From Phallusia mammillata (Eukaryota): DNA of 64,000 bases. The stretch lies in contig OZ281495.1 in the NCBI GenBank assembly GCA_965637545.1, forward strand, positions 28,334,001 to 28,398,000, read 5' to 3'. The notes under the pieces are model-generated. The model saw only the letters and a list, made by a program, of their open reading frames with translations. It was not told the DNA's origin and searched no databases. Every line of letters begins with the position of its first letter. Position 1 is the stretch's first letter. Below are positions 1-64,000 of the stretch, one piece after another. Position numbers and translations under genes: made by a program.

Positions 1-3000
1 AGTATTACAAGTGTATGTGACAACATTCTTGGATATTGGAGTGTAGGGTCCAGAACTTGGTGTAAAACTGGCCATGTTGATAATGCTGGAAGGATTTGGA
101 CAAACTTCAAACAACAAGTATAAAAGAATTTATTTCAGTTTGATATTTTTTTTTTGATTTACAATGTAAAAGTATGTATCAATTTCTACCATCCAAATAC
201 ACACCAATCTTTTGACATTGAGGGCTATTTGTCCATTCTCCACTGTCCTGGCAAGTTATTGTGGCAGATCCAACAATTTTAAACCCAGCGTTACAAGTGT
301 ATGTGACAACATTCTTGGATATTGGAGTGTAGGGTCCAGAACCTGGTGTAAAACTGGCCATGTTGCCAATGTTAGAAGGATTTGGACAAACTGAAATGAG
401 GAAGTTGATATTGTTGCTTGATACTGGGATTGATTTTTGAACCTGTAGAATATTTGTTTAAAGCTTTTTTACATACCAATTTGTTCACATTGTGGGCTAG
501 TTGACCATCTTCCAGTGTTTTGACATGTTATTGTAGCAGAACCAACAATTTTGTACCCAGTATTACAAGTGTATGTGACAACATTCTTGGATATTGGAGT
601 GTAGGGTCCAGAACTTGGTGAAAAACTTTCCATGTAGCTGATGCTGGAAGGATTTGGACAAACTTCAAACAACAAGTATAAAAGAATTTATTTCAGTTTG
701 ATATTTTAGTTTGCAATGTAAAAGTATGTATCTAATTCTATCATCCAAATACACACCAATCTTTTGACATTGAGGGCTATTTGTCCATTCTCCACTGTCC
801 TGGCAAGTTATTGTGGCAGATCCAACAATTTTATACCCAGCGTTACAAGTGTATGTAACAACATTCTTGGATATTGGAGTGTAGGGTCCAGAACCTGGTG
901 TAAAACTGGCCATGTTGCTAATGCTGGAAGGATTTGGACAAACTGGAATGTGGAAGTTGATATTGTTGCTTGATACTGGGATTGATTTTTGAACCTGTAG
1001 AATATTTGTTTAAAGCTTTTTTACATACCAATTTGTTCACATTGTGGGCTAGTTGACCATCTTCCAGTGTTTTGACAAGTTATTGTGGCAGATCCATCAA
1101 TTTTGTACCCAGCATCACAAGTGTATGTGACAACATTGTTGGTTATTGGAGTGTATGGTACAGAACTTGGTGTGAAACTTGCCATGTTGCTTATGCTGGA
1201 AGGATTTGGACAAACTAAAAAAATATAGCATTTTATGTGTTTGCTATTATTATTTACAAATATACCAGCAAAATTGCAATATGTTTCTTTATGTATGCAC
1301 CTATATGTTGGCATTGAGGGCTAGCTGTCCATCTCCCAGTGTTTTGACAAGTTATTGTAGCAGACCCATCAATTTTATACCCAGCATTACAAGTGTATGT
1401 GACAACATTGTTGGATATTGGAGTGTATGGTCCAGAACTTGGAGTAAAATTTGCCATGTTGCTAATGCTGGAAGGATTTGGACACACTGAAATGAAGAAA
1501 GTTATATTGTTGTTTGCTATTGCAATTTGTTTTTGAGCCTGTTTAATGTTAATGTAAAACTTTTTTGCACATACCAATCTGTTCACATTGTGGATTAGCT
1601 GTCCATCTTCCAGTGTTTTGACATGTTATTGTAGCAGAACCAACAATTTTGTACCCAGTATTACAAGTGTATGTGACAACATTCTTGGATATTGGAGTGT
1701 AGGGTCCAGAACTTGGTGAAAAACTTTCCATGTAGCTGATGCTGGAAGGATTTGGACAAACTTCAAACAACAAGTATAAAAGAATTTATTTCAGTTTAAT
1801 ATTTTAATTTGCAAAGTAAAAGTATGTATCAGGTTCTACCATTAAAATACACACCAATCTTTTGACATTGAGGGCTATTTGTCCATTCTCCACTGTCCTG
1901 GCAAGTTATTGTGGCAGATCCAACAATTTTATACCCAGCGTTACAAGTGTATGTGACTACATTCTTGGATATTGGAGTGTAGGGTCCAGAACCTGGTGTA
2001 ACACTGGCCATGTTGCCAATGTTAGAAGGATTTGGACAAACTGAAATGAGGAAGTTGATATTGTTGCTGGATACTGGGATTGATTTTTGAACCTGTAGAA
2101 TATTTGTTTAAAGCTTTTTTACATACCAATTTGTTCACATTGTGGGCTAGTTGACCATCTTCCAGTGTTTTGACAAGTTATTGTGGCAGATCCATCAATT
2201 TTGTACCCAGCATCACAAGTGTATGTGACAACATTGTTGGTTATTGGAGTGTATGGTCCAGAACTTGGTGTGAAACTTGCCATGTTGCTTATGCTGGAAG
2301 GATTTGGACAAACTAAAAAAATATAGCATTTTATGTGTTTACCATTATTATTTAGAAATATACCAGCAAAATTGTAATTTGTTTCTTTATGTATGCACCT
2401 ATCTGTTGGCATTGAGGGCTAGCTGTCCATCTCCCAGTGTTTTGACAAGTTATTGTAGCAGACCCATCAATTTTATACCCAGCATTACAAGTGTATGTGA
2501 CAACATTCTTGGATAGTGGAGTGTAGGGTCCAGAACTTGGTGCAAAACTTGCCATGTTGCTTATGCTGGAAGGATTTGGACATACTGAAATGAAGAAAGT
2601 GATGTTGTTGTTTGCTATTGCAATTTGTTTTTGAACCTGTTTAATGTTAATGTAAAACTTTTTGCACATACCAATCTGTTCACATTGTGGATTAGCTGTC
2701 CATCTTCCAGTGTTTTGACATGTTATTGTAGCAGATCCAACAATTTTGTACCCAGTATTACAAGTGTATGTGACAACATTCTTGGATATTGGAGTGTAGG
2801 GTCCAGAACTTGGTGAAAAACTTTCCATGTAGCTGATGCTGGAAGGATTTGGACAAACTTCAAACAACAAGTATAAAAGAATTTATTTCAGTTTGATATT
2901 TTAGTTTGCAATGTAAAAGTATGTATCTAATTCTATCATCCAAATACACACCAATCTTTTGACATTGAGGGCTATTTGTCCATTCTCCATTGTCCTGGCA

Positions 3001-4506
3001 AGTTATTGTGGCAGATCCAACAATTTTATACCCAGCGTTACAAGTGTATGTGACAACATTCTTGGATATTGGAGTGTAGGGTCCAGAACCTGGTGTAAAA
3101 CTGGCCATGTTGCCAATGTTAGAAGGATTTCGACAAACTGAAATGAGGAAGTTGATATTGTTGCTTGATACTGGGATTGATTTTTGAACCTGTAGAATAT
3201 TTGTTTAAAGCTTTTTTACATACCAATTTGTTCACATTGTGGGCTAGTTGACCATCTTCCAGTGTTTTGACAAGTTATTGTGGCAGATCCATCAATTTTG
3301 TACCCAGCATCACAAGTGTATGTGACAACATTGTTGGTTATTGGAGTGTATGGTCCAGAACTTGGTGTGAAACTTGCCATGTTGCTTATGCTGGAAGGAT
3401 TTGGACAAACTAAAAAAATATAGCATTTTATGTGTTTACCATTATTATTTAGAAATATACCAGCAAAATTGTAATTTGTTTCTTTATGTATGCACCTATC
3501 TGTTGGCATTGAGGGCTAGCTGTCCATCTCCCAGTGTTTTGACAAGTTATTGTAGCAGACCCATCAATTTTATACCCAGCATTACAAGTGTATGTGACAA
3601 CATTCTTGGATAGTGGAGTGTAGGGTCCAGAACTTGGTGCAAAACTTGCCATGTTGCTAATGCTGGAGGGATTTGGACATACTGAAATGAAGAAAGTGAT
3701 GTTGTTGTTTGCTATTGCAATTTGTTTTTGAACCTGTTTAATGTTAATGTAAAACTTTTTGCACATACCAATCTGTTCACATTGTGGATTAGCTGTCCAT
3801 CTTCCAGTGTTTTGACATGTTATTGTAGCAGAACCAACAATTTTGTACCCAGTATTACAAGTGTATGTGACAACATTCTTGGATATTGGAGTGTAGGGTC
3901 CAGAACTTGGTGAAAAACTTTCCATGTAGCTGATGCTGGAAGGATTTGGACAAACTTCAAACAACAAGTATAAAAGAATTTATTTCAGTTTGATATTTTA
4001 GTTTTCAATGTAAAAGTATGTATCTAATTCTATCATCCAAATACACACCAATCTTTTGACATTGAGGGCTATTTGTCCATTCTCCACTGTCCTGGCAAGT
4101 TATTGTGGCAGATCCAACAATTTTATACCCAGTATTACAAGTGTATGTGACAACATTCTTGGATATTGGAGTGTAGGGTCCAGAACTTGGTGTAAAACTG
4201 GCCATGTTGCTAATGCTAGAAGGATTTCGACAAACTGAAATGAGGAAGGTGATATTGTTGCTTGATGCTGGGATTGATTTTTAAACCTGTGGAATATTTG
4301 TTTAAAGCTTTTTTACATGCCAATTTGTTCACATTTTGGGCTAGTTGACCATCTTCCAGTGTTTTGACAATGTATTGTGGCAGATCCATCAATTTTATAG
4401 CCAGCATTGCAAGTGTATGCGACAGAATTTTTGGATATTGGAGTGTATGGTCCAGAACTTGGTGTGAAACTTGCCATGTTGCTTATGCGGGAAGGGTTTG
4501 GACAGA
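1..4506 (-). repeat. Tandem exon+intron array: ~272-280 bp monomers organised as a ~1097-bp four-exon higher-order repeat
   Basis: Homologous exon ends at 4049, 2952, 1855 and 757 (spacing 1097/1097/1098), then 205 (552). Introns of 86-100 bp are near-identical between periods. Confidence 0.95.
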
Positions 4507-7251
4507 CTGTGCAGAAAAATTTGTTGCTCGCCTAATTCATGGTATGAAACCAACTGTACAACATGACATGGCTAAAGTCCACATCCGAAGCGTTAAAACA
4601 TATTTTGCTAGGCAAGTTTTGGCACTATGGATTTGCAGAACTGTGTCAAAAAATTCGGTGTTTCCCAAAGTTGTGGGGCTGAAGCTGTTGTGGCTGCATG
4701 CGTTATTTTTGAAACTTACCAATTTGATCACATGTTGGAGCTGATGTCCACGTTCCACTTGCCTGGCAAGTAATTGTGCTTGATCCCTCTAATTTGTATC
4801 CAGTGGCACAAGTGTACCTGACCGTTGATCCGATAGCGTATGATCCAGAAACTGGTGTGTAGCCAGCCATGTTTGACACGCTTGTGGGCGTTCCACAGGT
4901 TGTGACTACCACTATCGTATAAAAAATGTATAGCCAGGTAAACGAAACGGGAAAAATGTTGTAGAGTCGTTTTTCGTAGTTGGGGTCGTACTTGATATTT
5001 CACACCTAATGCCAAAAGTTTATGTCAAATTTATAAATTAGGCCTTTTCAGTTAATGTAATAAACGGCAGTTGACGTTCCGTTTACCCGTTTGCTATTTT
5101 CACTTTTGGTTTAGTTGTCCTTTTTTCCTGGTGTTAGACCTGGCGTTCGTTTTCAGGGGTGTGCAGACCGCAGCCCGAGGACCAAAATTGTTCCGCTGGA
5201 AGGAAGTGGTGTGGCCCGCAAAGACGATTTTAAATAAAGTTTAGTTCGATAAACTGTTTTAACGTAGTGTTAACGAGCGATCCTTTTTTGTTTCAGATTC
5301 GATGAATGCGTCGGTGCCATTTTTGTACATTGAGTTGAGTTTGTTTCACAGGGTGAAAGAACAAATAGCGAATTAATTTTAATAAAGCTTTAAATACCGG
5401 CGCGCAATGTTGACATAGTGAATGACACAATTGGTGGATCACTAACAAACTCCCTACAGCTTTACTGTTTTGCTTTATGTGGCGGTAGGTCACCAGAATA
5501 TGATTAAAACATGACTGGTGTCTGGAAAATCATGCCGAAGTACGCACTGTACGGTGGTACACCACTCCACCGGAACCGCACCATCGTGCTGGTAATTAAT
5601 AAATGTGGACTAAACACTAAACGTTATTTTCGATCGTTTCCACTTGTGAACCATATTGCATCTTTGAAATTCACTGAAACTTGGGTGCCAATTTACAAAA
5701 TTCGAAATGCGGCTTTGCTTGCCATTGTTGATGACATCAGTACTTTATTTTGTGTTTTGTAGTGTGGCGAATTTTTAGCACTCCCACCTTCTTAAAAACT
5801 AGACATTAAACTAGAATTAGATTTAAGCCAACAAACTTTCTTTGAAGATTTTCATGTTTTACACCGTTACAAACGGAGCTGATGTGGCCGTAATGTCAAG
5901 TAGGTCTCAGCAGCATGAACTCGAAAATACGGTAGTCCGTTATTTTGACCCAAAAGTTTCGTAAAGCTCGAACATTTTTACGTCGGCAGACAGTTGCATT
6001 GTATTTGCCCTTCGCGATTTACGCAGCTACATCAGTTTTCGCATTCCTGTATTTTCATGGAAAATATTGTTTTTCATAATCTGATGATGCTAAGTGAGTG
6101 AACTTTTACGCATTATCCTCTTTCATCTGACATACAAACTGAATTCCCTTTTTATACCAGATTATATTACGCCGCAACAGCCAAGAGGTAGTGCTTATCA
6201 TATAGGGACTGTTCGTCACAGTGCCAAATTTAACTGAAAAACATGTTTCAGTGAAGTAGTTGGTTTTTTTAATTCCGTGGTTTTGTGCGCTTTGAATAAG
6301 AAACGCATTTTCGGATCAAATGCCTAAAAATGATGGTGGATAAACTAGCATTTTTAAGAAAACTATAAATTAGATTAGAATTAGAGCTTACTCGATAATT
6401 CTAAATTAGATTAGAACTATTGAATTACCGCCATTTTGCTCTAATTTGCCCAACTAGACAACTAGAATTATCTAGTTGTCCAAGTCTGTATTAATGTACA
6501 ACACATAGACTTTGGAATCTTGATATTCTATACGCAGCTTTATTACTACGAACCATCTGCTTTTGAACATGGTTATGGTGTATAACGCTTACCTCTCTGG
6601 CATGAAGGTGCACGTGTCCAGGTTCCTGATGCCGTGCACGTAATTGTCGCAGATCCCGATATTTTGTAACCAGCAGCACAGTAGTAAGTCACAGCACTTC
6701 CCGAATCATACGGACCAGACGACGGGACAACTCTTGCCACGTTTGCAACATGCGGAGGATTGTCGCATCCTGCGAAAAAAGGTTGTTATTTTTCGACGCA
6801 CAAATCTTTTTTTTAAATCGTGTTTTTTTCCAGGGTTTTGATCGACAATTTAATATTATGTGGTCGTGGACAAAATGTTGGCTGTGTAATTAGGTATATA
6901 TGTGTCGCTAAGAACCCCCAACATCCGAGACTACACGCAATATACAAGTTTCTACTGCAAAAAATATAAAGTATACAACTGTTCGTACCTTCAGTCGGCC
7001 TACAATCGCCAGCTCTAATGCCCACTGGACAGATAGGCCCTTCACCCAATGCTGAAAAAAATATGTAAAAAAAATCATGAACATAAAATAAGAGGGTAAA
7101 TAATCAAACAGTTAAACATCATGCAGACGATCGTGATTTTTAGTTGCATTTAATACAACCATTTAATTGATTTGTTAAGGACATTACACTTACCACCCTC
7201 TAAGTTTCCCAACAAAACCAAAAACATAATCGTACCCAACACTACTTCCAT
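1..7251 (-). CDS. Secreted or membrane multi-Sushi (CCP/SCR) domain protein, 3' part beyond the left edge; at least 19 CCP domains
   Basis: Exons in transcript order: 7251-7194 (MEVVLGTIMFLVLLGNLEG, signal-peptide-like, gtaagt donor); 7051-6989 (ALGEGPICPVGIRAGDCRPTE); 6769-6593 (CCP, GCDNPPH...YYCAAGYKISGSATITCTASGTWTRAPSCQR); 4911-4720 (CCP); sixteen 186-bp CCP exons at 4506-4321, 4234-4049, 3954-3769, 3681-3496, 3409-3224, 3137-2952, 2857-2672, 2584-2399, 2312-2127, 2040-1855, 1760-1575, 1486-1301, 1214-1029, 942-757, 662-477, 390-205; and a partial exon 104-1. All are phase 1-1 and frame-continuous, with the CCP consensus C-x-x-P...Y-x-C-x-x-GY...G...C...G-x-W...P-x-C. Confidence 0.92.
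5154..5220. mobile_element. Truncated hAT-type MITE end
   Basis: Begins CAGGGGTGTGCAGAC, resembling other CAG-terminal MITE ends in the window; no matching right TIR found. Confidence 0.3.
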
Positions 7252-7835
7252 CGCAGACGGCTGCACATACGTCACTAATGAAAACTGCGCAATGCTTAGA
7301 AATATAAAATGTAGAAAACCCACGAATTGTGGAAACCTGTGTCCGTTTGCATGTAGTTTCCTGTATGTCTAACAGCATAGCAAGCAGTGTTTAATGTACC
7401 AAAAAATGTTGGATGTCGGTATAGCTCACTTTAAGTCACTTCCTAAATTATTAACAGCAGGATAGTGTGGTGTGTTTAAACAAGAAACCCACATTTGAGG
7501 AAATCTGTAACCCACCGCTTAACGCTTCCTACATTTTTTGGTTAGGTTGATCCAACAGGTTCTATGTTTGGTTATCTATAGCTAAGAGCGCTTATGGACG
7601 GTGACACAATTAACACTTGGCTCAAAGAGGTTTTATTGATCCAACATTTTTGTTTTACAAATAAGTTAGAAAAAGACAATTCGTGTTTGTTACACTTGTT
7701 TGTTTTGCTTTTTTACAAAGCAATTTGAGCAATGCAACAACACATCTTCATCAAAAACGCAGTTCGGGCAAAATATTGACACAACTCATGCGCTTGGGCT
7801 GCTGGTTTTGTGATAGGACTTAAAATCCTATAGAC

Positions 7836-8019
7836 CAGTAGTTCTCAAACTGTGCGTCAAGGGCGTCGCAGAACAATTCCGTTTCGTGGCTGTTTGTTGT
7901 TGCATCAATAAACACAACTTTAATAATAAGTTTCCTCATTAACTTTTGTTTGCGAGTGTCGCAAGTCCAGAAAATTTTTCCAGAGGCGTCGCAACAAAAA
8001 AAAAGTTTGAGAACCACTG
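7836..8019. mobile_element. hAT (Buster/Charlie-like) MITE, 184 bp
   Basis: TIRs CAGTAGTTCTCAAAC / GTTTGAGAACCACTG; perfect 8-bp TSD CTATAGAC (7828-7835, 8020-8027). Confidence 0.92.
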
Positions 8020-8265
8020 CTATAGACGATAACGGAAAACCCGGTTAATTGTGCGGCGCAAATGGACACACATTGGAGTTGGACGTGTCTACTAAAACTA
8101 ATCTCAACAGAGTTGGCTTAAAATTATTTGCAAATTAACGCTAAAGATTAGAAACCGGTAGGGCGCTGGGTGAACCTCTATATTCAACGACACCAAATCA
8201 AATAGCTATACCCTCTTCTCCGTCGTGATCCAAGGTCTGACAAGCACTCCTACATCTAAAATATA

Positions 8266-8525
8266 CAGGATTGTGCATTATTATCACCGCTTGGCGCACC
8301 GTTATAACAATTGGCGCACCTTCATATTGTTTGGTGCACCCTTATATCGGTTGGTGCACTATTATGTCACTTGGCGCATATGTATATCGCTAGGTTAAGG
8401 TGCACCTACTTTGGACAGGTGTACCAAGCAAAATAAAGTTCCACCAATCGAAAGGAAGGTGCAACAGGCGATATAAAGATGCACTGAGTTATATAAACGT
8501 GCACTAAGTGATTTGAGCGATCCTG
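8266..8525. mobile_element. TA-flanked palindromic MITE (Tc1/mariner-like) with internal ~20-bp TTGGTGCACC repeats, copy 1
   Basis: TA|CAGGAT...ATCCTG|TA ends; about five direct 20-bp units followed by about five inverted units. Confidence 0.7.
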
Positions 8526-9865
8526 TACAATTTATATGCACCGCTGCTAAAGCGTATTTATAAAGTCTCTGGGTTTCTTTAGAGTTTCTGATACAGCTGC
8601 AAAAATATGGAAGTTTTATGACCTCAGAAATAGTGATGTGCGTAGTGATGCTTTTTAAAACCCATAGACTTATTGTTTGCCAAAAATGTCCCTAAATTTG
8701 AAACATTTAATCTTACTTACAGACATATGTGTATACTCGTCAACCTACGCTAAACGCTTTCAGCATCAGACAGGAACAGGTCTGGAACAGTCTGTTCCTG
8801 AAAATGCGGCACGTGCTCAAGTTAGTCACAACAAATTCAACTTAATGCAAAACGATGGTTAGATTTCTTATAGATTGTGTCCAATTAATAAATCTCTCCT
8901 GTGTGGTTTTAGCGCTTGAAAGTAGGTTTCATTTTTTTTCAGACGTCGACTAAAATGTTAATGATTCAACATGATATGATAACGAATACAGCTGATGCAT
9001 AATTTACTAGGGAATCAACAAAGGGTTTAAACGTTAGCCGACTATAAACTGCAAATAAGAACACTGACGGCCACTGGTCCAAAGAACCAGTGTTGTGGCT
9101 TTACGCCCAGATGCATCAAGTCCTGTAAGTAACAACTGGTGGAAAATGCACAATTGTGGAATTCCGCGTCCGTTTAGATGTAGTTTCGTGTTTATCTGAC
9201 AGCATAACAAGCAGTATTTAAAAGACCCACACATCTTGGATGTCAGTATAGCCTACTTTATGTCACTTCCTAAATTAATAACAGCAGGATAGTGTGCGGT
9301 GTTTAAACAAGAAACCTACAATTGTGGAAATCTGCAACCTATTACAAAACCAGCAGCCTGTGCTCATGGGTTGTGTCAATATTTTACATGAAGTGCGTTG
9401 TTGATGAACATGTGCTGTTGCATTGCTCAAATTGCTTTGTAAAAAAGCAAAGCACAAAAAGTGCAACAAACGCGAATTGTCTTGCAATATTTGTTAAAAA
9501 AAGTAAGACAAAAATGTTGGATCTAGAAAACCTCTTTGAACAAAGTGTTGATTGAGTCATTGTCCATGAGCGCTCTTAGTTATACATAAGCAAACGTCGA
9601 ACCTGTCGGATCAATCTAACCATAAAATGCAGGAAGCGACATGTGATGGGTTGCAGATTTCCACAATAGTGGGTTTCTTGTTTAAACACCGTATACTATC
9701 CTGCTGTTATTAATTTAGGAAGTGACATAAAGTAGGCTATACTGACATCCAAGATGTGTGGGTCTTTTAAATACTGCTTGTTATGCTGTCAGATATACAC
9801 GAAACTGCATCTAAACGGACGCGGATTTCAACAATTGTGCATTTTCCACCAGTTGTAACTTACAG

Positions 9866-10354
9866 CAGTGCTCTTCAACCGGTGTGCACGGTGCACCCTA
9901 GGGTGCACCAAAATATGCATGGGGTGCACCAGTACGGAAAGGTATTCAAGGGTGCATCACAAACTTTTCATAAACCATTAATATTTGACTTTCACGATGT
10001 TAGAAAAAAGATGTAGGTTTTAACTAATGTATAAGCCAGGTAAACTTTTTTAATGTTTTATCTCTGTGTCAAGTTTAAAAGTGTCTGTGTTACATTTGGG
10101 TTATATTAGATTAGGACATCGAATTTTGGCTTTTTCGCCGATGTTTCATAGAAAATTCGCGAACATATGCTTGAAGTATTGGTAGCAAATCAAGCAAGTT
10201 TTGAAAGCTCCGCTCAGTTTAATTAAAGTGATGATACGCATAAAGATTTTTCATGTCGCTTTTTACCTCAGTTTACCTTTTAAGTAAACATGGTGCATGA
10301 GTTCGTCACAACAACTTTAGGGGTTCACCAAACCAAAAAGGTTGAAGAGCACTG
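9866..10354. mobile_element. hAT MITE, 489 bp
   Basis: Perfect 15-bp TIR CAGTGCTCTTCAACC / GGTTGAAGAGCACTG; perfect 8-bp TSD ACTTACAG (9858-9865, 10355-10362). It interrupts the right arm of the inverted repeat, and the left arm has the empty site. Confidence 0.95.
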
Positions 10355-10542
10355 ACTTACAGGACTTGATGCAACCGGGCGTGAAGCCACAACTCGCGCA
10401 TAAAACCCTTTGTCGATTGCCTAGGAAATTATGCATCAGCTTAACTTTGTACATCATAATAAATCATTAACATTTTTGTCCACAGCTAAAAAAATCGCTG
10501 AACAACACAGGCGTGATTTACTAACGGTACATATAAAATATA

Positions 10543-10772
10543 CAGGATGGCTTAAATCACATGGAATGCGTGCATCTTTATATCACTTGGTGCAACTTTA
10601 TATTGCTTGGTGCACCTGTCCAACGTAGGTGCACCTTTACCTAGCGATATGAAGATGTGCCAAGTGACGCAAAGGTGGACCAAGTGATAGAAGGGTTCAC
10701 CAACAATATCAAGGTGCACCAAGTGTTAAAACAGTGCGCCAAGCGGTGATAATAATGCACTAAGCGATCCTG
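10543..10772. mobile_element. TA-flanked palindromic MITE, copy 2 (inverted relative to copy 1)
   Basis: TA|CAGGATGGCTTAAATCAC...TAAGCGATCCTG|TA; same GGTGCACCAAG internal units. Confidence 0.7.
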
Positions 10773-11004
10773 TATATTTTGGAAGCAGCTCTTTAACAGT
10801 ACGCTTCTCAGACCCAACGTCGCCGCTATTTGATTTGGTGTCGTCGATTTTTTTATAGAGGTTTACCCAGGCTATCGGTCTCGAGTCTGTAGCGTTCATT
10901 CGTGAAATAATTAAGCCAACTTTGTTGAGATTGGTTTCAGTAAACACCTGCAACTCGAATGTGTGTCCATTTACGGCGCACTACTGTGTTTTTATAGTCT
11001 AAAA

Positions 11005-11418
11005 CAGGAGTGGGCAAACTACGGCCCGCCAAATGTTAGTAAATTTGAAAGAGTTACAGATTTCAATTTTTTTTTTAATTTTTTTATCTTTTTGTGATTG
11101 TTTGTCTGAAAATTGATTCGTTGCGTCATAAGTACATGTCATGAGTGACGACTGCTGCTTTTTAGTGTGGCTGTTAGCAGTTATCTTCGTAAGCGTGGTT
11201 GTTAGCTATTTATCTTCGTAAAACGAAGTTTTGCCGCATCTACAAAATAAACAGTTCATTTGCCGAAAAATACGACTTTTTGTAACAGAACCGGCTGTAA
11301 AATATGTTTTTGTGATAGAACGGCTTGCAAAAAACTTGAATCCCACCACTGCATGCGGCCCGATGAAATTGAAAACATTTGAATGCGGTCCTTGTACTGA
11401 AAAGCTTGCCCACCACTG
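11005..11418. mobile_element. hAT MITE, 414 bp
   Basis: Imperfect TIR CAGGAGTGGGCAA / TTGCCCACCACTG; degenerate TSD GTCTAAAA / GTCTAGCG (5 of 8). Confidence 0.75.
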
Positions 11419-11882
11419 GTCTAGCGTTTAAGCCCTATCCCAAAACCAGCGGCCTGGATGCTTGAAATCGTATTGTACTAATTGTTTAAAGAAGTAAGAC
11501 AAAGTTATTGGATAAAAAACACTCCAAACACATTTTTGATCGAGTTATTGTCCATATTAATATAACGCGTTTAGCTATAGAAAAGCAAACGTAGAATCTG
11601 ACTAAAAATGCAGGAAGCGACATGTAGTGGGACTTACTGCTAGACGATAACGGAAAACGCGGTTGTGTGGCGCAAATGGACACACATTGGAGTTGGACGT
11701 TTCCACAAATACCAATCTCAACAAAGTCGGCTTAAAGTTATTTGCAAATTAACGCTAAAGACTCGATACCGGTAGGTATGGTAAACCACTATAATCGACG
11801 AGACCAAATCAAATAGCGACCCCTTTCTACGTCGCGACGCAGGGTCTGAGAAGCACTGCTAAAGGGGTGCATCTAAAATATT

Positions 11883-12114
11883 CAGGATTGTGCATTATTA
11901 TCACCGTTTGACACACCGTTTTATCGCTTGGTGCACCTTCATATCGCTTGGTGCACCTTTATATCACTTGGCGCATCTTTTCATCGCTAGGTCAGGGTTT
12001 GCCTAGCATTATGCAGTTGCTTCAAGCAAAATAAAGTTGCACCGAGCCATATGATGGTGTACCAAGCGATATTAAGATGCACCAATTGATATAAAGGTGT
12101 ACCAAGCGATCCTG
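11883..12114. mobile_element. TA-type palindromic MITE, copy 3
   Basis: CAGGATTG...GCGATCCTG with TTGGTGCACC units; lies within the direct copy of 8021-8826. Confidence 0.65.
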
Positions 12115-13980
12115 TTAGTTTTATGTACCGCTGCGAAAGTGTATCCAAAAAGTCTCTTGCCTTTTTTCAGTTTCTGGTACAGCTGCAACAACCAAGTGTT
12201 ATGATTTGAGGGTTTTAGTGCGTAGTGATACTTTATCGAAAACCCATAGACTTATTGTTACCAAAAAATGTCCCCAATTTTAAAACATTCAATCTTACCT
12301 ACAAAGTACAGACAATTGTGTATGCTCTTTAACCTACGCTAAACGCTTTCAGCATCAACCAGGAATATGTCTGCAACGGTCTGGACCGGAAAAAGCGGCA
12401 CGTGCTCAAGTTATTCTCAACAACTGGTGCAACGGGTAAGTTTCTTTCTCCTTTAACAGGATTATAAAAAATACCACCATCAACTTTAAAAACAATGTAA
12501 ATATCTGACCCACAAACAACATAAAAATCGGGCGCGTTCAGGGTTCGGATCCCATAAAAAAAATCTGATGTTTGGGAACGTAATTTCGCGAAAAAATCCC
12601 GTGAATTTCCCAAGATGTATTTTCATGAAAGAACCCTTTGTCGAAGTGTAAACTGTCATGTACGTTTGAGGCACTTCATGCATCTATGATTGATGTTGTT
12701 CCCTAATCATATCATGTGCGTGCAAAAATATCTTACATTTATTGACTTCGCACCACGATAAAGGAAGGAAGCTTCACATAGGCTATCCGTTTCTGACGCA
12801 CCGACCGTGACTAACATGACTGATGTGAAACCCTCAGACTAGATAGTTCACTCTTATTAAAGAGATGTTTCTGTTTTCAATTTAACGAACAGAGATTTTT
12901 TTATTGGTAAAACTGTTGAAACACGTTTTTTTTTCGGTTTATGCAGTTTGGCATAGGGTATAAATTTCAGAAGTCGAAGAAGTAGTAACAGGGGTTTGTG
13001 GTAGATTAGACCTACTAATAAATGCTTGTATCGGCGATTGAAAGTGTATTTCAATTTCTGTTTGCCCGGATGCGAAGAAAATCTTTCTATCACCCGAACC
13101 CCAAACTTCAAATTCTGTAATGCAACGGAGTGGTGGTAACGTGTTTGACGCCCACACCCATGCACGACTAATGCTTTACTGTTGCCAATCTTCTCGCAAT
13201 GTATTACTTTTGTAATGAATGTTTTTAGAAATTTGTTTACACCAACCAATATTTTCATAAAGCTGTCTCATTGACCATAACGACATGCTTTCAAAGCGAA
13301 CGACAGGCATAGTTCATCACGTTTTTAATTTTCACATAGAACAGGCCAGATTTCCGTAATGTTGTTTCGGGAAGAAATGACAGCTTCCTTAACTCAACGT
13401 CATATGTTGTTGGTCAAATTAAACGACAAACCTAAACATTTCTTATCGCGCTTGCCTAAAACTGAATTAATACACCGAATCGTCTCAAGCAGGTTCGAGT
13501 CTAAACAGTTATTGTACATAAATTCGGACGAACTAACCAAATCAATCGTCAGAAGGGTTTAAGCGCCATCCTTTGTTTGTGTTTATTTTTAGTGTCAGAA
13601 CCTTTATGTACATATACCAGTTCCAACTGGTCCAGGACACAGCAGTTCTTTTCGTATACTTCGACTTCAGGAAGGTTTTTAAGTCCAAAAGTCACTTTTG
13701 AAAGCGAACCACGAAGGCCTGAAAACACGTCAATGACAAAGCTTTTACGACGTTAGCAACGTTTAAAATGTCATGCGATGATGCAATTCCGGCTTTGAAC
13801 AGGAAATACAAAGCTTAAAAAGTTTCGTATCCGTTTTCGGTTTAGAAGCTGCATGGTGTAGCAGTTGCGACCTAGTTCAGAACACAGCAGTTCTTTGCTT
13901 ATACTTCGACTTCAGGAAGGTTTTTTAAGTGTAATCATGGCGAAAAATGTACCAACTAATGCATATATTTGCAGGTTGCA

Positions 13981-16241
13981 ATGAACACGTCGGTAGGCCT
14001 ATTTAACATGACGGAGGCAGCTCCTTCGTGTCAGGTTGCTACTGGCAACCCGTGGTGCGACCAATCACAAGCTTCAAAAGTCATCGAAATTTTCTACTTG
14101 ACGTTAGTTGCAATCGTTGGAACTCTCGGTAACCTTTTGGTTATTTTTTCGATCGTTCTTCTTGGCAAAGTCCATCAGAATGGGAATATATTTCTTGTGA
14201 ACCTTGCTATAGCGGATTTGCTGGTGAGAACTTTGAGTTAAACTAGAAAGTGAGGACTCAAAAGGTGATTATGGTAATTTCAAAACTGTCAACTTGTAAG
14301 GACGTATGTGTAAAAACAAGAAGTTAAACAAGTTGTTTTTCAAGGGTTGGTTGTAATATAGCCTCTGTCTTTAAAATTTATCAGTAAAAGCACTGTCGTT
14401 TTACTTTGGTGGTCTTAGTTGTAGTAACCACTGAAAGAGTTGTGGGATTCGTTTTACAACGAAGTTGTGTTGGTAACGTTTTTGAAGTATATGTCAATAA
14501 AAAAGAACTTTGCTTATAGTAATGATCGACCCTTTGCAGATGGTTGGAATATTTGTGCCGATGAATATTCCCAACGTTTACAACGGCTACAATGCTCTCT
14601 CTCCTGGGCTTTGTAACTTCAGCGGATATATTGCAAGTTTTTCAGGAGCCTGTTCACTTCAAAACATCGCAGCGGTTTCGGCCAACAGGTGAAATGTCGG
14701 TATATTTGTAGTGGGCGCCTTAAATTAAAACCATGGTCGCAAACATCACTCATATCTTGAGAAAGCGATGTAAATTATTTTTATCCAAAAATTTCATAGT
14801 ATGATAATGTGGTTGTTTAAAGTGTGTACGTCCTGTTCATTCTGACAGGTATTGGGCAATCTCTCGCCATGCATCTTACAGCAAGGTTTTCTCCAAACGC
14901 CGTATGTACATCATGGTTTTGTTCACGTGGTTCTGGGCATTATTGCTTACACTGCCACCACTTGCCAATGTTGGAAACCTCGATTTTAGGTAAAAGTATT
15001 TATCAGAAAACAAATAAACTTAAAAGCAAATTTAAAATGTTAACGTAAATATTATTTTTGCATTGAACAACTTGTTTACATTGACCATCAGAAAAAGTAT
15101 GTACAAAACCATGTAATAACATTGAGAAAAACAACACAAATTGCAAGTAGTATAAGTTTATAACATTACGTTGTCATAAAGCATAAGCGTGACGTTCGTA
15201 AACGTCCATATAAAACATTTTACACTGACTTAAAAGTTGCACCACTAAATACAAAATTGCTAAAGAGCTAATATTTACATGGCCCAGCTGCAAACATTTT
15301 TGAAGTCGATGTTTTTTCTGCACTAACAATCGATAGCAATCGTAAAACCCTGTCACTGTTGTTTTGTGTGTTAAAGGTACAACAAAATGACAATGGCATG
15401 CATTTGGTCCGTGTTCAGTTCGTTGGCTTACGACATATGTTGGATAGTATTTGGATTTCTCTTGCCGTTAACTCTGATCTGCATATTTTACTGGAAACTA
15501 TACAAGTAAGGTTATGTTTCAATTGGTAATACCTTCTCTTGTCACGTGTTATTTCATATGTCCTTTGTTTCTTTTGGGGCCGGAGAAAAATTTCGCTGCA
15601 TATCCTTACGGAAAATCGTGTTTTAATCGGTAACAATAAATTGCTTGTTTGACCCCAAATTTTTTTTTCGCAAGTGGTTTAACTTCGACGTGATTGGAAA
15701 AATCAGATCTGTAAACACGAAATTACCTAAAATGCCCAGAACTAAAATCTTTTTCTCTGTAGGACAGTAAGAAAACGACGTTTGTGGCTTAAAACTCACA
15801 TGTCCAACACTTCTAATAGTGCGAAACAATACAAGAAGTCACTGGATACGGAAATCAACCTGCTAAAAACCTTGGCTGTGACTGTCCTTGTGTTCATCCT
15901 ATGTTTGGCGCCGCAAGGAATAACAGTTCTTATTGGGGAACCTGGCATTCCGCCATTGCTTCACAAGGTGAGATAAAACTTGTATATGGACGCGTTGTGT
16001 TTGTGGTTTTATGCAAAATCATCTTCTTTCTTGTGTACAGGTTATCGGTTGGCTGACGGTCACCAACTCAAGCTTGAACTTTATTATTTACGGAGTCATG
16101 AACAGAAACTTAAGGATGGGATACAAACGGCTACTAGGTAGAATGTTTCGGATGAACAATTCGTGCTGGTATGAATGTGTTTGCAAAGCTCAAATTACTG
16201 AAACTTGTAGCCGTGGTAACTTTTTTCAGAATGGCCAGTAA
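13981..16241 (+). CDS. Melatonin-receptor-like orphan class A GPCR, copy 1 (355 aa)
   Basis: Exons 13981-14223, 14540-14688, 14849-14989, 15377-15505, 15763-15967, 16041-16241 (1068 bp, open). Motifs: GN (TM1), NLAIADL (TM2), C3.25, ANRY (TM3), ECL2 Cys, CLAP (TM6), NSSLNFIIY (TM7). Confidence 0.92.
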
Positions 16242-16464
16242 ACGGTCTTCAACGGGTGAACAGTAGTGAAATCAAACAGATACATAATTGACCCGAAATA
16301 TTCCAAAGCGGGTCTCTTTATGGAACACAAACATATAGTTTATATTATCTGTCTTCAAACTGTGATGTTCCTGTTGTTGTTGTTTAGTGAAACCTACTTC
16401 GTAGTGTAATGGAGAAAAGTGTAAATAATATGGGGTACTTTCTTTGCACAGCCTTGCCATAAAC

Positions 16465-16681
16465 CAGTGGTTCTTAACCTTTTTTCCTTGCTGCACCCCT
16501 TTCAAATCACCAACCAATTTTCGCACCCCCTTTCAAATCACTAACCAATTTTCGCTCCCCCTTCTGTAATTGCTTAAATAGAATAGACCTAACCAACCTT
16601 AATGATTCAGCATCCCCGCACCCCCTAGGAACAGTTCTCGCACCCCTTGGGGGTGCGTGCACCCCAGGTTAAGAACCCCTG
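16465..16681. mobile_element. hAT MITE, 217 bp
   Basis: TIR CAGTGGTTCTTAACCT / AGGTTAAGAACCCCTG; perfect TSD CCATAAAC (16457-16464, 16682-16689); empty paralogous site at ~25150; internal ~31-bp tandem duplication at ~16497-16562. Confidence 0.93.
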
Positions 16682-18914
16682 CCATAAACATTAGTGGGTC
16701 GAAAGTTATTAACTATACACTTGATATTTACATCATTACGTACCAGTTTAAATTTCATCTGTATTTCACGAATAAAAACCATCCGATCCGACTTCATTAA
16801 TCGTTTCTTTTACGATTTTTGACGTGTTGCATTTAAAATTATATCTACAACCACATTTGTATGTGTTTTGTCATATACACGCAATATCTGCGTACATTCA
16901 TGGTCAATGTTCTTTGGGTAACAATAATTGTCATGTTGTGGCCAACTCAAGATTTTAAACTGTCAAGCGAGCGCGATTGCAAACGCGGGGGAAGCTTATA
17001 GAGAAAATACCAGCAACACCCACGAAGACTATCTTTGTTTTTGTTGAAAAACATTAGCAAGAAAACAATCCGGTTTACTGCCGGTTTTAAACAGGCACCA
17101 TTTGCTTGCAATAACGAGTTTTTCAAACAAACTTTTTCGAATTAGCCTGATTAGAGTTAAATTTCTGCAATAGTACTGATGTACGATGAAACTGTGGCGA
17201 CCTCACTACCGTGTTTGCTTATGCGCACCAAAGCGTGCTATTTGCTTTTGCTTTTTGATCGCCATGGCTCATTCACAACCGCCGGTTTTGCGTTGCTGTA
17301 CCTATTACACGTTTTTAGCATGGCTCGGACATGGCGCCGCTGCTGAATAAAGGTTTGGCTGCTTCATTTTTATGTATGCCTGGTTTGCATCCTGGTGAGA
17401 AAATTTGAGTGTTTTGTTGTTGCTAAAATCTGCATTGTTTCACTGGTGGAAAACTAAAATGCAGTGTGTGGAACTCGTACAACGCTGCCGTGCCAATTTT
17501 TGTGTAACAATTCCATGCCGTGCTAACGCTTGGGGCCGTAAATTTCTAACAAACTTATTTCAAACTTAACATAGCTCTTCTGCCAATTTTATATTGGTAA
17601 TAAACGTTCTATTGCCTAAAAAGCTATTGGTTTATATTACGCGTAGAAGTGTATGTTAATTCTTTCTAAATTGCTTAAAAATATCGCACGTCGATGGTGC
17701 TAATGATTTTTAGAGATAGTGATTTTATTTAATTGTTAGGTATTACAGTTTATACCAGCAGGGTAAGCCAAACTACAGCCCCTCATTTATACAGACCCAA
17801 ACATTACTTGATTTGCTGCAAACAGTGCACACTGTTTCGACCTATAAGGTCTCATCAGTGCAGCTAGTGACGAGAGATCGGCCGCATTGGCTAGTGTAGC
17901 CATGGCAAACCATTGTATGCCCCTTGTTACCTGTAACGGAATAAAGAAGCAATCTAACCTCAAATAAGATGGCTGAAAAACCACAAGCACTTGGTGGCCC
18001 TATGGAAATCACTTTTCGGGACTCGGTTGAAGAACCGCTGCGTCGGATTTTGTAAGCTATGGTGCCCTTGCCCACCATTCCTGCCTATTGCAAAAATGTT
18101 AAGTGACCTTTTTGGTTTATATATACTACTGGTATACTGTACTAAGATGCAGTTTAGAATTGGAGGTTGTTTATCGTAACATTAGCGCACTCAGTTTTAG
18201 GCTTACAAATGTTTGTCAGGTACCTCGGCTGCCCGCTTAAAAAACGTTGCCTGCCACATTTGGCACACGTGTCACGTGTTGGAGAACCCTGCTGTAAAAC
18301 AAGTTATGATTGCTTATAAATGTGTTGCCAGTTGAAAATCGTAGCAACTATGATGAGTAAGCCACACAATACAGGCTAATCCACATAAATTAAGTTTTGC
18401 TGGAGTGCTAAGTTGTCAAACGTATGACAACAACTAACACGCAACATTTTGCTACGGGAAAGACAAACGTATGTTGGAGTAAGTCACAATAACAGATATG
18501 TTGATGCACTCGAATTTCTATCTCCCACAGGTTCACCAAGACATTAAATACGCTAAGTGTCATTGATTTGTTCAAAAATTCAGTTGATGGTGTTTGATGA
18601 GCTATATGTCGTGTAACATTTGAAAGCGGACCACGAAGGATTAAAAAAGTCAATGACGAAGCTTTTAGGATGTTAGCAACGTAAAAAATGTCATGCGCTG
18701 ATGCAGTTCCGTCCTTCAACAGGAAATGCAAAGCTTAAACGATTTCGTATCCATTCAACCATCCTCCTTTATTTTTGTTAGTGTCAGAAGCTTTAAGCTG
18801 GTGAGACAGTTCAACCTACTTCAGAACACAGCAGTACGTTGCGTACACTTCGCCTTCGGGAGGGTCTATAGGTTTTTGATTTATGGAAAAATTACCAACT
18901 AAAATATATTTGCA

Positions 18915-20749
18915 ATGAACGATTCGGTTAGCCTATTTAACATTACGGAGGCAACTCCATTGTGTCAGGTTGTTACTGGCAACCCGTGGTGCGACAAGCT
19001 TCAAAGGTCGTTGAAATTATCTACTTGGCGTTAGCTGCAATCGTTGAAACTCTCGGCAACCTTTTGGTGATTTTTTCGATCATTCCTTTCGGCAAAGTCC
19101 ATCAGAATGGAAATATATTTCTTGTGAACCTTGCTATAGCGGATTTGCTGGTGAGAACTTTAAGTTAAACTAGAAAGTGAGGACTCAAAAGGTGATTATG
19201 GCAATTTAAAACTGTCAACTTGTAAGGACGTGTGTGTAAAAACAAGAAGTTAAACAAGCTGTGCTTTTTCAAAGGTTGCTTGTGATGTAGCCTCTATTTT
19301 TAACATTTATCAGTAAAGGCACTGCCGTTTTACTTTGGTGGTCTTAGTTGTAGTAACCACTGAAAGAGTTGTGGGATTCGTGTCACAAGGAAGTTGCATT
19401 GGTAACGTTTTTGAAGTATATACCAATAAAGAATAATTCTGGCCTTGTCGGTTATCGATTAATGTGTCTGTCATGCTTTTGTTCAACCCTTTGCAGATGG
19501 TTGGAATTTCTGTGCCGATGAATATTCCCAACGTTTACAACGGCTACAATGCTCTGTCTCCTGGTCTTTGTAACTTCAGCGGATTTATTGCAAGTTTTTC
19601 AGGAGCCTGTTCACTTCAAAACCTCGCAGCGGTTTCGGCCAACAGGTGAAATGTCAGTATATTTGTACTGCGGGCCTTAGATTGAAACCATAGCCGCTAT
19701 CATTATCTTAAATCTCGTATATCTTAAAGTCAATGTGAATCATTTAACCCAAGTTTTGCAGGGTAAAGTGGTTGTTTAAACTTTAAAGTGTATACATCCT
19801 GTTCATTCTGACAGGTATTGGGCAATCTCTCGCCATGCATCTTACAGCACGGCTTTCTCCAAACGCCGAATGTACATCATGGTTTTGTTCACGTGGCTCT
19901 GGGCATTATTGCTTACCTTACCAGCACTTGCCAATGTTGGAAACCTCGATTTTAGGTAAAAGCATTTATCAGAAAACAAACAGAAGCAACACCAAAATGT
20001 TAACGTAAATAAAATTTGTGTATTGATCGACTTGTTTACATTGTCTGTAGCAGGGGTTCCCAACCTGTGGAAGGTTTTTCAGGTGGTACGCGAGTAGCTT
20101 CCGTTTTTGTCGCAAAAACTAGGTGTGCCCTGAAATGACTTTCGGTCCAGCTGCAAACATTTTTACATGTGATGATTTTTGTGCACTGACGATCGACAGC
20201 AATCGTGAAACTCTGTCATTGTTGTTTTGTGTTTCAAAGGTACAACAAGAGCACAATGGGATGCGTTTGGTCCATGTTCAGTTCGTTGGCATAAGACATA
20301 TGCCTGACAATATTTGGATTACTTTTGCCGTTAACCTTGATCTGCATATTCTATTGGAAACTATACAAGTACGATTATGTTTCAACTGGTACTACCTTCT
20401 GTTGTCACGTGTTATTTCATTTGTCTTTTGTTTCTTTCGGGGCCGGAGAAAAATTTCGCTGCTGCCAATTAACCATATATCCTTACGGAAAATCCTGTTT
20501 TAATCGGTAACAATAAATTGCTTGTTTGAACAAAAATACGATTTTGCGAGTGGTTCAACGTGATATGAAAAATCAGACCTGTAAACACGAAATTAACTGA
20601 AATCCCCAGAACTTAAACCTTTTTCTGTGTAGGACAGTAAGGAAACGACGTTTGTGGCTTAAAACTCATATGTCCAACACCCCTAATAGTGTGAAACAAT
20701 ACAAGAAGTCACTAGATACGGAAATCAACCTGCTAAAAACTTTGGCTGT
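18915..20749 (+). pseudogene. GPCR copy 2, pseudogene
   Basis: Exons 18915-19150, 19497-19645, 19815-19955, 20240-20368 and 20633-20749 (truncated). Lesions: a 7-bp deletion at 18995/18996 (frameshift), TAC>TAA at 20292-20294, and a ~1-kb deletion removing TM6-TM7 and the last exon. Confidence 0.92.
20051..20125. mobile_element. Truncated hAT MITE left end in an intron of GPCR copy 2
   Basis: CAGGGGTTCCCAACCT start, absent from the paralogous intron of copy 3; no right TIR seen. Confidence 0.4.
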
Positions 20750-22766
20750 ACATACATTCATGGTCAATCTACTTTGGGTAACAATAATTGTTATATTGTG
20801 GCCAACCCGAGATTTTATTCCGTCAAGAGAGCGCGATTGCAAAAGCGGGGGAAGATTATAGAGGAAACACCAACAACAGCCAGGAAGACTATCTTCGTTT
20901 TTGCTGCACAATTGTTGAAAAACATTAGCAAGCTAAAAACGGTTTTGAACAGGTACCATTTGCATGCAAAAACGAATTCTTCAACAGACTGTCTCTAATT
21001 AGCCTAATAACAGTCCAATTTTAGCAAAAGTACTGATGTAAGATGAATGCATTTTTGTATAAGCGCGGTTTGCATACTGGTGATAAGATTTGAGTGTTTT
21101 GTTGATGCTAAAACATATATTGTTTCACTGGTGGAAAACTCTAAAGCAGGGGTGTCCAACTCGTAGACGCTACCGTTCCAACTTTTGCGTAATAAATCGA
21201 TGCCGTGCCAACGCTTGGTTTTGTAAATTTCTAACAAACTTATTTTAAACTCAACATCCCCTTCTGGCAATTTTAAGCTGATATTGGCAAAACAGGTTCT
21301 ATTACCTAACAAGGTATTGGTTTATATTATGCGTAGAAGTGCACATAATTCTTTCTAACTAAACTGCTTAAAAAGATATTGCACGCCGATGGTGCTAATG
21401 AATTTTCGAGTTAGCGACTTTCGGTAATTGTTAAGTATTACTGCTTATACCTGCAGGGTACACCAAACTACAACCTCAAACATTACTTGAGTTGGTTTAA
21501 TAAAACGCATGGAACAACATTACATTTTTGACGGGCATATAAGCCAATAATGCTTGTGAAGATCTATTGATTTCTACATGCTTAGACTTGCTACGAATGA
21601 GTGGTCCTTGGAACATTTTAGAGAAATTGCCATCCCAGCTAAATGCATGAGTTAGTTATTGAAAATTGATTTACTCCTACAACATGTAGGATTACTTATA
21701 CCTAGCTAACAGAATTACAACCATATGTTACAACACGAAGAAGATTAACAAATAACAGTTGTGCGCAAACCATTGTATGCCCTTTGTTACCTGTAACGGA
21801 ATAAAGAAGAAATCTAACTTCAAATAAGATGGCTAAAAACACAAGCATTTGGCGGCCCTATTGAAATCACTTTGCGGAAATCGGTTAAAAAACCACTGCG
21901 TCGGACTTTGTAAACTATGGGACCCTCGCCCACCATTTCGGCCAAATGTGAAAAAAATTATACCACCTTTGGTTTATATTACAGGTTCACACACCAAGAT
22001 GCAGTTTAGAATTGGAGGGTGTGTCGTAACAGTGGCAGTTTTCAGACCTGACATTGACTGCACGACAAACTACAGCTTTATGATTGCAATTTTTTTTCAC
22101 GGGGTTCGAACCCACAGGACCTCGCCTGCCAGTTCAAAACACGCTACCACGTGTTGGACACCCACGCTATAAAGTTACGATAGCTTATAGATATGTTGCC
22201 AATTGAAAACCGTAGCAACTATCATGAGTAGGCCACACCATACAGGCTAATCCACATAAATTAAGTTTTGCTGGAGTGCGAAGTTGACAAACATAAGGCA
22301 ACCACTGACACGCAACATTTTGCTACGGGAATAAGAAACGTGTGTTGGACGTAGTCACAATACCAGACATGTTAATGTACTTGAATGTCCCACAGGTTCA
22401 TCAAGACATTAAATACGCTAAGTGTCATTGATTTGTTTAAAACTTTCAGTTGATGGTGTTTGATGAGCTATATGTCGTGTAACATTTAAAAGCTGACCAC
22501 GAAGGATTAAAAAAGTCAATGACGAAGCTTTTAGGATGTTAGCAACGTTTAAAATGTCATGCGCTGATGTAGTTCCGTCCTTCAACAGGAAATGCAGAGG
22601 GGTTTCGTATCCATTCAACCCTCCTCCTTTGTTTATTTTTAGTGTCAGAACCTTTAAGCGGTTGTGGCAGTTCAACCTTTGAGTATACTTCGCATTCAGG
22701 AGGGTCTATAGGTTTTGGAATTATGGAAAAAAATTAACAACTAAAAATATATATTTGCAAGTTGCA

Positions 22767-24893
22767 ATGAACGATTCAGTTAGGCTATTTAACACGACGG
22801 AGGCAACTCCTTTGTGTCAGGTTGTTACTGACAACCCGTGGTGCGACCAATCACAAGCCTCAAAGGTCATTGAAATGATCTACTTGACGTTAGTTGCAAT
22901 CGTTGGAACTCTCGGTAACCTTTTGGTGATTTTTTCGATCGTTATTTTCGGCAAAGTCCATCAGAATGGGAATATATTTCTTGTGAACCTTGCTATAGCG
23001 GATTTGCTGGTGAGAACTTTGAGTTAAACTTGAAAGTGAGGACTCAAAAGGAGATTATGGTAATTTAAAAAACTGTTAACTTGTAAGGACGTATGTGTGG
23101 AAACAAGAAGTTAAACAAGTTGTGTTTTTTCAAGGGTTGCTCGTAATGTAGCCTCTATTTTTAACATTTACCAGTAAAGGCACCGCCGTTTTACTTTGGT
23201 GGTCTTAGTTGTAGTAACCACTGAAAGAGTTGTGGGATTCGTGTCACAAGGAAGACTGCATTGGTAACGTTTTTGATGTATATACCAATAAACAAGAATT
23301 CTGACCTTGTCGACTTTGCTTAGTAATGTTCGACCCTTTGCAGATGGTTGGAATATTTGTACCGATGATTATTCCCAACGTTTACAACGGTTACAACTCT
23401 CTGTCTTCTGGTCTTTGTAACTTCAGCGGATTTATTGCAAGTTTTTCAGGAGCCTGTTCACTTCAAAACCTCGCAGCGGTTTCGGCCAACAGGTGAAATG
23501 TCGGTATATTTGTATTGTGGGCCTTAAGTTAAAACAGTAGTAGCAAACATTACTCATATCTTGAGAAAGCAATGTAAATCATTTTCAACCCAAAATTCCT
23601 AAGTAGGATAATGTGGTTGTTAAATGTGTATACGTCCTATTCATTCTGACAGGTATTGGGCAATCTCTCGGCATGCATCTTACAGCAAGGTTTTCTCCAA
23701 ACACCGGATGTACGTCATGGTTCTGTTTACGTGGTTCTGGGCATTGTTGCTTACACTGCCACCGCTTGCCAATGTTGGAAACCTCGGTTTTAGGTAAAAG
23801 TATTGATCAGAAAACAAACAGAAGCAACTCCAAAATGTTAACGTAAATAACATTTTTGTATTGATCGACTTGTTCATATTGTCTATAGGATAGTGTGTAC
23901 AAAACCCTAGAATAATAAAAAGAAAAGCACCACAAAGCAAACAGTAGAATTGTATAACTTTGCGAGTGCGAAGCATAAGTGTGAAGATGATATTTATATG
24001 GTCCAGCTGTAAACATTTTTACAGTTCATGATTTTTATGCACTGACGGTCGACAGCAATCGTGAAACTCTGTCCTTGCTGTTTTGTGTGTTAAAGGTACA
24101 ACAAAAAGACAATGGCATGCATTTGGTCCATATTCAGTTCGCTGGCTTACGACATCTGTTTGATCATATTCGGATTTGTCTTGCCGTTAACTCTGATCTG
24201 CATTTTCTACTGGAAACTATACAAGTACGGTCATGTTTCGACTGGTTATTTCAAGTGTCCTTTGTTGCTTGCGGAGGGAAAATTTCGTGTAAAGTAACCT
24301 AGAATTGTTGAGGAAAATCCTGTTTTAATCGGTAGCAATACTGTAACTTGCTTGTTTGAACAAAAACACGATTTTGCAAGTGGTTTAACTTCAGCATGAT
24401 TGGGAAAATCAGACCTTAAAACACGAAATTAACTGAATTTCCCAGAACCCTTTTTTGCGTAGGACAGTAAGGAAACGACGTTTGTGGCTTAAAACCCACA
24501 TGTCCAACACTCCTAACAGTGTGAAACAATACAAGAGGTCACTAGATACGGAAATCAACCTGCTAAAAACCTTGGCTGTGACTGTCTTTGTGTTTATCCT
24601 ATGTTGGGCGCCGCATGCAATAACAGTTCTTATCGGGGAACCAGGCATTCCACCATTGCTTCACAAGGTTGGATAAAACTTGCATATGAACGGATTGTGT
24701 TTGTGGTTTTATACAAAACGATCTTCTTTCTTGTGTACAGGCCTTTGGTTGGCTGACGTTTACCAACTCAAGCCTAAACTTTATTATTTACGGAGTCATG
24801 AACAAAAACTTATGGATGGGGTACAAACAGCTACTAGGTAGAATGTTTCGGATAAACAATTTGTGCGGGTATGAATGTGTTTACATTGCTTGA
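22767..24893 (+). CDS. Melatonin-receptor-like orphan GPCR, copy 3 (339 aa)
   Basis: Exons 22767-23009, 23344-23492, 23653-23793, 24096-24224, 24463-24667, 24741-24893. Open frame with ANRY, CWAP and NFIIY; shorter C-tail. Confidence 0.9.
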
Positions 24894-27800
24894 ATTGAAT
24901 TACTGAAACTTGTAGCTGTGGTAACTTTTTTTTCAGAAGGGTCAGTAAAGGATCTTCAACGAGTGAACAGTAGTAAAACCAAGCAGACACATTATTTACA
25001 CGAAATATTTCAAACCGGGACTCTTCATGGATCACAAACGTAGTTTATATTATCTTTGTCTTAAAACCGTGATGTTCCTGTTCGTGTTGTTTGTGAAAGC
25101 TACTTCGTAGTGTAATGGAGAGAAGTGGCGTCCTTTCTTTCTACAGCCTTGCCATAAAAATTAATGGGCCGAAAATTATTAGGTATACGCTTTACTGATA
25201 CTTACATCATTACGTACTACCTCTTAAAAGTTCAATCTTTCTTTTACGAATTAAATCCGTCCGATCCGACAATAATAACCGTTTCTTTCTCGATTTTTGA
25301 CGTGCTGCATTTAAAATTATATCCACAACCACATTTTTAAGTGTGTTGTCATACACACGCTATACCTGTGTACATTGAAGGTTAATATTCTTTGGGTAAC
25401 GATTATTGTCATGTTGTGGCCAACCCGAGATTTTATTCCGTCAAGAGAGCACGATTGCAAAAGCGGGGGAAGATTATAGAGAAACTACCAACAACACCCA
25501 CGAAGACTATCTTTGTTTTTGTTGAAAAACATCAGCAAGCAAATAACCCGGTTTACTGCCGGTTTTGAACAGGTACCATTTGCTTGCAAAAACGAATTCT
25601 TCAAAAAAACTTTTACGAATTAGCCTAATGAAAGTTCAATTTCTACAATAGTACTGATGCAAGATGAAACCATTTTTATGTAGGCCTAGTTTACATCCTG
25701 GCAAGTAGATTTGAGTGTTTTGTTGATGCTAAAACATATATTGTTTCACTGGTGGAAGCAGGTGTGTCCAACTTGTACAAGCTGTCGTGCCGATTTTTGT
25801 TTAACAACTTCATGCCAACGCTTGGTTTGGTAAATTTCTAACAAACTTATTTCAAACTTAATATAGCTCTTCATATTGGCAAGGTTTTATTGCCTAAAAG
25901 CTATTGGTTTATATCATGTGTAAAAGTGTATATATTTATTTTTCATTTAACTAATTAAAAATATATCCTACGCCGATGATGCTAATTATTTTTAGAGACA
26001 GCAAATTTAGTTAATTGTTAGGTATTACTGCTTATACCAGCAGGGTGCACCAAACTACCCCTCATTTATACAGCCCCAAACATTACTTGACGTGGTCGAA
26101 TAAAACACATGAAACAACGTAAAATGTTTGATGGACGTACAAGCCATCAATGCTTGAGAAGACCTGCTACTTAGGCTTGCTACGAATCAGTGGTCCCTTG
26201 GAACGTTTCCAAGTAATTGTAATACCAGCTAAATGGATCGAATAAAGCTTGAGTTAGTTATTGAAATTGTTTTACTCTTACAACACATAGGATTTGCAAT
26301 CCCGCATCATATAGGATTGATTGTACCTAGTCTCATAGAATTACAACCCTTTGTTGCAACACGGAAATAATCAAAAAACAACAGTCGTGCGCAAGCCATT
26401 ACATGCCCTTTCATTTCCTGAGATGGAATAAAGAAGCAATCTAACTTCAAATAAGACGGCTGAAAGACCACAAGCTCATTTTGCGAGACTCGGTTGAAGA
26501 ACCACTGCGTCGGATTTTCTGAGCTATGGGATCCTCGCCCACCATTCCGGCCAATTGCGAAAAAAGTTATACTACCTTTACTGGTATACCAGACTACTGG
26601 TATACTATGCCAAGATGCAGCTCAGAACCGTGTGCCTACATTTTTAAATCCCGGTTAGAATTTTGTTTGATTTTAAAGAACTCGACCGCCTCATACTTTC
26701 GGGGAAAACAATCGCCCAACTAACGTACTTTAGAAACTAACCATTTCGCAAGCAAAATCCAAAACGACATTGTTGATGATAACTTTATCAACAACTTGAA
26801 GCATGTTTATACTAGGGAATTGACAGATCCAATTTGTACTAATTCAAGCGAAAAGTTTAATTGGGAGGTCGCACTACAATATTCAGTCGACAAATTTTGT
26901 TAAGTTTGCCCTAGCGGGTCTTCGAACTATCCAAAATAACAACAAACAATACGGTTTCCGGATATAGGCACCAGCCCTTGTACGCAAGCAGTGCATTTAA
27001 TCGCAGTGAGTCCATTTCATGCAAATGATATTTTTTCGTTGTCAGTCATGGTACATCATAGTATATGAGGCCTATGTTTGAATGCGTTGCAGTGAATCAA
27101 GCCGGGCTCCCAAACATTTCTTGCCGCAAGGTATTGACTGGAAAACCTAATCTGAGGTGAGTTTAGAATTTATTATTTCATTTTGAGGCCAAGTTTTGTT
27201 GACTATTAAGATATTAGTTATAGCTTGTACAAAAAGAACATTAGATCTTAATGATTATTTTGAAACAATTTCACTAATTGCCCTTACTTTGATGTGAATC
27301 GCGAAAGGGGACATCAATGACGTAAAACTGTGGCACTAATCAATGCATAGACGCATTGTTATGGGACAGACCTGTCGCAAAACGTGAATCGTGTCAGAAA
27401 TTATGCTGTTCACCAAAGCTTCCTGTTCAGTAGCTGGAATGAGGTGATAGGTGGTAAATTTACTATTAGTCTCAAATTACAAGATTCCCAACATTGATTG
27501 TTTAACATTGTCGGTTTGTCTCAAAACCGAACAGCTTAGAGTGAGAGTCAAGCGTCGATTGTTTTGGGTTTTCGAACTGGCATGATTGAATTTCAAAATA
27601 TTTTTATGATTTTTCAAAACGGTTTCATCTCATACGCTGTCTAGAACTAATCACAGGTGAAGTTTGTTTAAGTATCTTTTTCCTAGCTGTGGTACTTTAG
27701 GTAGTACTTGTAGAACATTCCAGGGGATGCCGCGAAAGGCCTTTTTTCCATATGTCGGTTTATCTTGAAAATTGTGTCACTGCATTTCTCCTACTTGACT

Positions 27801-28941
27801 TTTACCTCATCTTTATCTTGTCTACCCTTTACGGTTTGCCTGAAAGGTAGCTTCGAGATGCAGTGACAGATCAGACGGTGCGCTGCCAGAAAAAGGTTTA
27901 ATTTCACTGCAGTAGGTAACTTGACCTCCAAGCAGCCTCAAGTAGTTTTAGCTAGAAATTTAGATGTTTGAGTTTAAATTTTAGGAACTTTTTGAAAGCA
28001 TAAGCAAGTAAACGAACTTCCTTTAATCAAAACAAGCTGGTTCGATTATTTGTAAATTTAAGTTGACGGTGTTTGATGAGCTTGGCCTAAATGTCGTGTA
28101 ACATTTGAAAGCGAACTACTAAGGCTTGAAAACAAATCAATGACAAAGCTTTTAGGACGTTGGCAACGTTTCATGCGATGATGCAGTTATGTTACGAGGG
28201 TATATGTTTCCTGCTATCCCATGTTTATGTCGAATTGCGTGCGTAAAAGCCTCACACGCATTGACTTCGCACTTTGACAAAGAACGGAAACACGGAAGGG
28301 ACGTTTTCTGACGCTGCAGTCCCTGATTGAAAATCAAGCATTGAGATTAGCGAGTGTGTTAAAAGAATGACAGTAACTAATATCGCTGAAGAAAAAACTC
28401 TTTCATTATATGTTTCGCTTTTTTAAACGATATCCGATTAAGATACGTATATGGTCGTTGTATGGATAACAGGACAAAACTTATTTTCAGTTTGCAGTTG
28501 TTTGGCATTAAGACAAATTTCAGAAGTCGAAAAAACGCTATTTGTGTTTTTTTTGTAGATTGTGTCCAATCAAAAAATCGCGCTTGAAAGTTGGCTTCGA
28601 TTTTTGTTCAGAATTCTTAGTACTATCGGAACCCCAGAAACAAGTTAGAATAGACAATCAAGTTAAAGAGTTATTTTGAACTACAGCAGGTGCATCGTTT
28701 ACTGTGCAACCGGCAAAAGGTTTTATCCGCGAGCCGGCTATGGAACGGAAATAAAAAGCTCAAACGGTTTCGTATTTATTACCCTTTTGTTTGTTTTAGT
28801 GTCAGAACCTTTAAGCTGACGTAGCAGATGCAACTTAGTTCAGAACACAGTGGTACGTGTATACTTCGCCTTGAAGAGCGTTTATATGCATAGAATTATA
28901 GAAACAAAGTACCAAACTGTAACATATATTTGCAGGTTGAA

Positions 28942-31900
28942 ATGAACACTTCGGTTAGCCTATTTAACGTGACAGAGGCAACTCCTTCGTGTCAGGTTGC
29001 TACTGGCAACCCGTGGTGCGACCAATCACAAGCTTCAAAGGTCATTGAAATTATCTACTTGACGTTAGTTTCAATCGTTGGAACTCTCGGCAACCTTTTG
29101 GTCATTTTCTCGATCGTTCTTCTTGGCAAAACTCATCAGAATGGAAATATGTTTCTTGTGAACCTTGCAATAGCGGACTTGCTGGTGAGAACTTTGGTTA
29201 AAATTAGAAAGTCAGGACTTTTGCTGCGGTTATTTTAAAACTGTCATCTTGGAACGACGTTTGTGTAAAATTAAGAATGTAAAAGTGTTGGTGGATCAGT
29301 GTTACGACAGCTTGTAATGTAATCTGTAAATGTAGATTTCATTGACACACACTAGAAGAGACACTAAATGGTTTATGTTGAAATATCCACTGTAAAGTTT
29401 GTGCATTAAATTAGTGCCACAGCGAAGTTGCATTAGTAACTTTTGTGACGACTATTCACCATTGGCTAATATGGCTTTATTGATGTCAAGCTTCTGCATA
29501 CGCTCTTCGACGTAGTTAGCCAAGCACTAATAAAGGAACTGTCTCATTGTTCGTACGTTTTTTTTTTAACGCGAACAATGGGCAAAGTTCACCACGCCAG
29601 AGATTTTAACATAGAAAATGCCGGATTTCCTTGTCGCTTTGAGGAGAAAGCTTTCCTAACTCATTGATAAGCCAATTGCTGTTATATTTAGTTCGTGACA
29701 ATAAACCCCTAAGTCTATTTTGCTGGGTTAAACACCATTTAGGCAGTTTGCAAGCGGACCTTATATTTAAATTCTATTTCGATCCAAACCAATTTTGCAG
29801 CCATACATGCCTTCGTAAAGGTCTGCGGTAACAGGATGTACGTTGTACCAGCAAATCAATACACGACCTAAATATGTACGTACGTTCTGACAAAAATGTA
29901 AAATATAAACATATGTGGTTTAGTTGGGATATAGGCCTTGTGGGCTAACATCATGGGTGTCAGTTCAGCTTAATGATATATTCATTGCTTTTTAGATGGT
30001 TGGAATATTTGTACCCCTGATTATTCCCAACGTTTACAACGGCTACAACGCTCTCTCTCCTGGGCTTTGTAACTTCAGCGGATTTATAGCAATTTTGTCA
30101 GGAGCATGTTCACTTCAAAACCTTGCAGCCGTTTCGGCCAACAGGTAATAACAGATCTTCATTGGTAGGAAGCAACAAATTATCCATGTCACAATGTGAA
30201 TTAGTCGCCTATGCGGAAGCAACCGAACAGCTCAAATAAGAATCTGTAGGGTTCGTAGAGTTAAGTAGCTGGTTGCTGGTCTTAACCTAAAATCCAACAG
30301 CCCTAAAACGTCCTGTTTAAGCCATTGTCTATTATAGCCCATTCTCCATTGTGTATGTCTTTTTTTAGTATAGGCCTGTCAGTCAAACTTTTAGGCCCAA
30401 ACGGGGTTTCCAAAAGCGATTGGTTTCGGATCGGGCTTCGGGCCCGCTTAGAGCTCTGCATCAAGCGCTGGTTTGACAAATCTTATTTTATTGTCAGTTA
30501 CAAACATAAAGTAAGGCAATAAGCAGACAAAACGTACGAGGAAAAAGTGGTTGTTTGCAATGTGTACGTAATGTTTTTATTCTGACAGGTATTGGGCAAT
30601 CTCTCGCCATGCATCTTACAGCACGGTTTTCTCAAAACGTCGCGTGTACGTCATGGTTTCGTTCACGTGGTTCTGGGCATTCTTGCTAACACTGCCACCA
30701 CTGGCCAACTTTGGAAACATTGATTTTAGGTAAAAACAAAAAACAAATATTAGAAGCAAACACTCGTCCACCAATTAAAAGTTAACGTAACTGAATGGGT
30801 TATTTTTTCTGAGTATTAACTGTTATGTGCTTTAAACAATATGTTTACTTTACACAAGATAAAGTATACACAAAACCGTATTATATTCAGTAGTTAGTAC
30901 CGAGTAGTTACAAACCACCTTACAGTTATTGGAAATTTAAACAGTTATGTGTAGCCTATGTATTCCAGAAGCTTCAGAAAGGCGTTTGAAAACGTCATAA
31001 CATTCAAAGGTTAAGGGACCCAGAAACGAATACAAAATTACCTAAGAGCTTCTATGGTGAATACCACTGTACTTGCTGCCAACGTTTTTACAATTGAAGT
31101 TGTTTTACAATTGAACAAATCGAAATCGAAGTTAAACGACAGCTGTCTTGAAATCCTGTCATTAATGTTGTTGTTTCAGGTACGATAAGAAGGCAATGGC
31201 GTGCGTTTGGTCAATGTTCAGTTCAATGGCTTACGACATCTGTCTGATGATATTTGGCATACTTTTGCCCCTAACTCTGATCTGCATATTCTACTGGGAA
31301 CTATACAAGTACGGTAACGTTCTACCCCCTGTTTTATTATGCGTTTTACGTGCATAAATTTTGTTTTGAGACAGGGTGAAATTTAAAAAAATCTCGTTTT
31401 AATTTGTCGTCGTCTGTTGATAAAAATTTGTATTATGAAACGAACGGCAATAAACGCTCTCTGCACTGTACTTTACATTAATCATTTGAACTACTAAGCA
31501 ATCAGGAAAACATTGTTCTGTTTTGGTAATGTGGATAGGGTAAAATGTGTTTGTAAAAATAGGACCTGCAAACACGAAATTGCCTGACTAGTCTAAAATT
31601 ACAATAATACGTAATTTGCCGATAAGTAAACCTATTTTTATAGGACAGTAAGGCAACGACGTTTGTGGCTTAAAACTCAAAGAAAAATGTCCAGCACTCC
31701 TAATAGTGTGAAACAATACAAGAGGTCGTTGGATACGGAAATCAACCTGTTAAAAACCTTAGCTGTGACTGTCCTCGTGTTTATCCTATGCTGGGCGCCG
31801 TATGGAATAACAGTTCTTATTGGGGAACCTGGCGTCCCACCATTGCTTCACAAGGTTGGATAAAACTTACACATAAACGGATTGTGTTGTTTTGTTATTT

Positions 31901-32157
31901 AGTCTAATTGAGTTTCTGGCATACAGGCCTTCGGTTGGTTGACTTCCACCAACTCAAGCCTGAACTTTATTATTTACGGAGTTATGAACAGAAACTTAAG
32001 GATGGGATACAAACGACTACTGGGTAGAATTTTCCGGACAAACAATTCGCGCGGGTATGAAACTGTTTATGAAACTCATCGTAAAAACTATAGTACCGAT
32101 AAGATTTGTTTTTTCAGACCTGAAAGTTCGCGGTCTTCTGCGGGTGAACAGCGGTGA
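28942..32157 (+). CDS. Melatonin-receptor-like orphan GPCR, copy 4 (~367 aa)
   Basis: Exons 28942-29184, 29996-30144, 30589-30729, 31180-31308, 31644-31854, 31927-32157. Open frame with ANRY, CWAPY and NFIIY. Confidence 0.9.
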
Positions 32158-33790
32158 GATAAATTATCCAAACACTGGTAAGGGAAATGCCCATAGAAAC
32201 TGTCATGTATTTGCCAGATTTTGTGAAGTACAATCAGCCGCAAAAATTCAATTACTTGAGTGTAAGTGAATAAGCTACACACATAGGTTGCATCTTAGAC
32301 CTTTTCGGTAACACAGCAGGCTTTTGGGCTGTACACGTAGCATGCCAATGGTTTTTATAATGCTACAGTCATATGTTGCGAATAAATACTTCGTGCACTT
32401 TATGATACTTTAACCGTGGATTTAAACGTCCTGCGTAAGTACTTTTGGAGACCTTGTATTGTGAAGTTTCGGGTTTGTATCATACGTCAAAAATGTTCGT
32501 TGTGTTTTGCCGTGCCCCGTGTTTTGTGTAAGTTTCATCCCTGTTTTATGCTGTTCTTATTGTTTATGGAAAATGCTTAGATGTGTCGTTTTTACGTTAG
32601 CAATAAAAATATTTGGTCAACTAAGATTATAAACTATACATTAAAACGAGATTTACATCATTACGTACCAACTTTTGATAACCTAGAAAGAAAAATCATT
32701 TTATTTATTTTCATTCTTTCTAAGTGCTTGCAATGTCGGTATCCGTTTTAAAAGCAACCGTTCGATGCATATTCAATCTCTGTAACAAAAAGCGAATCTG
32801 TTAACATTAAAAACCACATGTTTAGGCATTAAATTGAACTCGCCGACGGGCTTTGTTGCCAGATAGGCTACAACAGAGAACGTTAGAAAAAGTGTAAAAT
32901 TCGTCTTCACAAGGCAACAAGCACAATTAGGGCAAATATGGGATGTACTTACGGCAGCAGATAATGGGTCTGTCGGGCATTACTGTTGTGTGTGTTGATA
33001 TTTATTACTTTACGTGGCAAACCATCAATGGTAAATCCGGATATTACAATGCAAAGTCGGGACCGATAAACAGGGAAAAACTTATTGCCACAACACTCGG
33101 TACCTGATCCGCACGCAAAACAAAGGTCAATTAGGATTTAATTTGAATGTCAAGTTTTATTTATCATTTCTGGGAAGCTGAAATAAATCAAAGGCAAGCG
33201 TCACTGTTTGAAAGCATTTCCCCTTGAAACCATAACAATGAGTGTAACTACTGGCTTCTGAAGTTTTGTGTTGTTATAAATTGGCTATAACGCGTTCTTG
33301 GTCCCATGCGAGGAGGTTTAACAGCATTCTTGTTATTACTGCGATCAAAGAAGGAAGTCGTAATCATGGCCTGATACTAAGTTGCAGTTTAGTAGTATCA
33401 GTTAATCTGAAAAAATAAGATTACGAAAAAAACTCGGCAAATCAGTATCGGTTCGTTGCGTGTACATGTTTGAAATCAACAACAATAAACAACACTGTTG
33501 CACATCTAAAGTTTAACACTATAAATTATGATGTAGACTCCAAGGCAAGGCAAAAATTACTCAGTTACAGCAAGATTGGTTAGTATTTCAAGTTTACATA
33601 GGAATCTGTTGCTTGTTAGCATCTTCAATTGATTACAATTTGAGGGATCTTGTTTAATTGAATACAACTGGAGGGATCGATCTGAATATGAATGCATGTG
33701 TATCAAATGTTAAAGCTACTCACTTTACACCAGATACAACTTTATCATAGGTTGTACAACAAACATAGCTTTCATAATCGCAAAAGCGGT

Positions 33791-36182
33791 ATGAATGCAA
33801 CTAATCTAAGTCTCGTGGGCCTGGCGTTTCAAAACGTTTCGTGTCAGGATTTTACAGGAAACCCTTGGTGCGACCATTCAGATGTTTCCAAAGTCGTGGA
33901 GATCGTGTACTTGACCTTAGTGTCAGTCATAGGGACATTTGGTAATCTTTTGGTTATCTTTTCGGTTGTTCTGCTCGGGAAAGCTCACCAAAATGGAAAC
34001 GTGTTTATTGTCAACCTAGCAGTGGCGGACTTGCTGGTAAGAATAGGCAAATATCATGAGACTTTTGGGACTTAAAGACGTTTGTGCAGTTGATTGTGAA
34101 AATGAGTTTTAGAAATGGTTCGAGCACTACCAATAAAATACATTAGAAAAAATAGTTAATTTTGAACAGATGCACAGAAGCTCCAGAACGCATGTTGCCA
34201 ACGATGGTTTTGGATAAAGTCATATAGAAATAAAACTATCAGATAAAAATATTTTTATGGCCGCGAAAAAGCTGAAAGCGTCAGATCTTAAATAAATGGA
34301 TTAAGTAAAAATTTGTCGCTGTGGAGATACATTTTAAAAGCATGTGCGTATTTTTGTAGATGACTGGAATTTTTGTTCCCTTGATAATCACCAACGTTTA
34401 CAATGGTGGCAACTTCCTACCTATGTGCAGCGTCAGTGGTTTTGTTGCCATCCTGTCTGGCTCCTGCTCCTGCATTAATCTTGCAGCTGTGGCCGGAAAC
34501 AGGTACTTGTCAGTTCGCCCGCCCCTTAATGACTTGTTTACAGGCCAATGTTGCAATCCCGTGTCGTGTCCATTTTGTTTTTGCACAAATCAGTACCGTG
34601 CAACATTACGTAGCGCATTTAATGTACAGTAACTTATAATGCGAAAGTTAACTGAAACATGAGCTTTTTTGACAACAGGTATTGGGCCATCGTTCGACAT
34701 GCGACCTATAATGAAGTTTTCTCCAAACGTAACGTTTACATCATGGTTTCAATAACTTGGATGTGGAGCACTTTATTTACTTTGCCACCGATCCTTCTCA
34801 CCCAATACGGAATAAAATTTAGGTGCTACAACCCTACCCTATACATTTCATATATTATCGACAACTTAATTGGTTTAATAAGAAATTAAAAAATATCTCA
34901 CATCAACAGCTACGACTCCAAGGCGATGGCGTGTGTATGGTCTATGCGCGACTCCGTGGCATACGATGTTTGCCTTATGATTTGTGTGGTATTTCTTCCC
35001 AACATGTCAATCTGTTTCTTCTACTGGAGGCTTTATAGGTAAATACATATAGGTAAATACATAAACATATAGATTGGACTTTTAGCTGCTGTTTGTATAA
35101 TTTTAGACAAAAAAATAAATAAAAAGCACCCATCTCAGAAAAATAAAACAAGGGCCAGAAACGACGGTTTATGTCGAACCCCACCCTCTTTCCCTAACAC
35201 GGGTGGTTAGATTCTAGGGCTCCCGCGACTGGTCCCACCATCGTTACTCACTCTGCGCCACACTCACTTTCTTGTGAGCACCCGACACATAACGCCTTAT
35301 AATACGGTGTAGCTGCAGCGCGTTGTACCATTATCCACCAATTGTGCCCGACACTTTTTTGCGCTTCATAACGTTTTAACGTTGCGCAGCTATTTCTGGC
35401 TTGGTGATTGTTTTAGTGCAATTGTGTTGCTATGTTGTCTTTCACCAAGCGAAATAAACTCAACTCAAGGAGCAGAAACAATCATACTATGTTTCTATTA
35501 CGAACAGTGATTTTGGTTTAGCACTCGGCGACGTTAACAAAACGACTCATAAGCGAATCCTGCACTAACCGTTTGTTTTGTCGTGTCCTTTACAGAAGAG
35601 TAAAACACAGCGGTAAGCGGCTTCGTCGATCAAGCAGCGAAAAACCGGGAATTGAAAGAAGAGGGTCGACCAGGATCAGACAAAGATCTCTTAACAATGA
35701 AGTAAATTTGTTAAAGACGCTTGCAGTAACAGTTCTGGTGTTTTTGCTGTGTTGGGCACCATATGGAATAATGATCGTTATAGGCGACCCAAGAACCCCA
35801 CCCGTTTTGCACAAGGTTAGAGTTTTTGTACTACATTGACCACGTTAAGGTATCAATCATATTTTTTTACTACAATGGCATCGATTTTTAAAACACAAAC
35901 AAACATCCATTTTAACTTAAGATTTCAAAATATCGTCTAAATAACAAACACTATTGTGGTCCAAAGCATTATATATTACCCACAGACACGTGTAGTCTTG
36001 TTTTCTAGAACTAAATATAGCACAGTCTTTACGATGTTTTGCTTTATTAGGCATTTGGTTGGCTCACAGTTACTAATTCATCACTCAATTTTATCATATA
36101 TGGTGTCATGAACAGGCGGTACAAAAACGGTTACAAAAAAGTTCTAAAAAAACTATTCTGCGTCAAAATATATAACAGGTAA
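33791..36182 (+). CDS. Melatonin-receptor-like orphan GPCR, copy 5 (more divergent)
   Basis: Exons 33791-34036, 34360-34502, 34679-34822, 34910-35038, 35596-35815, 36051-36182. The end may instead splice at 36178 to a 4-codon exon at 36235. Motifs GNRY, CWAPY, NFIIY; same intron phases as copies 1-4. Confidence 0.88.
35306..35470 (+). repeat. Dispersed non-coding repeat, second copy at ~46839-47345
   Basis: GCAGCGCGTT...CCATTATCCAC...TAACGTTTTAACG...GCTATGT...TTCACCAAGCGAAATAAACTCA is shared with 46839-46950 plus 47322-47345. Confidence 0.75.
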
Positions 36183-37021
36183 GTAAATGCAAACTCAACA
36201 TGCTGCAAACAAACCAACAACCTTTCTTTTGCAGATACAAGTTTTGAAGTGAGGACAGAATGATGATATTTTGCCAAACCTCTATAAAAGTTACTAAAAC
36301 TTTTGGATCGTTGTGATTTGCATGCAAACAGCACCCATCTTGTTGTCCAAAGTAAACTTGGTTCTTAAATGAGCAGAGACAACAGCAACAACCAGTCTTA
36401 TTTTCGCTATCTTCCCGCCAAAACTTGAACATAGAAACAGTATCAGTTTTTTTATCGCGGAAATTGACGGCGATGTTAACGGTTAACGCTAAATTTGCAT
36501 AAACGTTTCGTTCGTTATTGCGTCTTACTTTTATTCTAATTTATCATTTTGCTGCGCTGTACCAGCTAACTGCAACAGCGTTCATGTACTTACATATCAA
36601 AACTAAGTTACCATCCTCCAAAATAACCAACTTTGCTGCCTAATACCTTAATTGGCAAATATATGTGGCTGCGATTCCTAATATTTGATATTTTCTTGCT
36701 CCTTGTACACTTCTTGATCGATCAAACAACGTTTTGTAGCGGCCTCTCTCACTTCCGTTATCGTGTGCCTTCATACTACAGCGAACCGGACAGATTGCCT
36801 TCTTTCTCTGACTCTCGTCTTATGCGTCGTATTCGCTCATTGTGTTATTCTATTGTACCTCGAATAAACACCTCGCTACAGTTTCATGTTTTGTTTTAAG
36901 AATTGTGTACAGTATAGCAGCAATAAGAGTAAAAAAAACACAAAATACAAACACATAAGAAATTCACAAACTTAAAAAAAAAAAATTATTGTGGTTTACA
37001 TAAAGGAAAGAAGTCCAGGAA

Positions 37022-39373
37022 TCATTTTCGTAATGCTACCATTCTGTTTGCATCCCACAAAAGATTGAGCGATTTACCTTGTAACACAGATAAGTTTGAT
37101 AAAGCATAAACACTGGATTGTGCACATCTTGGTACAGCACAGGATTTTCGTATTTCTTTTACAGTTTCCACTGCCCAGCACGCATTCCACTTTGAACCCA
37201 TTTTTTCACTGTAAGCTTGTAAAGGTGAGGCAGCAACGACTTCATATCGACCTGTTTGTAACCTCCAACATAGAAAACACTGAAATTGCTGCAAGGCATT
37301 AGCCTTAGAACCAAAATTGCTGTGGTGCCGAAAATGCATCTCCCGTAGTTTGGTTTTTGACTTTTGAGGTGAAACATTCAGAAGAGCTACAATAAGCAGA
37401 ATAACAGATCTGGTGCTTGGGCAGACATCAATAATTTGAACGTCATAATCAATAAGATATCCAAACTTGTAAGTGGTATAACATCTTGTTCGAAGAACAT
37501 CAAAAATAACATGTTCAACATCTAGCACTAGGTTCTGACTAAACGCAACAGATTTTTTTGAAGACTCATCTTTAACTGGATTGAGGATCATACCATTACC
37601 ACCTTGGATTGTAACAGGGCCACAAAAGAGACTGTTTTCTGCAAAAGGTACTGGCTCCTCAGCTGTTCCCATTGTAGGCCCATATAGAGTTTCTAAAAAT
37701 GACACAATTCCATCTGTGCTTCGACACACAGGTCTAAGGTTTCCATGTGATGAAACATCACCATTACAATAAACACTACCAGTGCCACTGCTTTCACTTG
37801 CATTTGGACTGGGAGATGTAACACTCTCCATAGAAACTTCCATTTGACTACGAAAACTTGACAATTTCAAGACTTTTGAGGTACTTCGATTAGGTGGGGT
37901 AATGTTGGTAAGTGAAAAAGAATCTGTCCTTTTCCTTTTTCCAGTTAGTTCATGGTTCTCTGGGATGTTTCGTCCACAATAAACACAGTTATTTTGTTCT
38001 GCTTTATAAGATGCACATGCATTTTCATGTGCACTACAGTTTGCATTGGTTGCCAAACCACAACAACAATTTTCATTTTTAAATTGTGTTCCTGACAGTT
38101 GATTCACATTATTTGACCTTTGTGATACAAGCACAATACTTTTTGGTTCTGGATCAAAGTATGGGTCAACTGTATCATCGGCAACAGTAGTTCCATTACT
38201 AGCTATCATAATATTGCAGCATTGTTTACATCTTGCGTTGGAGGAATTATTTTCACTCAGAACTATGCGCTGTGATGTGGGTAAGGAATCATCAGAGGTA
38301 AATGAAAACAGTGAGCCTTGCGTTGGGGATCGAATAGGTTCATCAACCTGAGAATTTGAGGGACTGAACAAGTCTGTCTCCATCTGAATTGAACTAGAAA
38401 AATCAGATGTGTATGGTGTACTGCTGCCTGAGAAATCTGCATTATGCACACTGCCATTATCAGAACCTCTTTGAACACCAGAAGAAACTAAATTGAGGTG
38501 TCGGGTAAGAAGTAGGTCAAATGTCCTGTCACTATTGGCCATTGGTTTGATTTCTTCATTATTACATGGAACTGGGATATCCTCAAATGTTGCTCGCTTT
38601 ATGGAACTTAAAGGAAGAGATGTAGTATTTCCATTTGTCGGCAGAATACCAAGACTAAACACCCCAATTGAGTGGCCCATGTTTAACACCAGTAGGTCAT
38701 CGATTTTTAGGCCACATGCATTCAATACAGTAGAGTTAGAAGATACAGATGTATGCTTCATGTGTGCAACAAAACCATGACTTAAACAGTTACTTGTTGA
38801 AAGATCATCAGTTTCTTCACAGAGTTCATCTGTGTGTTGATTCCCAAATCCACAGTCTTCACAAGGTGAAAAAGCAGGCACAGCTGCAACAGTGATGTAA
38901 CATATGTTAGTCTGTTTTCCATAACCAGTGACAACAATTTTTGACCTGTCTTTTGGCCACTCAGCATATGTTATACATAAACGGCCACTTATTTCCTCAT
39001 TGGCAAAAAGTCTTACTGTCCGAACTTTAACCATCTTTTTGTCCTGTCGAAATAACCACCAATGGAGTCTGTAAACCAAAGTGATAAACCCAGTGTGATC
39101 TGATGGCTCATATATTTCTGTGTATGATATCACAAAGGTTCCATTTTTGCTAAATCCAAGAAAAACATGGGCCTGGTCCATCAAAATACTCTCACTCACA
39201 ATATCTTTAAGACAAAATGCCAATCTTGATGGTAGGCGACTAAATGTTGGTCCAACAGCAAGTTGACTTCGCTTTATGGGATATTTTGAAAAGTTTGCAT
39301 ATATTTCCCTTCTTCTTAACATACATGTAATAGTTGTTGCCCCTTTGTTTTTAGTAGTGCTTTTTAAACTCAT
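37022..39373 (-). CDS. DCAF15: DDB1- and CUL4-associated factor 15 (single-exon ORF, 783 aa)
   Basis: Recognised from recalled human DCAF15: HVFLGFSKNGTFVISY (human HIFLGFSKCGRYVLSY), YRLHWW, VRLFANEEI, EWPKDRSK, the CEDC...CLSHGF zinc site, and C-terminal QNLVLDVEHVI...DYDVQIIDVCP. The exact start codon is uncertain. Confidence 0.93.
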   Translation of the reverse strand: MSLKSTTKNKGATTITCMLRRREIYANFSKYPIKRSQLAVGPTFSRLPSRLAFCLKDIVSESILMDQAHVFLGFSKNGTFVISYTEIYEPSDHTGFITLVYRLHWWLFRQDKKMVKVRTVRLFANEEISGRLCITYAEWPKDRSKIVVTGYGKQTNICYITVAAVPAFSPCEDCGFGNQHTDELCEETDDLSTSNCLSHGFVAHMKHTSVSSNSTVLNACGLKIDDLLVLNMGHSIGVFSLGILPTNGNTTSLPLSSIKRATFEDIPVPCNNEEIKPMANSDRTFDLLLTRHLNLVSSGVQRGSDNGSVHNADFSGSSTPYTSDFSSSIQMETDLFSPSNSQVDEPIRSPTQGSLFSFTSDDSLPTSQRIVLSENNSSNARCKQCCNIMIASNGTTVADDTVDPYFDPEPKSIVLVSQRSNNVNQLSGTQFKNENCCCGLATNANCSAHENACASYKAEQNNCVYCGRNIPENHELTGKRKRTDSFSLTNITPPNRSTSKVLKLSSFRSQMEVSMESVTSPSPNASESSGTGSVYCNGDVSSHGNLRPVCRSTDGIVSFLETLYGPTMGTAEEPVPFAENSLFCGPVTIQGGNGMILNPVKDESSKKSVAFSQNLVLDVEHVIFDVLRTRCYTTYKFGYLIDYDVQIIDVCPSTRSVILLIVALLNVSPQKSKTKLREMHFRHHSNFGSKANALQQFQCFLCWRLQTGRYEVVAASPLQAYSEKMGSKWNACWAVETVKEIRKSCAVPRCAQSSVYALSNLSVLQGKSLNLLWDANRMVALRK

Positions 39374-40967
39374 GTTTCATAAATGTTACTTCATCCAAAG
39401 AGATAACAAAGCTTTGTATGAGTTCTTTGCTTCATCTGAAAAAGAAACAGTAAAACATTGCACCTGACTGGATTGGAAATTTTTGAATCATTTTGCAGCT
39501 AATTTACAAAAAACTTCTTAAAAATATAGTTCTTACAAAAATGCATTGCTGACGACTGACAATGCCAGACAATGATCGATTGTAGCAAATTGATAACACA
39601 TCGCAAATCGGCTGGGTATAAAAATCGGAAAACCATTCGGTTTTGCTGCATTTTTGCTAAATTTTCCGCACGCTCTCTGCAATACATTTTCTATTTCCTT
39701 TTTCGTTTAAAAATCTCGTTGCAACAGCTAAGCGAATAGAAGCAAACCCGTAAAGTTAAAAAATATTTCAATGTTTGTTTATCACGTGGTTTCTTTACAA
39801 TTGGTTGCACATCGCTGCGTTAACTGATGATGCATGACGACGGCTAAAGTTTTTATGCACAGCCTCCTGTTAAAATAAATCAACTCAAAACAATGACAAA
39901 TTTTTAACCCGATCCCGTTTTTTACTTTGGATTTTCTGTCATTCGTTTTCAATATATCCTGTCACTTGAATTATTTCGAATCCAAATAAATGAACTAATC
40001 AAAAACAACACAGCAAGTTATTTTATTTTATCCAAAAGGAATAAATAAAGTTGTAATCACAATGCAAGAAATCTACACATTTTCACAAACACGCACAGGC
40101 AGTGTTCAGGCATCAAGTTCTAATTGGACAAAGTTTTTTTTCATTATAAGCCAAGCCCTTTAGTGAGTTGGTTTTGAGCTACATCAACAAGTCAAAAGCA
40201 AATCAAAAATTAATTGGCAAAAAGTAACAAAGAAAAAGAATCTAATGCACGGCACAAAACAGCAAATGTTAGCAAACAAAAAGTTTTGTAACAGTGACAT
40301 TCCTGTTTTTGTTAGCATAAATTTAGACCTAGTATTGTTTAAGAGAGAGGTAACTAATACAACATAAAACATTTAATTTGTAAGTGCATGGCTGCAGAGA
40401 CAAAAAGACAATAGGACAACAACAATTAACAAAAATCCATTTAATTATATTTATCTTTTTTTACAGCACCTTTTGACAATGGATGGAAATTACAAAGTTT
40501 AAATTGAGAATTAGAAAGCCGTATTGAGTTGTATGGAAAATTTACTAAAACTACTGTAAAATTCACTTGTAGCAGCCATGCACAATATTTGCTCTCTACA
40601 TTGTTACAGCAATAGACAAACAACACACCAAAACACAAGAAATCCACAAAGAAAACGTATACAGTGCTCACTGAACGGTAGATATGAACAAAAAATGAGG
40701 AAACAGAAGGTAACGAAAGAGCTTCGCAAAACTAAATTTCATTTAGACGAACTAAAAAACTGAAAAGGAAATATGGGTAGATGCACGATACACAACCCAC
40801 AATTACGATTTTATGATGCACACAGGCCGTACAGATTTGTCAACATTGCATAGAACTAAAAAATGAATTTTGTAATGACATATGTCCTACGGAATTACTT
40901 GGACTTTTAAAATTGTCAATAATTAGAAATATTCAGGTAAACTCCACATTTGCTATTTGCTAAACCT

Positions 40968-42202
40968 TCAAGAAAGGCCTAAAGATTGATGCGCTGGTAA
41001 TTGACGTTTTTTATTCTTTTTCGAATGGCTATGTTTAACCCCTTTTTTAGATTTCTTTATAATTCCACCAGTGGGCGGTACAGCAGTTTGTGTAATTCTG
41101 GCTCCTTCAGGCTCAGAAAGAGTTGCGCTGATGTGTTGTTGCCACAGAGACATGGTCTGGTGGATGTTTTCGTTTTGAGCAATGTTGCTTTCCAGTTGGT
41201 GTCGCGTACCAGCAGGTAGTATATTAACATTGTCATTAAGATCATGCACATCACCAGACAATAGTTTTGGTGAATTACCAGATGTCTTTGAACGGCCTAT
41301 GATTGCCTTAGATGTCCGTGGTGAACCATTGCTACGCTCAGCTTTTCTCTTCTTTGTTTTTCGTGTAGAAGAACTTTCACAAGCTACAAACCAATCAGCA
41401 TCGTTTGAATCATCTGGATCTTCTTCAGGACCCAAAACATCACTAACAGTTGAAAATTTTCTAAAAAATACATATCAAATTTATCATCTCACCTACTTTC
41501 CCATTTAAGAAGAAAGTTTCACATACAAACATACACTGCAACACACATTTGGAAAATACTATTGGCACTTACCCACTGTTGGCTATCCTTTGTGAAGCAA
41601 TTCTACTAGAATTTCTACCCATTCCCATACATTTCTCTAAATGCGGCGCAAACCGACTTGCTGCCATATTACGTTTACAGTTTGGGCAAAGACATTCAAC
41701 CTGAATACACAGATTATTGTTAAACATTTCACTACGGATTTCAAACATAAAAATTTAGTTAAAACACATTTATTAAAAAAAAAATTGGGAATCATGCAAA
41801 TTAACTTACATTTTTCTTTGACCCACAAAGAGGTTGTCCAAAAATATCTAGGCCTTTTTCAGTAACTATTTTGTATTTTTCTTCATCATCCGATTGATTT
41901 TCATCCAGAAATAAAGTTCCTCTTGTCAACGATCTGTGTGCCTAAAAGCAAATTTTCATTGCTGAGATCCTACAATTTTCATACAACCTTCACTCTAATT
42001 AATGTGTACCCAAATGGCAAAGCGAAAATAAGAACGCTGATGAAATTCTTATAATTAATGAAACCAACTTTGTGTGTATCTTGCATGCAATTAAAACTAC
42101 AGCTAATCAATGCAAAAAATCTACCTCATAAGCAATTCCTAGTACAGCCTCTTCTATCATTTCATTAAGAAAGTGATCAGCATACATTTGCAAATCTGCC
42201 AT
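40968..42202 (-). CDS. ATXN7L3: SAGA-associated factor 11 / ataxin-7-like 3 (276 aa)
   Basis: Exons 42202-42125 ([26 protein letters not shown]), 41941-41810 (AHRSLTRG...GLDIFGQ), 41700-41573 ([35 protein letters not shown], the diagnostic Sgf11 zinc finger) and 41460-40968. Phases are consistent, with an in-frame stop upstream of the ATG. Confidence 0.95.
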
Positions 42203-43328
42203 TGTGCATTGTTATTTGATAGGCGCAGTAGCACCTTAAAAACACGAAGTTATAAAAATTAGCAAAACAGGGAGCAATTAAACCTCAAAGTTGGAAAAAC
42301 GTTTATGTTCGGTTATAAAAAAACAGGTTGCTTGACAAGTTGCGACCAGAAAAAAAATGTGTGCTCGTTTAACAAAATGTATACATGCCGATTCGGCAAT
42401 TGCAAACATTTCCTATTAAAAACTGGAAGTTTGCAATGCAATAAGTAAACCATTTTGTCAACAAAACCACACCTTTTCCTAAATATGCAAGAGATTTTTA
42501 TTAAGCCTCAACAAATTCAGTAATATTCATTTGCGCAAAGCCGCACAAGCAATCACAACTGTGAACCCATTTGACCTCATGTGTATTTGTCTGCTTTGGC
42601 ACGAGGCGTCGCCAAATCCAACGCGAATTATAAAAAACAAACAAGAACAGGTTTCCTTTGACGGCCTCGCTACAGCGACTGCCATAATGAGGTCACAATC
42701 AATCGATACGCTTCGTTGCTCCAAGCTCTTTGTGACGAAGACTGTTTTGCAATCGCTGTTTTGTTGACATTTGATGCTGACGGCCGGCTGCGCTGTTACT
42801 GGTTGTTGAAGGGCGAGGCACGTTTGGTTCTTTGTTACCGTTTTTCGTCGTCGTTGGCGTTTTTACACCAAGAAAAGCAGTGGGAGAGTATGTTGTTTTA
42901 CCACTCGTGTGTGTTTGCGTATAAGAACGCTTTGTATAGCATGGAAGAAAAGTTCAAGACAAACAGACAGATCGAACAACACACAACTAAAGTGTACTGG
43001 TTTTTAGCAAGAGTTTTCGTTTTGTTATTTTGTCGTTGCTTGCAGATCATTTTAGAGCCATGCAACCTTTTTTGCTGCAAGAATCCAATTGCAATTAGAC
43101 TAATGAGCAGCATTGTCGAAAATAGGCTCTTGTTAGTAATATATCGAACTTGCTGGGATTGTACAAACAGTATGTAGTAAAACATGAGCCACTGTTTTAC
43201 ATTCATACCTTTTGTATTATTATATTGTCACAAGTGGTAAAATTTGTTGATTATAACCTGTTTAAATACACAAAATAGTTTAATCATGAAACCATGTGAT
43301 ACTTACTATTTTAGGTGCAGTTAGAAAC
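42203..43328. promoter_or_regulatory. Putative bidirectional promoter/5'UTR region between head-to-head ATXN7L3 and basigin
   Basis: Divergent start codons ~1.1 kb apart; locally more CpG-containing sequence at ~42520-42860. Positional inference only. Confidence 0.45.
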
Positions 43329-45130
43329 ATGTCATCTTTAACAGTTTTATTGGCTGGCCTTTTAGTTGGCATAGCTTCATCTGAAAGTGTGCTACTTTCT
43401 TCAAAAACAAGTGCAAAAGATCCGGTGCCCATATCCTGTTCTTTGGACAAAGTTACAACTGGAAATATTGTATCATGGAACTATACAAGTCCTTCAGGAA
43501 TGTCTTCAGTTGTTGGAGTTGGTGCTATGATTTTCAATTTAACAAGTACTGCAGAAGCTGGGGAATACATGTGCATTGCCAACAATACTGTTGTTAATAA
43601 AGTGTCGGTTATGTACCTTGCCAAACCTATCATACAGGTCAGAGCTGTGTTCTTTATTGCAAACATGACTTAATGCAGGGCTGTGGTGTTATTTGCGAAA
43701 TTTGTTTTAAATGACTGTATTATAGAATTTTGTTATCATCGTTTTACATGATATAAATTGACCTTTTATGTGATAATCTCATCCATTGGTAATAACCTTA
43801 CTATTTCTTATGGTTGTAAAAAAACAGGTCTTCATAATTGCAATGCACAACTTGCTGTCCTAAAAAAACCTTCTGTTGTTTAAAAAATGGTTGCATGTAT
43901 GAAAATAGTGATGCTTAGCAATGCTTTCCACCTACTTAGTTTTTTTCAATTCCTGACACTGTGTAGCAGTAATATTCTGTTCAATTTTAAGCCTGAGAAA
44001 TGTGGAACACCCTTTCTGTAAATAAAACTTGGTAATCTTTTGTAGAACACACGGAAGTCTGTTACTTTCAATGATGGAGACCATGACCGAAAGTTAACTT
44101 GTGTTAGCGATGGGTCATACCCAACTGTGACATTTCAATGGAGCCGCAGAGAAGAGGGGGAAAATCAAGTAGCAGTGATAATCTCACCACAATCTGATCC
44201 CAACATTAATATCACAACCACTGGCAACAAGTTGGTGTTTTAATGACTGAAATGTATTTAATAATGCATGGCCTACTCAAAGGGAAAACGAACCCTTTGC
44301 AGTTAGAACTGTTTTCTTGTGTATCTCATGGTTTTAAAGTACTTGTATGTTTTACTACTCAAATTTATGATGACATAAGGTGTGTTGAAACATTTATACA
44401 CATTAATTTACAGTATCAAGTAAGCAATTAATATGTTTTTTAGTTCTACAATTCTCTTTCGCAATCTTACCTACAGTATGCAAGCAAATTATATATGTGA
44501 AGTAAACAATGTCGCTGGAAATGCTACAGTTGAGGTAAGAAATAAATCCAATCTGTGCTTATATTAATGTTTAACATTTTGTACCATACAATACACATGG
44601 GGGTTCAGAGCAACAGGCACATCCAAATGTCCAAGTTTTATAGCCTTTTTAAGGTTGAAATGTGACCTGTACATAGTTTGTGGGCTTTGACATGCCCCAC
44701 TGAAAGAGATGATTGATCTAATAGCTTTTGCCCTTTTAGGTTTTGATTCGTGTGAAAGACAGACTTGCTGCACTTTGGCCATTCCTTGGTATTGTTGCTG
44801 AAGTTGTAATTTTGATCACAATTATATTCATGTATGAAAAACACAGCAAAAAGGTATGTGAAGATTTAATAAAGCAGATTTTAGATTTTAATGTCATGGC
44901 AAAACATAGTTTACCGACTCGGACATTTCAACACTTAAACAATTTTTTACGTTTTGAAGTATAGTTAAAATAAATATTAATCATTGGAAATAAAAATAAC
45001 TCATTTGTGTTTAAAGACTGTTGTGGAAGAAGTTGATGCAAAAGATGAGGAAGAAAAACCTTTGCAAAAAGAAGAGGAGGAAAATGGCACAGACATAAGG
45101 AACAGAGTCCCCAACAACAATTACAAATAA
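43329..45130 (+). CDS. BSG: Basigin/neuroplastin family two-Ig type I membrane protein (270 aa)
   Basis: Exons 43329-43637, 44046-44230, 44444-44534, 44740-44853, 45017-45130. Signal peptide, two Ig domains (C...W...YxC), [28 protein letters not shown] nearly identical to vertebrate BSG/NPTN including the intramembrane Glu, and an acidic tail ending IRNR. May be co-orthologous to BSG, NPTN and EMB. Confidence 0.9.
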
Positions 45131-46950
45131 GCAACTGATTTTTAAACATAGGTGTATAAGTTTTGCTATTGTTGTAAATTGTGCGTCATCCAAAGCCAGC
45201 CACAGCCCAGAGACTTGAGATTTATAGTACCATTTTTTCATGTTGTTGTGAATAAATCTTTTTGTTGTCCTGAGGCAATAATTCTTTTTTTGTCACTGCA
45301 AAATATCATGGCACATCTTTGTTTAAAGTGGTTTTATTAGCTTATGGCTTTGCTTACCTTGTAGCATTTTAATTGTGATTTGTGTTGTTTACTAATGTGT
45401 GGATGTCTTGACAACCTTATCTGTTTAGTTAAGTTGCAAAAAAATTGTCTCACAATAAAATTGAATGTTATTGTGCTTTATTCGATTTGTTTACTCACCT
45501 CTTTCAACCAAATATTGATGAAAAAGATGAAAAAACTATGCTTACTGCATGTTTAGCATTTTTAACGTTTTCACAAGCCATAATAATGACTTCAACATTT
45601 GTGAAAATGTTTTTTTTTTAATTGTGTAGGATATGCAATGAACTTGTTCTGCAAAATGTAACACGGTTGGATTCTAAATTTCGTGTTTTTATTGCACGTT
45701 AGGCGCCACTTTGCTTTTCGTTTGTTCTTTGCGAAAGAAAGGTTAAAATGCCCTTGATGTTTTGCTTTGCTTGAACAGCAAAACGACAACCATTTCACAG
45801 CTGTCATGCAAGGCCAGATGCTAAACATTTTTTATCTCGTTAAGCCTTCGGGTGTTCGTTACCAGTTAAGTGAACTACCTTTTCCCCAAGTCAGGCTACT
45901 GAGTTGCATGACTTTCAGCTTATTATTAAAACCTCGTTTATGATGCAACCCTTAAGGTTTGTTGTTGTTATGAAATAACACTTATTGTATCTTCACCCTG
46001 TTTCGTAAACATACGTGCATCATGTCGATGTTGTGCTGTCGTGTGCTACAATGCTGTGCTCTTTCATCTTGTTTTCTGCCCTTTATATTGCTTAAAAAAG
46101 CTTATTATGAATCTACCGGTTTGAGATTCTTTTTTGGTTGCTTGTGTATTGCTGTTCAATTGAGAATAAATCATGGTACAATAAAATTATACATCAGCGT
46201 GTTTTACAGAGTCATGACTTTTTTGAGGTATAGAACATTTGGAGGAGATTCTGTGCGAAAGGTCATTACGCTGCGCAGTAGTAGTGCCAGTTATGTGGCA
46301 CGGTATCTGGTTACAAATAATGTTGCTGCTTTCGAACACCGAGACTGGTTAGGGAGATAACGTTTGTGAAACCAAGTTGCATCGTAAGTCTTAAACTTAC
46401 TACCCTACTTAGGGAAAGAGGGTGGTGTTCTAAAATCTAAAGGAAAACCTATTGAATAGCTTTCAGCGCCGGAAGAAATTGCGCTGCACAAACATAATGC
46501 CTATGTTGCAATGTATTTACTGTGCACATAAAGCTCTAAGTGTTGTTCACGACCAAGCAACTTTCAGGTCTGATGCTTGTGGGGACATTTTCATTTTTGA
46601 TAGTGGTTTACAACTATCTATGATTTTTTTTCTCTATTTGCTGGAGTTAAAAATACAGCTCTTTCGTACACGAACTGTAGACTGACTAAACTCTAAATAT
46701 AAAGTGATGTTTATGTCTTGTAATTCAACTCGAGCAGTTCAAAACACAATAGCAACGTCAGTAAAGCGACACATCTTACTTTGAAGGCGACATGGTTTGC
46801 TTTCAAATCGATTTGCATTTCACAGCATAAACAACAGTGTAGCAGCGCGTTCAACCATTATCCACTAAATGTGCCTTTTATTTTTTCGCGCTGCGTAACG
46901 TTTTAACGCAGCTATTTGTTGATTGTTTTATTGGTATGATGCTGCTATGT

Positions 46951-47313
46951 CAGTGGTTCTCAATCAGGACCCAATGCCACCCAGGGTGACCACGAGCTGT
47001 ATTGCGGAGTGCCACGGATGTAGGTCCATTATAAACATTTACCCAAAGTCACTGAACCATTTTCTTTTATAATGCTCAGAGTTAAGTGTGTGCTACAAAC
47101 GATTTAATTTCCTAATTGAATCGACTATTACCACACTATTTGTGGGTGAGGTCTAGTTTTTGTAAAAAAACATTACAATTTAGTTGAGTTTGCTTCATGC
47201 ATGTTTTGCTAGAGTCCATGCATAGGGGGTCTTCCGGGGTTACTTACAGGGGGCCACGAGACCCGAAAGTTAGTTCTAGAGGGCCACGGTGCATGAAAGG
47301 TTGAGAAACACTG
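46951..47313. mobile_element. hAT MITE, 363 bp
   Basis: TIR CAGTGGTTCTCAATC / GGTTGAGAAACACTG; TSD TGCTATGT / CGCTATGT (7 of 8); inserted in the repeat whose empty copy is at ~35430. Confidence 0.88.
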
Positions 47314-47681
47314 CGCTATGTTCACCAAGCGAAATAAACTCATTTCTCATCTCTCTTAACTTGTTGATCTCCACCAAATTACGACCAGTTATATTACTAA
47401 ATTCCTTTCTTTACTTTCAGACAAAGACCATGTTTATTTTGACAATGTATTCACAGGAAATCAAGGTTATTTTTGCAAGGTGAGGTTACACACGCAACAA
47501 CATTAGGAAACAGATAGAGCAAATCTTTTTATATTTTTACTCTACCGGCAATTCTTACACTAACTCTGCTAACAAAACATGCTTTATCACAAACGTAAAC
47601 TGCTGCATTGTATGATGGAGTTCGTACCGCCCACTGAAAATTGCAATACCTCCAACATGGCGACACAAGTTATGAAGGCCT

Positions 47682-52498
<4,817 letters not shown>

Positions 52499-52504
52499 TA
52501 TTAT

Positions 52505-55459
<2,955 letters not shown>

Positions 55460-56568
55460 AGTCAAACCTTGATTTTTGCCCTCCTACTTGTGTCAAAACT
55501 ATACTCAAATGCTGCTCATCAATTCCTTTGAAATTTAAGCAAATTTAATTCCGGTTTGATAAATAACAGACCTCATCTCTAATGAATTAAGTTTAACGCA
55601 CCGGTTTAGCTGATTTGGTTTGGCCTAGCACTTATATTCAAAGCTGCAGATAAGACCATGTATAGCTTCAATGATTTCAAAATCTGAAATTTACCGTGTT
55701 TTACCCGTTCAATGCTCTGTAAACAGACATTGTCAATACAGTTGTGTGTCTTTCTGCCTTTGCTTAACGATGACTGTTCCTAATCAATGTTTGCACTGAT
55801 AACAATTTTAAGCCTAAACAATCAAAAATACACTTGCTGGAAATGAATTTGCTAATTTTTATTTGCTTGGTCATGCGGCTTGGGTGGCAGAAAAGTTGCA
55901 TTGAATTACTGCACACACAAAACATCCCGCTAAATAAAACGATTAAATCAATACGTTCAAATAAGTAAGTTAATACTTCATTATCCTTTTTCGACACGTC
56001 CCATGCGCAGTTGTGCCACAATCATTTTCAGACCCACTTATGCGTTGTTTTTACTCGGAAATTAGTTTTGTCTATGCAACATGTTGGTATTGTTAAAGAA
56101 AGAAAGCTGAAAGATCTGAGTACAAAAATAATGCGGTTTGGTGGGAATCTTGTGGTTTGTAACCGTCAGCTTCCGCGTAAGGTAAGGCTGTGTGTACTTT
56201 CATCAATATTCAGAATGCAAACGGCGTTTAAGAAGACGTTATGCTATAGTTTGGACTTCGCGGTTATTGTATGTAATTACGAAACTGAGGAAGTTAGATT
56301 TATTTTTTACTTTTTTTACATTATAAATTGTTAAGTCCGCTTTAAGTATTAAAATTTCTTATGTCTTTTTTCCTTCGCGTCTAATTGCTTTTTGGCACAC
56401 CTAAAAATTGTTGCATTTGATTCGCTCTTTCATTTAATCTTGATGATTTACTTTCTTAGGTTTTTGCATCTGTTTACAGATTCTTGTGTCTCTGATGCAA
56501 ATATTTTTTTTTATGCTTGCCAAGGTTATCCGCAGAACAGAAAAACAATACAATGCAGAAGCTACATG

Positions 56569-57042
56569 TTACGAAACCACGCATAATCCGGCGCCCAAAT
56601 CAATTGCCATTCCAGTGGCCACGCCCACAAAACTACCACCAACTTCGGCTGCCACGCCCCCTACCACTTCTGCACCAGCAGTCGTTGCAGCCCCGGCGGC
56701 AGCTTCGGCTACGACCTCTACAGCACTGCTAGTTGCAATCTCAGCAGCTACGTTGCCTGTAGTAGCAGCACATGCAGTTCCTTCAGATGCTTCAGCTACC
56801 GCTATTTTAGCGTCGGTTTTGAACAGTCTTGCAAGGTTTTTAAAAGTTTTCGTTTCTATGATTCGATCAACAAGTAACGTGCCAGCAACTTTTTTGGTAA
56901 TTCCCTTTGTCTCATCTTCTGCAAAGTCCTGTTTCCAGTGATCCGACGTTGGTGCATTTTCTGTTGGTTTTTCTTGAGTTTCCGCAACGTCTATGTCTTT
57001 GCTAGAGCTATCATGGTTCTTGTTCTCATTTTCCTTTTCCAT
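56569..57042 (-). CDS. Orphan 157-aa protein: charged N-terminus, Ala/Glu/Thr-rich middle, Gly-rich hydrophobic C-terminus ending CVVS
   Basis: Uninterrupted ORF from MEKENENK, higher GC than its flanks, with a splice acceptor ~30 nt upstream (57072-57071). No family recognised. Confidence 0.6.
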   Translation of the reverse strand: MEKENENKNHDSSSKDIDVAETQEKPTENAPTSDHWKQDFAEDETKGITKKVAGTLLVDRIIETKTFKNLARLFKTDAKIAVAEASEGTACAATTGNVAAEIATSSAVEVVAEAAAGAATTAGAEVVGGVAAEVGGSFVGVATGMAIDLGAGLCVVS

Positions 57043-60000
57043 GACCACATAAAGGTTTACAACAATTTTCCTAATATGTCGCTGATATAATGTTGTTGCG
57101 AATGACCATGAATTATGCATAATATACTTGATTTGTAAAAATATAAATAATTTATTACAGTATACACACTACTACAAACATATGCACATCTTATCACAAG
57201 TTGTATTAACCTAATCCCTTATGAAAACAATTAAAGCATCATGCCGGTATTTCTGCCAAAATCCTTTTCCTCTTTTAATATTTTTCTTGTTCGTAAAGTA
57301 AAACTGCAAAACGTAAGTACTATCTACCGTCACTGCTTCGTTATATAGTTGGCCAGATGTTCTCACTTTCCCCGTATGTGACCCGATTGATTGTTACCCC
57401 ACTGTTGCAGTGCTTATGCGGCGCTAGCACTTATGATTTAAAGCTGTCATTTACGTTAGAATCCTTTCAATGTGACATCAAAATCAATTTATTGCCCTTG
57501 TTAAGGCCCATTAACCAATTCAGACACTTAAGGGTTGATCATGTAATATTTTTTGTAACCCAATTACATCAGTTTATTCTCGATTGAAACCCAGTGTACG
57601 TTTTTTTTTGTGTTCTTATAATTTTGTTTCTGAGACCATTAAATTCTGTTTTCTGCTTTGCTAGCTATCAGGACCTGCAAACCTATTAATCGTAAATAGT
57701 AATTTAGCTTACCAAAATAGGTTTCAAAATCTTGATCAAAGGATTAACAAAATAGATTTTCAATCATAATAAACTTTTGTACCACGAGATGGTGCCCGAG
57801 AGCCGATAATTGTTTTGTAAAAATATATGCGCGGATTGCAACGTAACAGCAATGTTGGTGACATTACAATCCATTTTTTTTCAAAGTTAATCGACCATAT
57901 GCAACTCCAACATACTTATATGTTGATTTTACAATATTGATCACAAAAATCTCAATGGCAGCACAAGCAAATCGCTCTGTAGTGTTCTCTTATTTCCAAA
58001 ATGCCAATGACTAATTTGTCCCATATAAGCACAATAATTGGTACCAAAACGCTCTAATTACAACGCGACACAATGGAACCTATCTAATGACTTCGGTTCT
58101 CGGTGAAAAGTTTCTGCGAGGCGTGTTTATTCATGCGTATAACACCTCGGGGTATTTCCCAAAGAGCAGCGCGAGGAAGATGTTATCAGACAAACACCCT
58201 CGACTGTTGCGGCAGACGTGGCTAGTTGTTAGTTGAAGAGATTGTTCAGGGCTAAGATTCTATTTCGCACGTCAGTTAAACAGCAGCTTTTGTTCATTGT
58301 GGGTATAATTGCTTGCAAATTGTGTAGCTAATGAGCTAGAAACGCATAGAAACGTACAGACAAGACGAATAAACAAATCTTTCCTTAGGAAGGTAGTTGT
58401 TGGACGAAACTGATTTTTAAGTTAGGTGCTTGGGAATTTATGCATAGTATAAGCTTAAGTAAGTTCATCTTGTTTGAGTTAAGCACTGCAAATCAAACAC
58501 AAGGAGCTTACAATTCAACATTAAACGTTTTGTTGCCTGTTGCGGTATAATCGGTGTTAACCAATATTAGGGAGTAAGGGGGCTTCGTACCTGCACCGCC
58601 ATTACAAAGCGTTGTTTGTCAAAAGCTAAATGCGCTTGTGGACAACCTTGCTGGTGTGTATAGGCGTAAAACAACTGCAATTAATTGCATGTTATTTCTG
58701 AAGAGTTTTAACTGCCATGAAATTTGTTGAGTAGTTAAGTATTTTGCCTGTTGTAAGAAAATATAGCGACAATATAGTTTATGAAAACAATTAAAACAAG
58801 GTGTGCATCACCGTTGTGTCTTGGTTAACAAATGTGTAAAACAGAGAGCGAATCTTTAAGCGAATGCAAATAACTAATTGTTGGTTGGCGTGATGTGAAA
58901 CCGGATCAACGGGTTTAATGTTTCTTTGAAGACGTGTATTTGAAAAAGCATTACTTCTCTGTACAAAATAAGAGTTTAATATGCAATTGCAAACCAAGAA
59001 AAGAACTCCATGTGACAAAACTACCAAAATGAATGGCAACGCTTGATATCGACAGAATGTTAAAAACAACTCACAATTTCTCCGACGTCATAATTGCGAA
59101 CGTTGCAATTAAAGATTACGCGACATTTTGGACGGTGAGCCAAAGTAAGGGCATGCTAATGAGAAAGTGTGCGTTGTGCTACGAAATCGTCCCGTAGTGT
59201 TTACCGTAACATTGGCGAGCGGTCATGAGGGAAACTATTTACGGATGTCTGCTGACTTTGCAAATTTCTACGATTTTGTTTTTGTTTTCATTGAAAACAT
59301 GTTTTACTGCAACATTGCGCAATACACTAATTGCACGCCATGTTTAATACTTGAAAGGAAAACAACCCTCTTCTCACAAAACAGTATCTAAGATTTATTT
59401 CAATATCTGTACATTACCTTTTAAAACCGTTGAATTCCGGGTACTTGTCTTTTATACCTTTGCTGCGCTATAAACGTATGCAAGTTTCATATGCAACAAA
59501 CGCATGATAACCGCTTTACGAAAGATACAACAACGAGTTGGACTTTAAAGGTCTTTATACCACAGATACTGCTTTGGTTAAGCGTACTTGGGTTTGAGGA
59601 TTAACGCGATGTAGTCAAGCGTTCAATGTCTAAACTTACCGCTATTTTAGTTTAAGGGGGTAACGTTAAAAACAAACCGCAGTTTGTTGGGGTTTTAACT
59701 CGCACTATGTATGGACAAGTTGTCCTCTGTCCTCTAAACAAGTTTGTCCTTCAAGGTTCCGTGGTGCGTCTTTTTTAATGCACACGTCAAGTAAACCTTG
59801 CCTGACTTTTTTCGGAAATTAGAGTTGTGAAGGCGATCAGGGATTTTTGATTGCGATTTACTAATAATTGTCTAGCATATCTCACAATAGTGAAACAGCT
59901 CTTTTGCGGCTGACACACTGTTTTGAACTGTTAGGTCTCATTACTTGGGAGAATTTTAAATTTATTCTTGGGAATGTCAGAACGATTTGATAACAAGCGA

Positions 60001-61108
60001 GAAATCAGAAATTCCTTTATCTGAAATTCGCGGTTTAGGATAAGCAATCAAATCATTCCTGGTAATGTTTAGCCTGCTCCAGTTTTGCTTATGAAATGCT
60101 GTCAGCCAACCAGACTTCCCATGTGTTATCATACACCTAAATATGAACTTACCTTCAGCTACTGACGTATATGGTTACCTATGTTTGTTTGAGTGCAGAC
60201 GCCCAAAAGTATTTGAACTACCACCAACGACCAACATATTCATGAGTAACCGGTCTTATCGTTCAAATCAGCTTCAAACTGGTTAGATTTGTTGAGAAAC
60301 GGCCAAGCGGTACGCATTGGTGACACAGCGAATATAAGTCTGTAAATAAATCTACGCACATATATCGCTGCGTGACGTCAAATGTACTTGGGGATTTTTG
60401 ACAGTTCACCGCTTTTCAACCGGGCGCGACGACCAGCGGATTGATGCCTAACAACACAAATATTAGACGTAAGGTCCGATACAAAACAATCGCTGAAATA
60501 ATGGAAAACATTGACAGGTTTGGTGTAACCTGTTTTAAAAATAAACGCCATAACTGGAGTTTTGTTCATAGCGTTAAGCATCGTCTGCTCTTTTTGAAAG
60601 CTTCACAGTGAGAAAGACAAAAGAAACAGCAAAACAACTCCCCTTGCGGAGGTTTTCTTTAGAAACTTAAAATAGGTTTGTGTGCAACTGTGAGTTCCGC
60701 TGTTGTTTGTACTTGGCAGATGTGTTGCATAAACTCTAAGTTAAATCTTGACGTCTTGTGCAATCTGTCGCGTGGTATTTTGTATTTTAAACTTTTGCTC
60801 GCTTTGTGAACGACAGTTGACACGCAGCGCATGCCTGCAATTACAGGACTGACCAAGTCGAAAATGTTAGCAAACGTTTTTCTGTCTTATCGTAACTTTT
60901 CACAGTTACGGAAAAGGCTTAAGGCAGCACAGGTCCATGAGATAGCAAGCAATATATAGTGCAAGCGGAGATGTTGACAAAAATGTAGCAGAAGTGTTTA
61001 ATCAGCTCATTGTTGTTTTAGAGAAGCTGCTGTTTTGTTCCAGAATAAATTGAATTTTTGTCATATTCTATGACAACAAACACAAATCTGTTGTGGACAT
61101 GATTTAAA

Positions 61109-63901
61109 ATGGAATTAAACACGACTTCAGCCGGACAATTGCCAAACACTACAACTGCAAACCCAGATACATATGCCCCAATTTACGCCTTAAAGATATT
61201 AGAAGTCGTTTATCTCTCTTTCATCACTGTGATCGGTACCATTGGAAACCTACTGGTCATTTTTTCGATTATTTATGCCAAAAGAGTTCACAAAAGCGGA
61301 AACTTGTTCATTATAAACTTAGCAGTGGCTGATCTCATTGTAAGTATTTATTCGTTTGTTTTCCGCCGTTTTTTAGTGTACTATTACTGTTAATCTTTTT
61401 ACAGGTGACTGGATTTTATCTTCCCACTGTAATTGCGAACGTTATTGCGGGTGGCAATGCACTTCCAAACGCGGCCTGTCAAGTGGCAGCATATCTTATT
61501 ACTGTTTCCTGCGTCTGTTCAGTCTCCAATCTCACCTGTATCGCCATAAACAGGTACAAAGTTATGTAGTTGTTGTTTACTGCATTCAACGTACCGAACA
61601 AACATATTGTTTTGTTTTTCTTGTGTTAAGCTATTTTACAACGTAAGTAAGGATAAAGCATCGAGATATAGATCATAAAAGTCGTCCGTGTGTTTTCTGT
61701 CGGTCAACCTAGCTCAACCCAGGCTTTATTTAGCAATTTGTTGCAGTTTATAGATACACGTGTCTTGTGTTCCACGCATTTGCGCCTATTTTTGTCTGCA
61801 GTTTAGCATATGGTCTATAGGTTTCCGTATTAGTTCGTGACAGCGTTCGCCTTAGGGTAGTGTACCTGCGTGATATAAGTATGCAAATGTGTTTTTGTTT
61901 TTCAAAAAAAGGCGTACATTTAATGCGTGAGGTTAAATTAGTATTTACGGTCGAAACTTTTGTTCGTTTGCAAAAGTTACCTCCGTTTTTGATATAATTG
62001 TTTGAAAAAAGGCGATTTTTGTGGACTTTGAGGAGAATTATAACAATACGTACAAACTATTAATAACATTCTGAGAAAAAATGGAACTAAGTTGTTTTCT
62101 TTAGAAATGTGTTTTTCAACTTTTTTTTTCCATTTCCTTCACAGTATATGGGTCCACTTTTTGTTCTAAACATTTGTAAACGTAGGCGAATAATTAAATA
62201 TTTTAAAGGTCATTGTGGTTAACATATGATTTAAACGAAAGGCGTCGACTTAAACTGACAACATCTAATTTGTGATGCGATAAACTCGCAGAAATTACAC
62301 GTGCAAAATGTTTGTCACGAAAAAGAATTGCAGCCAACAAACGACTGCCCTAGGCAAAGGCATTAAAAAATCTTGTTATACCACGAGGAGCAAAACTGGT
62401 ATTACCACGAGGCTCTTGGTTTAAGTTGGTTTTCTTGCGTGTATCCAATTAAAAGCTGCTGTCCTGATCGATTTTGTCCACTTATTTCGTAATGGCCTTT
62501 TGGGGTAGCGTTTTTTAAAGTTTAAACAGGTGCAGAGTCCTAGAATGTAGATTGCTGATTCATACAAACCAGTATATATCCCCGTACCGTTTCCAAAGCT
62601 TTAAACGATTTCACGGGTGCTTCGATTTTCTGGCTTTTTTAATCCTTTCCTGAGGATTTATGGCCAGGGAATAGCCCTCCCCACTCCGAATGAAACACAG
62701 CTTGTGAATTTTTAATGTAACTAATTGCCCTCTTGTGCGTAGGTACCTGGTCATCGTGCACCCGTGCTGGTACGAAGCACATTACACGAAACGAAAGACT
62801 TTCCTCGCGGTCCTACTGGTCTGGATCTGGTCGAACTTTTTGACCTCGCCCACATTGTTCGGTTGGAGCGGCCTGGGGTAAGATCTCAATCTCAGTCTAA
62901 TGTGTTTTGTGTTTCTCAACACTTTTCTTAACACTTGGAAATGTATACATGATATACCTGTCCAATAGGCATTAATCTGCAAGTCCAATAAAACGCCAAA
63001 GCTTGTACTTTTTACAATCATACCGAGAGAAAATGTAAAATGTTACCAGGTTTCTAAAGTTTTTCTCTATTTTGGTAACACTAAAGTAAACTGTGAAAAC
63101 AAGTTTCTTTTTTTTGTAGTAGCTAGTTTTTTTAATTGTATAGCAAAGTGTGTTTCTTATAGTTTATTGCACGACGTGTAAAACTCCATCGTTCTAAATC
63201 CTTAAGTTTTTTTTTCGTTTGCAGTTACGACCCTAAAATGGTTGGCTGTGCGTGGGACGACCAGGCGGCCATAAGTTACAACGCTACTTTTATGACACTC
63301 GCTGTATTCGCTCCTCTAATTACTATATGCATCTGCTATGGGAGGTTATACAGGTGAGCTATGCGTTAATTTCAAAGATCCATCACCAATGTGCATGTAG
63401 AATTACACAAAGAATCATTGATATTTCACCACCAGAAAAAAGGATTTTCCCAGCAGAATTACATTTTGTAATAGGTTTACGGACGCCATCATACTGCTGT
63501 ACTGTGAAAACGTTGCTTAGTTTTATATGTAATAAAGCGTTATAAAAGCTTACAGCCATTAGCTGACAAGTAATTAGCTACAGAGTGTGTACAGTGTTTC
63601 GGCCAAGAACGTACCGCCTTTTTTTAAAAATTGTCGGTCACAACCAGTTTGAAGATTTGTCAGACATGTGACCTTAAATGATCTTTCTAGGTGCGTACGT
63701 AATCGTGGTCGGTGGATCCGAAGTTTTGCAGTCTCTCCCTCTAATGTGCTGCGCCAGGCCAAGGAGCGGCGATCCTTGCAGAAGGAAATCAACCTATTGA
63801 AGACCCTGGCTACGGCACTGGCCTTCTTCATTTTATGTTGGATGCCGTACGCCTTTAGCGTGACCTTTGACCCGAAGGGTATTCCCCACAAGTCCAAACA
63901 G
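61109..63901 (+). CDS. Melatonin-receptor-like orphan GPCR, copy 6 (partial; last exon beyond the window)
   Basis: Exons 61109-61339, 61405-61553, 62743-62877, 63225-63353, 63691-63901. Motifs NLAVADL, INRY, ECL2 YDPKMVGC, CWMPY; same intron positions and phases as copies 1-5. Confidence 0.88.
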
Positions 63902-64000
63902 GTTCGTAGCGCATAGCGTTTGTGAATGATTTGAAAACATTTTGCGTTGGGAAATTTTAACTTTAGCGGGTTTGGACGATGAGCAGCATTGTTTGAAGGA

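What the first reader, a model, noticed from the sequence alone, without database searches (positions are those of the whole stretch)
1..7251. Signal-peptide gene built from at least 19 one-exon-one-domain Sushi modules: candidate variable recognition or complement-type receptor
Seen: a signal-peptide exon, a short two-Cys exon, two divergent CCP exons, then 17 or more highly similar 186-bp CCP exons, all phase 1-1, so any exon can be skipped, gained or lost in frame. Established: long CCP arrays typify complement regulators (CR1, factor H). Ascidian variable or allorecognition-linked genes also use CCP domains (Ciona vCRL1, Botryllus fester). Inference: a lineage-specific, length-variable surface or secreted protein that may act in immunity, self/non-self recognition or gamete interaction. 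The C-terminus lies outside the window, so membrane anchoring is unknown.
Basis: partly seen in the sequence, partly recalled or inferred. Interest (0 to 1): 0.7.

Follow-up and report, generated by a model that had tools for sequence, protein, structure and literature searches.

The report
Sushi-exon array beside adhesion-GPCR genes
The stretch really is the front part of a sea-squirt gene built from 22 near-identical Sushi-domain exons, but it lies in a row of adhesion-type G-protein-coupled receptor genes with very long Sushi or EGF stalks, so it is probably the outer rod of such a receptor, or a split-off copy of one, and not a complement-type receptor.

Summary
Observation confirmed. On the minus strand lie a signal-peptide exon, a two-Cys exon, two divergent Sushi (CCP) exons and then 186-bp phase 1-1 CCP exons. 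The gene (D) has 22 intact CCP exons; three and a half lie left of the window, followed by one frameshifted and one truncated copy. A 1,097-bp four-exon repeat is 96-99% identical between copies. Exons are better conserved than introns, and a D-specific 79-mer occurs in four probable RNA runs.

The interpretation changes. This CCP type occurs only in four same-strand arrays within about 100 kb. Arrays A, B and C run straight into GAIN/GPS plus seven-transmembrane exons of adhesion GPCRs. B has 79 CCP exons.

D differs:
- About 5 kb downstream sits a second promoter and signal-peptide exon.
- Then come Ser/Thr mini-exons and one 11,406-bp exon of about 93 calcium-binding EGF domains.
- Then come GAIN, GPS (HL|T) and 7TM exons (gene E).

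A Ciona protein has the same order in one chain: Sushi, EGF, GAIN, 7TM. Whether D splices into E is unresolved. My estimates: about 50% that it does, about 25% that D is a secreted CCP-only protein, about 15% that it is a decaying remnant. No evidence points to complement or allorecognition. The scan had not noted this cluster before.

The parts
7194..7251 (-). Exon 1 of gene D: start codon and signal peptide (MEVVLGTIMFLVLLGNLEG), ending in phase 1
   Evidence: Read directly. The donor is G|GTAAGT. The exon and about 150 bp upstream align with the first exons of gene E and gene A.
6989..7051 (-). Exon 2: 63-bp two-Cys mini-exon (LGEGPICPVGIRAGDCRPTE), phase 1-1
   Evidence: No Pfam family matched. 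Genes A and B have analogous small Cys exons.
6593..6769 (-). CCP1: divergent Sushi exon, 177 bp, phase 1-1
   Evidence: Pfam Sushi E 2.6e-13. About 68% nucleotide identity to CCP1 of genes A and B.
4720..4911 (-). CCP2: divergent Sushi exon, 192 bp, phase 1-1, with a 4-residue linker before the first Cys
   Evidence: Pfam Sushi E 1.6e-15. Splice sites were read.
4321..4506 (-). E03: first 186-bp array exon; the only one with a GC donor
   Evidence: Pfam Sushi E 1.8e-12.
1..4234 (-). Array exons E04-E19: 15 complete 186-bp Sushi exons plus the in-window 104 bp of E19, separated by 85-100-bp introns. Exon types a-b-c-d form a 1,097-bp higher-order repeat.
   Evidence: Exon positions are 4049-4234, 3769-3954, 3496-3681, 3224-3409, 2952-3137, 2672-2857, 2399-2584, 2127-2312, 1855-2040, 1575-1760, 1301-1486, 1029-1214, 757-942, 477-662, 205-390 and 1-104.
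943..4234 (-). Three full copies of the four-exon higher-order repeat (4234-3138, 3137-2041, 2040-943)
   Evidence: The copies are 96.4-99.0% identical over 1,097 bp, introns included. In the older pairs exons differ by 2.0-2.4% and introns by 5.9% (Fisher p 0.002-0.005).

Best explanation
Gene D, the window's gene, is the N-terminal, ligand-facing part of a member of a lineage-specific family of adhesion GPCRs (GPR128/ADGRG7-like) in a sea squirt, probably Phallusia mammillata. In this family the ectodomain is a long rod of tandemly amplified one-exon Sushi domains.

Sequence shows directly:
- Four same-strand arrays of this CCP type lie in about 100 kb.
- Arrays A (15 CCP), B (79 CCP) and C (11 CCP) are followed in frame by a post-array exon, GAIN, GPS and 7TM exons.
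- D has a promoter, a signal peptide, a two-Cys exon and 22 intact CCP exons, but no terminal exon of its own.
- Gene E lies 5 kb downstream on the same strand. It has a homologous promoter and signal-peptide exon, 11-14 Ser/Thr mini-exons, about 93 calcium-binding EGF domains in one 11.4-kb exon plus one in its own exon, then GAIN, GPS (CNHL|TNFALL) and 7TM.
- Every one of these exons is phase 1-1.

Inferred:
- Transcripts from D's promoter skip E's first exon, which has no acceptor, and splice from the last good CCP exon into E's mini-exons.
- The product would be a receptor of roughly 6,000 residues: signal peptide, 22 CCP, glycosylated stalk, about 94 EGF, GAIN, 7TM. E's own promoter would give a form without CCP domains.
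- As in other adhesion GPCRs, the GAIN domain would cut itself at HL|T. The long rod would bind a partner and transmit pulling force, and its removal would expose the tethered agonist that switches on G-protein signalling.
- Unequal crossing-over between near-identical exon blocks lengthens or shortens the rod.
For: - CCP exons, phases and Pfam Sushi.
- More than 125 exons of this CCP type, all within C2:28.238-28.341 Mb on the minus strand; elsewhere in the genome the best match is 49% identical.
- Conserved GAIN/GPS/7TM exon sets after arrays A, B and C and at window -25,723 to -32,031.
- Pfam GPS 2e-13 and 7tm_2 1e-10 on E's exons. The solved structures matching the TM2-3 exon are all adhesion GPCRs.
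- E's TM2-3 exon is closest to A, B and C (75-83% identity); the next paralogues are at 71-75% and lower.
- B's last CCP exon and its post-array exon share phase 1.
- Ciona intestinalis LOC100184723 carries signal peptide, 8 Sushi, EGF, SEA-like region, Sushi, GAIN/GPS and 7tm_2 in one chain. It gives the best summed match to E's exons among the 12 relatives tested.
- An amphioxus relative has VWA, EGF, at least 9 Sushi, GPR128_N, GAIN and 7TM.
- D looks alive. All 22 exons are intact, dN/dS between exon types is 0.2-0.5, and exons are 2.5-3 times better conserved than introns between repeat copies.
- A 79-nt exact contig found only in D is present in all four probable RNA runs, while the introns are empty.
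- Those runs hold 19-23% of the words of window 4300-7300, which matches the exon share of that stretch.
- No contig lies on the 3.9 kb downstream of the last good exon, apart from SINEs. So no nearby terminal exon or 3' UTR was seen.
Against: - No read or contig joins a D exon to an E exon. The RNA contigs on the array are only 36-79 nt long and show no exon-exon joint.
- E has its own intact first exon and a promoter-like region homologous to those of D and A, so E can stand alone.
- D's array ends in a frameshifted copy (187 bp, in-frame stop) and a truncated copy. This is what the edge of a partial duplication or a deletion would look like.
- The empty stretch downstream of D proves little, because the tool filters records.
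- The runs are only guessed to be RNA.
- No gene model or cDNA of D or E exists in the protein collections searched.
Confidence: 0.5

Rival explanations
1. D is a stand-alone gene for a secreted rod of 22 Sushi domains. It would be a 5' derivative of a CCP-array adhesion GPCR that lost its GAIN/7TM part. Translation would end either just after the last good exon (reading into the intron gives ...QQIGEYKK, then a stop) or in the frameshifted copy (...SISKKCYHVHL, then a stop). Such a protein could act as a soluble binder or a decoy for the ligands of its receptor paralogues.
For: - E has its own promoter and signal-peptide exon between D and the rest.
- In-frame stops are available right after the last intact exon.
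- An AATAAA lies near window -1,600.
- D's exons are under constraint and are transcribed.
Against: - No contig from the four runs covers the frameshifted copy, the truncated copy or the 3.9 kb downstream. A 3' UTR would lie there and, being unique sequence, should assemble well.
- No short CCP-only protein like it was found in the protein collections.
Confidence: 0.25
2. D is a young, decaying 5' remnant, transcribed or not, left by a partial duplication or deletion in a very unstable cluster. It makes no functional protein.
For: - There are decayed copies at the 3' edge and no terminal exon.
- The cluster holds other partial duplicates. One is a second 7TM fragment after gene B at window -82,701 to -84,656. 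Array C has one exon with a stop and another with a lost Cys.
- Much of D's intactness could simply reflect how young the repeats are (96-99% identity).
Against: - All 22 exons keep their frame, cysteines and splice sites.
- Exons are significantly better conserved than introns since the repeat duplications.
- dN/dS is below 1 between exon types.
- D-specific exon sequence, but no intron sequence, is present in four probable RNA runs.
Confidence: 0.15
3. One reading: a complement-regulator-like or allorecognition/gamete-recognition receptor of the CR1, factor H, vCRL1 or fester kind, whose variable number of CCP modules provides individual-specific recognition.
For: - It has a long CCP-only N-terminal array with a signal peptide.
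- The best solved-structure matches of a single exon are CR1, factor H and CR2. This is generic for any Sushi domain.
- The repeat architecture favours length polymorphism.
Against: - Its closest relatives by sequence and position are ectodomains of adhesion GPCRs.
- Exon copies are conserved, not hypervariable.
- No single-pass TM or GPI exon follows the array.
- No polymorphism or expression data tie it to immunity or gametes.
Confidence: 0.07

Closest known systems
Ciona intestinalis LOC100184723 (XP_018671422.1 and isoforms; RefSeq 'uncharacterized protein'), a Sushi-bearing GPR128/ADGRG7-like adhesion GPCR
   Same: - It has the same domain order as D followed by E: signal peptide, Sushi array, EGF, SEA-like region, GAIN/GPS with HL|T, then 7tm_2.
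- It gives the best summed match to E's GAIN/7TM exons among the 12 relatives compared.
- Its CCPs are 48-55% identical to D's over the C-terminal half of the domain.
- One predicted isoform lacks three CCPs.
   Different: - It has 8+1 Sushi domains and a single EGF in about 1,400 residues on one transcription unit.
- Here there are 22 Sushi (79 in paralogue B) and about 94 EGF domains.
- There is an extra promoter and signal-peptide exon between the Sushi part and the EGF part.
- One-to-one orthology is not shown.
Vertebrate adhesion GPCRs with repeat stalks (ADGRE1/EMR1 and ADGRE5/CD97 with EGF repeats; ADGRG7/GPR128)
   Same: GPS/GAIN autoproteolysis motif, class B2 7TM and a calcium-binding EGF stalk. 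NCBI names the ascidian relatives 'ADGRG7/G2/G4-like'.
   Different: - As far as I know, vertebrate adhesion GPCRs have no Sushi arrays (my own knowledge).
- From my own knowledge, ADGRE receptors carry only a handful of EGF domains (about 3-7), not about 94.
- The repertoire and classification papers read here mention no Sushi/CCP N-termini: PMC2396169, PMC2246102, PMC6900090.
Regulators of complement activation (CR1, factor H, CR2)
   Same: They have long tandem CCP arrays, and CR1 has higher-order repeats that vary in copy number by unequal crossing-over (established knowledge). Single D exons match these proteins best among solved structures.
   Different: There is no shared ancestry beyond the domain. 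D's relatives are GPCR ectodomains. CR1 ends in a single TM helix and factor H is secreted. No complement-related function is indicated.
Other giant repeat-stalk adhesion GPCRs noted by this scan in the same genome (s1-380863, 69 EGF modules; s1-382260, lectin-EGF(n) cluster at C2:21.7 Mb)
   Same: They show the same theme of an adhesion GPCR with an amplified one-domain stalk. The 21.7-Mb cluster appears as 39-51% identical 7TM matches.
   Different: Those have EGF, CUB or lectin ectodomains. This cluster is the only place in the genome with this CCP type, and it combines CCP and EGF arrays at one locus.

Membership tests
Sushi/CCP/SCR domain (Pfam PF00084) | Module of about 60 residues with four conserved Cys and a conserved Trp, scoring above the Pfam gathering threshold | tested here: met
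   Four exons score 46.8-57.6 bits against a cut-off of 20.7. All 22 intact exons keep C...C...C...W...C.
Adhesion GPCR (class B2) | GPS motif within a GAIN domain, with the cleavage consensus H-L|T/S | tested here: met
   Met for the downstream gene E, not for D itself. Pfam GPS E 2.1e-13 on L005:9567-9710(-), with the sequence ...VCKCNHLTNFALLVVS. Genes B and C read CDHLTSFALLVVS in the homologous exon. Pfam GAIN itself did not score on single exons.
Adhesion GPCR (class B2) | Secretin-type seven-transmembrane domain (Pfam 7tm_2) after the GPS | tested here: met
   Met for gene E. 7tm_2 E 1.1e-10 (TM2-3 exon) and 1.3e-3 (TM6 exon). All 17 solved-structure matches are adhesion GPCRs. Homologous exon sets follow arrays A, B and C.
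Adhesion GPCR (class B2) | Ectodomain repeats and GAIN/7TM on one polypeptide | tested here: inconclusive
   - For A, B and C, adjacency (170-340 bp) and matching phase support one gene, but no transcript was seen.
- For D, the array and the GAIN/7TM exons are 24.5 kb apart, with E's own first exon in between.
- No exon-exon joint was recovered.
Regulators of complement activation (CR1, factor H type) | CCP-only protein related by descent to RCA genes, ending in a single TM, a GPI anchor or secretion, and binding C3b/C4b | tested here: not met
   The nearest relatives of D's CCPs are the arrays of adhesion GPCR genes in the same cluster. Similarity to CR1 and factor H is at the generic domain level. 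No TM or GPI exon follows the array. Binding cannot be tested here.
SVEP1 / CSMD | CCP domains interleaved with CUB, VWA, EGF, HYR or pentraxin domains, with one-to-one orthology across animals | tested here: not met
   D holds only CCP exons. The CCP type is confined to one 100-kb cluster, so it is lineage-specific.
Ascidian variable CCP receptors (Ciona vCRL1, Botryllus fester) | Highly polymorphic or alternatively spliced CCP-bearing single-pass membrane protein expressed in follicle cells or at the fusion zone | not tested
Intra-array variation is low.

The most novel reading that the evidence does not exclude
D and E are a receptor caught in the middle of exon shuffling. Two tandem, independently promoted units would be joined by read-through splicing, made possible because every exon is phase 1-1. 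The result would be a giant adhesion GPCR carrying both a 22-Sushi array and a roughly 94-EGF array. The number of Sushi modules would differ between individuals through ongoing unequal crossing-over, and this cluster (15, 79, 11 and 22 CCP) would tune reach or partner choice. In a broadcast-spawning, self-sterile sea squirt that could serve cell-cell or gamete recognition.
Probability: 0.15. Interest if true: 0.75.

Novelty: new variant of a known kind. Interest (0 to 1): 0.5.

Why it matters
Adhesion GPCRs are thought to sense pulling force through their long outer parts, but how stalk length matters is an open question. This locus offers natural paralogues that share one receptor core and carry stalks of 11, 15, 22 and 79 Sushi domains or about 94 EGF domains. 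The repeat blocks are so young (96-99% identical) that length is probably still changing.

A 79-Sushi receptor would be among the longest Sushi arrays I know of. From my own knowledge, CR1 has about 30-44 and SVEP1 has 34.

The repertoire papers I read describe no Sushi-bearing adhesion GPCRs in chordates. Yet database models from Ciona and amphioxus show the layout is old.

For genome annotation, the D/E pair is a warning. An all-phase-1 locus with an internal promoter can be modelled as one gene or as two.

Tried and rejected
1. RNA evidence for the D-to-E junction. It gave only 36-79-nt contigs on CCP exons and no exon-exon joint. Several contigs on the last exon (E22) also occur in gene B, so only the 79-mer at -16..62 counts as D-specific.

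2. Word searches for a same-species gene model or cDNA.
- The EGF open frame found only generic calcium-binding EGF proteins, at most 61% identical.
- The E22 frame found no candidate.
- A two-CCP frame found nothing at E <= 1e-8.

3. The full HMMER search with E's TM2-3 exon found nothing above 63% identity. It gave relatives, but no model of this locus.

4. Pfam on the post-array exon and the GAIN pieces taken singly gave no family. BLASTP of that exon against the Ciona protein was not significant. 'SEA-like' is therefore only a guess, based on position and on the Ciona protein.

5. I looked for an upstream exon supplying the first Cys of the first EGF and found none. The giant exon starts in mid-domain.

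6. I looked for a first exon of array C. There was only a weak B-like match at about -33,700.

7. I considered that all four arrays might be one mega-gene. I rejected this because A and B have their own signal-peptide exons and each array has its own 7TM set.


Full report
**Position.** The window is G000:C2:28,334,001-28,398,000 of a 240-Mb assembly. Negative coordinates below count leftwards from the window start; the genome position is 28,334,000 plus the coordinate. The organism is probably the sea squirt Phallusia mammillata. An earlier scan note says so. A P. mammillata cDNA protein (CAB3220085.1) matches a paralogous cluster on this chromosome, with some exons 98-100% identical.

**Checking the observation.**
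- Exon 1 (7251-7194) encodes MEVVLGTIMFLVLLGNLEG and ends G|GTAAGT.
- Exon 2 (7051-6989) is a 63-bp two-Cys mini-exon.
- CCP1 (6769-6593, 177 bp) and CCP2 (4911-4720, 192 bp) are divergent Sushi exons.
- From 4506 down to the window edge lie 16 complete 186-bp exons and part of a seventeenth, separated by 85-100-bp introns.
- Every exon begins with two bases and ends with one base of a split codon, so all are phase 1-1. All have AG acceptors, and all have GT donors except one GC donor.
- Pfam Sushi scores E 1e-12 to 1e-15 per exon.

The array has four exon types (a-b-c-d) forming a 1,097-bp higher-order repeat. Its copies are 96.4-99.0% identical, introns included.

**Extending left.** I fetched 120 kb to the left of the window.
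- The array continues for three more intact exons. Gene D therefore has 22 intact CCP exons.
- It then decays into a 187-bp copy with a +1 frameshift in an A7 run and an in-frame stop, and then a truncated copy.
- A genome-wide search with one exon found more than 125 exons of this type. All lie on the minus strand between C2:28,238,667 and 28,340,767. The best match elsewhere is 49% identical.
- They form four arrays: A (15 CCP), B (79 CCP, of which 77 are 186-bp exons), C (11 CCP; one with a stop, another with a lost Cys) and D.

**What follows the arrays.**
- BLASTN and TBLASTX between the regions downstream of the arrays found a conserved set of about 16 exon-like pieces directly after A, B and C.
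- A more diverged but complete set lies at -25,723 to -32,031 downstream of D.
- On the latter set, Pfam finds GPS (2.1e-13...CKCNHL|TNFALLVVS) and 7tm_2 (1.1e-10).
- The solved structures matching the TM2-3 exon are all adhesion GPCRs.
- In B, the last CCP exon and the next exon share phase 1 and lie 340 bp apart.
- B also has its own signal-peptide exon, a small Cys exon, CCP1 and CCP2.

Genes A and B therefore read as complete adhesion GPCRs with Sushi-array ectodomains. Array C has the 3' receptor exons, but I could not identify its first exon.

**The region between D's array and the fourth GAIN/7TM set.** It holds three things.
- At -6,508 to -6,568 there is a second first exon (MAHIFAPLVLFVLLLGNFEI, donor G|GTAAGT). 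It and about 150 bp upstream align with the first exons and upstream regions of D and A.
- From -8,528 to -13,287 there are 11-14 mini-exons of 42 or 51 bp. All are phase 1-1, have good splice sites and encode Ser/Thr-rich peptides such as TESTEGSGQTETM.
- From -13,870 to -25,275 there is one 11,406-bp exon. It is an open frame of 3,801 codons with 559 Cys, about 93 tandem 41-residue calcium-binding EGF domains and 243 N-glycosylation sequons. One more EGF exon follows.

I call the unit that starts at -6,508 gene E. Its TM2-3 exon is 75-83% identical to those of A, B and C; the next paralogues are at 71-75% and lower. E therefore belongs to the same receptor clade.

**Relatives elsewhere.** A full HMMER search with E's TM2-3 exon found nothing above 63% identity.
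- Ciona intestinalis LOC100184723 has signal peptide, 8 Sushi, EGF, SEA-like region, Sushi, GAIN/GPS and 7tm_2 in about 1,400 residues. It gives the best summed match to E's exons among the 12 relatives compared. Its CCPs are 48-55% identical to D's over half a domain.
- A Branchiostoma belcheri protein has VWA, EGF, at least 9 Sushi, GPR128_N, GAIN and 7TM. Styela and Clavelina relatives carry fn3 or EGF stalks.

The layout of a Sushi array on a GPR128-like adhesion GPCR is thus old in invertebrate chordates but exists only as unnamed database models. The Ciona and amphioxus GPCR repertoire papers and the 2019 classification paper contain no mention of Sushi or CCP.

**Is D alive, and where does it end?**
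- dN/dS between exon types is 0.2-0.5.
- Between the older higher-order repeat copies, exons differ by 2.0-2.4% and introns by 5.9% (p 0.002-0.005).
- Four runs of the same organism, guessed to be RNA, hold 19-23% of the words of window 4300-7300. That is about the exon share of the stretch.
- Laid on -4,799..1,200, these runs cover only CCP exons and two tRNA-derived SINEs, never the introns.
- A 79-nt exact contig present in all four runs occurs only in D.
- Nothing lies on the frameshifted copy, the truncated copy or the 3.9 kb beyond.

D's exons therefore seem to be transcribed and spliced, and no nearby terminal exon was seen. The contigs are too short to show any exon-exon joint, however, and an empty stretch is weak evidence.

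**Reading.**
- With high confidence (about 0.9), D derives from and belongs to this Sushi-array adhesion GPCR family. It is not a complement regulator and not an SVEP1 or CSMD orthologue.
- What D makes today is open.
- I favour (about 0.5) splicing from the last good CCP exon into E's second exon onward. Three things support this: D has no terminal exon, all exons are phase 1-1, and the resulting order (Sushi, EGF, GAIN, 7TM) is that of the Ciona protein.
- The rivals are a secreted CCP-only protein (about 0.25) and a decaying remnant (about 0.15).
- The mechanism is inferred from what is established for adhesion GPCRs. It comprises self-cleavage at HL|T, force on the long glycosylated rod and exposure of the tethered agonist. 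It was not tested.

All searches were done exon by exon or on natural open frames.

Noticed in passing
left of the window, G000:C2:28,308,725-28,320,130 (window -25,275 to -13,870), minus strand: A single 11,406-bp phase 1-1 exon encodes about 93 tandem 41-residue calcium-binding EGF domains (123-bp period, 243 N-glycosylation sequons). The first repeat lacks its first Cys.
   Followed up: partly
G000:C2:28,259,842-28,284,892 (window -74,158 to -49,109), minus strand: Gene B has a signal-peptide exon, a small Cys exon and 79 Sushi exons with a seven-exon (1,971-bp) higher-order repeat, running in phase into GAIN/GPS/7TM exons. It may be one of the longest Sushi arrays known.
   Followed up: partly
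G000:C2:28,249,344-28,251,299 (window -84,656 to -82,701): A partial second copy of the 7TM exons (TM2-3 to TM7) lies between genes B and A. This is evidence of segmental duplication inside the cluster.
   Followed up: no
window 7481 and 9308, minus strand: Two copies of a roughly 70-bp motif (…TTTCC.CAA.TGT.GGTTTCTTGTTTAAACAC…) lie upstream of gene D. The motif is related to the promoter-proximal sequence of genes D, E and A. They fall inside the palindrome noted as s1-364073, so that palindrome may be made of duplicated promoter segments.
   Followed up: partly
window 5790-6490 (intron between CCP1 and CCP2): An interspersed repeat with more than 60 copies, 75-89% identical, on seven of the large contigs (C1-C7).
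   Followed up: no
L016:111-296 and 1972-2230 (window about -4,689 to -4,504 and -2,828 to -2,570): tRNA-derived SINE-like elements (…GGTGGGATTCGAACCCACGAC…) have very high contig depth in the four probable RNA runs.
   Followed up: no
L016:2230 joined to 3955 (window -2,570 to -845): One low-depth contig in run X9 skips 1,724 bases with GT..AG ends on the plus strand. It starts beside a SINE and lands inside CCP exon E22. It could be an antisense spliced transcript or an assembly chimera.
   Followed up: no
G000:C2:32.90-33.11 Mb, minus strand: At least 13 tandem ADGRG7-like receptor genes are matched by the Phallusia mammillata cDNA protein CAB3220085.1 at 73-100% identity per exon. Two closer relatives of gene E lie at C2:30.67-30.70 Mb (73-75%). 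I did not examine the N-termini of any of these.
   Followed up: no
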